A stretch of 64,000 bases of DNA, from assembly GCA_037446635.1 (NCBI GenBank), contig JBBIIG010000016.1, positions 1 to 64,000 of the forward strand, read 5' to 3'. Made by a program: the position numbers and the translations under genes. Below, one piece after another: positions 1 through 64,000 of the stretch. The first letter of the stretch is position 1, and every line of letters starts with the position of its first letter. This stretch comes from a bacterium (GTDB taxonomy: Bacteria; Zhuqueibacterota; Zhuqueibacteria; Oceanimicrobiales; Oceanimicrobiaceae). The notes below the pieces were generated by a model that saw only the letters and a program-made list of their open reading frames with translations, searched no databases and was not told the DNA's origin.

Positions 1-25
1 GGTCTGCAGTGCAGACTAGTGGTCT

Positions 26-1357
26 TTAGATCTCGTCGGAGCTGGTGCTGTCCCTGGCGTCGGAGACGCGCACCACTCCCGAGCTGGATTGCAAATCGGG
101 CACCGTCCAGTTGTGGCTGCCGTCGTTGGCCGTGCTGCTAATGATGGTGCTCCAACTGCTGCCGCCATTGGTAGAAAACTCGATTTTAACGTTGGCGATG
201 GCGCCGGCGGAAGTCCACTGGATGGTGAAGGTTGAAGCGGCGCTCAGGGTTTCGCCGCCGTTGGGGGCGGTCACGGTGATGGAGGCCGGGGTTCCGCCGC
301 CGCTTCCTAAAACTTCATACCACACCACATCGTCGGCGTTGGAGAGGCCGGCCGCCACGTCTTCATCGCCGTCGCCGTCAAAATCGCCGACGCCGATGCC
401 GCGGCTTCGTCCCAGCCGCGAGTCAATTTCCACTTGCGTAAAATTTTGGTTGCCGTCGTTCAGCCACACCACGATGTTGCCGTTGTCGAACCCGGCCGCG
501 GCGATATCGGTATCGCCGTCGCCATCGATGTCGCCGCCTGATACCGCCCAGCATTCCCCAAAGCCGCTGGCGACAGTTTGCTCGCTGAAGCTGCCGCCGT
601 TGTTGCGCAGCCAATCCACGTCGCCGTTGTTGCGCTGGGTGCGCAGCACGTCTTTATCGCCGTCGCCATCCACGTCCACAGCGAACACCGCCCACGAGCC
701 ATTGGAGGCCAGGGTGCTCTTGCTGAAACTGCCGCCGCCATTGTTTTTCCACCACGAGCTTTGGTTGGAGCCGCTGGCGAGCAGATCCGTATCGCCGTCG
801 CGATCGAGATCGGCGGCGTGCACGGAATGCGCGCCGGGCATGTTCGATTCAAGAATGTGTTTTGTGAAATTGCGGTTGCCGCGGTTTTCATACCAGACGA
901 TCTGTTGGCTCTCCCACATCGCCACCGCGATATCAATATCCCCATCGCGATCGTAATCGGCGGCGTAAACCGACTCCGGATCCAGCCCCTGATCGTCGAG
1001 CAGATGGCGGGTGTATCCGCTGCCGGTTCGTTCGTACCAGACCACCTCGTCGGTGGTTGGCGACGACGCTACGAAATCGAGATCGCCGTCGCCGTCGATG
1101 TCTTCGGCATGAATCGACCAGGCGCCGCTGAGATTGCCGATGGTCTGCCCGGAAAAGTTCCCGCTGCCGTTGTTGCTGTACCAGCGCAAATTGCCGCCGG
1201 TGCCCGCTGCGGCAATATCATCTCCTCTAACATAAATCCAATAGACGCCATTCAAGCCGCCGTCAATGACGTGCTTTTCCACATTTAGTTGAGCGAAGGC
1301 CGAATTTAAAAGCGCAAGGCTCCATAATATGCAGATGCCAGCAAGTGCTTGTCTCAT
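26..1357 (-). CDS. Secreted FG-GAP/VCBS repeat beta-propeller protein followed by an Ig-like Ser/Thr-rich domain; probably 3'-truncated at the window start
   Basis: Signal peptide; repeated DxDGDGDxD motifs; 'ITVTAPNGGE...IEFSTNGGSSW' Ig-like module ending abruptly at SDEI*. Confidence 0.85.
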   Translation of the reverse strand: MRQALAGICILWSLALLNSAFAQLNVEKHVIDGGLNGVYWIYVRGDDIAAAGTGGNLRWYSNNGSGNFSGQTIGNLSGAWSIHAEDIDGDGDLDFVASSPTTDEVVWYERTGSGYTRHLLDDQGLDPESVYAADYDRDGDIDIAVAMWESQQIVWYENRGNRNFTKHILESNMPGAHSVHAADLDRDGDTDLLASGSNQSSWWKNNGGGSFSKSTLASNGSWAVFAVDVDGDGDKDVLRTQRNNGDVDWLRNNGGSFSEQTVASGFGECWAVSGGDIDGDGDTDIAAAGFDNGNIVVWLNDGNQNFTQVEIDSRLGRSRGIGVGDFDGDGDEDVAAGLSNADDVVWYEVLGSGGGTPASITVTAPNGGETLSAASTFTIQWTSAGAIANVKIEFSTNGGSSWSTIISSTANDGSHNWTVPDLQSSSGVVRVSDARDSTSSDEI

Positions 1358-1556
1358 TTTCCCCCCTGTCGTTACCTGAAAGTGAGTATCAAAAAAATTG
1401 GCGAGAATCGTTATCTTATTTGAAGTTTTTTCTAACTATTTTAGCAGCAATCGCCCCCCTTCGGCGAAGGGTTTTAAACATTTTGTGGACTGGAATAAGC
1501 GAACCTCTAAGTTGTAATTGAGATTAACATTTCAAACAATTTTTTCGGAGGGAGCG

Positions 1557-2456
1557 ATGCGTTGCTTCATCGTTTTATTTTTCATGGTGAGTCTAATTTT
1601 CAGCGGCTGTGTTCGTGAAAAGAACACGACCTCAGAGTTTGCCGAATTGGTGAAATCAGAGTACGCGTTTGCAGAGTTATCGGCCAAAAAGGGCATCAAG
1701 GAAGCGTTTGTAACTTATTTAGCTGACGATGCCATTGTATTTCGCCCGCGGCCGCTGAAGGGCAAACCGATTTATCAAGCGCGTCCGGTTACCGCTGCGC
1801 AATTAAAATGGTGGCCAATCTTCGCCAACATTTCCAGCGCCGGCGATCTGGGTTACACCACCGGTCCGTGGCAATTCAAGCGCGACAGCAGCGACGCCCA
1901 GCCCGCGGCTTTTGGCCACTTTGTCTCCGTTTGGAAAAAGCAGGCCGACGGCCTCTGGCGGGTGGTCATCGATGCCGGCGTTTCCCATCCGCGACCGGCA
2001 TCGAAAGCGGCGGGAATCGATCCCACAACTTTGCCGGCGATGAAAAGCGTTTCTACAGCGATGCTTGAAATGAGCGCCGCCGAATTGCTCGAGGCGGATC
2101 GGGCTTTGGCTGCGGCCGCGAGCGCAAACGGGTTTGCGCAGGCATTTCTTCAGCACGCCGCGGAAGGAGTGAGGTACTATCGCGAAGGCGCGTTTCCGAT
2201 AGTTGGCAAAGCAGCGGTTCAGTCCGTGTTAGCCGATTTCAGCGGCGGATTGAATTGGGCGCCGCTGGCGGGGGAGGTTTCGCGGTCTGGCGATCTGGGT
2301 TACACCTACGGCATCGCGCAGCATCAAGCGAACACCAACGGTGAGATTTCTGAATTGAGTTATTTGCACATCTGGAAGAAGAAATCGGGTGAACCGTGGC
2401 GGTTGCTGCTTGAAGTTATGACTCCGATTCCGCCGCAAACGTCAAACTCAAATTAA
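1557..2456 (+). CDS. Lipoprotein with two NTF2-like (DUF4440-type) domains
   Basis: Lipobox LIFSGC; two copies of 'SxxGDLGYTxG...WKK'; GGAG RBS before ATG 1557. Confidence 0.8.
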   Translation: MRCFIVLFFMVSLIFSGCVREKNTTSEFAELVKSEYAFAELSAKKGIKEAFVTYLADDAIVFRPRPLKGKPIYQARPVTAAQLKWWPIFANISSAGDLGYTTGPWQFKRDSSDAQPAAFGHFVSVWKKQADGLWRVVIDAGVSHPRPASKAAGIDPTTLPAMKSVSTAMLEMSAAELLEADRALAAAASANGFAQAFLQHAAEGVRYYREGAFPIVGKAAVQSVLADFSGGLNWAPLAGEVSRSGDLGYTYGIAQHQANTNGEISELSYLHIWKKKSGEPWRLLLEVMTPIPPQTSNSN

Positions 2457-2464
2457 AGATAACC

Positions 2465-2541
2465 AAAATCAAACTTCAAAATGCAAATTGCAAAAATCTA
2501 TGATCTTGAATTTTGAGGTTTGCACTTTGATTTTTCATTTT
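2465..2541. repeat. Degenerate ~7-bp tandem repeats arranged as an inverted pair (intergenic)
   Basis: aaaatca/aaaatgc/aaattgc units, then ttttgag/tttgcac/tttgatt complementary units. Confidence 0.5.
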
Positions 2542-2556
2542 AAAAAGGAGTGTGCG

Positions 2557-3501
2557 ATGGTTAAAAAAGAATCGAAAAGGCTAACCGCGCTGGCACTTGC
2601 GATGAGCCTCCTGATTTTTGCATCGTCTTTGATTGCTCAGCAAAAAAATTATACCCAGGAAGAAGCCAACGCTTTTTTGCAAGCGCAGGACTGGAAAAAT
2701 GCGAGCGCGGCGTTTGCCGCGCTGGTTAAACAGGATTCGAAAAACGGACTGGCGTGGCTGCAGTTGGGAATCTCGCGCCACCATTTGAAAAATTATGCAG
2801 ACGCGATCAAAGCCTATCAGGAAGCCGACAACCTGGGGTTTGCGCAGTGGCGGGCGCGCTACAACATCGCTTGTTCTTTTGCGCTGATGAACAACAAAGA
2901 CGCGGCTTTCGAGTGGTTGAAAAAAGCGCTCGCAGTTGGTTTCAGCCAAACCCAGCTTTTGGAGAGCGATGCCGATCTTGCCAGTTTGCGCGACGACGCC
3001 CGTTTCCAAAACGTGTTGGAGTTGACGGAGCGGAACTCCCGCCCGTGCGAGTACAGCGAAAAGCACCGCGAGTTTGATTTTTGGATCGGCGAGTGGGAGG
3101 TGTTCAATCCGCAGGGTCAGCAAATTGGTACGAATGTGATTCAGAAATTCATCAACGGCTGTGTGATTTACGAAAACTGGACGTCGGCGCGCAGCGGATA
3201 TTACGGCAAAAGCTTCAACTATTATGACCCGGCTGCCGGCAAATGGAAACAAAATTGGGTGGATTCGGCTGGCGGCATCGTTTGGTACGAAGGCGAAGTG
3301 AAAGACGGCGTCATGCACTTTAGCGGCGAAAACATCTCGATGGACGGCAGCAAACAATTGGCGCGGGTCACTTTCACCCCACTGCCGGACGGTCGAGTTC
3401 ATCACGTCATCGAGCAGTCCGCGGATGATGGCAAAACCTGGTCGGTTTATTTCGACGGCATGTATGTGAAGAAGAACGCCAGCAGTAGTTCGAACCCGTG
3501 A
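2557..3501 (+). CDS. Secreted TPR protein with C-terminal DUF1579-like beta domain
   Basis: Signal peptide; TPRs ending 'YNIACSFAL...DADLASLRDDARF'; 'HREFDFWIGEW' domain; AAGGAG RBS. Confidence 0.75.
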   Translation: MVKKESKRLTALALAMSLLIFASSLIAQQKNYTQEEANAFLQAQDWKNASAAFAALVKQDSKNGLAWLQLGISRHHLKNYADAIKAYQEADNLGFAQWRARYNIACSFALMNNKDAAFEWLKKALAVGFSQTQLLESDADLASLRDDARFQNVLELTERNSRPCEYSEKHREFDFWIGEWEVFNPQGQQIGTNVIQKFINGCVIYENWTSARSGYYGKSFNYYDPAAGKWKQNWVDSAGGIVWYEGEVKDGVMHFSGENISMDGSKQLARVTFTPLPDGRVHHVIEQSADDGKTWSVYFDGMYVKKNASSSSNP

Positions 3502-3686
3502 GCACACGACGGTCAAAAAATGAAGAATGCGGATTTGCCGAAAACATCGGATTCCGGACTGTCTAAAAGGGCGCCTAACATTGCCTGCCTGCAGCAGGTA
3601 GGCGCCGACATTTTTCTTTTTGAATAGCCTCCTACGTCGGCGATTTTTTAGTTGTTTATTTTCATCGCGTCTGCTATTTTAGCGCC

Positions 3687-5264
3687 ATGAACGAGCAGCC
3701 AAAGATCGCCCACGTTGGCGCAGGTTATTGGGGGAAAAATATTATCCGCAATCTTAATAGCCTGAACGTCCTGGCCGCCATTTGCGACGCCGACCCGGCG
3801 ACGGCGGACAAGTTTCAAAAAGTCTATCCCAAAATTCCCTGCACCACCGATTTCAAATCCATTCTGCGCAACTCGCAGATCACCGCCGTGGCCATCGCCA
3901 CGCCGGCATCGACGCATTTTCAACTGGCGAAGGAGGCGCTGCTGGCCGGTAAAGATGTGTTTGTGGAAAAGCCGCTTGCGCTGCAGCCCGATCAAGGCGA
4001 GGAGTTGGCAAAGCTTGCACATGACAACCAGCGCATTCTGATGGTAGGGCACATTTTGCGCTATCACCCCGCCGTCGAAAAAATCAAAGAGTTCATCGAC
4101 AGCGGCAAATTAGGCCGCGTGGCTTATGGCTACTCCAATCGCCTCAACCTCGGCAAGGTTCGCAAGGAAGAAAATATTTTGTGGAGTTTCGCGCCGCACG
4201 ATATTTCGGTGCTTATTTTTTTGCTCAACGGCCCGCCCGAAGACGTGCACGCTTCCGGTGAAATTATCCTGCAGCCCGGCGTTCATGATGTAACGCTCAC
4301 TGTAATGAAATGGCGCAGCGGGGTGATGGCGCACATTTACGTGAGCTGGCTGCATCCCTTCAAAGAGCATCGGCTGGTGGTGGTGGGCGACAAGGCGATG
4401 CTCGTTTTCGATGATACGAAAGAAAAAGATAAGCTGGCGCTCTACGACTGCGGCATCGATTTCATCAAAGGGGAAGCGGTGAAGCGCGACAAAGAAGCTG
4501 AGGTCATCGCCTTCGAACAGAAGGAGCCGCTGCGAGCTGAGTTGGAGCACTTTCTCGAATGTCTGCAAACCCGGCGCACTCCGAAAACCGACGCCCACGA
4601 AGCGCTGGCGGTGCTGCGGGTGCTGCACCAGGCCCAGCAATCTTTGGAAACGCGCGCTGAAATCAAAGCGACGACCCCGGCGAACGAGCCGAAAGAATAT
4701 TTTGCGCATCCGACGGCGATCATCGATGACGGCGCGGCGATCGGCAAGGGCAGCAAAATTTGGCATTTTTCTCACATCAGCGCCGGCGCGAAAATTGGCG
4801 AGCGCTGCAACCTCGGGCAAAACGTTTATGTGGCAAAAGGCGTGGTGATTGGCAACAACGTAAAAATTCAGAATAACGTTTCGGTTTATGAAGGCGTGAT
4901 ATTAGAAGACGACGTGTTCTGCGGCCCGTCGATGGTGTTCACCAATGTCAAAAATCCCCGCTCGGCCATTCCCCGCAACACGCCCAAAGACTATCTCCCA
5001 ACCCTGGTGAAACGGGGCGCGTCGTTGGGGGCGAACAGTACGATTGTTTGCGGCGTTACCATTGGCGAAAACGCCTTTGTGGCGGCCGGCGCGGTGGTCG
5101 CCAGCGACGTGCCGCCGCATGCTCTGGTGGCCGGCGTGCCGGCAAAACCAATTGGTTGGATGTGCAGTTGCGGTTTTCGACTGCGGGAAACGAAGAGCAA
5201 TCTGGCGTGTCCGGAGTGCGGGAAGAAATTTGTGGTGAAGGAGGAAAAGCTGGAATTGGCTTAA
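3687..5264 (+). CDS. Gfo/Idh/MocA oxidoreductase fused to a hexapeptide N-acetyltransferase (WbpD/WlbB-like)
   Basis: GAGYWG and VEKP motifs; C-terminal hexapeptide repeats, 'IWHFSHI', '[14 protein letters not shown]', Zn-ribbon CxC..CPEC. Confidence 0.85.
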
Positions 5265-5306
5265 AGCCTCCTGCTGGACAAATTGCGTTTTTTTCGACAC
5301 ATTAAA

Positions 5307-6506
5307 CTACTCATACCGCAGCGCCTCAATCACGTTCGCGTTCGCGGCGCGTATGGCGGGATAGAGGCCTGCCAACACCCCAATGCCGGCGCAGATAAAA
5401 AAGCTGTTGACGATCCACAGCCACGGGAAAATTAACTGCTCGCCGATGTTGATGCGATTGAAAATTGTGCCGGCCAAAATGCCCAGCGCGCCGCCCAGCA
5501 GGCCCAGCATCACCGCTTCGGTGAGAAATTGCAGGATGATGTAAATCTTCTTGGCGCCGATGGCTCGCCGCACGCCGATTTCGCGTGTGCGTTCCGTCAC
5601 CGAAACCAGCATGATATTGGCGATGCCAATGCCGCCCACCACCAGCGACACCAGCGCGATAATAATGATGAAATTCGCGATTTCGGTATTGGTTTCCTGA
5701 ATGGTGGAGAGAAACAGATCTTGCCGCCGCACCTCAAAATCATTTTGCTGATCCGGGCGCAGGCGGTGGTTGCGCCGCAAAATGGTTTCGATGTCAAACA
5801 GGGCTTCGTCGTAGTCTTTGTTGGAGCGGATTTGTGCCATGATGCTCGTGAGATAATCCACGCCGAACATGCGCTCCTGCGCCGTGGTGAGCGGGATGAA
5901 CACCTGATCGTCCGGACTGCCCCAGCCCTCGCCCTTGGCGCCGAGAAGTCCAATGACCTCGAAGTGTTTGGAGTTGAGCAAAATGGTTTCGCCAATGGGA
6001 GATTCCTCGCCGAAAAGTTGTTTATGAACGTTGGCGCCCAACACCACGACTCGTGCGCGCTCGGCAACCTCGGTGTCGTTGAAAAACCGGCCTTCGATGG
6101 GGTGGTCATTATTGACGAACTGGCGTTCCGGCGTGGTGCCGACGATGCGGGCGTTCCAGTTTTTATCGCGATATTCCGCCACCGCGCCGGCGCCGTACTC
6201 GGGCACGGTCACCGTGATCACCGCAGAAGCCTGTTCGATTTCCTGGGCGTCCTTTAACGTCAAGTTCACTACGTTGGCCGCGGTTGAAACGCCGCGCCAG
6301 CGCGAAAATTCCGGCCGAATGGTGAGCACGTTCGAGCCCATTGCCTGCAGGCGATCGTTGATTCTTTTTTTGGTGATCTCGCCCAGCGTGACCACATACA
6401 GCACCGCGGCGATGCCCACCGCGATACCGATCAAAGTCAAAATCGAACGCAAGGGATTGGTTCTTAGGCTTTGCAGAGCAACCAGAATATTTTCGATAAT
6501 GATCAT
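5307..6506 (-). CDS. MacB/FtsX-family ABC transporter permease
   Basis: 'RSILTLIGIAVG', 'VGGIGIANIMLVSVTERTREIGVRRAIGA', ends ALRYE. Confidence 0.93.
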   Translation of the reverse strand: MIIIENILVALQSLRTNPLRSILTLIGIAVGIAAVLYVVTLGEITKKRINDRLQAMGSNVLTIRPEFSRWRGVSTAANVVNLTLKDAQEIEQASAVITVTVPEYGAGAVAEYRDKNWNARIVGTTPERQFVNNDHPIEGRFFNDTEVAERARVVVLGANVHKQLFGEESPIGETILLNSKHFEVIGLLGAKGEGWGSPDDQVFIPLTTAQERMFGVDYLTSIMAQIRSNKDYDEALFDIETILRRNHRLRPDQQNDFEVRRQDLFLSTIQETNTEIANFIIIIALVSLVVGGIGIANIMLVSVTERTREIGVRRAIGAKKIYIILQFLTEAVMLGLLGGALGILAGTIFNRINIGEQLIFPWLWIVNSFFICAGIGVLAGLYPAIRAANANVIEALRYE

Positions 6507-6533
6507 GGGTAATTTTTAACGCAGAAAATTTTT

Positions 6534-6602
6534 GGACGCGGATAGACGCTGATTATCGCTGATTTATTTTTTATCTGCGTTCACCTGCGGAAATCTGCGT
6601 CC
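6534..6602. repeat. REP-like imperfect inverted repeat built of ~9-bp units
   Basis: ggacgcggat...cgctgat / atctgcg...atctgcgtcc. Confidence 0.6.
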
Positions 6603-6610
6603 ATTTTAAA

Positions 6611-7813
6611 TTAACGCTGTTGTTGCCGTTGCGTTTGCTGAGATTGAGACTGACCACCGGTGACGCCGAAACTGGTGCGCTCACGAATCCTCTGCTCAAA
6701 GCGGTCGCTTTCGGTTTTGAGCCGGGAGGTCATGGGCACGCCGACAACATCTCCGGCTTTTAAACCCGAAATCACCTCCGCATCTTTAAAACTCATCAGC
6801 CCGATCTCAATCTCGTGGGGTTGAAAATTATTTCCCTGTTTTAGAAAAACCGTTCGTACCGCGGGTTTGCTGCGCGCTTGCGGCGGCTGCAGGGCAATGG
6901 TCGGCACCAGCAGCACATTCTCTTTATTCACGATGGAAATCTCAACGTTGGCGTTCATGCCGGATTTCAAAAGCCCTTCGGCGTTTTCAACTTCAATGAT
7001 GACATCGAATAGCGTGACGTTTTGCTCCACGCGCGCCTCCGGGGCCAGCCGCACAATTTTGCCTTTGAAGCGTTTTTGCGGATAGGCCTCGGCGATGACG
7101 ATGGCCTCCTGCCCCGGGCGAATTTTGCCGATATCGATTTCATCTATCCCGGCTTCAATATAAACGGCGTGCATGTCGGCGATATCCGCAATTGGAGTGC
7201 CGCCGCCGACGTTGTTGACGCCCGAGGCGATGATTTGTCCTTCCTCAACATACTTTTGCAAAATGATGCCATCGATGGGCGCGCGCACAATGGACTCGGC
7301 GAAGCTTTCCTGCGCGCGCTCCAACGCCGTCTGTGCTTGCAGCAGCTTGCCTTTGGCGGTTGCCAGCGAAAGCTCAATTTGCCCGATCTCTTCTTCCGAA
7401 ACCAGCCCTTTCGCAAAAAGCTGGTCGCGGCGATCGTAGGTGTGCTGCGCCTGTTTGAGCTCGGCTTCGGCGATGGCCAAATTCGCTTTCGCCTGTTCCA
7501 GTTCCGCGCGCTCGTCTTTTTGATCCAGCCGTGCAATCAAATCGCCCTTTTTCACAAAATCGCCAACCTCGATGGGCAGCTCCTCGATGCGGCCGCTGGC
7601 CTTGGATTTGATTTCAATGCGATTAATGGGTTTGACGCTGCCGCTGGCGGTGACGGTGATATCGAAGTTACCCGTTTGAACCGTCATCTCTTTATAAGGC
7701 ACGACGTCGGGTTTGGCGGCGTTGCCCGCGCCGTTGCGCATCGCAATAAAGCCCACGGTGGCGAGGACGATGACCAGCGCAGCTATGAGTAATTTCGTTT
7801 TTGACAACTTCAT
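6611..7813 (-). CDS. MacA-like efflux periplasmic adaptor (membrane fusion protein)
   Basis: N-terminal TM, biotinyl-like 'VGDFVKKGDLIARLD', helical hairpin, 'LKSGMNANV'. Confidence 0.9.
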   Translation of the reverse strand: MKLSKTKLLIAALVIVLATVGFIAMRNGAGNAAKPDVVPYKEMTVQTGNFDITVTASGSVKPINRIEIKSKASGRIEELPIEVGDFVKKGDLIARLDQKDERAELEQAKANLAIAEAELKQAQHTYDRRDQLFAKGLVSEEEIGQIELSLATAKGKLLQAQTALERAQESFAESIVRAPIDGIILQKYVEEGQIIASGVNNVGGGTPIADIADMHAVYIEAGIDEIDIGKIRPGQEAIVIAEAYPQKRFKGKIVRLAPEARVEQNVTLFDVIIEVENAEGLLKSGMNANVEISIVNKENVLLVPTIALQPPQARSKPAVRTVFLKQGNNFQPHEIEIGLMSFKDAEVISGLKAGDVVGVPMTSRLKTESDRFEQRIRERTSFGVTGGQSQSQQTQRQQQR

Positions 7814-7886
7814 TGATTGCCTCCAGAACTGTGTCGTCTAAACATACCCAAATTGCTTTTGAAAATCAAGCACAGTTTATTTCACT

Positions 7887-7926
7887 AAAAGGAAGGTGGG
7901 CAGGGACATTGAGTGCCCTGCCCATC
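7887..7926 (-). terminator. Probable intrinsic terminator after the Spy-like gene
   Basis: GAUGGGCAGGGCAC..GUCCCUGCCCACC stem followed by UUCCUUUU on the minus strand. Confidence 0.55.
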
Positions 7927-7982
7927 AGGAGGGTAAACTTAGTGGAACTTAGTTATTTAGTTATGCAACTTCTGCGCTTGAA

Positions 7983-8543
7983 TCAAAGCTCCAGGTCTTC
8001 GCTGAATTCCCCTTCCAACTCGAAATCAAAATCATCCGGACCAAAATCGCCGTTGTTGCCTTGAAGATGCTGGAACATTCGCTGGCGCGGGAATGGCCGA
8101 TCTTCGCCGCGGCGATTTTGCAATCGTTCTTTCTGAATGGTTTTCAGTGTCTCTTTTTGTTCCGGCGTCAGTATTTTTTGGACCGCCAGCCGGCCCTGCA
8201 CCCGATTCAGTCGCAGTTCGGTTTTGAGTTTGCCAATTTCTTCGATCTTGCCTTTCCCCTGGTTTTCATCCGGGTTATCGCCCTGCATCAAGTTGCGCAG
8301 TTCGAGTTCTGCGAGCTGGATTTTGGAACGCGTTTGAATCGCATTTTTTTCGCGGGCGAATCTTTGTTCTTTGATCTGACTGAGCTGTTGTTCGGTCAAC
8401 TTTAACTCGTCGGCTAACATTTCAATTCCAAACATTTGCCCGTGGTGCCGACTGAAACGTTTGTGCTCGAGGCCTCTCTGCGCGAAAACCGCAGAAGCCG
8501 CGAACATGAGAACTAGAAACGGGATAATGATTTTCGTTTTCAT
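7983..8543 (-). CDS. Spy/CpxP-family periplasmic protein
   Basis: Signal peptide; LTEQQ and ILTPEQ (LTxxQ) motifs. Confidence 0.85.
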   Translation of the reverse strand: MKTKIIIPFLVLMFAASAVFAQRGLEHKRFSRHHGQMFGIEMLADELKLTEQQLSQIKEQRFAREKNAIQTRSKIQLAELELRNLMQGDNPDENQGKGKIEEIGKLKTELRLNRVQGRLAVQKILTPEQKETLKTIQKERLQNRRGEDRPFPRQRMFQHLQGNNGDFGPDDFDFELEGEFSEDLEL

Positions 8544-8660
8544 AGTGATTCACTCCTTCATTTAAAGTTAAGGTGTCTGTTTTAAAATTCCATTTACCGT
8601 GAAGCGCAACGCAAACAGTTTTTTGGATTGGATGGTCTGCATACGTTTTCCGCTTTTTGC

Positions 8661-8692
8661 CAGTTAGACAACGGATGGCGGAGATTCATTCC
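8661..8692 (-). promoter_or_regulatory. ECF sigma-type promoter GGAAT-N16-TTGTCTAACTG upstream of the Spy-like gene
   Basis: Same motif and spacing as the copy upstream of the sigma gene (10440-10471). Confidence 0.8.
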
Positions 8693-8773
8693 CGGCATCA
8701 AAAAATTAAAAAACCACAGCAAACGAAATTGCGTGTGGTTTTTAAATTTTGAAGGCAAGAGCTAATGCATGTT

Positions 8774-9451
8774 CTATTCTGGCGGATCATCAAGAGGTGC
8801 GTTGAAGCGATCGCCGGGGAAAGGCGGGGGCTCATCGCGCAAAAGAAACCGGCGGCGGGTTCTCAACTCACGATACTTTTCCAGTTGCTCAGGCGTTAGT
8901 ACGGCTTCAATTTCTTTTTCGGTTTTTTCAAATTGGGTTCTCATTTCTTGATGAAATTCCCGGCGTTTTTTAAAAGAAATACGGCCGCGTCCCGGAAGAA
9001 TTTCATTGGCGAGCAAAATCTCTTCAATTTTTTTAGATTGACTTTCGCTCAAATCTAATTCTTCGGTGAGATGCCCGACCGTCACGGCGACGCGGAGACT
9101 GCGTCCTCGGGCGAGGCTTTCCTCCAACCGCGCGCGCTGCTCCTCGGTGAGCAGCGCATTTAGATCCGTGCGCAGAGAATCGTAAACCGCGAGAATTTCT
9201 TCCTGATGCTTTTCGTGAATGTTGGAGATCCGTTTGGAGTAATTGCCCAAAACCTCGTCGAGCTGCTGGCTTTGCTCCGGCGCCGGCCGAATCACCCCTT
9301 TCATAAAATTGAGAAAACGGTTCTCCGGCCGCATCAGCTCAAACTTGCGGGCGCGTTCCTCGCGCAACAGAGCGCTGCCCAGCGCGCCAATGGCGACGCC
9401 GATGAGCAAAGTTCCAATTAGAATAAAAGAAGTTTTTGTTTTCGTATTCAA
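8774..9451 (-). CDS. Membrane-anchored protein with duplicated LTxxQ (Spy/CpxP-like) helical repeats
   Basis: N-terminal TM; LLTEEQ and VLTPEQ motifs; in the ECF operon. Confidence 0.7.
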   Translation of the reverse strand: MNTKTKTSFILIGTLLIGVAIGALGSALLREERARKFELMRPENRFLNFMKGVIRPAPEQSQQLDEVLGNYSKRISNIHEKHQEEILAVYDSLRTDLNALLTEEQRARLEESLARGRSLRVAVTVGHLTEELDLSESQSKKIEEILLANEILPGRGRISFKKRREFHQEMRTQFEKTEKEIEAVLTPEQLEKYRELRTRRRFLLRDEPPPFPGDRFNAPLDDPPE

Positions 9452-9454
9452 AGT

Positions 9455-9868
9455 TTATTCCTCCAATTGCGTATCCAATTGCAGCGTGTCTTCAATGGTC
9501 ACTTGCGGCATTCCAAACAAAGTTGACAGCGATGGGGCCCGGCCGGTCAGCAGGGCGGAGGCGAACAACAAAATCACCGTCAGCGCGCCGGCCAGCGCAA
9601 TGCGCCGGAACATCCAAATGAGCGATTCGAAAAAGTCTTCCCGTTGCGCGGTTTCAGACTGAATGCGCTGCATGAGGCGTGCGGCAAAGAACGGCTTGAA
9701 CTTCCGCACGGCGCCGCTGGCGATCATTCCGCGCACGGCCTCAAGACTTTTTTTCTCTTCCCGCAATTCCGGCGAATTTTGCAGCGCGGTTTCCAATTCG
9801 GCGCGCTCGTTTTGGGAAAGGTCGCCATCAAACGAGCGGAGGAGTAAATTTAACCAATCTGATTTCAT
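9455..9868 (-). CDS. Putative anti-sigma factor
   Basis: Directly downstream of the ECF sigma with a 4-bp overlap; 'SFDGDLSQNERAELE' ASD-like region plus one TM helix. Confidence 0.75.
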   Translation of the reverse strand: MKSDWLNLLLRSFDGDLSQNERAELETALQNSPELREEKKSLEAVRGMIASGAVRKFKPFFAARLMQRIQSETAQREDFFESLIWMFRRIALAGALTVILLFASALLTGRAPSLSTLFGMPQVTIEDTLQLDTQLEE

Positions 9869-10413
9869 ACCGTCTCCTCTATGAAAGGCCTCAAATATTC
9901 CTGCAGTTTTTTTTGCGCCCGCGACAGTCGCGACAGCACGGTGCCGAGCGGAATATTCAGCGTGTGCGCCGTTTCTTCGGTGGAGTAGCCTTCGATGAGC
10001 CGCAGCACCACCACCGCGCGGAACTCCGGTTCTAATTTTTGCAGCGCTTGTTGCACCAGTTGCTGGCTCTCAAAAGAATCGGGCTTGTCATCCGCTTTGA
10101 TTTCCGCGAGAGATTTCTCGTCTTCCGATTTTGAAAAGAAAAACCGCCGGCGTTTTCGCCGCTTCAATTCGTTCAACGAAAGGTTGATGGCGATGCGCGT
10201 CAAATAGGTGCCCAGCGCAGCGTCGCCGCGAAAGCTATGCAGCGACTTGTAAAATCGCATGAAGACTTCCTGGCCGATGTCATCGGCGGTGTCCGTATTT
10301 CCCAACATGCCAGTCACCGTTGCTGCCACTTGCGGCTCGTATCTCTTCACCAACTCTGCAAATGCGTTGTGGTCGCCATCGCGGGCGCGCGCTATCAAAT
10401 CATGATCCGTCAA
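9865..10413 (-). CDS. ECF RNA polymerase sigma factor
   Basis: 'GDHNAFAELVKRY', 'DIGQEVF', 'YSTEETAHTLNIPLGTVLSRLSRA'; TTG start. Confidence 0.95.
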   Translation of the reverse strand: MTDHDLIARARDGDHNAFAELVKRYEPQVAATVTGMLGNTDTADDIGQEVFMRFYKSLHSFRGDAALGTYLTRIAINLSLNELKRRKRRRFFFSKSEDEKSLAEIKADDKPDSFESQQLVQQALQKLEPEFRAVVVLRLIEGYSTEETAHTLNIPLGTVLSRLSRAQKKLQEYLRPFIEETV

Positions 10414-10439
10414 GATCGCCTTTTCAAAATAGAGTCCGA

Positions 10440-10471
10440 CAGTTAGACAAGGGTAGGGGTGAGTTTATTCC
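10440..10471 (-). promoter_or_regulatory. Autoregulatory ECF promoter GGAAT-N16-TTGTCTAACTG
   Basis: Immediately upstream of the ECF sigma; repeated at 8661-8692. Confidence 0.8.
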
Positions 10472-10614
10472 TTCACTGCATTCACCACAGTGAACCACAA
10501 AATTGTTAGTCATCAAATAAAAAATTCTCTTTGCAAAAACAAGATTTGTTTTGCTTTTTACAGTACAAACATTATTTAATAATAATGTAAATTTTAGAGA
10601 ATCGGGAGTTAGCA

Positions 10615-10857
10615 ATGAGCAAGAACTTCTATAAAGTAATTTTTGAACCTCAAGAAGAAGGTGGATATACGGTTACCGTCCCATCTTTGCCTGGCTGTAT
10701 TTCCGAAGGAGACACTTATGATGATGCGTTAGCCAACATAAAAGAGGCAATCGCTTTGTATCTGGAAAGCCTCCGAGCAGATGGTCTCCCCATTCCAGAT
10801 GAAAACCATCTTATTGTAGAAGTAGAGGCGCCCCATGAGCAGATTGCCGCCGCTTAA
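10615..10857 (+). CDS. hicB: HicB-family antitoxin
   Basis: 'EEGGYTVTVPSLPGCISEGDTYDDALANIKEAI'. Confidence 0.92.
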   Translation: MSKNFYKVIFEPQEEGGYTVTVPSLPGCISEGDTYDDALANIKEAIALYLESLRADGLPIPDENHLIVEVEAPHEQIAAA

Positions 10858-11055
10858 AAGCCGCGATGTTATTAGAGCCCTTCAAAAAGCAGGTTTGTTG
10901 AACATCGACAACGAGGCGGCCACAAAATTTTTAAGAAAGAGAAACTTAGAGTTACCGTACCGGTTCATCCGAGAGACCTCAAAAAGGGCACACTTCGCAG
11001 CATCATTGAACAAGCAGAATTGACTGTTGAAGAGTTTATTGAGCTTCTAAAATAA
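10835..11055 (+). pseudogene. hicA: HicA toxin, frameshifted near 10894
   Basis: MSRLPPLKSRDVIRALQKAG continues in another frame as VEHRQRGGHKIFKK...TVPVHPRDLKKGTLRSIIEQAELTVEEFIELLK*; adding one T to ggtttg restores the frame. Confidence 0.85.
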
Positions 11056-11059
11056 AAAG

Positions 11060-12388
11060 TCAAATTTTAATTCTGACCATCACTTCTTTCAAATCCGCTG
11101 CCAACTCCACCGGCCGATTCGCCAATCGCGGCTCGATGCCATCCAGCTGCCCTTCGTGATAGCCCACCTTGAAATTCACAAACTTTAACCCGTGTGCCGT
11201 GGAAACCACCACCACGCGATCGTTCGGCTTGATTTCTTTTTTCTCCACCAATTTCAGAAACGCGGCCAATGCCACGCCGGTTTGCGGACAAACGAATAAT
11301 CCTTCGCGATCGGCCAGCGCCGCGGCGTTCGCCAATTCTTCTTCGCTGGCCTGTTCGACGATGCCATTTGTTTTTTTCAAAACCCGAACGGCCTTTTTAA
11401 AACTCACAGGATTGCCAATTTGAATTGCGGAGGCGAACGTGGCACCAGCTTTTTGGGGCTGAAGATCGACGAAGCCACTTTTGTAACTTTCGTAAAGCGG
11501 ATTGGCTTTCTCGGTCTGCGCGCACACCAGCCGCGGCAGCCGATCAATTAAGCCGACGAATTTCATTTCCGAAAAACCCTTGCCGATGGCGGAGACATTG
11601 CCGAGGTTGCCGCCCGGCACAATCACCCAATCCGGGACTTGCCAGTCTAATTGTTGGGCGATTTCCATCGCCACGGTTTTTTGGCCTTCGACGCGCAGCG
11701 AGTTCATGGAATTGGCGAGATAGATTTCTTTCGACTCGGTGAGCTTTTGTATCATCGCCATGCAGCCATCGAAATCGGTATCGAGTGAAAGGGTGAGGCA
11801 GCCGTTGGCGATGGGCTGAATGAGCTGCGCTGTTGAGATTTTATTTTTGGGAAGCAGCACAATCGACGGTATTCCCGCCGCGGCGCAGTAAGCCGCCAGC
11901 GCCGCCGAGGTATCGCCGGTGGAGGCGCAGGCGACGGCTTTGATTTTCTGTCCCTGCGCGATCATCTGTTTGACCATCGAGACCAGCACCGTCATTCCCA
12001 AGTCTTTGAATGAGCCGGTGTGACTGTTGCCGCAGAGCTTCACCCAGATTTTTTCGATTCCCGTTTTTTTCGAAATTTGCCGCGCCTCGAATAGCGGGGT
12101 TCGTCCCTCGCCAATGGAAACAATATGTTCATCAGCGATTTCTGGGCACACCCACTCTTTTTTCCCCCAAACGCCGCTGGCGAACGGGCCGGCGGCGCGG
12201 CCGTAGCGCGCGGCAAAGATTTCTTTCCACTTACTCGCGGAAGTTGCTTTCAACGCCTCGAGATCGTGTTGGACTTCCAGCAGATCGCCGCACTTCGGGC
12301 AGCGGTAGATGATTTCGGAGAGGGGGATTCCGGAAACGCAACCGTTGATGCAGCGGTAGTGGGCTTGGTAAAACTTACGAGGGTACAT
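11060..12388 (-). CDS. thrC: Threonine synthase
   Basis: '[11 protein letters not shown]' PLP lysine, '[10 protein letters not shown]', 'VPGGNLGN'. Confidence 0.95.
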
Positions 12389-12448
12389 TTTTCTTGACTC
12401 ACTTAGCAAACAGTTGTAGATTCCGAGTGAGCAAAAGGGTGAACACAG

Positions 12449-12751
12449 ATGACTCAAAAAGTAAAGTCTATAATTCGCGATATCCTAAAAGATGCCGGAA
12501 TTTCTTCTGAAGTCGAGGCACTGAGAAACCAGGCATAGATGATCAGTCTGGCCAAAGTGCAAAAATATGAAACTGAACTTAATCATTATCAAAAGAAATA
12601 TCAAATGTGCTTTGATGATTTCGAGAAAAAAATTACCGCATTGGAAAACGCCGAAAATTTTGAAATGGAAGATGATTATTTGGACTGGAGGTTTGCAGTG
12701 CATGCCTTGAAGATTTGGGAAGAGCGGAAAGCAATTCACGAACATGCTTAG
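12449..12751 (+). pseudogene. Small antitoxin-like protein interrupted by an in-frame TAG (12536-12538)
   Basis: ATG 12449 reads [29 protein letters not shown] and continues in frame as MISLAK...EDDYLDWRFA. Confidence 0.55.
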
Positions 12752-12780
12752 TCGTTAGTCCGTCAAAGATGAGATCAGAT

Positions 12781-13071
12781 ATGCAACTAAAAGATTTCTT
12801 GTTGCTCAAGAGAGACGAAATTTTGCGCCTCGCCTCAAAACACGGGGCGCGAAATATTCGCGTCTTTGGCTCAACTGCGCGCGGTGAAGCCGATTTAAAT
12901 AGCGATGTAGATTTCTTGGTTGAGATGGAACCGGGAAGAACCTTGCTTGACATGGGAGGGCTTTTAGTAGAATTGGAAGCTTTGCTTCAACGGCGGGTCG
13001 ATGTAGTTACTGAGCGAGGATTGAAAAAACGAATTCGCGACCGCGTTCTCAAAGAGGCTGTGAGAATATGA
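12781..13071 (+). CDS. Minimal nucleotidyltransferase (MNT) antitoxin
   Basis: 'VFGSTARGEADLNSDVDFLV', 'RVDVVTE'. Confidence 0.92.
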   Translation: MQLKDFLLLKRDEILRLASKHGARNIRVFGSTARGEADLNSDVDFLVEMEPGRTLLDMGGLLVELEALLQRRVDVVTERGLKKRIRDRVLKEAVRI

Positions 13072-13130
13072 GAGATGCTCTGGAACGCGTTAGGGACATT
13101 TTGGATGCAATTGAAACCTTCCCTCATTGA
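13068..13130 (+). pseudogene. N-terminal stub of a HEPN/DUF86 toxin
   Basis: ATGA overlap with MNT; MRDALERVRDILDAIE resembles the DUF86 N-terminus, then runs into the glpD 3' end. Confidence 0.7.
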
Positions 13131-14737
13131 AGTCCATACAACAACTCCACCCGCCGCCGATAATCCTCCACTTCTTCTTTGATTTGTTTGCGATTCCAGC
13201 CCCAGTATTTACCCATCACCTCGGCACCGGTTTCAGCGCAGTCCAATCCGCGGCAGGCGCTGGTGCCGATGCCGGTGCGCCGCAGGAAAATATCTGCGAG
13301 GGTGCGCGGCAGCTCGTTCTCGATGGAAAAAACAATTTGCGCTTTGATATCGGGATTGTTTTTGCATATAGGCGCTTTCAGCTCCGGCAGCTCATTAGCC
13401 AAATCCAGCACCCGCCGGAATTGGCTGCCATAAATCGAAATCAAATATGCCACTTGTTCTTGCGCGAGGCCGGACTTCTGCGCGTGACTTCGGACATTAT
13501 CGCGCAGATACCGTTGCAGGTCGCTCATGCCGCCGCCCCATGAAGGCCTTTCTGCGGTTTGGCACTCCGGCGATTCGCGGTGTAACTTTTCGTACACCAG
13601 ATCCACGGCTTCCTGCGCCAGACTGCGAAAGGTGGTGAGCTTGCCGCCAATGATGGAAAACAGATTTTCGATGCCCTCGTCTTCGTGATCGAAAATAATG
13701 TGACGGCGGGTGATCTCGGCCTCCTCAGTATCGCTGTCCGTAACCGGCAGGGGGCGAATGCCAGCCAATGAATAGATGACATCTTTTGCCGTGAGATGCG
13801 CATCGGGTACAACAAAATTGACTTCGGCCAGCAGGTACTCGATTTCTTCAGCGGTGGCGCGCACCGACTCGAGGTCGCCTTCGTAGCGGATGTCGGTGGT
13901 GCCCACCCAGTAGTAATCGCGCCAGGGGATGATGAAAAACGGCCGACCATCCTGATGCGCGGGCAGATACAGGGCGTGGCGCGGGCCGTGCCGGAATTTT
14001 GGCAATAAAATGTGGCTGCCTTTCGTGCCGCCAATTTTTTTGGGGGTGTACGGATTGCGAAGCTGTAGAAGGGAATCGACCCAAGCGCCAGTTGCGTTTA
14101 CCACCACCCGCCCGTGAATTTCCGACTCTTTGCCGGTCAACGCATCTCGAACTTTGACGCCGCGAATCTGATCGTCCTCAATGAGCAGGTCGATGACTTT
14201 TGTATAATTTTGCACGACGGCGCCCGCAGCTTTCGCCAGCAAAATATTTTCCAAACAAAGACGTTCCGGGTAGGTGAGCTGGCAATCGAAATAAGTGAAG
14301 CCGCCTTCGAGATTACGGGCGCGGATGTTGGGCTCGAAAGTGAGCAACTCCTCCGTCGAGTACGATTGGTGGTTTTCGAGGGTTTTATCATAAGAAAGAA
14401 TGTCGTAGGCCAGCAGTCCCAACTTGACTTTGCCATAACCGTATTTGTTGTCTTCATAAATTGGAATGACAAACTGAATGGGGTGGACGAGATGAGGGGC
14501 TTGTCGCAGCAGAATTTCCCGCTCCCGCAGAGACTCCCGCACCAGCCCGATTTCGTAATGTTCGAGATAACGCAGGCCGCCGTGAATGAGTTTGGTGGAA
14601 CGAAAGGTGGTGCCGAACGCAAAGTCATTTTTTTCGGCAAGATAAACAGAGAGTCCGCGTTCGGCGGCATCGCGCGCAATGCCGGCGCCGTTGATGCCCC
14701 CGCCGATAATGATGAGATCGTAAATTGTATGCCTCAT
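13124..14737 (-). CDS. glpD: FAD-dependent glycerol-3-phosphate dehydrogenase
   Basis: 'IIGGGINGAGIARDAA', 'RSTKLIHGGLRYLE', 'GGKLTTFR'. Confidence 0.93.
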   Translation of the reverse strand: MRHTIYDLIIIGGGINGAGIARDAAERGLSVYLAEKNDFAFGTTFRSTKLIHGGLRYLEHYEIGLVRESLREREILLRQAPHLVHPIQFVIPIYEDNKYGYGKVKLGLLAYDILSYDKTLENHQSYSTEELLTFEPNIRARNLEGGFTYFDCQLTYPERLCLENILLAKAAGAVVQNYTKVIDLLIEDDQIRGVKVRDALTGKESEIHGRVVVNATGAWVDSLLQLRNPYTPKKIGGTKGSHILLPKFRHGPRHALYLPAHQDGRPFFIIPWRDYYWVGTTDIRYEGDLESVRATAEEIEYLLAEVNFVVPDAHLTAKDVIYSLAGIRPLPVTDSDTEEAEITRRHIIFDHEDEGIENLFSIIGGKLTTFRSLAQEAVDLVYEKLHRESPECQTAERPSWGGGMSDLQRYLRDNVRSHAQKSGLAQEQVAYLISIYGSQFRRVLDLANELPELKAPICKNNPDIKAQIVFSIENELPRTLADIFLRRTGIGTSACRGLDCAETGAEVMGKYWGWNRKQIKEEVEDYRRRVELLYGLQ

Positions 14738-15038
14738 GGTTCAATCGCCTTTGAATGGCGCAATATCATTAAAAAAGGTTAAACAGTCAAGAGGCTGGCG
14801 GAGCCCACGCAGAGCGCGGAATCAAGATTAAGAAAGCGGAGCGGTCCTTGCCTGCCTGCGTAGGCAAACGCAATGAAGCCATCTCCAAATTCTGAGCACC
14901 CACGCGGGAATTGCCTCGTCGTAGTCTTTTCAATAATATAAAGATTCGCCCCATCAATTATGTTGATTTTTAGTGGCACGCTCTTTATATTTACGCCGTT
15001 ATTTTAGCGTGCTCATCCATCCTAACCCGGAGGCGGTC

Positions 15039-15452
15039 ATGGATTCAAAAACGCTGCGATCCCCCATTGAAGCTTTAAATCCACCGAAAGCAGTGAGTGT
15101 CAAAGTTGGCACTAAGGTGGATGCAGTGATCAAACTCATGAAAGAAAAGCGTATTGGCTGCGTGTGCGTGGTGAGGAACAATCAGATGGCTGGCATCTTC
15201 ACGGAGCGCGATGTGTTGAAACGGGTGGTCGGCGCGGGGCTGGACGTCAAAAAAGTGCAAATCGAAGAAGTGATGACCACTACCCCGGAATATCTTTACA
15301 TTGACGATCAACTGGCATTCGCGCTTAACCGAATGGACCTCGGCGGGTTTCGCCACATCCTTTTAATCAACACCAAAGGCGAACCTTGCGGTGTGATTTC
15401 CATGCGCGACATCATGTCGCATTTAGTAGAAAACGTTGGGGAGAAAAATTAG
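15039..15452 (+). CDS. CBS-domain protein
   Basis: CBS pair, 'GIFTERDVL', 'GGFRH'. Confidence 0.88.
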   Translation: MDSKTLRSPIEALNPPKAVSVKVGTKVDAVIKLMKEKRIGCVCVVRNNQMAGIFTERDVLKRVVGAGLDVKKVQIEEVMTTTPEYLYIDDQLAFALNRMDLGGFRHILLINTKGEPCGVISMRDIMSHLVENVGEKN

Positions 15453-15494
15453 GCAGGGGGAAAAGCCGAACAGCATAAAATCGAGGAGGCGCCA

Positions 15495-16043
15495 ATGGTA
15501 GTTAAAACGGATTTTGACAAATTCGATGATGAGCTGCGCACCATGCAGGAGCTGATGGAAGAGCAGGAAATCACCCTGCGCGATAAAGATTTGCTCGTGC
15601 CTATCAAGACTTTGAATTTGAAAAAAGCGGTGACGGTTGCGCCGGGAACATCCATCAAACAATGCGTGGAAACCATGCTTGCCCGCCATTTTGGGTGTTT
15701 GCTGGTAGTTAAAAACAAAAACTTGCAAGGCATTTTCACGGAGCGCGACGTGTTAATGAAGATCGCCGGCGAGAATATCGATCTGGCGAAAGCCAAAGTG
15801 GACGACTACATGACCCCCCATCCCGTAACCCTGACTCTGAAGGACCCCATCCTTTCAGCGCTGCGGCTGATGCACCACGGAGGCTATCGCCACCTAACCA
15901 TCGTCGATGAAAAAGGCGAACCTGTTTCTGTGCTTTCCATTCGCGACGTTGTCCACTATATCGTCGAGTTTTTCCCGCAGGATGTTTTAAACTTGCCGCC
16001 GCACCCGCTTCGCGTTGGCGCCAAAAGCGCTGACGGCGGCTGA
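15495..16043 (+). CDS. CBS-domain protein (paralog of the preceding gene)
   Basis: 'GIFTERDVL', 'GGYRHL'. Confidence 0.88.
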   Translation: MVVKTDFDKFDDELRTMQELMEEQEITLRDKDLLVPIKTLNLKKAVTVAPGTSIKQCVETMLARHFGCLLVVKNKNLQGIFTERDVLMKIAGENIDLAKAKVDDYMTPHPVTLTLKDPILSALRLMHHGGYRHLTIVDEKGEPVSVLSIRDVVHYIVEFFPQDVLNLPPHPLRVGAKSADGG

Positions 16044-16099
16044 ACGATGGATTTGCAATAAATCAACTGTTTTCAAATAAATTGGAGTAATCATAAAAG

Positions 16100-17932
16100 A
16101 TGAGTAAACCAGTCAAAACTCTCAACGAGGTGACTATCCGTTTCGCCGGCGACTCCGGCGACGGCATGCAGTTAGTCGGCAATGAATTGGCGAACACCTC
16201 GGCATTGCTTGGAAACGACATTGGTATTTTGCCGGACTTTCCGGCCGAAATTCGCGCCCCTGCCGGCACACTGCCCGGCGTCAGCGGCTACCAACTGCAT
16301 TTCAGCAGCTATGACATTCACACGCCCGGCGAGCAATACGACGCTTTGATTGCTATGAATCCGGCGGCGTTGAAAATGAATATTGGCAACCTCAAACCCA
16401 ACGGTATTTTGATTGTGAACTCCGAAGCTTTCAAAGATCGGAATTTGCAGCTCGCGCGCTATGAACGCAATCCCCTGGAGGATGGCTCGTTAGACAAATA
16501 TCAGTTGTTCGAAGTGGATATCACCGGCCTAACGCGCAAGGCGCTGGAAGAATTGAATCTCTCCGCCAAAGTAGTGGATCGTTGCAAGAATTTTTTTGCG
16601 CTTGGCATGGTTTTTTGGCTGTATAATCGCTCGATGGACCACGCCATCGCTTTGATCAAAGATAAATTTTCAAAGAAACCGGAATTGGTAGAAGCCAACC
16701 TGCGCGCATTGAAAGCTGGTTATGCATATTGTCTGGCAACGGAGCAATTTGCCACCTCGTATGAAGTCAAGCCGGCGAAATTGCCGCCCGGCAAATACCG
16801 CAGTTTGAGCGGCAACGATGCCATCGCGCTCGGTTTGATTGCCGCTTCTGTGAAATCGGGGTTGCCGCTGTTTTATGGCAGCTATCCCATTACGCCTGCC
16901 AGCGATATTCTGCACGAGCTTTCGCGCTACAAGAATTTTGGCGTGCGCACCTTTCAGGCGGAAGATGAAATTGCGGCCGTGTGCGCCGCCATTGGCGCAT
17001 CATACGCCGGCGCCTTGGGCACCACTGGCACCAGCGGCCCGGGGCTGGCGCTGAAAATGGAGGCCATTGGCCTGGCGGTAAGTGTGGAACTGCCGCTGGT
17101 GATTTGCGATATCCAGCGCGCGGGCCCCAGCACCGGCATGCCCACGAAAACCGAAGCCGCGGATCTGTTGCAGGCCATCTACGGCCGAAACAGCGAGGCG
17201 CCGGTGCCGGTGGTGGCGGCGTCGCGGCCATCCGATTGTTTTGAAACCGCGTATGAGGCGTGCCGCATCGCCATCAAATACATGACGCCGGTAATTCTCC
17301 TCTCCGATGGCTATCTTGCCAATGGCGCGGAACCCTGGCCCGTGCCGGATGCCAGCAAGCTGCCGGAGATTCCAGTGAAATTCGCGACGGATCCGGAGAG
17401 CTTTGCGCCCTTTTTGCGGGATGAGATCACGCTGGCACGCCCGTGGGCGCTGCCTGGCACACCGGGGCTCGAGCATCGCATTGGCGGTTTGGAGAAAGAG
17501 GCCGTGACCGGCAATGTAAGTTACGATCCGCGCAATCACGAGTACATGTGCACCATCCGTGCGAAAAAGGTAGCGCAAATCGCTGACGATCTGCCGCCCA
17601 CCCAAATTGAGGGTCCGCACTCCGGCGACCTGCTTGTCTTGGGCTGGGGCAGCACGTACGGCGCCATCAAAACGGCGGTCGAACACAAGCAGAAAGAAGG
17701 CAAATCGGTGTCGCAGGTTCACTTGCGTTATTTGAACCCATTGCCCAAAGACCTGGGGAAAATTCTTTCGAATTTCAAGAAGATATTGATCCCTGAGCTC
17801 AATTTGGGGCAATTGGTGAAAGTTATTCAAGCAACTTATCTTGTCCCGGTAGTTGGGTTCAGCAAAATTCAGGGACTGCCATTTTTCTCTTCTGAAATTG
17901 AAGAAAAAATCGATCAACTTTTGGAGAAGTAG
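16100..17932 (+). CDS. korA: 2-oxoacid:ferredoxin oxidoreductase alpha subunit
   Basis: 'FAGDSGDGMQ', 'YPITPAS', 'QAEDEIAA', 'QRAGPSTGMPTK'. Confidence 0.93.
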   Translation: MSKPVKTLNEVTIRFAGDSGDGMQLVGNELANTSALLGNDIGILPDFPAEIRAPAGTLPGVSGYQLHFSSYDIHTPGEQYDALIAMNPAALKMNIGNLKPNGILIVNSEAFKDRNLQLARYERNPLEDGSLDKYQLFEVDITGLTRKALEELNLSAKVVDRCKNFFALGMVFWLYNRSMDHAIALIKDKFSKKPELVEANLRALKAGYAYCLATEQFATSYEVKPAKLPPGKYRSLSGNDAIALGLIAASVKSGLPLFYGSYPITPASDILHELSRYKNFGVRTFQAEDEIAAVCAAIGASYAGALGTTGTSGPGLALKMEAIGLAVSVELPLVICDIQRAGPSTGMPTKTEAADLLQAIYGRNSEAPVPVVAASRPSDCFETAYEACRIAIKYMTPVILLSDGYLANGAEPWPVPDASKLPEIPVKFATDPESFAPFLRDEITLARPWALPGTPGLEHRIGGLEKEAVTGNVSYDPRNHEYMCTIRAKKVAQIADDLPPTQIEGPHSGDLLVLGWGSTYGAIKTAVEHKQKEGKSVSQVHLRYLNPLPKDLGKILSNFKKILIPELNLGQLVKVIQATYLVPVVGFSKIQGLPFFSSEIEEKIDQLLEK

Positions 17933-17933
17933 A

Positions 17934-18983
17934 ATGAGAGTAAAAGAAGAAACCATGACCCCCAATGGGCCAATCATAAATCTCACGAAAAAAGATTTCG
18001 AGTCCGATCAAGAAGTACGCTGGTGTCCCGGCTGTGGTGACTATTCGATTTTAGCGCAGACGCAGCGGACGCTTCCGAGTTTAGGCATTCCGCGGGAAAA
18101 GTTTGTGTTCGTCTCCGGCATCGGTTGCTCCAGCCGCTTTCCGTATTACATGAACACCTACGGCTTTCATGGCATTCATGGCCGCGCGCCGGCGATTGCC
18201 ACCGGCGTCAAAATCACCAATCCGGAATTGTCAGTATGGGTGGCCACCGGCGACGGCGACGCCCTCAGCATCGGCGGCAATCATTTTATTCACTTGCTGC
18301 GCCGCAACCTCGATATCAACGTGATTCTTTTCAACAACCGAATTTATGGGTTGACGAAGGGCCAATACTCGCCGACTTCTGAATTCGGAAAAATTACCAA
18401 GTCTTCGCCGTTCGGCTCTGTAGATCATCCGTTCAATCCCATCAGCGTGGCAATTGGCGCCGGCGCAACGTTTGTCGCCCGCACTATGGACCGCGATCCG
18501 GCACATATGCAGGAAACCATCAAAAAGGCAGCCGAGCACAAAGGTACCTCGTTTGTTGAGGTTCTGCAAAACTGCAATATCTTCAATGACGGTGCCTGGT
18601 TCAAATACACGGAAAAGGAAACCAAGCCGGAGAACGTGGTTTATCTCGAACACGGCAAGCCGCTCATTTTCGGTGCACAGAAAGACAAAGGCATTCGCTT
18701 GAATGGCTTCAAGCCGGAAGTGGTTTCCCTCAAAGACGGCAAATTTTCGGAAGTGGATTTGTTGGTGCATAATGAAAACGATCCCAACTCCACCTATGCT
18801 TATATTTTGAGCCACATGATGGACAACCCCGCGCTGCCCATTCCCGTCGGTGTGTTTCGCTCCGTTGAAGCGATGCGCTATGAAGACGCGTTGACCGAGC
18901 AGCTCAAACTAGCATCGCAGAAAATGGGCAAGCCCGATTTGCAGGCGCTGCTGGAGTCCGGCGATACCTGGGAAGTCAAGTAA
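17934..18983 (+). CDS. korB: 2-oxoacid:ferredoxin oxidoreductase beta subunit
   Basis: 'WCPGCGD', 'SGIGCSSR', TPP motif 'GDGDALSIGGNH...NN'. Confidence 0.93.
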   Translation: MRVKEETMTPNGPIINLTKKDFESDQEVRWCPGCGDYSILAQTQRTLPSLGIPREKFVFVSGIGCSSRFPYYMNTYGFHGIHGRAPAIATGVKITNPELSVWVATGDGDALSIGGNHFIHLLRRNLDINVILFNNRIYGLTKGQYSPTSEFGKITKSSPFGSVDHPFNPISVAIGAGATFVARTMDRDPAHMQETIKKAAEHKGTSFVEVLQNCNIFNDGAWFKYTEKETKPENVVYLEHGKPLIFGAQKDKGIRLNGFKPEVVSLKDGKFSEVDLLVHNENDPNSTYAYILSHMMDNPALPIPVGVFRSVEAMRYEDALTEQLKLASQKMGKPDLQALLESGDTWEVK

Positions 18984-19115
18984 GTCGCTCTCATTATGAA
19001 CGACATTTGAAAAATACGAATATCGAAATCCGAACCCGAAACAAACCCGAAATTCAAAGATCAAATTAACGGTCGATTCTTCGATACCCAAAGTGTTCCT
19101 AATTCAGGTTTAATG

Positions 19116-19148
19116 AGCCCGGTGAATTACGCCGGGCTTTTTGTTTTT
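19116..19148 (+). terminator. Intrinsic terminator of the CBS-korAB operon
   Basis: agcccggtg..cgccgggct stem plus T tract. Confidence 0.75.
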
Positions 19149-19187
19149 ACCACTTGAATATCCGGTTGGACTTTCTTATGTTGAACC

Positions 19188-19550
19188 ATGAACGTTGAAA
19201 AAATCAAAGCGCGTTGGCAGCGGCGGAATGACGCGCGTCTAACCTCATTGGAAAATCGAAGAACCGCTCTACTGCAAAAACTTCGGGAATCTGTGCCGGA
19301 GTTTCTAAGCGAATTCCCCGAGGTCACTAAGCTGATCGTTTTTGGCTCACTGGTTCGGCCGGGGTACTTCTCTGTAATTTCGGATGTGGATATTGCTCTG
19401 AAGAATCTGCCAAACGCGCGTTATTGGGAAGCGTTGTTGTGGTTAGAGAAACGCCTGGCGTTTGAAGATATTGATCTGGTGAGAATCGAGGATGCCAGGC
19501 CCGGTATTTTGAAATTCATCGAGAGGGGCGTGGTCTTGTATGAAAACTAA
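19188..19550 (+). CDS. MNT nucleotidyltransferase antitoxin
   Basis: 'VFGSLVRPGYFSVISDVDIA', 'IDLVRIE'. Confidence 0.88.
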   Translation: MNVEKIKARWQRRNDARLTSLENRRTALLQKLRESVPEFLSEFPEVTKLIVFGSLVRPGYFSVISDVDIALKNLPNARYWEALLWLEKRLAFEDIDLVRIEDARPGILKFIERGVVLYEN

Positions 19551-20028
19551 ATTCGAGAGCCTCAAACTTCTCAAATCTGAAATTCACGAGGCTTTGGTAA
19601 GAGTCGGAGAATTGGACGACAAACTAATGTCGTTGAATCCCGAGCGAAGCAGCGATGATGTTTCCGAAGAAGATTTGATAATCATTGGATATTTTTTATC
19701 CGGAATCTATTCAACCATCGAAGAGATTTTTGTTAAAGTTGCAAAAGAGTTTGAAAACAAAATTGAGGATTCGATACACTGGCACGCAGAATTACTAAAT
19801 AGGATGGCCTTAGACATTGATGAGGTTCGACCGGCGGTCATCTCAAAAAAATCGCGAAATTGTCTGGATGATCTTCGCAAGTTCCGGCATGTGTTCCGTT
19901 TTTCTTATGCGTATGAATTGCAGGCGGATAAGATGGCAATCGTTGTGAAGCGCTGGCTGAGTTGTCGGAAAAGCATTCAAGAAGATATTCAAAAATTTGT
20001 GAGCATTTTGGATCAACTGGCAAGCTGA
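19540..20028 (+). CDS. HepT-like HEPN toxin
   Basis: Overlaps MNT; 'YSTIEEIF', 'WHAELLNRM', 'RPAVIS', 'FRHVFR'. Confidence 0.82.
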   Translation: MKTKFESLKLLKSEIHEALVRVGELDDKLMSLNPERSSDDVSEEDLIIIGYFLSGIYSTIEEIFVKVAKEFENKIEDSIHWHAELLNRMALDIDEVRPAVISKKSRNCLDDLRKFRHVFRFSYAYELQADKMAIVVKRWLSCRKSIQEDIQKFVSILDQLAS

Positions 20029-20032
20029 ACTT

Positions 20033-20296
20033 ATGTCCACTCGCAAAACAAAACATTCCAGCCTGGTTTTAATCGTGCTTTCCTGGCTGCTAACCCGCTT
20101 GTGGCAGGGCATCGAATTATCGCGGCTGGCGATTTTTCGTTTCAAACCGCCAGCGGTGATCAATTTCATAGCGCGCGACGCCCGGCAATTTCCGCGAAGC
20201 GTCTGGATGATGGAGCGAAACAAAGTTTATTTGCTCGCGCTTAATGAGCCCCCCGATCCCCTTCAAATCAAAACCACCATTTGTGAAACGAATTAA
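20033..20296 (+). CDS. Small hypothetical protein
   Basis: ORF fills the gap between the HEPN and rhomboid genes; no recognised motif. Confidence 0.3.
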   Translation: MSTRKTKHSSLVLIVLSWLLTRLWQGIELSRLAIFRFKPPAVINFIARDARQFPRSVWMMERNKVYLLALNEPPDPLQIKTTICETN

Positions 20297-20316
20297 AATC
20301 ATTTCAGGGTAGCGTG

Positions 20317-21138
20317 ATGTCAGAGAAGAATAACCTTGGGGCGATCCTTTGCCCCAATTGTAAGAAACTTATCAGCGCCAATTCCGAGCAGTGCATCTAT
20401 TGCGGCATGAAGAACCCCAACCTCTGGGGCTTCAGCGGGTATTTGCGGAAAATCTTTGGCGCGCAGGCGAGTCTCGTGCCGGCAATCACGATCGTTTGTG
20501 TCGTGTATTACGTTCTGAGTCTCCTCTTTGATCCTTCTGCCATCATGCACCCCGGCGGGATTTTTGATTTTCTTGGCCCGTCCAGCCACAGCTTATTTCG
20601 TCTCGGCGCCACCGGCACGTTGGCGATGTCGCTTGGTAAATGGTGGACGCTTATTACAGCCGTTTATCTGCACGGCGGGCTGCTGCACATTTTCTTCAAT
20701 TTGTACTGGCTGCGGCAATTAGGCCCGCCTCTCGAAGAATTTTTCGGGGTGGCGCGCACGTTCATTATTTTTACTGTTGCCGGAGTTTTGGGTTATGTCG
20801 CTTCCAATTTGGCTGAAATTGGATTCACCATCGGCGCTTCCGGTGCCAACTTTGGGCTGCTCGGCGCGTTGATTTATTACGGCCGCCGGCGCGGCGGCAC
20901 CTTCGGCGCCCACATTTATCGCGAAGTGGGACAGTGGGCGATTGTGCTGTTTGCGATGGGATTTCTGTTTCCGGGCATCAACAACTGGGCTCATGCCGGC
21001 GGCTTCGTGGGCGGGTATGTAACCGCGGCGCTGGTGGGTTTCGCCGAAATCAAACCCGAGAACCAATTTCATCTTTTTGCGGCGCTGGCTTGCATCGCGG
21101 TGACCATTCTGGCGTTTGTGCTGGCGCTGCTGCCGTGA
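20317..21138 (+). CDS. Rhomboid intramembrane serine protease with N-terminal Zn ribbon
   Basis: 'HGGLLHIFFN', GASG catalytic Ser, 'AHAGG' His; CPNC..CIYC. Confidence 0.92.
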   Translation: MSEKNNLGAILCPNCKKLISANSEQCIYCGMKNPNLWGFSGYLRKIFGAQASLVPAITIVCVVYYVLSLLFDPSAIMHPGGIFDFLGPSSHSLFRLGATGTLAMSLGKWWTLITAVYLHGGLLHIFFNLYWLRQLGPPLEEFFGVARTFIIFTVAGVLGYVASNLAEIGFTIGASGANFGLLGALIYYGRRRGGTFGAHIYREVGQWAIVLFAMGFLFPGINNWAHAGGFVGGYVTAALVGFAEIKPENQFHLFAALACIAVTILAFVLALLP

Positions 21139-21168
21139 GACGGCAGAGGGCAGAGGTGAGACGTTTTA

Positions 21169-21242
21169 TAACCGCAATGACCGCAAAGAGGGCGCAACAA
21201 TTCTTCGCGTTCTTTGCGTTGTCTTTGCGAACCTTGCGGTTA
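21169..21242. repeat. REP-like inverted repeat between convergent genes
   Basis: taaccgcaa...cgcaaag / ctttgcg...ttgcggtta. Confidence 0.6.
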
Positions 21243-21247
21243 AGTTG

Positions 21248-22021
21248 CTAAATGAAAACTTTGAATGCAAACGCGAGGACAATCGAAATCTTCCAACCAT
21301 CCAGCCTATTGCGGACGCCGGCATACGGCTCACGATTGGTGAATTTGATGAAGTCATCCGGGAAGCGGTCGCTGCCATCGAGAATTTTTTCCGGGGCGGA
21401 ATCCCGCAGATGGCCGCCCGTGTTGGTTGCAAAAACTGGGCGGCTGATTTTAGCCATCAAAAAGGTGCGGTTTTTTCGGACGCCGAGCACGAGCCCGAGG
21501 TCGCCGGCGAAGAAGGATTGCGCTTTGTACGCACCGTCCAGGCGCTCCGAGTAGTCCGAGCCGGAAATATTTGAATAACTCGATTTCATGCTGACACGGC
21601 GGTTTAAAAAAAGCGTCAGCAGCCCGCCCACAAAAACGTTCCCCCACACTCTGCCGGCTTCCCCTTCTAAATAAAAGGCGTCGGAATGAATGCGAAAATT
21701 GCGGCTGTCGCCATTGTTGAACAGGCCGTTGCTGCTGCTGGTTAAGCGGCGCCAGCCCGCCAGCACGGCCGTAGTCAGACGATATCCCACGTAGCGGTAT
21801 CCGCCCTCAAAACGCAGCCCCACATAGTTATCGAAGCCGCTTAAAAATTGGCTCATGTTGGGCGCGTTGACGGCGTTGTAGGTTTGCTTAAAATGATTTA
21901 AGTCGGCGGAATCATAGAGGCTGAGAGTTACGCCCGTGCCCACCACGCCATAGTGCTGCGACCACAGTTGTAACGAACATGACGATTCGATGATCAGGAG
22001 AAATAAAATGGTTCGCATCAT
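21248..22021 (-). CDS. Hypothetical exported protein, possibly an outer-membrane beta-barrel
   Basis: Signal peptide, amphipathic beta strands, aromatic C-terminus. Confidence 0.6.
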   Translation of the reverse strand: MMRTILFLLIIESSCSLQLWSQHYGVVGTGVTLSLYDSADLNHFKQTYNAVNAPNMSQFLSGFDNYVGLRFEGGYRYVGYRLTTAVLAGWRRLTSSSNGLFNNGDSRNFRIHSDAFYLEGEAGRVWGNVFVGGLLTLFLNRRVSMKSSYSNISGSDYSERLDGAYKAQSFFAGDLGLVLGVRKNRTFLMAKISRPVFATNTGGHLRDSAPEKILDGSDRFPDDFIKFTNREPYAGVRNRLDGWKISIVLAFAFKVFI

Positions 22022-22053
22022 TTGACGCCGCAATTTTTCCGGGAGAAATTTGC

Positions 22054-24597
22054 CTAACGAATTTTCGCCACGCACACCGTGAGATCATCGAAGCGAGCGC
22101 TGGCAGAAGCGTGCTGCTCCACCGCCTCGATGATGGCCAGGCCGATGCGCCCCGCTGGTTCCGCAGCCGCGTTTTTGATCACCTGCTGCAGACGATCCGT
22201 TCCAAACTCTTCACCGTTGTGATTCTTGGCTTCGGTGACCCCGTCGGTGTAGAAGACGAAAATGTCGCCGCGCTTCAACGGGATGGTTTTCGCGCGCGTT
22301 TGTTCAGCAAATTCCTGGGTTGAGCCCAGCCCCATTCCCATTCCGGGGCACTCCAAAACCTGGGTGATGTTTTTACGCGCGTCGTAGTGAATGGGCGGCT
22401 CATGACCGGCGCGCACCAGCGTCAGCTTTTTGGCGCGCAAATCAAACTTGCCGCCCACCTGCGTGATGAAGAAACTTTTTTCGAGATCGCTGCACATCAG
22501 AGAGTTGAGCCGAACAAAAAATTCCCGCGGCGATGGATGATAGGAATAAATGGAACGCATGATGCCCTGAATTTTGCTGACATACAGCGCCGCCGACGTC
22601 CCTTTGCCGGAAACATCCCCAACGATGATCATCAATTGCTTTTTGTTGAATTGCAGGAAGTCGTAGAAATCGCCGCCCACCTCGGTGGCGGGTTCGGAGT
22701 GAACAAAGATGTCGAGGCCCGCGATATTGGGGATGCCTTTCGGCAGCGAGCCGAGCTGAATTCGGCGGGCGATCTGCAGCTCATTCTTCATCCGCTCCTG
22801 CTGTTTTAATTCTTTGTAGAGGTTGGCGTTTTCCAGCGCCACCGCGGTTTGCGAAGCCGCAGCCTCCAATAGCTCCAGGTCTTCCACTTGGTAGTGATCT
22901 TCGGAGAGTTTTTCGCCGACTACGAACAATCCCAACAGGCGTCCGTTCAAAGCAATCGGCGCCAGAAATGAGACGCCCATTTTTTTGAGTTCAGAATTCC
23001 AGGAATTCAAGCTCTCCACCGGCTGGGCATGACCTTTACTTGCGATTTCTCGGACCCAATCATCGTCGCTGTGGAAATGCAGTTTCTGCCAGGTTTCAGG
23101 TTGAAAACCCGAAGCTTCGGCGGGAATCAGTTTGCCGTTTTCAGCCAAAAAGATGCCAATATTTTTTAGGCGCATCAATCCAGAAAGTTTTTCAATCACG
23201 TCGTGGCTCAGGCGCTTTTCATCCAAACAGCACGCGACGATGCCGCTGAACTCGGCTAGCGCTTTTTTGTAATCGTACTTCTCCTGATAAAATTTTCGCG
23301 CCACGCGCTTCTGCAGAAAAACCCGCAGCCGCCAGAGTATCAGAATGAACAAAATCGTTTCAACCACCACGGCTTTGACCTTCCAGTGTTCGCGTTTTTC
23401 GGGCGGCAAATCGTTTACAAAGCCGATTTGAATTTGCTGATTGGTAAACCAGATTCCCGGATAATTCAAGCGGAGCTTTGGTAACATCATAACGCCTGAG
23501 ATCAGAATCACCGCCAGCCCAATATTAATCAGGATAGAAACCGTGACATAAACCCGGCTGCGGCGTATCACCGGATTGAAGTCGAGCAAGCGGAAGCGGT
23601 AGGTAGTATAAAGATACGAAAGGGGAAAAAGGATCAGCGCGATTAAGGCAAATTGGCCGTAGATGAGCCACTCGATCTTGTACCAGATGCAGATGGCGGT
23701 GACCGCAAAAAAGGTCACGCCAACTACCCAGCCGCTCCATTTGAGGTAGCGGTTGAGGCGTTTAACTTCGGGGGGTTTGGTTTTGCGATGAAAGAAAAAG
23801 ATGCCAATTCCCACAAGAATCAGGAAAAGCAGCGAGCCATTGATGACGATTCCCAAATAGAAATTGAATTTTATTTTTTGCAAAAACAACAGCGTCATCA
23901 AAACAACAATGACGGCGGACAGCGTGAACGCAGTGAAAATAAAGGTGCGATGCAACCAACGGCGCTTCAGGATATCGGGGCGGGGGACCGGAAAATACAT
24001 GCGCGCATAAAAAAATAGCATGATAAAAATGGGTATCGCCGCGGCCTGCAGTATCGAGTTGATGGAAACTCGCACCGAGAGCGACAACAAAATCAAACTC
24101 CAAATCAGGAAGCTGGCAAAGAGCAGTCGCGCTGGTTTGAGATGCGGGCGCAGGAGGCCGAAAAACGCCGCCGTCCCCAGACTCGCCAGTCCGGTCAGAA
24201 ACAGCAGAACCAGATAGATATCCACGCCGATGGTGGCCATGGTAACCGGGATGGTGAGCTGCTGGCCCTCGCGCAGCACGATGTATTCAACGGTTTCGCC
24301 GGGGGCGATTTCGCGCAGGATGCGGTCGGCTTCGATGGCGTTCTGGAAGCGCCGCCCCTTAATGCTGAGAATCACGTCGCCCACTTGAATGCCCGCGCGA
24401 TCAGATGCGCCGCCTTTGGTTACGGCTTTGACGGTGACGCCGAGTTTGCCGTCGTCAAAATAATTTTGATCGGTGGCGGAGGAAATGGCGCGGCGAAAAT
24501 TGCCGACGCCGTAAATCAAAACCAGCGCGATCAAAATCGCGAACAGCGCGCGCAGCTTTTGGCTGTCCGCAAAGAATTTCTGGGGTGATTTTAACAT
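22054..24597 (-). CDS. Membrane sensor PP2C/SpoIIE phosphatase with PDZ and GAF domains
   Basis: PDZ 'GGASDRAGIQVGDVI'; multiple TMs; GAF; 'EVGGDFYD', 'GDVSGKG', 'YTDGVTEA', 'DDLT'. Confidence 0.9.
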   Translation of the reverse strand: MLKSPQKFFADSQKLRALFAILIALVLIYGVGNFRRAISSATDQNYFDDGKLGVTVKAVTKGGASDRAGIQVGDVILSIKGRRFQNAIEADRILREIAPGETVEYIVLREGQQLTIPVTMATIGVDIYLVLLFLTGLASLGTAAFFGLLRPHLKPARLLFASFLIWSLILLSLSVRVSINSILQAAAIPIFIMLFFYARMYFPVPRPDILKRRWLHRTFIFTAFTLSAVIVVLMTLLFLQKIKFNFYLGIVINGSLLFLILVGIGIFFFHRKTKPPEVKRLNRYLKWSGWVVGVTFFAVTAICIWYKIEWLIYGQFALIALILFPLSYLYTTYRFRLLDFNPVIRRSRVYVTVSILINIGLAVILISGVMMLPKLRLNYPGIWFTNQQIQIGFVNDLPPEKREHWKVKAVVVETILFILILWRLRVFLQKRVARKFYQEKYDYKKALAEFSGIVACCLDEKRLSHDVIEKLSGLMRLKNIGIFLAENGKLIPAEASGFQPETWQKLHFHSDDDWVREIASKGHAQPVESLNSWNSELKKMGVSFLAPIALNGRLLGLFVVGEKLSEDHYQVEDLELLEAAASQTAVALENANLYKELKQQERMKNELQIARRIQLGSLPKGIPNIAGLDIFVHSEPATEVGGDFYDFLQFNKKQLMIIVGDVSGKGTSAALYVSKIQGIMRSIYSYHPSPREFFVRLNSLMCSDLEKSFFITQVGGKFDLRAKKLTLVRAGHEPPIHYDARKNITQVLECPGMGMGLGSTQEFAEQTRAKTIPLKRGDIFVFYTDGVTEAKNHNGEEFGTDRLQQVIKNAAAEPAGRIGLAIIEAVEQHASASARFDDLTVCVAKIR

Positions 24598-24713
24598 GGC
24601 TTGAGGTACGAGAGTTAATGTTAAACACCGAATATAGTGAAACCCATCGAAGAATCTAAAGAATTTTCAATGACGTTCGGTGACCTTTAGGGTTAATTTC
24701 TTAGCCCGGATAA

Positions 24714-24796
24714 TTCACCGCAGAGATCAGAGGCTAAATAAAAACAATTAACTCTAACGGAAACAACTCCGCGGCCTCTGCGCGCTCTGCGGTTCA
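24714..24796. repeat. REP-like inverted repeat (accgcagag / ctctgcggt type)
   Basis: ttcaccgcagag...ctctgcgcgctctgcggtt; a related half-copy lies near 51783-51813. Confidence 0.5.
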
Positions 24797-24820
24797 TGAA
24801 TTAATCAGGATAAGCCCTTT

Positions 24821-25843
24821 TTAAAAGTAAATAGCTTCCGTGGATTTCACAATGTGCGCGCCGCTCTCGGCGAATTCTTTGAAAACGGCGTCCGCTTGAT
24901 CGGTATAATCCACCACCCCCGGGACCACCACCGGCGACATGCAGTCCTCCAGCAGATAAACTTTTTTCACCAGCCGGTGATCTTTGTCCCAGATTTCTTT
25001 CAGAAGGTCTGCGATGGTCCAGGCGACGCAGTGGCTTTTGGCCTGGCCGGCAATGATCACCGCGTCGAACTCCAGCAGCTTGCGAATGAAGGCGCTGTTT
25101 TTTTTGGCAATTTTTTGGCCGGTTTGATCTTCCAGCACTTCTGGACTCAAAACCGAGTAGTTTTCCGTCAAGGGGTTGTTGCCTTTCACCTGAACGTCGG
25201 GTTGACTGCGGCGCGCGATGCTGTGAAAGAAAATCGCCTCTTCCACCGCCGACACCAGGGCGTGGCCGATGCCGCCCAACATCGCATGGTACGGCCAGAT
25301 GGTGAGTTGATATTTTCCGCCCTTTGCCAGTTGGCTGGTGTAGTGCTGTAGATATTCCTGCCCGTATTTTTCATCGATTCCCAAGACGATCGCAACTTCC
25401 GGATTGAGTTTCCAGACGCCGTCGCGAATGTCTTTTTCCGAAATCAGTGTGTAGGGTTCGGGATGCCGATTCTGATCATTGATTAGAAAAATGCTGTGGA
25501 AAATTTGCATGGCCTGATGGGTGTCCATGGTTGGGCAAATTTGCGTGATGACATTCAGGTTGCGGTAAATAAATTCGCACAGTCGGCGGTTGTCATCAAC
25601 CGCGCCGGTACCGGAGCGTCCGCCTACAAACAGCTCGAAGTCTGGAATGCAAAAGGTATTTTGTACATCCACGGCAATGAGGCAAACACGAAACTCATCG
25701 CGGGACGCCGGTTGAATGTTGTGCTGCCGCGCCCATTTTTCCGCTTGCGCCGCCCGCTCCTGATACGGGACGCGCCAGACTTCTCCAACTTTGCCAGGAT
25801 CAAAATAGGAAGGAATGGGTAATTCGTTCGCTAACATTTTCAA
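24821..25843 (-). CDS. Isochorismatase-family hydrolase, probable nicotinamidase
   Basis: 'VDVQNTFC', 'TMDTH', 'IWPYH', 'GQAKSHCV'; adjacent to pncB. Confidence 0.8.
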
Positions 25844-25871
25844 TAAACCTCCTTCGTTCCATCATCTATCT

Positions 25872-27434
25872 TTAATTCTCAAATGTTGATTGCTTCTTCA
25901 TGCTCTCTACCAGATGCTGTTTTCGTTCCCAAAGGTTTTGCGTTATGGAAACGTGATAAATATGCGGGTTCATCAGTCGCTTCACGCCGGCGTCCAACCG
26001 ATCTATATCGCGCTGGCGAATTTCGCGCATTTCCTGGATGGTTGGAAAATCCACAATCAGTTTTCCCTCTTTGAGAACGTCCGTCAATAAAGGTTCGATT
26101 TCCATAATTTGTGATTTATCCAAGACGCGATGGATAGTGGCGTCCGTTGGATGATGCAAATGAATTGTTTTCCAGTCCCGCGGTTCTTCATCGGAGAGGC
26201 CAATGAGATCGGCGGTGGCCTTGCCGCGGCGGTCGTAAATTCGCCAGACGCGCTTGTTGTCCGGGTTGGGGGTTTTGGTCGGCGATTCCGAAATTTTGAT
26301 CGCCGGCAGCCAGTGGTTGTCCCGCTGCAGCGCCACCAATTTATAAACGCCGCCCAGCGCGGAATCACCGGCGGAAGTGATGAGCCGCGTGCCCACGCCG
26401 TACGCCAACCGTTTGATAAGCTGATTGGGATCGAGGTTGTGGCGCGGCGCCTCTTCTTCAATTTGAGTGATGATTTGCCAGATGTTCAATTCATCCAACT
26501 CGTTGGATAAAACAATCGTGGTATCCGCGAAGCCCGCGGCGTTGAGCCGTTTGGCGGTTTCGATGCTGAGATAAGCCAGGTCGCCGGAGTCCAATCGCAC
26601 GCCCACCGGCTGGTGTCCCTTTTTCTTCAACTCTTCAAAAACTTTGATGGCGTTAGGAACGCCGCTTTCCAGGGTATCGATGGTATCCACCAACAGAATG
26701 CAGTCGTCCGGATAAAGCTCGGCGAAGGCGCGAAAGGCATCGAGTTCGCTCATGCCCAGCGCCAGAAATGCCTGCACCATGCTGTGGGCGTGGGTGCCTT
26801 TGGGAGGCAGACCGAGGGCGTGTGAAATTCCAACGTTGGAGGTGAAATCCGCGCCGCCGATGAGCGCCGCGCGCGCGCCGGCCAGCACCCCGCGATCGTG
26901 CCCGCGCCGCGCGCCGAATTCTAAAATGAGCTGACCGTGACTGATTTCGCGGATGCGCGCGGCTTTGGTGGCAATCAGCGTCTGGTAATTAAGATGATTC
27001 AGCAGTGAGGTTTCTAAAATCTGCGCCATCGCCAGCGGGCCTTGCACCACGGCCAGCGGCACATTGGGATGCACAACCCGTCCTTCCGGGATGGCCAACA
27101 TGGAGATGGAATGGAAGCTGCCATTTTGTTCGAGCCACTTGAGAAAGTCATCAGCAAACAGCGGTTTGCCGGCGCGGCTTTTCTGGCTGCGCAAAAAAGA
27201 AATGTCCTCTTTGCGAAATCGCACCGAAAGCATCCAGTCCAATAGCCACTCCAGTCCGGCATTGATGCAGTAGCCGGCTTTGTGGACGCCGTAATCCGGA
27301 TAATCGCGGAAGAAGTAATCGAACTGCGCCGGTGTTTCGTGAAGGCCGTGGCGGAAGTAAAGCTGGGCCATCGTCAGTTGATACTGATCGGTGAAGAGGA
27401 TGCCTTCGGCGGTGGCGCGATCGAAACGTCGCAT
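25872..27434 (-). CDS. pncB: Nicotinate phosphoribosyltransferase
   Basis: 'FTDQYQLTM', 'EFGARR', 'GTHAHS', 'LVDT', 'VRLDSGDL'. Confidence 0.93.
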
Positions 27435-27568
27435 GCTTTGCCGTTCCCAAATTAGTACGCGACCAATTTAATTCAAAAATTCCTGGGAGTCAAGTTATTG
27501 CCTGTTCTTGATTTTGATCCGGAATTGCGTTAAAATCGGTTCGATTTGTCGATTTTGTGGGTATGTAA

Positions 27569-27650
27569 AGCAAACCTCTGGTTTGCGTTTTAAAGCATCG
27601 AAAAGCAGAGCGTTGAGTTACAGGGAAACCTCTGGTTTGCGTTTCAAAAT
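27569..27650. repeat. Two copies of a short REP-like hairpin (aaacctctggtttgcgttt)
   Basis: Direct repeat ~55 bp apart; the first copy is palindromic gcaaacc-tct-ggtttgc. Confidence 0.6.
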
Positions 27651-27704
27651 TATCTCAAAGCGGAGCTTTGAGATACAGTTCATTTTCAAACGGAGGAGCA
27701 ACTT

Positions 27705-28400
27705 ATGCCCGAAATTTTTTCTGGTTTTCCCAAAGAATGCGTTGCCTTTTTGAGCGAGCTTACAGAAAACAACAGCAAGCCGTGGTTCGAAAAACACAAG
27801 GACGATTACGAAAATTACGTTCTCGCGCCGGCGCGGGAGTTTGTCGTGGAGATGGGGAAACGCCTGCGAAAGATTTCCCCAAAAGTGAACGCCGATCCGC
27901 GGCCCAACAAATCGCTGTTTCGCATTCATCGCGATACGCGGTTCAGCAAAGACAAATCGCCCTACAAAACACATTTGGGAATCATGTGGTGGGAGGGCAG
28001 CGGCCCGCGCATGGAATGCTCGTGCTATTATTTCCATCTCGAGCCGCCGAATCTGATGTTGGGAGTCGGCATTTACCAATTTCCAAAGCATCTGTTGGAG
28101 GCCTATCGCGCCGCGGTGGTGCATCAAACGCACGGCAAACAGTTGGCGCAGGCGATCAAAAAAGTCACCCAAAAGGGCGAATACGAATTAGGCGGGCGAG
28201 TTTATAAAAAGACGCCGCGCGGCTTTGATGCCGATCATCCGAACGCGGATATGTTGCTGTTTAATGGACTCTACGCCGGCGCCACTACAAAAATTCCGCG
28301 AGAATTGCATTCGCCGGCGATCGTGGATTACTGCTTCGAGCGCTACAAAAAAATGGACCCGCTGCACAAGTGGCTGGTGGCGTTGACGGAACGGGTTTAG
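27705..28400 (+). CDS. DUF2461 family protein
   Basis: 'LTENNSKPWFEKHK', 'FRIHRDTRFSKDKSPYK'. Confidence 0.9.
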   Translation: MPEIFSGFPKECVAFLSELTENNSKPWFEKHKDDYENYVLAPAREFVVEMGKRLRKISPKVNADPRPNKSLFRIHRDTRFSKDKSPYKTHLGIMWWEGSGPRMECSCYYFHLEPPNLMLGVGIYQFPKHLLEAYRAAVVHQTHGKQLAQAIKKVTQKGEYELGGRVYKKTPRGFDADHPNADMLLFNGLYAGATTKIPRELHSPAIVDYCFERYKKMDPLHKWLVALTERV

Positions 28401-28520
28401 TTTGGTAGAGAGCCGGAGAGAAAGATTTTGCTGAGGAAGGTGCGCAAGTAAGGGGCTTCTTTGAAAAGGACTTTTCACCAAGAGGGGGACCACGCTTCGC
28501 GAGTGGGTGGTTAGAATAGT

Positions 28521-28946
28521 TTATTTCAAAATATATCCCATGATCACGCTGACAATTGTCGTGGACCAGAAGATGAACATCCATTTTATTAAATCGGCGC
28601 GCTGGATGGCTAGCTTCTTGTCAATTTCAATACCCAGCCGTTCGATTTCGGAGCGTTGGGCGGTTAACTTTTGGTCAAAATCTATACCGAGTTGTTTTAT
28701 TTCGGAGCGTTGGGCGGTTAACTTTTGGTCAAACGCAACAGCAAGTCGTTCGATTTGGTTAATCAGCAACTCCCGTGTGTGAGCAAGCTCATGCTGAAAT
28801 TTTTCAAGCGTGCGGCCATTCAGGCGTTCCATCTCTTCGATCTGTGCTGTGTTAATTTGATTGATTATCGCCACGAATTCTTGTGCGCCCGCTTCGCCTA
28901 ACTTCGCGCGAAGATTCTTGGGAACCGTAATTGCGATCGTTGCCAA
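28521..28946 (-). CDS. DUF1640/CCDC90-like coiled-coil protein with C-terminal TM anchor
   Basis: 'KLGEAGAQEFV' head, 18-aa repeats, 'ADLIKWMFIFW'. Confidence 0.75.
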   Translation of the reverse strand: MATIAITVPKNLRAKLGEAGAQEFVAIINQINTAQIEEMERLNGRTLEKFQHELAHTRELLINQIERLAVAFDQKLTAQRSEIKQLGIDFDQKLTAQRSEIERLGIEIDKKLAIQRADLIKWMFIFWSTTIVSVIMGYILK

Positions 28947-29092
28947 AGTTCGCCTTCAATTTTTTGGAAAAAGATAATCATATTAAATTAGTTTTGCAAA
29001 ATAAATTTTGCCACGCCGCTTGCATCCCAGCCGAATTATTTTAAATTCAGAACAATCTCAAATCAATGAACAAGTAAAAGGAGAGACGCGCT

Positions 29093-32000
29093 ATGAACAG
29101 ACTTGTGTGGCGATGGGTTTTGGCTGTTCTGTTGGTGAATCTATGGTTTACTACTGGCTCACTGCAATCCCAAACCAAGCTGCTTCGCTTTCCCGACATT
29201 CACGATGACACCGTGGTGTTTTGCTACGGCGGCGATCTGTGGAAAGCTTCGGCCTCCGGCGGACTCGCCGTGCGGCTCACCGCGCATCCCGGCCAAGAGC
29301 TGTTTCCCAAATTTTCTCCCAATGGCAAATGGATTGCGTTCACCGGCCAGTACGATGGCGACGAGCAGGTTTATGTGATCCCGGCCGAAGGCGGCGAGCC
29401 GAAACAGTTGACATACTATCCCGCGCACGGGCCGCTGGCGCCGCGTTGGGGTTACGATAACCAGGTTTATGGTTGGACTCCCGACGGCACAAAGATCGTG
29501 TTCCGCTCGCTGCGCGACGCCGACGGCGCCAACGTCCTGACTGCGCTTTACACCGTGAGCGTCGATGGCGGCTTACCGGTGAAGCTGCCCATGCCTACTT
29601 CTGGCGCCGGCGATTTTTCACCCGACGGCGCCAAGATTGTTTATTCGCCGCTGTTCCGCGATTTTCGCACCTGGAAAAGATATGAGGGCGGTTGGGCGCA
29701 GGATTTATACATCTTCGATCTCAAAACTCATGATGCGCAGAAAATCGCCGCCAGCATCCGCAGCGAACGCGATCCCATGTGGATCGGCAACACCATTTAT
29801 TTCACCTCCGATCGCGACGGCACCTACAATCTTTTTGCGTTTGATATTGCAAGCAACGATGTGCGCCAGCTCACCCAAAGCAAAACTTGGGACGTGCGCT
29901 GGCCGTCGTCGGACAATCGCAGCAAGATCGTTTATGAGCTCGACGGCGAGCTGCAAATCTTCGACGTGACCACCAACGAAGATCGCCGCATCTCGATCAC
30001 CGTTCCCGACGACGGGCTGGCCAGGCGCCCCTCGCGCTACTCCGCCGAAAAAAATATCGAAGACTTCGAGCTTTCGCCGAAAGGAGAGCGCGCGCTGTTT
30101 GTGGCCCGCGGCGATATTTTCACCGCGCCCATCGAGAAAGGCCCGACCCGCAATCTCACCAACACATCGAATGCGCACGACAAATGGGCGCGCTGGTCGC
30201 CGGACGGCGCGAAGATCGCGTTCATCTCTGATCGCAGCGGTGAGGATCAAGTCTATCTCATCAATCAGGATGGTGGCCAGCCCGAGCAGCTCAGCACGCA
30301 ATTCAAAGGAATGCTGTACGCTCCCGAGTGGGCGCCGGATGGCAGGCGCCTCGCTTTCTCAGACAAAGATGGAAAGTTGTACGTGCTCACCATCGCCACG
30401 AAACAGGTGCAGGAGATCGCCGACGATGAATTTAGCGGCATCTTCGACTACACATGGTCGGCCTGCGGCGGCCACCTTGCATTTTCGATGAACGATTGGA
30501 GCGGCTACAGCTCGATTTATATTTGGAGCGTGAGCGATGGCCAGCGCCGCCGCATCACCGGCGAAAATTTTAATGAGTACGGACCGGCGTGGGATCCGGA
30601 AGGCAATTACCTCTACTATCTTTCCGATCGCGAGTTCGCGCCGCAAATCAGTAGTTGGGAATGGAACTTCGCCGGCAATCGCAGCACTGGCATTTTTGCA
30701 CTGGCGCTGCGCAAAGACGTGAAGAATCCATTTGCGCCGGAGAGCGACGAAGTTACAATTGGCGAGGGTGAAAAGACGGAAAAAGAAAAAGGCGCGGAAG
30801 AAAAAAAGGACGAAAAGAAAGCCAAAGAGACTCCGAAAGAATACATCAAAATCGATTTTGATGGTCTCGCGCAACGGGTGGCAAAGGTCCCCGTCGAATC
30901 GGATAATCTCAACGCCCTCACAGCCATCAAAGGGCACCTCATTTACACCAGCGCCGGCGCGCCGTTTTATGGCCGCGACAGTTACAAGAAAACCAGCCTC
31001 GAGATTTTCGAATTCAAAGAGCGCAAAAGCTCGACACTGGCTGAAAACATCTCGGGTTACGCGCTTTCATCCGATGGCAGCAAAGTGCTGGTGCAGCAGG
31101 AGAAAGCGTACAACCTTTACGACGCCAAACCCAAGCCCGGCGAGAAGAAAACCGTCTCCACCAAAGGACTCATGGTCGATCGTGTGCCGGCGCAGGAATG
31201 GGCAGAAATTTTCGACGAGGTTTGGCGCCGCTACCGCGATTTCTTTTACGTCCGCAACATGCACGGGTATGATTGGAAAGCGATTGGCGATCAGTACCGC
31301 ACCCTGCTGCAGCACGTGGCGCATCGCTCGGATTTGAATTATGTTTTGGGCGAGATGGTCTCGGAGCTGAACGTCGGCCACGCTTACATTGTCGGCGGCG
31401 ATTTTGAAATTCCCGAGCGGCCAAAAGTGGCGCTGCCGGGCGCGCGCTTCGAGTTGGATGAACAAGCCGGGCGCTATCGTATTTCAAAAATTTTCCGCGG
31501 AAGTAACGAAGAGGAAAAATACCGCTCGCCGCTGACCGAAGTTGGCGTCGATGCGAGAGTCGGCGATTATGTGTTAGCTGTCGACGGCGAGGAACTTAAC
31601 GCCAACGACAATCCGTACCGGCTGCTGCAGCATAAAACCGATCCGGTCACGCTGACGCTGAACTCGCGGCCGGTGCTGGACGGCGCGCGCAAAGTTACGT
31701 ACAAACCAATCAACGATGAGTCCGATCTGCTCTACAAAGAATGGGTTGATGGCAACCGCGAGAAAGTTTCGCAAATGACCGGCGGACGCGTGGCGTACCT
31801 GCATCTCCCCAACATGGGCGCTGACGGCATTTACGAGTTCATCAAATGGTACTATCCGCAAATCCGCAAAGAGGGGCTGGTGGTGGATGTCCGCTCCAAC
31901 GGCGGCGGCAACGTCTCGCAGTGGATCATCGAACGCCTCGACACCAAACTGATGGGCACGCGCTTTGGCCAGTCCAGCGATAAGCCATTTACTTATCCGG

Positions 32001-32416
32001 CTGCAGTTTTCCACGGGCCAATGGTCTGTCTTATCAGCGAAACCTCGGCTTCGGATGGCGATATCTTTCCGCACTATTTCCGCAAAGCTGGACTCGGACC
32101 ATTGATTGGCAAGCGCACGTGGGGCGGCGTGGTCGGCATTTCCGGCCGCGGGCCACTGTTGGATGGCGGAACCGTGTTCGTGCCTCTGCAGGGTACCAAC
32201 GATGAAAATGGCAACTGGATCATCGAGGGCCACGGCGTCGATCCCGATATTGAAGTGGAGAACGATCCCAAGAGCGTGCTGGCCGGCCGCGATCCGCAGC
32301 TCGAGCGCGGCGTGCAGGAAGTGCTGAAGCGGATGGACGAGAAGAAAATGAAGCTGCCGGCTCGTCCGCCGGATCCGTTGAAAATCAAAGCGCCGATTTC
32401 GACGAACGGACAGTAG
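29093..32416 (+). CDS. Tricorn protease homolog (S41)
   Basis: 'LLRFPDIH', PD40 propellers, PDZ, 'DVRSNGGG', 'SASDGD', 'RTWGGVVG'. Confidence 0.95.
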
Positions 32417-32420
32417 TGGA

Positions 32421-32488
32421 GTGTCAAGCTTCAGCTTGACCCCGCAGATGCCTGTAGATGAGACTCATCTTTGAGATGAGTCTCATCT
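32421..32488. repeat. Hairpin gtcaagct-tc-agcttgac plus a 33-bp doubly palindromic element (32456-32488)
   Basis: agatgagactcatct-ttg-agatgagtctcatct, identical to 33958-33990. Confidence 0.8.
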
Positions 32489-32566
32489 TTCCCAAATTGA
32501 CCCCGATCAAACTGGCGATGAATTTCTGAAGCGCAAATAACCAAACAAGATTCTCCCACTTAAATC

Positions 32567-33976
32567 GTGACCTTCGAAATTTTCCACCGTTACCGTTCGA
32601 TTATCGATGACTGGCCGGCGTTCCTCGACGCCCTCCGCCGTCCGCTGCCCACCTGCATTTGGGCGAACACCGCGCGCATTTCTCCGAGTCAGCTGCACGA
32701 AAGACTCACGCGCGACGGGATCGCTGTTAAGCCAATAGAATGGTACGAGGGCGCGTTTCGGCTGCCGCCGGAAATAAGCATCGGAAATCGATTAGAGTAT
32801 CTCGCCGGTTTGTGTCACGCGCAGGAAGAAGCCGCGATGATTCCCGCCGTGCTGCTCGATCCGCAGCCCGGTGAGCGCGTGCTGGAATTGTGCGCGGCGC
32901 CGGGGAACAAAGTCGCGCAGATGTCGCTGAAAATGCAGCAGCGCGGCGCGGTGATCGCCAACGATTTCAATTACCATCGCATGAGGGCGCTGCGCCGCAT
33001 TATCGATCGGCTTGGACTCGTCAACGTGAGCGCAACCCTCTGCAACGCGGTTTCCTACCCGCGGCCGCCCGAATTGTTTGATCGCGTGCTGGTGGATGTG
33101 CCGTGTTCCTGCGAGGGTACGTCGCGCAAAAGTCCGGAAGTGCTGTTGCACGGCCGAATCAACCATCTCGAAAGATTGCAAGCCGCAATTTTACGGCGCG
33201 GGCTGCAACTCTGCAAGCCCGGCGGCCGGGTGGTGTATTCCACCTGCACCTACGCGCCGGAAGAAAACGAGATGGCGGTGCAGGCCGCGCTCGATTTCCT
33301 GTCTCCAAAAATTCACGCCCGAATATTAGAAGCGAATTTGCCGGGATTGAACTGGAGTCCGGGCCTGGAACGCTGGCAGGGAACGGCCTTTCGCGCCGAT
33401 ATGCGCCACGCCATTCGCATCTATCCCCATCAAAATGATACCGGCGGATTTTTTATTGCGGTGATCGAAAAATTGCAGGGTTCAAATTCCGGGTTGACAA
33501 CGGAGGTGGCTGAATTGAATTGGGTGGATGGCCAGCCCTATTTAGAATATCTCGAAGAACGTTTTGGCATCCCGCGATCGGTTTTCGAGGGTTATCGTTT
33601 CTTTCGCGCCAACGCCAAATCCATCGCCATCATCAATGAAGATCATCGGATCGCTGCGCCGCTGCATTTTGCCGGCGTGTCGTTTGTTCACACCAACATG
33701 AAATACCCAAAACTCTCCACCGCCGCGGCGCTGGCCTTCGGAAAATATGTTACTCGTAATGTCGCCCAACTCGATCGTTTTCAAGCAGAAGACTATTTGA
33801 AAGGCAAGACGCTTTATGACGTGGTTGAAAATTTGGATGAGGGATACGTGTTTGTGAGGTACGCAGACATCACGCTTGGCGTGGGGGTTTTTTTCAAACA
33901 CGAAAACACCACGGAGCTGCGCAGCTCATTTCCCAAAGCTTGGCAACTCAGTGCGCCAGATGAGACTCATCTTTGA
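32567..33976 (+). CDS. RsmB/RsmF (NOL1/NOP2/Sun) RNA m5C methyltransferase
   Basis: 'LCAAPGNK', 'DVPCS', 'VYSTCT...EENE'. Confidence 0.9.
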   Translation: MTFEIFHRYRSIIDDWPAFLDALRRPLPTCIWANTARISPSQLHERLTRDGIAVKPIEWYEGAFRLPPEISIGNRLEYLAGLCHAQEEAAMIPAVLLDPQPGERVLELCAAPGNKVAQMSLKMQQRGAVIANDFNYHRMRALRRIIDRLGLVNVSATLCNAVSYPRPPELFDRVLVDVPCSCEGTSRKSPEVLLHGRINHLERLQAAILRRGLQLCKPGGRVVYSTCTYAPEENEMAVQAALDFLSPKIHARILEANLPGLNWSPGLERWQGTAFRADMRHAIRIYPHQNDTGGFFIAVIEKLQGSNSGLTTEVAELNWVDGQPYLEYLEERFGIPRSVFEGYRFFRANAKSIAIINEDHRIAAPLHFAGVSFVHTNMKYPKLSTAAALAFGKYVTRNVAQLDRFQAEDYLKGKTLYDVVENLDEGYVFVRYADITLGVGVFFKHENTTELRSSFPKAWQLSAPDETHL

Positions 33977-33990
33977 GATGAGTCTCATCT
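33958..33990. repeat. 33-bp doubly palindromic element
   Basis: Exact copy of 32456-32488; supplies the TGA stop of the methyltransferase. Confidence 0.85.
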
Positions 33991-33995
33991 ATTTC

Positions 33996-34307
33996 CTATT
34001 TTCCATTCCATTGAAATTTCTGCAAATCTACTTGGCCGCTGCGGTTGAATTTCACGCCTTCTTTTTTGAGCAGCGCCGCTTGCAATTTTCTCTTCGCTTC
34101 TTCATCAAAAGAACTGCGGCCGCTGGCGTTGATGACCCGCTGCCACGGCAGGTCGAGTTCTGGCGGCGTGTTGTTGAGTGCCCAACCCACGGCACGCGCG
34201 GCGCGCGGCTTGCCGGCCAACGCCGCGATCTGGCCGTAGGTCGCCACTTTTCCTTTTGGAATTTTTTGGATTATTTTATAAATTCGCTCGAAGAAATCGG
34301 ATGGCAT
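33996..34307 (-). CDS. Alkyltransferase-like (ATL/MGMT family) protein
   Basis: 'IPKGKVATYGQIA', 'ARAVG', PWQRV (Trp in place of the catalytic Cys). Confidence 0.9.
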   Translation of the reverse strand: MPSDFFERIYKIIQKIPKGKVATYGQIAALAGKPRAARAVGWALNNTPPELDLPWQRVINASGRSSFDEEAKRKLQAALLKKEGVKFNRSGQVDLQKFQWNGK

Positions 34308-34416
34308 TTCGTTCCTCGTCGCAAGATAATCATTACCTGATTTTTAAGCAAGAATTCTATTTCAAATATCGTTTCTTCCATGAAAATTCGTGTCCATCCG
34401 TGGTACGTTTTTTATT

Positions 34417-35841
34417 ATGAAACAATTTGAGCCCGAATCCAAACCTCTGCTTTATCGCCTCATCCGTGTGATCGTCAAAATCGCCATGGCGATTTTTTTT
34501 CAGAGGATTGAATTACGCAACGGCGAAAACGTGCCGGCGCGCGGCCCGGTGGTGTTCGTCGCCAATCACCCCAACTCGATCATGGACGCCCTGGTGATGG
34601 GCGCCGTGACCCGCCGCAAAGTCAATTACATCGGCCACGCTGGACTCTTTTCCAACAAACTCAAATCGTGGTTTCTGAGAAGCTGCGGCGTCATTCCGGT
34701 GTATCGCCGCGAAGACGCGCCCGATAAAATGGAGCAGAACATCGCTGCATTTGAGGCTTGCTTTCAGGCATTAGAAAAGGGTGAGACCATCGGCATTTTT
34801 CCCGAGGGCACCAGCGATATGCTGCGCAAAGTTAAGCGCGTGAAAACCGGTGCGGCGCGCATCGTGTTGGAAGCTGAGCGCCGCAACCATTACCAGTTGG
34901 GTGTAACCGTGCTGCCCATTGGACTCTACTTTTTCTCGCGCAGCCGCTTTCGCAGCAAAGTGCTGGTGAACGTCGGCAAGCCGATTGACCTCGCGCCATT
35001 TTTCGAGATCAACGAGCGCGACAACCCGGCAGCGGTTCAGCAGCTCACCGCGGAAATTCAGCGCCATCTCGAACGGCTCACCGTCAACATTCAGCATGAG
35101 GAGCTGGATCAATTCGTGCGCGACATCGAGTGGCTCTACCGCGATGAGTTGAAAGCCGAAACCTTCCCCGATGTGCGCTCGCAAAAGAGCGCGACCACAG
35201 ATTTTATTCTCACCCAGAAAATCGCCGAGTGCGTGGAGTATTATTTCATGCATCAGCCGCGGCGGGTGCGCGACATGCAGGAAAAAATCAGTGCATACAA
35301 GCGAAAGCTCAATCGGCTGCATCTCAAAGACGCCATGCTCAAGGAAAAGCAAAATTTCTGGCAGCTTTTCCGAGAGAGTTTGGTGACATTGGTGAAGGCG
35401 CTGGTGGGTTTGCCATTCGCCGTTTATGGAGTGGTTAACAATTTTATCCCATATTTGATTGCCGAAAACCTCGCGAAAAAATTCATCGATGAGCGCACGA
35501 AAATTCTCTCGGCGCTGTTCATCGGCGGCGGGCTGGTGTTCATTTTTTTCTACGCGGTGCAGGTGTTCGCTGTCTGGTATTTCAAAGGGCCGCTGTGGTC
35601 CTCACTTTATTTGTTGACCCTCCCGATCGCTGGACTCTTCGCACTGGCTTACATTAAAGACATTCGGCAGGAGCAGGAGCGCATCAGCTTCTCGTTTTTC
35701 TTATTCACCAATCGCCAGTTGTTTTACAAAATGCGCCGCGAGCGCAAGCTGCTCATCGCCGAGATGGATCAGATCAAAGAGGAGTATTTGAATTTGACAG
35801 GCCTGCAGGAGCAGACCAACACGTTGACTACCTCGGGGTGA
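34417..35841 (+). CDS. PlsC-family acyltransferase with C-terminal membrane domain
   Basis: 'NHPNSIMD', 'IFPEGTS', 'KTGAAR'. Confidence 0.88.
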   Translation: MKQFEPESKPLLYRLIRVIVKIAMAIFFQRIELRNGENVPARGPVVFVANHPNSIMDALVMGAVTRRKVNYIGHAGLFSNKLKSWFLRSCGVIPVYRREDAPDKMEQNIAAFEACFQALEKGETIGIFPEGTSDMLRKVKRVKTGAARIVLEAERRNHYQLGVTVLPIGLYFFSRSRFRSKVLVNVGKPIDLAPFFEINERDNPAAVQQLTAEIQRHLERLTVNIQHEELDQFVRDIEWLYRDELKAETFPDVRSQKSATTDFILTQKIAECVEYYFMHQPRRVRDMQEKISAYKRKLNRLHLKDAMLKEKQNFWQLFRESLVTLVKALVGLPFAVYGVVNNFIPYLIAENLAKKFIDERTKILSALFIGGGLVFIFFYAVQVFAVWYFKGPLWSSLYLLTLPIAGLFALAYIKDIRQEQERISFSFFLFTNRQLFYKMRRERKLLIAEMDQIKEEYLNLTGLQEQTNTLTTSG

Positions 35842-35849
35842 AATGCTGG

Positions 35850-35918
35850 TGTCATTCAGGAGGAATCCTTTTTGTGAACAGCCGGGTCGTCAATAAAAAA
35901 GGTTCCTCCTGAGTGACA
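35850..35918. repeat. Long inverted repeat (tgtcattc...gagtgaca), REP/MITE-like
   Basis: tgtcattcaggaggaatccttttt / aaaaaggttcctcctgagtgaca. Confidence 0.65.
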
Positions 35919-35952
35919 TTCAGATTTTGATAACTTAACTAATCTTCAAATT

Positions 35953-36702
35953 ATGAACTTTTTTGGAAATCACTCAAGTCTTGGCCAAATTTTTGACGGC
36001 ATCACGCTGCAATCGCTTTTGGGCGATCTCAGTCACGCCGTGGCACCGGAGCGGCTGGGTCCGAAAGTCACCGAGCGGGTGATTTGGCGCGCCGTCACCG
36101 ATGAGCGCAAAATCGCGCTGACGTTTGACGACGGCCCGCATCCGCTTTACACGCCGCAATTGCTGGAAATTTTTGAGAAGCATTCCGCGCCCGCGACGTT
36201 TTTTCTTGTTGGAAAACATATTGAACAAAATTTTGGATTGGCGCAGCAAATTGTCCAACAAAAACACGAAATTGCCAATCACACCTTCACTCATCCGCTG
36301 ATGTTCAAATTGACAGACGAGCAAATGCGCGATGAGATTTCCCGCACCGACGCGCTGCTGCGCCAGCTCGGCAATTCCGCGCCAAAGTTTTTGCGGCCGC
36401 CGGTGGGACTGTTTTCCAAACGAGTGTTGAATATTGTGGAAGAATGCGGTTACCGTACCGTGGTGGGAGATGTTTATCCCCGCGACCCGCACCTGCCCGG
36501 CACAAATCGAATTGTGTCGCGCGTGCTCAGCCGCGTGGTCACCGGTTCGATTGTGATCATGCACGACGGTGGCAACAGCGAACACGTGGATCGCTCGCAA
36601 ACCATCGCCGCGGTGCAGGCGTTGCTTCCGCAGTTGCGAGAGAGAGGATTTGAGTTTGTGCGGTTGTCAGAGTTGGTGGGTAGTAAGTCTCAGGTTTACT
36701 AA
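35953..36702 (+). CDS. Polysaccharide deacetylase (CE4/NodB)
   Basis: 'LTFDDGP', 'NHTFTH', 'RPP', 'IVIMHDG'. Confidence 0.92.
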   Translation: MNFFGNHSSLGQIFDGITLQSLLGDLSHAVAPERLGPKVTERVIWRAVTDERKIALTFDDGPHPLYTPQLLEIFEKHSAPATFFLVGKHIEQNFGLAQQIVQQKHEIANHTFTHPLMFKLTDEQMRDEISRTDALLRQLGNSAPKFLRPPVGLFSKRVLNIVEECGYRTVVGDVYPRDPHLPGTNRIVSRVLSRVVTGSIVIMHDGGNSEHVDRSQTIAAVQALLPQLRERGFEFVRLSELVGSKSQVY

Positions 36703-36725
36703 ACCTTCACGGTTTAGTAAACCTG
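36691..36725. repeat. 35-bp doubly palindromic element
   Basis: caggtttactaaacc-ttcac-ggtttagtaaacctg; supplies the TAA of the deacetylase. Confidence 0.75.
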
Positions 36726-36728
36726 TTG

Positions 36729-36962
36729 TTATTTTGCGAGCCGGAATTCTGCATCTACCGGCAAGGAAAACAGCTCGCTTCGCAATAACCGTGTGGAAAA
36801 GAACAAAACCTCCAAGTTCTCGATTTCACCCGTCGTAGGATTAAATCTGGCAATAATTTCATCCCCCAATTCGTCTGATTCCTGTTCCGCATACGGCGCG
36901 ACTTTATTAATGTAAAGGATGTCTGCCTGGCGGTCGTAGTTAAATGTCAGCTTTTTGTCCAT
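36729..36962 (-). CDS. DUF2283 family putative antitoxin
   Basis: 'YDRQADILYI', 'GEIENLEVL'. Confidence 0.8.
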   Translation of the reverse strand: MDKKLTFNYDRQADILYINKVAPYAEQESDELGDEIIARFNPTTGEIENLEVLFFSTRLLRSELFSLPVDAEFRLAK

Positions 36963-37273
36963 ACAACATCTCCGTGTGTAAGTTTGCGTGTAAGATATGC
37001 GGTTATAATCCAATGTCGCTTTATTGGAAAAGATTCGCTGATAATTACGACGACAACGAATTTGCCGTTTTGAACTTGCTCAAACCATTTGCAAAATAAC
37101 TGTGCATTACTAAAGCGTCTGCTGCGACGAACATGATCTGGATTCATGATGGTTTCAGAAAATTCTTTTTCATGAGCTGGCAGAAAATCTGGATGAGTAT
37201 TGGCAATTTGCTGTTTACGTTCAGTTGTGAGTTCTACCTCTGTTTGCAAAAATGGGCAATTGATTAATTCCAT
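36947..37273 (-). CDS. Putative RelE/BECR-fold toxin paired with DUF2283
   Basis: 'LTTERKQQIANTHP', 'TIMNPD', 'VVVV...WIITAY'; overlaps DUF2283; AT-rich. Confidence 0.65.
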   Translation of the reverse strand: MELINCPFLQTEVELTTERKQQIANTHPDFLPAHEKEFSETIMNPDHVRRSRRFSNAQLFCKWFEQVQNGKFVVVVIISESFPIKRHWIITAYLTRKLTHGDVVWTKS

Positions 37274-37380
37274 TTTTTTTGGCGATAATTTAAATACTAA
37301 TCATAACGATTGCAATCAGATTTACTGTTTTCGCGCACCTTTGCTCATTTTATTTTGAAAATTTTTGCGTGCCGCTGCGA

Positions 37381-38490
37381 TCACAACATTTTTCCCCGGC
37401 CCGCAATTTTGAAAACCTGCTCCACCCGGCCCGTACGAACGCCGTACATTTCATCGAATTGGTTCACCACTACACAGGCGTGATTGGGGAGGATGCGCAC
37501 TTTTTCGCCGATTTCAAAACGAGCGTCCGATTCGATGACGCCGTGTTCTTCCGAAAGCCGAGTGATCGCGACTTCTTTCTCAACGACCCAGCCGTAGCCG
37601 CCCTCTTTGCCGCTCCGTCCGCGCGGATCGGAAGTGAACGCTTTTTTGCCGGCGTCAATTACCGCGCGATGTTTTGATGGGCAACTAATCACGGTTGCCA
37701 GCACCGCGAGTGCACAATCGTCCAACTCACAGGCGAAAAGATCGACTTGCGTCAAATCATAAAACACGTACGTGCCCGGGCGAATCTCGGTGACGCCCGG
37801 CGCCGCTGCGCAGTACCGCGCCGCCGGCGTGGAACCGACGCTGACCGTCTCGACCGGGATGCCGTTTCGCCGCAACCGTTCCGCGGTTTCCACCATCACG
37901 CGGCCTTCCTCGCGGCCAATTTTTTCGATGGCCTCGCGGCTGGTTTGATTGTACGCGTGGCCGCCGTGCGTCATCAGTCCGCGCAGAGTCAGTTGTTTGA
38001 ATTGGACGAGATTGTTTGCCAACTGCAGCGTCTCTTCGCCGGGCAAAACGCCGGCGCGATTTTGTCCGCAATTGATTTCGATGACAACTTCGAGAGTTTG
38101 GCCGGCTTGCCCGCCTCGGCGGGCCTGCGCCAGCGCGGCGTTTAAACTCTGCGCGCCGAAGACGCTGTCCACCGCGGCGCAGACTTTTGCTTTTGTTGAA
38201 AGCTCAATCAGCCGTTTGAACTTTTGCTCGCCGATGATCTCGTTGGCGATGAGAATGTCGTCGATTCCCGCGGCGGCCATTGCTTCGGCCTCGCCCAACT
38301 TGGCGCAGGTGATGCCGGACGCTCCGGCCGCAATCTGCATTTTGGCGATCTCCGGGCACTTGTGGGTTTTGGTGTGCGGACGCAAATTGACGCCGTGGGA
38401 TTTGGCCAGCGCCGCCATGCGCGCGATGTTGGCCTCGAGGCGATCTAAATCAATCAATAAGGCGGGGGTGTCGAGTTGTTGGAGATGCAT
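37381..38490 (-). CDS. Fold-type III PLP enzyme (D-threonine aldolase/DSD1-like)
   Basis: 'DTPALLID', 'RPHTKTHK', 'EIRPGTYVFYD', 'LSEEHG', 'PNHAC'. Confidence 0.9.
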   Translation of the reverse strand: MHLQQLDTPALLIDLDRLEANIARMAALAKSHGVNLRPHTKTHKCPEIAKMQIAAGASGITCAKLGEAEAMAAAGIDDILIANEIIGEQKFKRLIELSTKAKVCAAVDSVFGAQSLNAALAQARRGGQAGQTLEVVIEINCGQNRAGVLPGEETLQLANNLVQFKQLTLRGLMTHGGHAYNQTSREAIEKIGREEGRVMVETAERLRRNGIPVETVSVGSTPAARYCAAAPGVTEIRPGTYVFYDLTQVDLFACELDDCALAVLATVISCPSKHRAVIDAGKKAFTSDPRGRSGKEGGYGWVVEKEVAITRLSEEHGVIESDARFEIGEKVRILPNHACVVVNQFDEMYGVRTGRVEQVFKIAGRGKML

Positions 38491-38725
38491 TGCATTGAAA
38501 ATTTTGGTGTATTTTAAGGAAGATTGGCAGGGAAAGCAAGAGAAAAATTCACCTTGATTTTCTGCTTTTTTCGATTAGATTGACGGGTGTTGGGAACGAG
38601 CCTCTGATACCAGTTCCGGATTCTCTAAGCTGTGCGAGTTCTGAAGTTTCACTCTCTCCTGAATACGGTTACACAGCTTGCCTCCTACATACTTTTTTCC
38701 AAAATCATTTTCGAGGAGATATGTC

Positions 38726-40546
38726 ATGTTTAAAAAAAATCTTCTCGTGAGTTTTGTTCTATTAGTTTCATTAGGGCTATCACCAGAAATTCTCGCCCAG
38801 CCGCAATTTATCACCTCACTTTACCCACCTCAACACGGTCTCAACATTCCTATTGATGCTGAGCTGCGTGTGGGGTTAAACGCCGCTTTAGATCCGATTT
38901 CTATCTCGGATTCGTCGATCTATGTTTGGTCAGACATTACCGGTCTGCACAGACTAACAGTTACAATGGAGAACGGCGACAAGGATTTGCGCATCGTGCC
39001 ACGCCACTGGCGTTTGAATGCCCGCCCGCCTTTCAACGCCGGTGAGCGGGTAACGGTAACACTGACAACTCGTTTACGCTACGCCGACGGCCAGCCGTTT
39101 GAGGGATTCACATGGCATTACACGGTAGCGACACGACAGAATTTTGGCGGAGATTTCAGGCCGGAGGCGGTCTTCGGAGGTGTTCTTTCAACTAATTTTA
39201 TTGTTTCAGATTTCAATGGAGATGGCTCGCCTGACTTGATAGGCAATGCTGACATTGATTCGAAGATGCTGGTTTATTTTAATGATGGTTCAGGTATTAT
39301 TCGATTCGACCACACCGACGATCCCATTAGTCCCGATACGGAGACTGCAGACCTTGACCGTGATGGAGATCAAGACATCCCTTATACTGGCAATAGTTCT
39401 ATCTTGAATGATGGGCTCGGCAATTTTTTTGAAAAGCAATTCCCTTTTATGTTAAATGGCTTTGCTAAAGCCCATGACTTCAATAATGATGGAATTATAG
39501 ATTTCGTTATTGGAAGTGTTATCTCTGATACCCTTTATTTCGGCCTTAGTCAGGGCGGAATTTCTTTTAATGTTCTCCTGAAGTTGAAGCCTCCAATTCC
39601 TCAGCCTACCTTTTATCGCCCCGGCCTTTCTTATGACCTAAACAATGATGGCAGGATCGATTTTCTCTACGTTGGTGGGTTTATCGATACGATTCCCGGC
39701 TTTGCAAGTTTTGAAGCAACAGCAGATAGTATGCGCATATTACAAAAACTAGAACTTCCTTTTGAACAAAGCAGCTTTTTTGGTAATGATTTTGATAATG
39801 ACGGCGATATCGATTATGCTTTTGTTCCGGGAATGTCAACTTTTGTTTCCGGGGATAAAAACAGATACGTTACATTCTTTAACGATGGAACAGGACAATT
39901 AAGGCCGACTGGATTGCAGCGGGATAGCACAGATGTGCGACTGGCCGAAACCGTGGAGGGGGGGGACTTTGATGGCGACGGCGATATTGATTTAGCCTTT
40001 GCCAGTAGCAATCTAATATCGGCAATGCCTGAAACATACGAGCCGGACATTTCCATCTTTATAAATGACGGAGATGGTAGGTTTTCATTAGCCAGCCGTG
40101 TGTCTCTGCCATTTAATCGCCCCCTCAGCCGGGGGCTTCGTGCTATCGACCTTGACCGCGATGGAGACCTCGATCTAATAGGTGTTGCCAACGGGTTATT
40201 TTTCGTTGTGGCAAATGGCAGTTATGCGACCGATGTCATTGAAGAACCATTTGTCCAAATGCCAAGTCAATTCTCAATCGCCCCTATTTATCCTAACCCT
40301 GTTAGAAATTCTGCAAATATTGAGTTGAGTTTGCCAAAGGGTGGAAACAAAACAATTACCATTGCAATTTTTGATGTCAAAGGTAGGCGAGTTCGTAGTT
40401 GGCAATTTGACCGTCCCGGAGAATCACTTCGATTCACATGGGATGCTCGCAATCAAACGTCAAACCTCTTGCCCAGTGGGGTCTATTTTGTTCAGGCCCG
40501 AATGGGCAGGCTGTTCACGGTGCGAAAGCTTGTGCTATTGAAGTAA
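38726..40546 (+). CDS. Secreted Ig-like + FG-GAP repeat protein with C-terminal sorting (FlgD/T9SS-like) domain
   Basis: Signal peptide; DFNGDG/DLDRDGD repeats; 'YPNP...SGVYF' tail. Confidence 0.85.
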   Translation: MFKKNLLVSFVLLVSLGLSPEILAQPQFITSLYPPQHGLNIPIDAELRVGLNAALDPISISDSSIYVWSDITGLHRLTVTMENGDKDLRIVPRHWRLNARPPFNAGERVTVTLTTRLRYADGQPFEGFTWHYTVATRQNFGGDFRPEAVFGGVLSTNFIVSDFNGDGSPDLIGNADIDSKMLVYFNDGSGIIRFDHTDDPISPDTETADLDRDGDQDIPYTGNSSILNDGLGNFFEKQFPFMLNGFAKAHDFNNDGIIDFVIGSVISDTLYFGLSQGGISFNVLLKLKPPIPQPTFYRPGLSYDLNNDGRIDFLYVGGFIDTIPGFASFEATADSMRILQKLELPFEQSSFFGNDFDNDGDIDYAFVPGMSTFVSGDKNRYVTFFNDGTGQLRPTGLQRDSTDVRLAETVEGGDFDGDGDIDLAFASSNLISAMPETYEPDISIFINDGDGRFSLASRVSLPFNRPLSRGLRAIDLDRDGDLDLIGVANGLFFVVANGSYATDVIEEPFVQMPSQFSIAPIYPNPVRNSANIELSLPKGGNKTITIAIFDVKGRRVRSWQFDRPGESLRFTWDARNQTSNLLPSGVYFVQARMGRLFTVRKLVLLK

Positions 40547-40582
40547 GCTTTTGGGATTATTTAGATTAAAGGGAGGTGTGCT

Positions 40583-43500
40583 ATGTGCAAAAGAATTATT
40601 TTATACTGCCTTGTCATGCTAAGTCTTCCCTTGGCAAGCGTTCAAAATGGTCTAGCACAGTCTGTGTTTCGTCTCGGCGCCTGGTGCTTTCGTACCGGGG
40701 CGCTACCGGAGCCAATCTACGAACAAAGCCCTGGAGTTTGGCGTGTCAGAGGCTCCGAACGTGACAGACTACTCGACCTCGGCTTGAACTACTTTATCGC
40801 CTGCACTGGCCTGAATGCTGAGCAAGCCATGGTTTTCATGGGAGATTCGCTAGCTTTGGCGCCGTCACCCAAAAATTTCAAAAACACATTAGAATGGTCC
40901 CCGGCCAATGCATCGTCGGCGACGCCATACCAGGTTTGGGATACAATTAGTCAACCTGGCGGCCCCGGTGATCCCGTTTGGGAGGCAAGAGTAAACAATG
41001 GTTACATTTCAATGAATACGCTGTATTCTGCCCATGCAGGACTTCACAGTTTCGTTTCTGGCGGCGAAAGAAACCTTCATCTTACTGATTATCATCCATG
41101 GGCGGAGTATATTTCTAATTCCGTTCATGTTAATGCTCCGGGGGTACAAGCACTTGTGCAAACGTGCCCTTTTGCGCCGGGAATTTTAAACTCTTTATTA
41201 CAAACAGTTGCCAGCTTGGATATCTTCATGCATTGCAACTACCCTTTTCCTACCGGTACCCCGAGCAGCGGAAGTACCTTCCAGGACGCGCTGCAGTCAT
41301 CGGCTAACCAGTTTTCCGAAGCCGCAACCGCAGTCAAGACGTACCAATCTGCCACACCTTTCTACGCTATCATCCAAGCTCATAGGGCACAGGGTACCTT
41401 TAATTACCGCGCCCCAAGCTTGGAAGAAATTCTTTGCCAGATCAATCTCGCGCTGGCTTATAGCGCGAAAGGAATAGTTTATTATTTGTATGTTAGAGTT
41501 GGGTCCGCCAACAAATTTCCAAGAAGGGTTACTCGACGTCAACCGAAACCCTACAGCACAATATGTTTCCGTACAAGCGATTCACAATAACTATCAAAGT
41601 ACTGGCCAAAAACTCGTTGATATCGGCGCCAATTTTCTAAATCTCACCTGGCAAGCTGGCTTTTCAATTCATCAAAACACTACAGAGCCCATTAGCTCAA
41701 GTGCCAGTTTGTACGATGTCCAGGCCAGACCGCCCGGCGGCAGTTGGGATCTGGGTTCAGAAACTTATGTCGAAGTGGGGCATTTCAAAGACGCCAATAA
41801 CTTGGATAATTACCTGGTGGTCAATCGCCGCTGCACAACCACTGAAACCCGTGAGATCACCGTGAAATTTCTGAGCGTCGCAAACAATGCTTATTTAGTC
41901 ACAGATGTTTTTGCTGCCACTCAAACGATCTATCAAACCACCGGAACAAATTTTTCTCACACGTTTACTCTGGGCCCCGGGGAAGCCAAGCTGCTCAAGC
42001 TCCAAGACCTTTCGAAATCAATTGATGCCGATGCCACCGCCCATAACTCAGGCCGGCGTCTCGTCAGAGATAGCGCTGGAAATTATCATCTGGTTTTCGG
42101 ATCCGGTGGAGAGATTTTTTATCGTAAAAATGTTTCAGGAGCTTGGCAAATTACACGGCAGTTAAGCAGCGGCAACGGCGGCAACAAGTATCCCTCCATC
42201 ACCGAACGCGGCGGCAAAGTCTTTGTCACCTGGCAGCGCAAAAACGGCAGCACTCACGATATTTGGTTCCATCGCAGCGATGATAGCGGCTCCTCGTGGC
42301 CTACTGCTAACCGAAAAGCGCTGGCCACCAGTGTGGGTTCCTCGGATCCGCTGCCGGTTATCACCAGCCACACCACCAACAATCTTGTGGTGGTCTATCG
42401 CAAAAATGGCAATCTGGAATCCAAGCACAGCACCAACAACGGCGACAGTTGGCCAACCACCAAAAGCATTACCGGTACCACACTCACTTCTCCAACCGTG
42501 ACCAACACCAACCCTAGTACTCCCACCACAGCCCTGGCCTACGGCAGTGGCGATAATCATGTTTACTATCGTTACTACACGGGCAGTAGTTGGAGCAGCG
42601 CAACCAACTTGTCCAGCATCGTTCCCGGCACGGCCGTGCATCAGACGCCCTCGCTGGCAAGCCAGGGAGCGATTTCGAATAACCTGCACGCGGCGTGGCA
42701 TCGCAAAACCGGCAGCGGTTCCAGTGCCACCGACCATCGCATCATTTATCGCAAATCCACCGCCTACAATAGTTGGCCTGCGCAATATACCCAACTCAGC
42801 ACTCAGGATCAGCAGCGCCCCACGGTTGCGGCCTATGCCGCCAATAGTATCGACGTGGTTTATGAAACTTCGAACATTCCTCCTACCAATACTTTTATCA
42901 TGAAACAGCACTACAACGGCTCGAGTTGGAGCATCCCCCTCGACGCCGGCTTTGGCAGCTATCCCTCGGTTTCAAGTGGAAGTACTCAAGCGAAATACGT
43001 TTGGACCAGTGTGGGAACGGCGCCCTATCTCATCAATCTCAGTTCAGAAACGCTCAGCAAAGACGGAGATGGCGAGTTCTATTACGAGCGCCAGATTTCC
43101 TGGCTCGATAGCTTGGGTTCGCACCTGACGGTGCGGGTAAAAAATCTGAGCTTAAAAAACGCGAAAGGCGAAACACAAGTTCTATTGTTGCAGCCGGTGT
43201 CGTTGGATACGGTTGCGGATTTCACTCCCGCCAACGCCTTTGATTTTTTGGTCTCTGCGCCGATCATATTGCCGGCGGATGCCGAAAGTCTGGTGGTGGA
43301 TTTGACTTTGTGGGCGGAGAATGCAGAGAAAGTGGGATCGGGCAGCAGCCCGAAGCTCGCAGTAGAATTCAAAAGCGATGATGAGCAGTCGTTGCGCAAG
43401 ATGGACGGCCCCGAGTTTTCCGCCACCGGCGCCATCGCCGAAACCGAGCTGCGGGTGGCCGTTCCATTAGAAAACGTTAAGCAATTGGCCGATTCCAAAA

Positions 43501-43922
43501 ACGTGCAAGCGCTGGTGCGAGTCGAAGGATTGTCTCCCGTTGCGGACGTGTTTGCCAGCTTGGGACATATTTACGATTTCAACAAGTCGGTGGAAAAAAG
43601 CTCGCTCAGCCAGCAGAGTGAAAGCACAAATGGGCAAATCCCCGCCGCGCTTGCTTTATTACAGAACTACCCCAACCCCTTCAATCCGGAAACCATCATC
43701 AAGTATCAAATCACTTCGCCTTCCGCGGTTTCTCTCAAAATCTACAACCTGCGGGGTCAGTTGGTGCGCACGCTGGTAGATGCCGTTCAAAACGCCGGCA
43801 ATTACGAAATCCTTTGGGACGGCCGCGATGATTTCGGCAACGAGGTGGCATCGGGAGTGTACCTGTATCGCTTGCAGGCCGATGAGAGCATGGCGGTGAA
43901 AAAGCTGACGCTGCTGCGCTGA
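40583..43922 (+). pseudogene. Large secreted protein (possible glycoside-hydrolase-like N-terminus, BNR propeller, FlgD-like tail), frameshifted near 41495
   Basis: ORF1 has the signal peptide and runs to 'LAYSAKGIVYYLY'; ORF2 continues 'ELGPPTNFQEGLLD' with SxDxGxSW boxes and QNYPNPFNP but has no signal peptide. Confidence 0.7.
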
Positions 43923-43932
43923 TTATTTTTTC

Positions 43933-43966
43933 ACCCTTGCGAAGGATTGCAAACCTTCGCAAGGGT
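43933..43966. repeat. 34-bp doubly palindromic element
   Basis: acccttgcgaagg...ccttcgcaagggt. Confidence 0.7.
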
Positions 43967-43977
43967 CTTTGCACCCA

Positions 43978-44014
43978 AACCCCGGAGACAAACAGACTCC
44001 GGGGTTTTCTTTTT
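43978..44014 (+). terminator. Intrinsic terminator
   Basis: aaccccggag..ctccggggtt plus T tract. Confidence 0.75.
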
Positions 44015-44020
44015 CATAGC

Positions 44021-44049
44021 TTGATTATCTTGGCGAGTATGTTTATATT
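44021..44049 (+). promoter_or_regulatory. sigma70-type promoter of ftsH
   Basis: TTGATT-N17-TATATT. Confidence 0.6.
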
Positions 44050-44076
44050 CAGCCGTCACGAAAATTGGTGCGTGAA

Positions 44077-45978
44077 ATGAACGGCAAAAAAAATCAAAAT
44101 AAAATTAATTAGAGGAAGCTGAGCTTCTCGGTGTGGTACATTTTGCTGGCGTTGTTCATCATGTACTCGCTGCAGAGTTTTATTGTGCGCCAGGACGTCG
44201 AGAAAATTCCCTACAGCGAATTCAAACGGCTGCTGAACGAAGACAAAATCAAACGCTGCACCGTTTCCCCGGAAAAAATTTCCGGCATTAAAATCGCCGA
44301 CAAAGTGGACGGCCAGGCCGCGCCTCCACCGGAAGATAATGTGTTCAGCTTTCAAAAATCAAAATTGGGGCCGGGCGAAAGTTACTTTGAAACCGTGCGC
44401 GTGGAAGACCCCGATCTCGTCAAAGAGCTGCAAGCCAAAAACATCAAGTTCGACGGCAAGGTTGGCGACGATTGGTGGGTGAGCCTGGTTTTTTACTGGG
44501 TTTTGCCGATCATGATTTTGATTGCAATTTGGGGGTTTGCGTTCCGGCGCATGAACCCGCAGGGCGGCTTGATGTCGATCGGCAAAAGCAAAGCCAAAAT
44601 TTACGTCGAAGGCAAAACCAAAGTCACCTTCAAAGACGTGGCGGGCATCGACGAAGCGGTGGAGGAGGTGAAAGAAGTGGTGGAATTTTTAAAGAATCCG
44701 GATAAATTCAAAAGCTTGGGCGGCAGAATTCCGAAAGGCGTGCTTTTGGTGGGGCCGCCGGGCACCGGCAAAACCCTGCTAGCGAAAGCGGTGGCTGGCG
44801 AAGCGAGCGTGCCGTTTTTCAGTTTGTCCGGCTCGGACTTTGTGGAAATGTTCGTCGGCGTGGGCGCGGCGCGGGTGCGCGATCTTTTTCAGCAGGCGGC
44901 GCAGCAAGCCCCCTGCATCGTTTTTATTGATGAATTGGATGCGCTGGGCAAAGCGCGCGGCATCAATCCGCTGGCTGGCCACGACGAGCGCGAGCAAACT
45001 CTCAATCAACTGCTCACCGAAATGGACGGCTTCGATCCCAACGCTGGGGTGATTATTATGTCCGCCACCAACCGTCCGGAAATTCTCGACATGGCGCTGC
45101 TGCGTCCCGGCCGCTTCGACCGCCAGGTGGTGGTGGATCGCCCGGACATCAACGGCCGCGAAGCGATTTTGAAAGTGCACTCGCGCGCGATCAAACTGGC
45201 CCCCGAAGTTGACCTGCGGGTGATTGCGGCGCGCACTCCCGGTTTCGTCGGCGCCGATTTGGCCAACGTGGTGAACGAGGCCGCCCTGTTGGCGGCGCGG
45301 CTCGGCAAAAAGGACGTTTCACTAAAAGATTTAGAGGAGGCCATCGATCGTGTGATGGCAGGCCTGGAAAGAAAGAGCCGCGTTTTGAACAAAAAGGAAA
45401 AAGACATCGTCGCCTTTCACGAAGCTGGCCACGCCATCGTGGGCAGCAGCTTGACGGGCGTCGATCGCGTGCACCGCGTGTCGATCATTCCGCGCGGCGT
45501 GGCGGCGCTGGGCTACACCCTGCACCTGCCAACCGAGGATCGCTACCTTTACAGCAAAGCCGATCTGCAAAATCGCATCAAAGTTTTGCTGGGCGGGCGA
45601 GTGGCCGAGGAGATCACCTTCAAAGAAATTTCCAACGGCGCGTACGACGATTTGAAACGCGCGACCTCTATCGCCCGCAGCATGGTGACGGAGTTTGGCA
45701 TGAGCGAAAAGCTGGGCCCGCTCTCGTACGCGCAGGAACGCCGCCCGTTATTTCTGGGAACCGAAATCAACAACGGCGGCGCGTACAGCGAAAAGATCGC
45801 CAGTGAAATTGACCAGGAAGTGCGAAAAATTATTGAAGCCGCCTATCGCGAAGTCAAAAAATTATTGCAGGCCAAAAAGAAGAAGCTGGGAGAATTGGCA
45901 AAATTGCTGCTGGAAAAAGAAGTCGTGGAAGGAGAAGAGTTGGAGAAGCTGTTGGATGGAAAGAAAAAGAGCGCCTGA
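44077..45978 (+). CDS. ftsH: ATP-dependent zinc metalloprotease FtsH (in-frame TAG at codon 12; alternative GTG start 44131)
   Basis: GPPGTGKT, 'FIDELD', 'LLRPGRFDR', HEAGH; two N-terminal TMs. Confidence 0.93.
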
Positions 45979-46013
45979 AATAACCGCGCCGCTTAATTTT
46001 TTGAAAAGATAAA

Positions 46014-46340
46014 ATGAAACTCGGAACCGTTCACTACATCGATTGCGCGCACTTTCTCCCCGGGCATCCGAAATGCGGACAATTGCACGGCCACACTTAC
46101 AAAATTGAAGTCATCATCGAAGGCGAAAACAAACACGGCATGGTGATCGATTTCGCCGATATGAAAAAAACCGTCAACGCGGTTTTGATGAACTATGATC
46201 ATAAATCGCTGAACGATTTCCTGGAATACCCGTCTGTGGAAAATATCTGTGAGCTGCTGCAAGCGCGGCTGAAAGATAAGTTGAAATTTCCGTTCACCAT
46301 TCGCGTTTGGGAAGGCGACGGCAAATGGGCGGAGTTGTAG
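46014..46340 (+). CDS. queD: 6-carboxytetrahydropterin synthase
   Basis: 'CAHFL', 'CGQLHGHTY', 'GMVIDF', 'DHKSLND', 'PSVEN'. Confidence 0.9.
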   Translation: MKLGTVHYIDCAHFLPGHPKCGQLHGHTYKIEVIIEGENKHGMVIDFADMKKTVNAVLMNYDHKSLNDFLEYPSVENICELLQARLKDKLKFPFTIRVWEGDGKWAEL

Positions 46341-46362
46341 AATTATAAATTAAGCGGTCAAA

Positions 46363-46539
46363 ATGCGTTACCTGGTGAATTTAGAAAAAACAGAAGAGGG
46401 ATACGCCGTTTGGTGTCCAGGATTACCCGGATGCTGGTCGCAGGGGTGGACGGAGGAAGAAGCGCTGGAAAATATTAAAGACGCCATCCGATCTTATTTC
46501 TCTGGCTTGACGATTGACGAATTCAAGAATTTGCTTTAA
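46363..46539 (+). pseudogene. HicB N-terminal domain fused in frame to a HicA C-terminal tail (collapsed hicBA)
   Basis: MRYLVNLEKTEEGYAVWCPGLPGCWSQGWTEEEALENIKDAIRSYF + SGLTIDEFKNLL*; 58 aa, below the ORF-track cutoff. Confidence 0.75.
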
Positions 46540-46547
46540 TCCCATTC

Positions 46548-46964
46548 ATGCCTGATAAAATAAAAACCTTTTCTTGGTTCGATCGACAGATCCTCAGCCT
46601 TACACTCAACTCTCCGAAAGGCAACGTCCTCGATCGCCAGATGATTTCCGAGCTGAGCGAAGCGGTCAAACGCGCGGGCTCGGATTCAAAAATAAAAGCG
46701 CTGGTGTTTGAAGGTGCGGGCGAAAATTTTTCGTACGGCGCCAGCATTCCAGAACATCAACAGGAAGTCGTCGCTGACCTGCTTTCCAAATTTCACGATT
46801 TTTTCCGGTCGCTCATTCAAATCAGCAAGCCCACTTTGGCGCTGGTGCGGGGACAGTGCCTCGGCGGCGGATTGGAATTGGCCGCATTTTGCAACTGGAT
46901 TTTCGCCAGCGACGACGCGCAGTTCGGGCAGCCGGAAATCAAATTGGGAGTCTTCCCGCCGGTG
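46548..46964 (+). pseudogene. 5' half of an enoyl-CoA hydratase (cyclohexa-1,5-dienecarbonyl-CoA hydratase-like)
   Basis: 'PKGNVLD', 'FSYGASIPEH', 'CLGGGLEL', 'FGQPEIKLGVFPP'; homology then stops. Confidence 0.8.
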
Positions 46965-47848
46965 GCGCGGTGCGCAATTCTGGCGTCGTCACAGGCGCTA
47001 TTACTCAGAACGCGGCCGTACCCACGGTGCCGCTGCCAAGCCTTTCGTTTTCTGCAGGAGGCGAAAACGTCACGGTTACAAAGAACGGTTCGCTGGCCCT
47101 GCAGCCGGGTACATACGGTAACGTCCAGGTAAACACAAATGGCAGGTTAGAATTAGTGGATGGCGACTATTTTCTGGAAAACTTGAATCTCGACAAATCG
47201 GCGGTTTTAGTGATCGATGTTTCTGCAGGTTCGGCAACGGTGAATGTTTCGGGATTGATTGGCTTTGGTAAGAATTCGGAAGTGGAGATTACTCCGGGCG
47301 GTGAAAGTGCAACCCAGGAGGCGACGTTCAACAATTTAAATAATGGCACTTTGAAGATTCAAGCCAGCGCAAAAGTTTTGGGCTCGATCATGGCGCCGAA
47401 GGCGACGGTGGTGCTCGACAAGAACGCTCGTTTCAAGGGGGCGATTTTTGCGAAGGCCATCACTGTGAATAAGGGGGCGACTTTTTTGCATCACAGTTCG
47501 ACCACCAGTTTACCGAAAGCCGCTCCGCTGGATGACGAAGCGCCGGCAGAGATCATCGCCTCGGCTCCAGCGAAATTTGAGTTAGGGCAGAACTATCCGA
47601 ACCCGTTCAATCCCAGCACGACCCTTACGTTTGCGGTTCCGCGAGCCAGTGACGTTGCGCTTTCGATTTATAATCTCCGCGGCCAATTGGTTCGCAAGTT
47701 GGTTTCGGGATCCTTTGCGGCCGGCCGGCACCAGGCCGTTTGGGATGGCACGGACTCTGAGGGCGTGCGGGTCGCCAGTGGGATTTATTTTTACAGATTG
47801 CAAGCGCGGGATTTTGTCGCCGTCAAAAAGCTCTTGCTGGCGAAATAG
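46965..47848 (+). pseudogene. 3' remnant of a secreted protein with FlgD-like C-terminal domain
   Basis: Beta-rich repeats and QNYPNPFNP...SGIYFY tail; no start or signal peptide, joined out of frame to the hydratase fragment. Confidence 0.75.
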
Positions 47849-47913
47849 TATCAAATGACCACAGGAGAAGAAGTTATAGGTTTTCTTAGGCATAACGAAG
47901 AAAATGGCTGATT

Positions 47914-48018
47914 AAAGCTGGGAGGATTCATCGGGAATCCTCCCGGCCATTTCCTTCGGTCCGACTATCCCTGGCAGGTTGCTCCTCAGCAGAGCCTGCT
48001 TGCGTTTCGTCGGACGGA
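47914..48018 (-). ncRNA. Candidate ~100-nt structured RNA overlapping the 3' end of the second DUF1670 gene
   Basis: Upstream TTGATT-N16-TATATT promoter; nested stems GUCCGAC/GUCGGAC and GCAGG/CCUGC; terminal 10-bp hairpin. Confidence 0.4.
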
Positions 48019-48857
48019 TTTAATATAGCAGATGCAACCTCAGAATCAAGTCTATTTTGTTCTTTGAGTTTTTTGAGTTTGTCCGGTAGCAGATCGATGT
48101 ATTGCTGGACCACTCGCGGCGCCAGACGGGTGAGCTGACTGATTTTGTCGAGTTGCTGAATGCCATGTTTCCAGAGCATTTCCACGCGCTGGTAGTCGCG
48201 GATATAACGGTCGACCGATTCTGCAGCGTGGTTGGTTTTAATGGCGATGTCGGGCGTGAGATAACCCTCGAGGTAGAGGGTGATAATCTCTCGTTTGTGA
48301 GTGATGGCGCCGGAGAGATCGTGGATGTTGCCGCGGGTCGGCAGCAGCTTGCCGTCTTTCTGGATTTCACAGACGTACTGGCTGACGACGGCATCGCAGA
48401 CGCCCAGCAGAACCGACAAATCGAGATTGGTCAAAACGGCGCCCTGGTCAAAGGCTTCATAGACCCAACGTTCGAGGAGGCGTTTGCGCAGAGTTTTGGA
48501 ATCGAAGCCGTGAGCCAAGTGCGCGATATCGTTATCGGTGACAAACGACAGCACCACCGGCTTCATGCGAGTTTGCGCCAATGATTTGCCTTTTTGTGGG
48601 TATTCATCGACGGGCACCGCCATCCACACCAGTTGACCGTAATGGAGGTGGTGCAGGTCGTCGTCCAGAGAAGAAACCAGAAAATAATCATCGATGAGTT
48701 TGAGCAGGTCATCGATGATGGCGCGGGCGGTGACTTCGCCTTTGTCGTAGCCGTAATGGTTGAGGAAGCGGTGCAAGAGTAACTGGTGGAGACTTTTAGA
48801 TTTAAGTCTCCGGAATTTCTTGAGTTGAATTTGTTCTTTGGTAAGCGGTTTACTCAT
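47928..48857 (-). CDS. DUF1670-type protein B (309 aa)
   Basis: 'EAFDQGAVLTNLDL', 'LPTRGNIHD', 'THKREII', 'TNHAAESVDRY'; ATG overlaps the stop of gene A. Confidence 0.8.
   Translation of the reverse strand: MSKPLTKEQIQLKKFRRLKSKSLHQLLLHRFLNHYGYDKGEVTARAIIDDLLKLIDDYFLVSSLDDDLHHLHYGQLVWMAVPVDEYPQKGKSLAQTRMKPVVLSFVTDNDIAHLAHGFDSKTLRKRLLERWVYEAFDQGAVLTNLDLSVLLGVCDAVVSQYVCEIQKDGKLLPTRGNIHDLSGAITHKREIITLYLEGYLTPDIAIKTNHAAESVDRYIRDYQRVEMLWKHGIQQLDKISQLTRLAPRVVQQYIDLLPDKLKKLKEQNRLDSEVASAILNPSDETQAGSAEEQPARDSRTEGNGREDSR
48022..48049 (-). promoter_or_regulatory. Internal sigma70-type promoter pointing to the left end of the element
   Basis: TTGATT-N16-TATATT with extended -10 TG; same hexamers as the ftsH promoter. 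Confidence 0.55.
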
Positions 48858-49704
48858 GTTGGTCACCCCCTGTGCGCGGTTGAGCAGCGGATTTTTTTCC
48901 CGCCGCCTCGCCGACTTGGGCTGGCGTGAGCAGCTCCTGCAAGCGCTCATTATCCTGTTGTTGATAGGTTTGGTAGAGCTGGATGTACTCTCGCACCAAA
49001 CGGTCGGACTTTCGAGCAATGAGGCGGATTTGATTGGGCGAGAAGTTTTGGCGGTGGAGAGTAGCCACTTGCAGGAAATCGGCCAAATAGCGTTTGACGC
49101 TGGACTCGGAGTGGTTGGTTTTGAGTTCGATGTCGGTGAAGGTGAAGCCTTTGAAGTAGAGGTCGAGGATAATAGTTTTGTGGGAGAGCCCCGGCCCCAT
49201 GTCATGTTTGGTACCGCGCGTCATGATGAACTGCCCTTGTCGGCGCAGATGTTGAACATCGCGGCGAACGGTGGCGGGACTGGTGGTCAAGAGCATGGCC
49301 AGGTCTTCGTAGCTCAACAGCGCGCCCTGGTCATAGGCTTGTCGCGTCAGGCGAGCGAGGCGATGGCGTCTGAGACCAGCCAAGCCATAATTAGCAAGGG
49401 CATCGAGATCGCTGTTCAAGTCGATGAGCTTGAGGCGAACGGTGACTTTACGGGTGAGGCGAATGTGTTTGCCGGCGGGTTCCTCGGCGGCCACCGCCTC
49501 ATAGGCAATCTCACCGGTGGAAAGAGAGACGTTGGCGTGTTCTTCGAAATAAAGCGAGAACTGTTGATAGAAGGCCTCGGCGATGATCGGAGTGAGATTG
49601 AAATCAGTGGCGAGTTTCTGGATGATAGCTGCCCGCGCCTCTTTAGACTTCAGTCGCAGGACGCCATAAGCCCCCTGCGTGCGATAACTTTGTGAACGAG
49701 CCAT
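48850..49704 (-). CDS. DUF1670-type protein A (284 aa)
   Basis: GGAGG RBS; 'QAYDQGALLSYEDL', 'MTRGTKHDMG', 'SHKTII', 'TNHSESSVKRY'. Confidence 0.8.
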   Translation of the reverse strand: MARSQSYRTQGAYGVLRLKSKEARAAIIQKLATDFNLTPIIAEAFYQQFSLYFEEHANVSLSTGEIAYEAVAAEEPAGKHIRLTRKVTVRLKLIDLNSDLDALANYGLAGLRRHRLARLTRQAYDQGALLSYEDLAMLLTTSPATVRRDVQHLRRQGQFIMTRGTKHDMGPGLSHKTIILDLYFKGFTFTDIELKTNHSESSVKRYLADFLQVATLHRQNFSPNQIRLIARKSDRLVREYIQLYQTYQQQDNERLQELLTPAQVGEAAGKKSAAQPRTGGDQHE

Positions 49705-49784
49705 AGGAGTTCCTCCTCTCTTGAACAGGGTTAATATAACTCCTATGGTCATTTGATACAAACTTATGATAAAAGACATGAACT

Positions 49785-49870
49785 TGAGCCACTGATTTTC
49801 ACGGATGTTCACGGACGATCAATTTGAAAAAGCTTTGGCAACCCGTGTCATTAGTGTGAATCAGTGGCTC
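49785..49870. repeat. REP-like inverted repeat of ~9-bp units
   Basis: gagccactgattttcacggat... / ...gtgtgaatcagtggctc. Confidence 0.6.
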
Positions 49871-50153
49871 AAAAACTTTGCTAAAAAAAACAATGTTGTC
49901 GGCTTGTAGTACTGATTTCCAATCAGTGAAGCGATCGGCTCGAAAACTTTAGATGTAAATTCGATGCTTTCCGATAATCCGAGTTCGAGTTTTTAGCTCC
50001 CAAATTTTGCTTGACTTTTAAGCGAATATTGTTTACTTAGATTCGACATTTTTGGGCTCATACCGCGCTCTTTAACCTCTTAAGTTTTCAAGTCTTTTTA
50101 GTCATTTCGGGAGTGGAGGGTTCAAAGCGCAATTGTACTTAGAAAGGATAAAT

Positions 50154-51734
50154 ATGCCGAAAATTTTGCTGGCCGCGGTCGCACTGCTTTTGCTTTTTTC
50201 CGGCGCAGCGATGGCGCTGACGCCGGTTGCGGCGTCGGAGGCGCAGCATGAAGCGGGTGGGTTGGGCGCGAGCTTGCCGGTGTGGAGCGTCATTCCATTT
50301 GTGGGCATTTTGCTCTCAATTGCGCTGTTTCCGCTGTTGGCGCCGAAATTCTGGCATCACAATTTTGGCAAAGTCTCGGCATTCTGGGCCGTGGTGTTTG
50401 CCGCGCCGTTTTTGTTTGCTTACGGGGGAGAAGCGCTTCATGAAGTCCTTCATATCTATTTAGCCGATTACATTCCTTTCATCATTTTGCTCTGGGCGTT
50501 GTTCACGGTGGCCGGCGGCATTTATGTCAAAGGCGCGTTGTGGGGTTCGCCCACCACCAATAGCGTGATGCTGCTTATCGGCACGGTGATCGCCTCGTGG
50601 GTGGGCACCACTGGCGCGTCGATGCTGCTGATTCGGCCGGTGCTGCGCATGAACAAAGCGCGTAAAAACAAAGTTCACATCATCGTCTTTTTCATTTTTT
50701 TGGTGAGCAACATTGGCGGCTCGCTGACGCCGTTGGGAGACCCGCCGCTGTTTTTAGGATTTTTACACGGCGTGCCTTTTTTCTGGACGTTTCATCTCTT
50801 CCCGCCGATGCTGTTGGTATCCGTGCTGCTGCTGGCGATGTTTTTCATCTTCGATACCATCATGTACCGCCGAGAAGGTTTGGCGGGAACCCACACCATC
50901 CGTGATATCGATGTCGAGTTGGAAGAAGAACACGGCGGCACAATGGTGGTGGAAGAGGAAGTGATGGCCAATCCCGGTTCGCGCCGCGTTACCAAAGAGA
51001 AGCTCTCCATCGAAGGATTGATCAACCTGATTTTTTTGGCGGGAATTGTTGGCGGAGTGTTGTTCAGCGGTTACGTGAAAATCGGCGAGCTGAATATTTT
51101 GGGCGTGCACATCCCTACGGAGTTCGCCATTCGCGATGTCTTTTTGGTTTTGATGGGACTGCTCTCGCTGCGTTTCACCGAGAAAGAAACCCGCGAAGGC
51201 AACGAGTTTTCCTGGTTTCCGATTAAAGAAGTGGCGATCCTGTTTGCGGGAATTTTTATGACCATCATCCCGGCGTTGAAAATGCTACAAGCCGGCGCGC
51301 ACGGCCATCTGGCGTTTATCATTGAAGCGGTCAAAGAGCCGTGGCATTATTACTGGATCACCGGCTCGCTGTCGAGTTTCCTCGATAACGCTCCGACCTA
51401 TCTCACCTTTTTCAATACCGCCCTCGGTAGTTTACAATTGACGGAGGCGCAGATTGCCGAGGCCCTGCGCTATTCGCACGCGGTGCTGGCGCAGCACGGT
51501 TTCACGGAAGAGCTGATTCAAAAAATGGAAAGCTTCACGCCCATCCTGCTGGCGATTTCCTGCGGCGCGGTGTTCTTTGGCGCCAACACCTACATCGGCA
51601 ACGCACCCAATTTTATGGTGAAATCCATCGCCGAAGAGAACAATATTAAAATGCCAAGCTTTTTTGGATATATGATGTACTCGATTGTGATTTTAATACC
51701 GCTGTTCATCCTGACGACGTTTATTTTCTTTTAA
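50154..51734 (+). CDS. IT-superfamily putative Na+/H+ antiporter or carboxylate transporter
   Basis: Many TMs; 'SNIGGSLTPLGDPPL', 'LSSFLDNAPTY', 'TYIGNAPNFMVK'. Confidence 0.82.
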   Translation: MPKILLAAVALLLLFSGAAMALTPVAASEAQHEAGGLGASLPVWSVIPFVGILLSIALFPLLAPKFWHHNFGKVSAFWAVVFAAPFLFAYGGEALHEVLHIYLADYIPFIILLWALFTVAGGIYVKGALWGSPTTNSVMLLIGTVIASWVGTTGASMLLIRPVLRMNKARKNKVHIIVFFIFLVSNIGGSLTPLGDPPLFLGFLHGVPFFWTFHLFPPMLLVSVLLLAMFFIFDTIMYRREGLAGTHTIRDIDVELEEEHGGTMVVEEEVMANPGSRRVTKEKLSIEGLINLIFLAGIVGGVLFSGYVKIGELNILGVHIPTEFAIRDVFLVLMGLLSLRFTEKETREGNEFSWFPIKEVAILFAGIFMTIIPALKMLQAGAHGHLAFIIEAVKEPWHYYWITGSLSSFLDNAPTYLTFFNTALGSLQLTEAQIAEALRYSHAVLAQHGFTEELIQKMESFTPILLAISCGAVFFGANTYIGNAPNFMVKSIAEENNIKMPSFFGYMMYSIVILIPLFILTTFIFF

Positions 51735-51852
51735 GTATGATTGTTTGATAAATTTGGAGATTTAAAACCAGAAGTTTTAAAAACTCTGCGTTCTCCGCAA
51801 CCTCAGCGGTGAATTATTTCAGACCGCTTGGAAATGAATAAGTAAAAACGCC

Positions 51853-52365
51853 ATGATGCCTACGCTATTTTTCGTATTTGCCATCCTCGCCATCGCCTCC
51901 GCGGTGATGATGATCGCCCATCGCAACCCCATTTACTGCGCCCTGTTTTTGATTGTCACTTTGTTTGCGCTCGCCGGCTTGTTTGTGCTGTTGAATGCGC
52001 CGTTTATCGCGGCGGTGCACATCATCGTTTACGCCGGGGCGATCATGGTGCTGTTTTTGTTCATCATCATGCTTTTGAATTTAAAGAGCGACATCGCCAA
52101 AGAACGCCCGGGCCGCTGGATGCAATTTTTGGGAATTCTGCTGGCCGCGATTTTGTTCGTGCAGCTTGGCTTTATCCTGCAATCCCGCGACGCGAATTTT
52201 CTCGACGAAAGCGCCGCGCTGGGAACGCCGGTACAAGTGGGCGATACGCACACCATCGGCCAGTTGCTGTTCACCAAATATCTGTTTCCGTTTGAAGCCG
52301 CTTCGGTGCTGCTGCTCTCGGCTATTATCGGTTCGGTCATCCTGGCGAAACGGAAGGTCGAGTAG
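51853..52365 (+). CDS. nuoJ: NADH-quinone oxidoreductase subunit J
   Basis: 'IVYAGAIMVLFLFIIMLL', 'YLFPFE'. Confidence 0.93.
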   Translation: MMPTLFFVFAILAIASAVMMIAHRNPIYCALFLIVTLFALAGLFVLLNAPFIAAVHIIVYAGAIMVLFLFIIMLLNLKSDIAKERPGRWMQFLGILLAAILFVQLGFILQSRDANFLDESAALGTPVQVGDTHTIGQLLFTKYLFPFEAASVLLLSAIIGSVILAKRKVE

Positions 52366-52671
52366 ATGACGATTCCAATTTCATATTACTTATTGCTGAG
52401 CGGAATTCTTTTCATCATCGGCGTCATCGGCGTGTTGACGCGCCGCAACGCCATCGTCATTTTTATGTCTATCGAGTTGATGTTAAATGCCGTCAACCTC
52501 ACGTTCATCGCATTTTCAAAACACCTCAACTCGTTGGACGGGCAGATTTTTGTGTTTTTTGTGATGGTGGTTGCCGCGGCGGAAGTGGCCGTCGGGCTGG
52601 CGCTGATCGTCGCCATTTTCCGACTGCGTGAGTCCGTCTATGTGGATGAGATTAATATTATGAAGTGGTAG
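52366..52671 (+). CDS. nuoK: NADH-quinone oxidoreductase subunit K
   Basis: 'RRNAI...[10 protein letters not shown]', '[10 protein letters not shown]'. Confidence 0.95.
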
Positions 52672-52737
52672 GATTGTAGAGGATTGAAGATCGAAGATAG
52701 ATCTTCTATCTTCGCTTAATTTCAAAACCAATTCAAA

Positions 52738-54638
52738 ATGACCGACTACATCTGGCTAATCCCCGCCTTCCCGCTGCTGGGATTTTTAATCAACGGACTT
52801 TTTGGAGCGCGGCTTCCGGAGCGCCAAATAGGAAGAATCGCCGCCGGCGCGATTGGCTTGTCCTTCCTGAGTGCCGCCGCTTTGTTTTTTCATCTCCTGA
52901 GTTTGCCAGCGCCTCAACGGGTGATCAATCAGACTCTCTATAGCTGGATTCGCACCGGCAACTTCGAGGTCTCCATCAGCTTTTTGCTGGATCCCCTTTC
53001 GATGGTGATGGTGCTGGTGGTTACCGGCGTGGGGCTGCTCATCCACATCTACTCCATCGGCTACATGCACGGCGACCGCGGGTTCGCCCGCTATTTTGCG
53101 TTTCTGAATTTGTTCACCTTCGCCATGCTGATTTTGGTGCTGGCGGATAATTTCCTGCTGCTGTTTGTCGGCTGGGAGGGCGTCGGACTTTGTTCGTATT
53201 TGCTGATCGGATTTTGGTACGAAGATAACTACAACGCCTACGCCGGCAGAAAGGCGTTCATCGTCAACCGTATCGGCGACTTTGGATTTCTGCTGGGCTT
53301 GTTTTTGATCTTTGTTCATTTTGGGTCGCTGCACTTTGATACGGTTTTTAGCAAAGCCGCCACGCTGCAATTGGGCAGTGGTCTGGCCACGGCCATCGCG
53401 CTGCTGCTGTTTGTGGGCGCCACCGGCAAGTCCGCGCAAATTCCCCTGTTTGTCTGGCTGCCGGACGCCATGGCCGGCCCGACGCCGGTTTCCGCGCTCA
53501 TTCACGCCGCGACCATGGTGACCGCCGGCGTGTACATGGTGGCGCGCTGCCACGCCATTTTCCTGCAGGCGCCCACCGCCATGCACGTGGTGGCGATCAT
53601 CGGGCTGGCGACGGCGTTTCTCTCCGCCACCATCGCGCTGGTGAACTCCGACATCAAGCGGGTGCTGGCGTATTCCACCATCAGCCAATTGGGGTACATG
53701 TTTCTGGCCTGCGGCGTGGGCGCGTTTGGCGCCGGCATTTTCCACGTCAGCACGCATGCGTATTTTAAAGCGCTGCTGTTTTTGAGCGCCGGCAGCGTCA
53801 TGCACGCCCTCCATAACGAAACCGACATGACCAAAATGGGCGGCTTGAAAAATAAGCTGCCGGTGACCTATCGAGTATTTTTGGTGGGCGCCATGGCGCT
53901 GGCAGGCGTGCCCTTTCTTTCAGGATTCTTTTCGAAAGATGAAATCCTGTGGAAAACCGTTAACAACATCGAATTTCGCGGCTTCGAATTGTGGCTGATT
54001 GCAGTTTTAGTGGCCGGCATGACCGCGTTTTATTCCTTCCGACTCATTTTTATGACCTTTCATGGTCATTCGCGGGTGCCTCTGGAGAAGGCCGCCCACA
54101 TTCACGAGTCACCGACGATCATGACGGCGCCGTTAGTGGTACTGGCGATTCTTTCCGTCGTTGGCGGCTGGATTGGCATCCCCCATTACTTCAACAAGTT
54201 TGATGAGTTTCTGACGCCGGTGTTCAATCAATATGTGGTTATCGAGCACCTCGAAGGTTCGCTCACGTATGAATTGTTTACCATCGCGGTTTCGGTGATC
54301 ATTGCCTTATGGGGGATCGGTCTGGCGTATCTATTTTATGTAGCGAAGCCCTCCATGCCCATGAATTTGTCGCTGCGGCTGAAACGAACGTATCAGTTTC
54401 TTTACAACAAATGGTACGTGGATGAATTGTACGATTTTCTTGTGGTGCGGCCGTTGGCGTTTTTGTCGGAAGTGTTTTTGTGGCGCTGGCTGGATGTGAA
54501 AATCATCGACGGTACCATTAATTCGGCGGCGAATTTGATGCAGCGTTTCAGCGATCTCTCGCGGCGGCTGCAATCCGGCGTGCACTCACTTTGGTGATCG
54601 GGGTGGTATTGTTGATAGGATATTTTCTGTTTAGATAA
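52738..54638 (+). CDS. nuoL: NADH-quinone oxidoreductase subunit L (frameshift near 54582 disconnects the last TM helix; ORF as sequenced ends at 54597)
   Basis: 'GWEGVGLCSYLLIGFW', 'GKSAQIPL..WLPDAMAGPTPVSALIHAATM'; terminal ALTLVIGVVLLIGYFLFR* lies in another frame. Confidence 0.9.
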
Positions 54639-54765
54639 AAGTGCGTGGCACTTCCAAAGTGCCGCGCACTTACTTGAGAAAAAATGCCAGGCGCTTCCAA
54701 AGTGCGTGGCATTTAATGGAAAGGATACGTGAAGATGCCAGGCACTTTCAAAGTGCCTGGCATCT
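54639..54765. repeat. Cluster of three 33-bp doubly palindromic elements
   Basis: 54639-54671, 54682-54714, 54733-54765, each with 15-3-15 geometry. Confidence 0.85.
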
Positions 54766-54774
54766 AACAAAAAG

Positions 54775-56316
54775 ATGAACATGAATTTGCCCTATTTGTC
54801 TCTAATTACGTTTCTACCGCTGGCGGGCGCGCTGGCGCTGCTTTTTATCGATGGCCAGCGCCGCGAGCTGCTCAAACGCACCGCCTTCGCCATTTCGGTG
54901 ATTGTTTTCGCGCTGTCGCTGCCGCTCTATTTTCAATTTCAGGAACAAGCGGGAATGCAATTTGTGGAGCGCGCCGAGTGGATTCCGGCGTTCGGCGTCA
55001 GCTACCACCTCGGCATCGATGGCATCAGCCTGTTCATGGTTTTGCTCACCACGTTTTTAACGCCCATCGTCATTTTGGCCTCGTGGAGCGGCATCGAAAA
55101 AAATCTCAAAGGCTATCTCATCTCCATGCTGATTCTCGAAACCGGCATGATCGGCGTTTTCGTCTCACTCGATCTTTTCTTGTTTTATGTTTTTTGGGAA
55201 GCGATGCTCATCCCGATGTATTTCATCATCGGAGTCTGGGGCGGCCAGAACCGCATTTACGCCGCCATCAAATTTTTCATCTACACAATGGTCGGCAGCT
55301 TGCTGATGTTAGTGGCGATTCTGGTGCTCTATTTTTATCACGGCGGCCTCACCGACAACTACACCTTCGACATTTTAGCTCTGCAGCAGATCAACATTCC
55401 GCTGGGTTACCAAACCTGGCTCTTTCTGGCGTTCGGCCTCAGCTTCGCCATCAAAGTGCCGATGTTCCCGTTTCACACCTGGCTGCCGGACGCCCACGTG
55501 GAAGCGCCCACCGGCGGCAGCGTGATTCTGGCCGGTGTGCTGCTGAAAATGGGCACCTACGGTTTTCTGCGGTTCTGCCTGCCGTTTTTCCCAAACGCCG
55601 TCAGCCAATTCACGCCGTGGATTTTAGCGCTGGGAGTCATCGGCGTCATCTACGGCGCGCTGGTGGCGATGGTGCAGCCGGATCTCAAAAAACTGGTGGC
55701 CTACTCCAGCGTCAGCCATCTGGGATTTGTGATGCTCGGAATTTTTGCGCTCAACAACCAGGGCATTCAGGGCGGGTTGCTGCAGATGATTAATCACGGC
55801 CTTTCCACGGGCGCGCTGTTTTTGATCGTCGGCATGATTTACGAACGCCGCCACACCCGGCTCATCGCTGACTTCGGCGGCCTGGCGAAACCGATCCCCA
55901 TTTTCACCGCCTTTTTTATGATCATCACCCTGTCGTCCATTGGTCTGCCGGGACTCAACGGCTTCGTCGGCGAGTTTCTGATTCTGCTGGGAACCTTTTT
56001 GAAAAGCAAGCTGTTTGGCGTGCTGGCCGCGAGCGGCGTAATTTTAGCCGCAGTCTATATGCTTTGGATGTTCCAGCGCGTGATGTTTGGAAAAGTGGAG
56101 AAGCCGGAAAATCAAAATCTAACTGATTTGACGAAACGGGAAATTGCGGTGCTGGTACCCATCGTGATTTTTGTGGTGCTGATTGGCGTCTATCCCAACG
56201 CTTTTTTGAAGAAGATGGAGCCGACGGTCAATCAATTAATCGAGACGGTGCAGACGAAGCAAGCGCAAAGCGCGCCGTTTGATACATTTTTTGTCGCAGA
56301 AAAAAAATTGGATTAG
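54775..56316 (+). CDS. nuoM: NADH-quinone oxidoreductase subunit M
   Basis: '[13 protein letters not shown]', '[23 protein letters not shown]'. Confidence 0.95.
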
Positions 56317-56321
56317 CATGA

Positions 56322-56354
56322 AACCCTGTCAGGGTTTCGAACCCTGACAGGGTT
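56322..56354. repeat. 33-bp doubly palindromic element
   Basis: aaccctgtcagggtt-tcg-aaccctgacagggtt. Confidence 0.85.
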
Positions 56355-56367
56355 GGATCACGACCCT

Positions 56368-57843
56368 ATGAGTGAACTATCTCTTACAAACATGAATCTG
56401 GCGGTGGTAGCGCCGGCCATCGCGTTAACCCTCAGCGGTTTCGTGGTGGTGTTGCTGGGTTTGTTTTTCAAAAACGTCTCACGGGCGCTGTTTCTGACGG
56501 TAACCGCTTTAGGGTTGGCACTGGCCTTTGCGGCAACGTTCTCTCTTTGGGATCAAAATCAACTGGCTTTTGGCGGCCTGGTGGCAGCGGATAATTTTGC
56601 GCTGGTGTTCAATTGTGTTTTTCTAATTGGCGCGGTGATGAGTATTCTGCTTGCGCTGAATGCCCACGAGAGCGGCTACCTGCTTTATCCGGAATTTTTT
56701 GCAATTGTGATGTTTGCCGCCGTGGGGATGATTCTCATGGCGGGCGCAACCAACTTCCTGACGCTGTTCGTCGGTCTCGAAACCTTGTCCATTTCCCTTT
56801 ATATTTTGGCCGGATTCAAAAAGAACGAAATCCGCTCACTGGAATCCGCCTTCAAATATTTTCTGCTGGGCGCGTTCGCCAGCGGATTTTTGTTGTACGG
56901 GATCGCCTTTATTTACGGCGCTGCCGGCAGCCTCGATCTCGCGCAGGTTTCCACTTACGTTAGAAACAACGGAATGGCAGAGAACCCGCTGATGCTGCTC
57001 GGCGGTTTGCTGGTGGTGGTGGGTCTCGGCTTCAAAGTGGCGATGGTTCCCTTTCACATGTGGGCGCCGGACGTTTATGAAGGCGCGCCCACGCCCATCA
57101 CCGCGTTCATGTCCACCGGCTCCAAAGCCGCGGGCTTTGCCGCGCTGCTGCGAGTGCTGATTTCCTCCACCGACGGCGCCGTTTCGGACTGGGTTGCGGT
57201 CTTGTGGGTGCTGTCGGTTTTATCCATGTTCATTGGCAACATCGCCGCCATTGTGCAATCGAATCTCAAACGAATGCTGGCGTATTCTTCCATCGCCCAC
57301 GCCGGCTACGTGCTGGTGGGAATCGTCGCTTGCCTGCCTGTGCAGACAGGGAATGAAGCCGGGGCAGCCAGCGTCATCTTCTATTTGCTTTCCTACACGT
57401 TTATGAACATCGGAGCGTTTGGGGTCATTTCGATGATCAGCAGCAAAGAGAAGGAATATACCACACTCAACGACGTTCGCGGCCTCGCCTTTCAACAGCC
57501 ATTTGTTGCCGTGGTGATGGCCTTATTTATGTTCTCGCTGGCCGGGCTTCCGCCAACCGCGGGCTTCGTGGGTAAGTTTTATTTGTTTTCAGCGGCAGTG
57601 AAGGCCGGACACATTCCGCTGGTGATCATTGGCGTCATCAATTCGATGATCTCCCTCTATTTTTACCTCGGCGTGGTGGTGGTGATGTTCATGAAGGAAG
57701 CCCAGCAGCCCATTGCCGCTCCCAAAAGAATCGCAGCCGTGACCACGAGTTTGTTTCTCGCCGCCGTTGGTACGCTCGGTCTGGGTTTGTTTCCCTCACA
57801 GTTAATTGGCCAATTACGAATTGTGGTTAGCCGCTTGCTGTGA
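56368..57843 (+). CDS. nuoN: NADH-quinone oxidoreductase subunit N
   Basis: 'GFKVAMVPFHMWAPDVYEGAP', 'KRMLAYSSIAHAGY'. Confidence 0.95.
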   Translation: MSELSLTNMNLAVVAPAIALTLSGFVVVLLGLFFKNVSRALFLTVTALGLALAFAATFSLWDQNQLAFGGLVAADNFALVFNCVFLIGAVMSILLALNAHESGYLLYPEFFAIVMFAAVGMILMAGATNFLTLFVGLETLSISLYILAGFKKNEIRSLESAFKYFLLGAFASGFLLYGIAFIYGAAGSLDLAQVSTYVRNNGMAENPLMLLGGLLVVVGLGFKVAMVPFHMWAPDVYEGAPTPITAFMSTGSKAAGFAALLRVLISSTDGAVSDWVAVLWVLSVLSMFIGNIAAIVQSNLKRMLAYSSIAHAGYVLVGIVACLPVQTGNEAGAASVIFYLLSYTFMNIGAFGVISMISSKEKEYTTLNDVRGLAFQQPFVAVVMALFMFSLAGLPPTAGFVGKFYLFSAAVKAGHIPLVIIGVINSMISLYFYLGVVVVMFMKEAQQPIAAPKRIAAVTTSLFLAAVGTLGLGLFPSQLIGQLRIVVSRLL

Positions 57844-57931
57844 CCACTTTTCAAATTTAAATCAAAGAAAAGAAATAAAGCTGTATAAAAGTTTGTTCGC
57901 TTCCTCCCAACGAAGTCGAGGGCAGGATTAA

Positions 57932-58858
57932 ATGAAACAGAGCTATCAAAATTTACTGGAAGACGTTAAAACCGATCACACTTCGGGGGCGTCGGTGGTG
58001 GCTAAAAAGGCCATCAGCTGCCTGGAGGCGCTGGCGAAAGAAAAGTCGGGGTCGGGCGTTGCCGAATTGACCTCAGAAATCGAACGCGTGGCGAGTGAAA
58101 TTGTGAAAGCCCAGCCCAACATGGCGCAGCTTACCAATCTTTTCAACACGATTTTTGTTACTCTCGACGCCGCGCCCTCGGACGACTCGCTGGCGCTGGC
58201 GCGAAAAATTTCCGGCGAAGCCAAGCGCTTCGCGGAAAACGCCAAAAAGGCCGTGGCGAAAGTTGCCGAATTAGGCGCGCAGCTCATCTCCGCCGACGAC
58301 ACCGTGCTGACTCACAGCAACAGCAGCACGATTTTGGCGATCATCAAAAAAGCGCACGAGGCCGGCAAACCCTTTCAAGTGATCATCTCGGAATCACGGC
58401 CAGCGTGCGAGGGCCGGGAGCGCGCCCGGGAGTTGTCGAAGATGGGCATTCGCACCATCTATTTGACCGACGCCGCGATCAGCATGGGGGTGGAGCGCGC
58501 CGATATCGTGCTGTTGGGCGCCGACAGCATTTCGGAAAGTTCATTGGTCAACAAAATTGGCTCGAAGGCCATTTGCCTGCTGGCGCGTGAGGCGCTGGTT
58601 CCATGTTACGCCGCCAGCGAATCCAGCAAATTTACCCCGCAAAAACTGACTCCCAAAAAAGAACCCCTGCGCGATCACAATGAAGTTTGGGAGAATCCGC
58701 CGCCGGAAACAACGGTGGAGAATTACTATTTTGACGAGACGCCGCTGGATCTCTTCACCGGCATCATCACCGAGGCCGGCGTGCTGACGCCGGAGGAAAT
58801 GGGCGGGAAGATTCGCGCGCAGGTGCTGCATCCCCGGCTTTTAGAAATATTAAAATGA
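57932..58858 (+). CDS. eIF-2B alpha/beta/delta family protein (MtnA/R15P-isomerase fold)
   Basis: 'LTHSNS', 'ESRPACEG', 'GADSI', 'NKIGS', 'NYYFDETP'. Confidence 0.85.
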   Translation: MKQSYQNLLEDVKTDHTSGASVVAKKAISCLEALAKEKSGSGVAELTSEIERVASEIVKAQPNMAQLTNLFNTIFVTLDAAPSDDSLALARKISGEAKRFAENAKKAVAKVAELGAQLISADDTVLTHSNSSTILAIIKKAHEAGKPFQVIISESRPACEGRERARELSKMGIRTIYLTDAAISMGVERADIVLLGADSISESSLVNKIGSKAICLLAREALVPCYAASESSKFTPQKLTPKKEPLRDHNEVWENPPPETTVENYYFDETPLDLFTGIITEAGVLTPEEMGGKIRAQVLHPRLLEILK

Positions 58859-60342
58859 TGAACGTTCGCGTTAAACAAACAAAACTGCAGAATGAACCCT
58901 GCGAGGTCTTGATTTTAGGGGTTTGGAAAAACGCCAAAACCTTGCCGCTCGGCGGCAATCCGCGGCTGCAAAAGGTTTGCAAGGAGTTTTTGGCCGCCAA
59001 TGATTTTAAGGGCAAGAGCAGTGAAACCGTCGTTTTGTTTCACCCCGCTAATTTGCCCGCCAAACGAATTGCGTTGGTGGGGTTAGGGGATAAAGACGGC
59101 TACGATTTGGAGCGCATCCGCCAGGCTTGCGGCGCGGCCGCCAAAACTCTGATGCGGCTCGGGCTGCGGCGCGTCGCTCTGGCCGTGGAAACCTTTGCCG
59201 CGGATGACCTGCCAATTTCCGATGTCAGCCAATCTGCCGTGGAGGGGATGATTCTGGCCGCTTATCAATATACCGCCTTCAAAGAAGTAAAGCCCGAGGA
59301 AAAAATATCCCTCGATGAGACGACCCTTCTGTTTGAGGAAGCGGTTCGCAAAGAGGTGGAGGAGGGAGGCCGTTGGGGAAAAATTGTTGCGGAGGCGACG
59401 AATTTTGCCCGCGATTTACAAAATCATCCCGGCAACTTCGTTACCCCCACGAAATTAGCCGAAGCCGCAAAAACGGTGGCGGCCGAGGCGGGTTTACGAT
59501 GCAAAGTCTTAGAAAAAGCCCAGATGGAAAAACTTGGGATGGGGGCGCTGCTCGGCGTGGCCAGGGGCAGTTTGGAGTCGCCGAAGTTTATCATTCTCGA
59601 ACATAAGCCGGCAAAGGCAACCTCGCCGGCGGTGGTTTTGGTGGGCAAGGGCATCACGTTTGACAGCGGCGGCATTTCCATCAAACCCAGCGACCGCATG
59701 GAGGAGATGAAGTTCGATATGTCCGGCGGCGCCGCGGTCATCGGCGCGCTGAAGGCCGCAGCGCAATTGAAACTGCCGGTTCATGTGGTTGGACTGATTC
59801 CCTCCTGCGAAAATTTGCCCAGCGGAACCGCCATGAAACCCGGCGACATTCTGCGCGCCAGCTCCGGCACCACCATCGAAATTGTCAACACCGACGCCGA
59901 GGGCCGCTTGATTTTGGCGGACGCCCTCCATTACGCCAAACGTTATAAGCCCGCCGCGGTCATCGATCTCGCGACCTTGACCGGCGCCTGCGTGGTGGCC
60001 CTGGGCACGTACGCTTCCGGGCTGTTCAGCCGCGACCCGGAATTAGCCGCCGCCCTGCAGCGCGCCGGCGAAAAAAGCGGCGAGCGCGTCTGGCAACTGC
60101 CGCTGTGGGACGACTACAACGAAGACATCAAAAGCGATTACGCCGACATCAAAAATTCCGCGGGCCGTGCCGGCGGGGCCATCACCGCGGCCGCGTTTCT
60201 TGGTAAGTTCGCCGAGGGCTACCCCTGGGCGCATCTTGATATCGCCGGCACCGCCTGGGCGGATAAAGAAAAGGGTTATTTTTCTAAAGGCGGCACCGGA
60301 GTCGGGGTGCGGCTGCTGGTGGAGTATTTGAGATCTCGCTAA
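58855..60342 (+). CDS. pepA: Leucyl aminopeptidase (M17)
   Basis: 'VGKGITFDSGG', 'MKFDMSG', 'NTDAEGRL', 'ATLTGA', 'WAHLDIAG'. Confidence 0.95.
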   Translation: MMNVRVKQTKLQNEPCEVLILGVWKNAKTLPLGGNPRLQKVCKEFLAANDFKGKSSETVVLFHPANLPAKRIALVGLGDKDGYDLERIRQACGAAAKTLMRLGLRRVALAVETFAADDLPISDVSQSAVEGMILAAYQYTAFKEVKPEEKISLDETTLLFEEAVRKEVEEGGRWGKIVAEATNFARDLQNHPGNFVTPTKLAEAAKTVAAEAGLRCKVLEKAQMEKLGMGALLGVARGSLESPKFIILEHKPAKATSPAVVLVGKGITFDSGGISIKPSDRMEEMKFDMSGGAAVIGALKAAAQLKLPVHVVGLIPSCENLPSGTAMKPGDILRASSGTTIEIVNTDAEGRLILADALHYAKRYKPAAVIDLATLTGACVVALGTYASGLFSRDPELAAALQRAGEKSGERVWQLPLWDDYNEDIKSDYADIKNSAGRAGGAITAAAFLGKFAEGYPWAHLDIAGTAWADKEKGYFSKGGTGVGVRLLVEYLRSR

Positions 60343-60366
60343 GGACAGTCATGCGAGATTTTTCTT

Positions 60367-60394
60367 TTGACTTTTAGGATCGAAAAACTATATT
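60367..60394 (+). promoter_or_regulatory. sigma70-type promoter
   Basis: TTGACT-N16-TATATT. Confidence 0.55.
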
Positions 60395-60421
60395 TCGATA
60401 AAAAAGTGTAAGGCTGCAATC

Positions 60422-60730
60422 ATGCCTGAATACGTTACAAAAGAAGAGCTCTACGAAATTTTAGACGAGCGTTTTGATATTCGCCAGGATATCGAAGGTT
60501 TAAAGCGAGACGCTTCCGAATTGAAGGTTGAGGTTTCGACCATAAAAGTTGAGTTAAAGCGATTCGAGGTTGAGCTAAGGCGGGTAGAGGAAACGCTGCG
60601 CACGGAGATTAAACGCCTCGATGAGAGATTCGACGGTTTGAAGCAAACCCTAAATCTTCATTTGACGTTGATTCTGCTTTTGTTTGGTACCATCATTTCA
60701 GGATTTGTGAAGCTTATTTTTTTCCCGTAA
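60422..60730 (+). CDS. Short coiled-coil membrane-anchored protein (DUF1640/Bdr-like), copy 1
   Basis: 'VTKEEL' head, coiled coil, C-terminal TM. Confidence 0.75.
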   Translation: MPEYVTKEELYEILDERFDIRQDIEGLKRDASELKVEVSTIKVELKRFEVELRRVEETLRTEIKRLDERFDGLKQTLNLHLTLILLLFGTIISGFVKLIFFP

Positions 60731-60743
60731 AAAAGTTTTGAGT

Positions 60744-60998
60744 ATGCCCGAATACGTTACAAAAGAAGAGCTCTACGAAATCTTAGACGAGCGTTTTGAT
60801 ATTCGCCAGGATATCGAGGGTTTGAAACGCGACGTATCTGATTTGAAAGTTGAAGTGGCCACAGTGAAAGTTGAGATCAAACGTCTTGACGAAAAATTCG
60901 ACGGTTTGAGGCAGACACTTAATCTTCATTTGACGCTGATTCTGCTTCTGTTTGGCGCCATCATTTCAGGATTTGTGAAGCTAATTTTTTTCCCTTAG
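60744..60998 (+). CDS. Short coiled-coil membrane-anchored protein, tandem copy 2 (18 aa shorter)
   Basis: Nearly identical termini to copy 1 at both DNA and protein level. Confidence 0.75.
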   Translation: MPEYVTKEELYEILDERFDIRQDIEGLKRDVSDLKVEVATVKVEIKRLDEKFDGLRQTLNLHLTLILLLFGAIISGFVKLIFFP

Positions 60999-61020
60999 GT
61001 TTTGCGGCCACCAGCCGGAC

Positions 61021-62790
61021 TCACCTCACCAAAAGCATCTTCTTTATTTCACTAAATCTCCCCAACTCAATTTTGTAAAAATACAAACCGCTGGGCGCTG
61101 CATCGCCGCGATCATTTGTCCCATCCCAGAACGCCGAATAGCGGCCGGCCGTTTGAGTTTCATCAACCAACGTTTTGACTTTCTGTCCCAAGATGTTGAA
61201 GACGTACAATCGAACATGAAACTCCGCCGGCAGCTCGTAGCGAATTTCGGTGCTGGGGTTAAATGGATTGGGGAAATTCTGGTGAAGCTGGAAGAATTTG
61301 GGAAGAGGCTCGGGTATTTCCTCCCCTTCCGCATTGAGAGAAAGACTGAAGTTGCTTGCGGCCATCAGCCTTGCCCAGCCCGCATTATATTTCATAGTTG
61401 AAACGCTGGCCAGGTGCCCCGGCCCCAAACCGCCTACTACCGCAATGATAACCTCCTGAGTATCGCCCAGCGCCATTGAAAATGGGCCTGTGACTAAATG
61501 CATCCGGCGATCATCCGGATTTGCGTCAAGCCAACCCGTGCCCGTGACCGGGTCGCCGGGCACCCGAAATTTTGTCGGCTTACCGGTTGGATCAAGCCAG
61601 GGATCGGGGAGACATTCTGGCCTTGGCCTGTAACTGCGGAAAAGATTCCACCATTGTAGCGCGCTGAACGGAGGCCTCTCTGGACTAGCGCTAAAAAAAG
61701 CAAAAGCGTCCATGCCGCGATTTAGCGCGCCTCTTACTTCGCGCAAATTGAACCGGGCTTCATCTTGTGGGTTCCCGGTAAATACCCGTGGGCCTTGAAC
61801 CAGTACGTAGCCAATCGCGGGCGGCGGTAAATTGAACTCTTGAAATACCGGGTCGAAGGTGGAGTTGTAACAGTAGCCGATGGAACGAAGGGTGTCGCAG
61901 CCAACCAGATCGTCTCCCAAATAGCCCACGTCTGGGTCGGAAAACTGCGCAACATACATGCTATCGATGTGTGCGGTATCGGGAGTGGCGATCGTGCCTT
62001 TGTAGATGAGGCGGTATCGTTTGAAGATGATGTTTTGTAACGCCTCCGTTAACGGGGAACCGCGGCGATTATATGCCCACAAGGTTACCTGGACTTCCAG
62101 CCCTATTGGCGGCGATCCGTACAAGGCTAAGGTGGAAATTGAATCCAAATCATTGGCAACGAACCAGACCACTTGATCGGCCTGTGCCAGCCCCGGCTCT
62201 TCGCCGTCATCCATCATGCCGTTATGATTGGTATCATAAAACGGCGCACCTTTTTGCCACGGCTACTCCAGCCAGTCTGTTTCATATTGCGCACGAACAA
62301 AATTGATTTCGGCGTCGGTTATGCTATCCGGCAAAAGGTTAAAAAACTCAGCGGCGTCCTGTTCGAGATCGGCGGTTTGCCAGTCTCGGCGGATCCGCCA
62401 GATTCTCACGTCCGGGGCAACTGGGTCTTCGGCCACACCTCTTTCAATAATTCTTCCCGGCAGTAATCCTGAAGAATAAACCGTTCCGCCAACTCGGGTA
62501 AACGATGGTGCAGGAGGAAAAATGCATCCAACTCCAATCAGCCTGCCGTCTTTGACCTGGCCTCCCCAAAGAACGCCATCGCTGAAAATTACGCTACCGG
62601 TACCTCGTGGGTAAGTAGCTCCTGGTCCACCTGAAGGATCATTCGCGGTGACACCATCTTCGTGAATCCACATTGAAAGTTTGTTGATGGTGACCAGGGT
62701 TGCGCCGACGTCCTCATTAGACCGCAGAAATTTCGCCTGGCCGAATAGCCAGGATGTTTGTAGTATCCAAATGATTAGAATAAACTTCAT
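61021..62790 (-). pseudogene. Secreted protein with FlgD-like C-terminal domain, interrupted by an in-frame TAG at 62263-62265
   Basis: YETDWLE*PWQKGAPFYDTNHNGMMDDGEEPG joins the two ORFs in frame; signal peptide in the 5' part, QNFPNPFNP in the 3' part. Confidence 0.8.
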
Positions 62791-62952
62791 TTTGGGCGCG
62801 AAAAAGAGTTACTCATTTTAATATTTTTTCACCAACGTATCGTGGCTGAAATTTCGCCTACAATTTAAAGTTGCCTGAGTTCAAAATCAAAATAAATTAT
62901 TTCGTTAGTAAAAAATAACGTTTATTTTCAAGTGTCTAATTCCAAAAATAAC

Positions 62953-62981
62953 TTGCGAATGGCGCGATATTTCTTTATATT
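62953..62981 (+). promoter_or_regulatory. sigma70-type promoter of ffh
   Basis: TTGCGA-N17-TATATT, 27 nt before the ATG. Confidence 0.55.
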
Positions 62982-63008
62982 GCCTTCCGCATTTTTAAGA
63001 TTTCAGGC

Positions 63009-64000
63009 ATGTTTCAAGAACTTACTGAAAAATTTGAAGACGTTTTCAAGAAGCTGCGCGGGCACGGCAAGCTGACGGAGACCAACATCTCCGAAACCAT
63101 GCGCGAAGTGCGCCGCATTTTGTTGGAAGCCGATGTCAATTTCAAGGTGGCGAAGGACTTTATTGCCCGGGTGCAGGAACGGGCGCTGGGCCAGGAAGTT
63201 TTAAGAAGCATCACGCCGGCGCAGTTGGTCATTAAAATCATTCATGATGAGTTGGTGACGTTGATGGGCGCCGCGGATGCGGGGTTGGTATCGCCAAGTT
63301 TACCGCCCACCACGATTATGTTGGTGGGATTGCAGGGTTCCGGCAAAACTACGTTGGCCGGCAAATTAGCAAAATTTCTTAAAAACAAAGGGCGAAACCC
63401 GCTGCTGGTGGCGGCCGATCTTCAACGTCCGGCGGCGGTGGAGCAATTGCAGATAGTGGGTGAACAAGCGGGGGTCGACGTGTTCGCTCAAAAAGACAGT
63501 ACGCCCGTGCAGGTTTGCAGCGACGCGGTGAAATTTGCCCGTAAAGATGGTTTCGACGCCGTCATTCTCGATACCGCCGGCCGTTTACACATTGACGAAG
63601 AACTGATGGCCGAGCTTTCTCAGATTAAAGAGCAGGCTCACCCACACGAAATTTTGTTCGTCGCCGACGGCATGACCGGGCAGGATGCGGTCAACACCGC
63701 GCAGGAATTCACGCGGCGATTGGATATTACCGGTATCGTATTAACCAAGCTCGATGGCGATGCCCGCGGCGGCGCGGCGCTCTCCATTCGCGCGGCGACC
63801 GGCAAGCCCATTAAATTCATCAGCGTCGGTGAAAAATTAGACGCGCTGGAAAAATTTCACCCCGAGCGCCTGGCCTCACGCATCTTGGGAATGGGCGACG
63901 TGGTTTCGCTGGTGGAAAAGGCCCAGCAGGCGGTGGATGTTGAAAAAGCGCAGAAATTAGAAAAGAAACTGCGCCGCCAGGAGTTCACGCTGGAAGATTT
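63009..64000 (+). CDS. ffh: Signal recognition particle protein (partial, runs off the window)
   Basis: MFQELTEKF...'LLEADVNFKV', GLQGSGKTT, DTAGR, TKLDGDARGG; absent from the ORF track because it has no stop. Confidence 0.96.
   Translation, partial: MFQELTEKFEDVFKKLRGHGKLTETNISETMREVRRILLEADVNFKVAKDFIARVQERALGQEVLRSITPAQLVIKIIHDELVTLMGAADAGLVSPSLPPTTIMLVGLQGSGKTTLAGKLAKFLKNKGRNPLLVAADLQRPAAVEQLQIVGEQAGVDVFAQKDSTPVQVCSDAVKFARKDGFDAVILDTAGRLHIDEELMAELSQIKEQAHPHEILFVADGMTGQDAVNTAQEFTRRLDITGIVLTKLDGDARGGAALSIRAATGKPIKFISVGEKLDALEKFHPERLASRILGMGDVVSLVEKAQQAVDVEKAQKLEKKLRRQEFTLED

Follow-up and report, generated by a model that had tools for sequence, protein, structure and literature searches.

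An apparently undescribed small RNA gene near the ends of many unrelated transposons and on some small plasmids

The window, by which we mean the whole stretch of 64,000 nucleotides that was analysed, contains a mobile element in which two genes for DUF1670 proteins, A and B, lie between 20-nt terminal inverted repeats, with a predicted structured RNA encoded at the 3′ end of gene B (Table 1). A scan of the genome collection gave 40 related DUF1670 loci. In 30 of the 35 flanks that were long enough to read (of 37; translations inspected by eye), the right end directly adjoins the stop codon of an oppositely oriented secretion-tail gene and supplies that stop. The two junctions often differ, so a true target-site duplication was rejected; the junctions look like recombination at a short core. 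A fold search with protein B returned no match at E = 0.001 or better and only weak winged-helix hits. The read-through tail of this protein had been described as apparently unstructured, which is borne out by pLDDT values below 50 from residue 277 on. The RNA-derived tail is present in 42 of 120 close homologues and, given this and its disorder, is a passenger.

Some further features of these elements are recorded here. The target gene looks 5′-truncated and overlaps a truncated enoyl-CoA hydratase ORF (46548–47132; region 46548–47848), and full relatives of both parts are found on contigs C12 and C7 of the same genome. One related locus (L027, positions 1–25) has a second right-end-like sequence followed by the end of a secretion-tail gene, about 3 kb upstream of the element, which suggests an earlier insertion or scar. 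The Poribacteria DUF1670 elements have, by eye, a different, hairpin-rich right end. Contig C3 of the window's genome carries near position 33611 a dead relic at another kind of site with a decayed RNA (35 bits) that has lost part of P2 and the tail, which is what selection for the RNA by the element rather than by the host would predict. Six more right-end remnants of DUF1670 type lie at secretion-tail stop codons (C1 near 278261, C19 near 45629, C20 near 31878, C28 near 54413, C52 near 11456 and C100 near 3980), and C52 also holds a rearranged DUF1670 relic.

Table 1. Positions of the element, its target gene and the parts of the predicted RNA in the window
Feature	Position	Strand	Remarks
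Target gene	46856..47848	+	Ends in FlgD-Ig/Por-secretion-tail domain; element at its stop codon, in opposite orientation
Right terminal inverted repeat	47848..47867	.	Adjoining 47843-47848 supply the Lys codon and stop of the target gene
Gene B, DUF1670 protein, 309 aa	47928..48857	-	Last ~30 codons run through the RNA as unstructured passenger tail
Gene A, DUF1670 protein, 284 aa	48850..49704	-	Paralogue of gene B
Left terminal inverted repeat and conserved AGTT core	49740..49766	.	Repeat 49740-49759; core outside it
Sigma-70-type promoter of the RNA	48022..48049	-	-35 at 48049-48044, extended -10 at 48027-48022; inside gene B
ncRNA, predicted, ~139 nt	47877..48015	-	5′ end inferred as first base of P1
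5′ core, P1-P2-P3	47959..48015	-	Two-sided changes in homologues
P1	48015-48009 with 47965-47959	-	
J1/2	48008-48001	-	Purine-rich
P2	47999-47995 with 47978-47974	-	
P3	47991-47988 with 47983-47980	-	Unpaired CUC between P2 and P3
Loop L3, GAGG	47984..47987	-	Last three bases are 5′ strand of pseudoknot PK2
Bulged A	47979	-	
AGGRAU, 5′ strand of pseudoknot PK1	47967..47972	-	Complementary to tail, nearly invariant
Variable domain	47896..47958	-	P4 (47958-47946 with 47908-47896) around hairpin P5 (47944-47920)
3′ tail	47877..47893	-	AUGCCU, PK1 3′ strand, 47893-47888; A-rich linker; CCU, PK2 3′ strand, 47880-47878; then usually a conserved A

The predicted layout of the RNA is a P1–P2–P3 core, a variable P4/P5 insert of 53–174 nt and a 3′ tail, which pairs back with the core in two pseudoknots. 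The window copy scores 107.8 bits with the covariance model R1. The preliminary description had claimed a structured RNA of about 100 nt at this position. Structure is indicated by the 116 nt from 48020 to 47905, which fold at −49.6 kcal/mol (z = −4.58, with none of 200 shuffles as good); the length has to be revised, as conservation extends further and the molecule is predicted to run from about 48015 to 47877, about 140 nt. Nested stems are present as described, except that in the homologues the inner CUC/GAG pairing gives way to UGCU/AGCA around the GAGG loop, with CUC unpaired. The 10-bp hairpin, which had been read as terminator-like, is also present, but is the internal stem P5 and probably not the end of the RNA: it is enclosed by a helix, and the U run that goes with it is weak and separated from it by 3 nt.

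Homologues were sought with a core pattern, which matched 11 stretches in viral contigs (several by chance) and at least 117 in metagenomes. Much of P3 and the AGGRAUA stretch were fixed by this pattern, which accounts for part of their invariance; P1, loop L3, the tail and most of P2 were unconstrained. The conserved tail, AUGCCU-N-A-rich-CNN, stands behind 112 of the 135 core matches listed, and many of the misses are at contig ends. In an alignment of 79 sequences (of 95 with inserts of up to 115 nt) 91% of the cells are paired, with 287 two-sided changes, compared with 0 of 500 shuffles and with 30–49% for slid controls. Two-sided changes occur in all seven P1 pairs and in five of the six P2 pairs. 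Within P3, two independent W positions are complementary in 103 of 103 sequences, the swaps being U-A/A-U and U-A/C-G. A second set, collected mainly with the covariance model, comprised 38 loci, 11 of which were unparsed or duplicates, while three of the remaining 27 repeat earlier sequences; here the P3 position is U-A in 23 of 27 and C-G in four.

The pseudoknots differ in the kind of evidence that they offer. The variable pairs of PK2 are Watson–Crick in 99 and 93 of the 100 sequences that could be parsed (of 103), against shuffle means of 41 and 61 and maxima of 57 and 73; three pair types occur at one position and two at the other, and in the second set both positions are Watson–Crick in 19 of 19. 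PK1 (AGGRAU with AUNCCU) is 97% paired, with a non-canonical R·G middle pair, and is so nearly invariant that it shows little covariation and is deduced from complementarity. The P4 helix is found in 102 of 109 inserts, compared with 29% of shuffles, and L3 reads GGAG, GGGG, GAGG or GGCG in the homologues. P5 resembles an intrinsic terminator, upstream of the tail, in 27–29 of 109 sequences, and by a crude test a terminator-like fold follows the tail in only three of 109. A conserved uORF at the AUG of the tail was considered and rejected (AUC, AUA or AUU in ten of 103, with no fixed frame), as was an antisense role of a P5 arm at the ribosome-binding site of gene A, which is not conserved.

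A promoter of the form TTGATT-N16-TATATT, with TG upstream of the −10 hexamer, had been reported inside the end of gene B and is present there. The further remark that the same hexamers serve ftsH also holds, since both precede that gene at 44021–44049 with a 17-nt spacer. The pair recurs at 14963–14991, giving three matches in the window, where 0.01 would be expected. Among 117 distinct regions upstream of RNA homologues, TAnnnT starts 31–35 nt before the core anchor in 58, compared with 6–9 in six control windows. The Bacteroidota promoter consensus is TAnnTTTG, and this form is found in 23 of the 117, compared with 0–2 in the control windows; 55 have neither form in those windows. The promoter-to-core spacing places the start of transcription at P1, from which we infer that the RNA is transcribed independently. 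Covariation and promoter conservation give strong support to a structured RNA that is encoded by the element and has a promoter of its own, and judged from sequence comparison the locus almost certainly holds a real structured RNA gene. That the locus might be nothing but an outward promoter and a terminator hairpin, the fold being incidental, we regard as close to negligible. A weak terminator-like site on the opposite strand (47917–47947) could indeed end the transcript of the target gene, but such a site occurs in only ten of 109 sequences, for which reason P5 was rejected as a general opposite-strand terminator, and the long-range pseudoknot covariation is left unexplained.

The DUF1670 elements are only one kind of carrier. 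Among the metagenome matches listed, 80 loci had flanks, and in 77 of these a neighbouring ORF could be tested; in 41 of the 77 it carries a transposase or IstB domain. These comprise 28 of IS3/IS481 type, seven IS110, three ISL3, two IS21 and one IS256, and further neighbours among the 77 are three ExeA-like ATPases and one tyrosine recombinase. NCBIfam adds ISNCY, a Zn-binding IS256 variant and IS6-like proteins below the family cut-off, while IS4, IS5, IS630, IS66 and IS200 are absent from the 41 transposase-linked loci listed. In 19 of 44 scored loci (seven more were too short) the RNA and the transposase lie together between inverted repeats of 18/22 or better, with incomplete elements at 13–16, values that carry no formal chance control. 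Of 44 copies, 26 have their nearest RNA relative in another element class and 18 in the same one (shuffle mean 9, maximum 19), and an IS3-type and an IS110 copy are 90% identical. Because same-class nearest relatives exceed the shuffle mean in this way, there has been some vertical descent, together with much exchange among element classes.

The distribution is broad but patchy. The RNA was found in 24 of 151 genomes of the window's phylum and in two of 151 and four of 151 in two other phyla, and a pattern search of about 300 genomes of a fourth phylum, with a positive control of five out of five for the pattern, gave none; draft genomes often lose repeated elements, so that the genome counts are lower bounds. 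When plasmids were searched by BLAST, the four queries found 3, 2, 0 and 1 short matches, three of which were scored with the model. Two small Bacteroidota plasmids, from Hymenobacter aerilatus and Tunicatimonas pelagia, carry the RNA (44.6 and 47.3 bits), with no transposase annotated in the plasmid stretches examined, and the plasmid carriers have rep genes. In Acidisarcina polymorpha (pACPOL3) the RNA follows an IS110 gene, and several copies from the window's own phylum have no recognisable transposase beside them. We also note several unusual copies. A full copy in an inovirus-like viral contig (L050:657–808, minus strand) is flanked by a small gene on one side and by a hairpin-rich intergenic region on the other. 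A variant of Hymenobacter-plasmid type (L093, L095, L101, L136, L157 and L210) has an unusually long insert, with repeated hairpin modules with a conserved loop in the variable domain. In a group of IS6-like zinc-ribbon transposases from the window's phylum (L186–L189, L193 and L204), below the cut-off, the RNA is downstream on the same strand, and at an IS256 end (L107) a tandem duplication of the RNA's 5′ part immediately precedes the full copy.

The orientation of the RNA bears on two regulatory readings. In the 41 listed loci, 34 copies converge on the 3′ end of the transposase gene, four lie downstream on the same strand and three are divergent; many overlap the transposase 3′ end, and the DUF1670 copies all point outward. 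For the present element the promoter may read across a circle junction into gene A, and the RNA-less relatives appear, by eye, to keep an outward promoter. A circle-junction promoter cannot, however, explain the fold, nor the 34 copies that face against the transposase. Around the left end, a promoter-like site (TTG..-N17-TATATT) overlaps the terminal repeat by eye (49731–49760, minus strand), a short hairpin in the same segment can cover the ribosome-binding site of gene A, again by eye, and gene A may not need to rely on a junction promoter. In the RNA-less elements (L019–L023 and L025–L036), the outward promoter apparently kept near the right end is of TTGAC type. The second reading would make the RNA a ligand- or protein-sensing attenuator, the core of which sets read-through at P5 and thereby controls antisense transcription into the transposase where the copy faces inward or, in outward copies such as this, transcription that leaves the element or crosses the circle junction. 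An aptamer-like core followed by a hairpin that is sometimes terminator-like, and the prevalence of copies facing against the transposase, are what such a device might look like. We nevertheless consider it unlikely, as the varied orientations would give opposite read-through effects, P5 and the core have no strand in common, the strands that complete the pseudoknots come after P5 and about three quarters of the copies have no U tract.

A guide function, by analogy with omega or bridge RNA, had been suggested for this RNA, and can be addressed through the DUF1670 elements themselves. Of 36 related loci (of the 40) scored with the covariance model, a set from which four identical copies and one member of a near-copy pair were in part left out, nine carry the RNA. 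In a tree of 25 elements, after seven near-identical rows had been dropped, the RNA is confined to one supported clade, in which seven of 12 have it. The presence of the RNA at the end of a strongly site-specific element would suit a guide or bridge RNA that serves proteins A and B. This proposal is largely refuted and now very improbable: the RNA is absent from 18 of the 25 elements, and the RNA-less ones insert at the same secretion-tail stop codons; unrelated transposase families share the RNA; and complementarity to target or element ends does not rise above background, the longest matches to the target gene or left end being 6–8 nt in six elements, against 6–9 nt in controls (a split short guide would escape this test). 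In our view the RNA is very probably a partner-independent cargo and not a guide.

In another reading the RNA would work in cis on the DNA of its own element, as a primer or in an R-loop like ColE1 RNA II, and so serve replicative circle formation or plasmid replication. This reading draws on the carriers, which are mostly circle-forming IS families and small plasmids with rep genes, and on the inovirus-like contig, where by eye the hairpin-rich intergenic region is downstream of the RNA. We regard it as improbable: there is no conserved G-rich hybridizing stretch or origin downstream, either orientation occurs, and an RNA-less DUF1670 element is present in six copies in one chromosome, which shows mobility without the RNA.

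The explanation that we put forward, tentatively and with somewhat less than balanced confidence in it as a whole, is that of a stable trans-acting RNA that aids the persistence of circle-forming elements. The 5′ end would lie within P1, and PK1 and PK2 would hold the 3′ end in place; with both ends sequestered in this way, a stable closed RNA could be left after 3′ trimming, and as a terminator-like fold so rarely follows the tail, trimming or cleavage probably generates the 3′ end. The RNA would bind a widely conserved host molecule in trans, as a decoy or inhibitor, and would not act on its own transposase; action in trans on such a molecule is favoured because neither the partner gene nor the orientation is constant. 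It would help the element to persist or re-integrate. The extrachromosomal DNA circle is the likely stage, since most of the carrier IS families move through DNA circles. Several points weigh against this explanation. The link to circle families rests on few independent lineages, with 28 of 41 of IS3/IS481 type and the IS6-like carriers below the cut-off, and the own-phylum copies without a recognisable transposase do not fit readily. A simple closed RNA leaves the terminator-like P5 upstream of the tail unexplained. Furthermore, a catalytic pocket, or one for a small ligand, would account for a core that is invariant across phyla no less well than a host protein would.

The last point leads to a ribozyme, which we find rather doubtful. 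The double-pseudoknot core would in this case belong to a new class with RNA-cleaving or RNA-ligating activity, and might for instance set the RNA's own 3′ end or process transcripts running across the element end. The core is compact, with near-invariant unpaired purines and the R·G pair in PK1, no partner gene would be needed, which fits the swapping among element families, and the scarcity of terminator-like folds after the tail is again consistent. To our knowledge, known self-cleaving ribozymes have no promoter of their own directly at the first helix, as this RNA has at P1. The hammerhead CUGANGA is not conserved, no Rfam ribozyme matches, and the core invariance is in part imposed by the search pattern.

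Taking the trans-acting and catalytic possibilities together, we lean slightly towards a new functional RNA class, either a ribozyme or an inhibitor of host surveillance made of RNA alone. It would be a portable accessory gene, independent of any partner protein, which small plasmids, phage-like elements and unrelated insertion sequences have repeatedly captured and exchanged. Insertion sequences are thought to carry little besides a transposase, and the known IS RNAs (omega, bridge and antisense) each serve one cognate protein or mRNA; the present RNA would be a new kind of mobile-element RNA. One tertiary fold in about ten unrelated element types, with a promoter form that varies with host lineage, points to an overlooked general function of mobile DNA at the RNA level. 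Concentration in little-studied phyla is a likely reason that it was missed. An RNA of about 140 nt with a defined core and natural compensatory variants is amenable to tests of catalysis, ligands and partners.

As for known RNA classes, Rfam 15 gave no matches at the gathering threshold in the window; with E up to 10, the segment 47700–48250 gave only a chance match (E = 5.2), and 20 homologous loci gave five unrelated sub-threshold matches. The RNA is like GOLLD, ROOL, HEARO and the Breaker-laboratory mobile or repeat candidates (PMC11109978, in the part available to us) in being a conserved, covarying orphan RNA on mobile DNA, and unlike them in being much smaller and without a match in Rfam 15. 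One example of the mobile or repeat motifs, MRSC-65-2, is a single long stem according to the accessible part of PMC11109978, and the motifs of PMC10085705, from what could be seen of that paper, come from ribozyme-bearing metatranscriptome contigs. In the literature searched, so far as its accessible text extends, neither the RNA nor DUF1670 is described; the supplements of PMC11109978 and PMC5737381 may contain the motif, which was not found in the portion seen of the PMC8632094 supplement. The accessible part of bioRxiv 10.64898/2026.10.21.760802 does not describe the RNA, and its cluster database may include the motif unnamed.

Two known folds share short features with the RNA. The window sequence CUGAGGA recalls CUGANGA, the motif that together with GAAA makes up the invariant hammerhead core, but it spans P3 and the variable loop L3, the motif is not conserved and a hammerhead was rejected. 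The SAM-I clan of riboswitches offers a closer resemblance, in a GCAACC strand that faces GG..UGC and in a pseudoknot between a loop and the 3′ tail; the present RNA differs in that the helix is capped at the opposite end, there is no Rfam match and no methionine genes lie downstream. In the SAM-I core, SAM is recognized by an unpaired A and U of P3. The equivalent bases here covary as the Watson–Crick pair that is U-A in 23 and C-G in four of 27 copies, and a SAM-I-like pocket was rejected. Nor is the position that of a riboswitch leader, there being no consistent co-oriented downstream gene among the listed loci, most of which converge on the transposase 3′ end.

The omega RNAs or reRNAs of TnpB and IscB are pseudoknotted RNAs at the ends of IS200/IS605/IS607 elements and take their guide from flanking DNA. 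The RNA described here is similarly a pseudoknotted structured RNA at an IS end that overlaps the 3′ end of an element gene, but it has no TnpB or IscB neighbour (neither Pfam domain was found in the genes of the window or in 113 neighbouring ORFs) and is not bound to one protein family. Its conservation stops at about 47877, some 30 nt inside the element and short of the terminal repeat at 47867–47848, which leaves no flank-derived guide. Bridge RNAs and seekRNAs have loops complementary to target and donor DNA and an IS110 recombinase as partner. They share with the present RNA a non-coding element end, a site-specific host element and, for some carriers, the IS110 family (IS110/IS1111; bioRxiv 10.64898/2026.10.21.760802, in the part available). 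Unlike these RNAs, which have an obligate IS110 partner, it is optional, lacks target- or donor-matching loops and adjoins IS110 in only seven of the 41 listed loci, most carriers being DDE transposases or DUF1670 elements. Finally, the cis-antisense RNAs of insertion sequences are complementary to the translation start of the transposase. Like IS10 RNA-OUT and IS200 art200, the present RNA has its own promoter inside the element and is often antisense to the transposase mRNA. In this element it lies at the 3′ end in sense orientation, and its longest complement in the leader of gene A is 6–7 nt. It thus differs from the cis-antisense RNAs in lying at the 3′ end of the transposase or on the sense strand, away from the ribosome-binding site, and in keeping one tertiary fold across unrelated elements.
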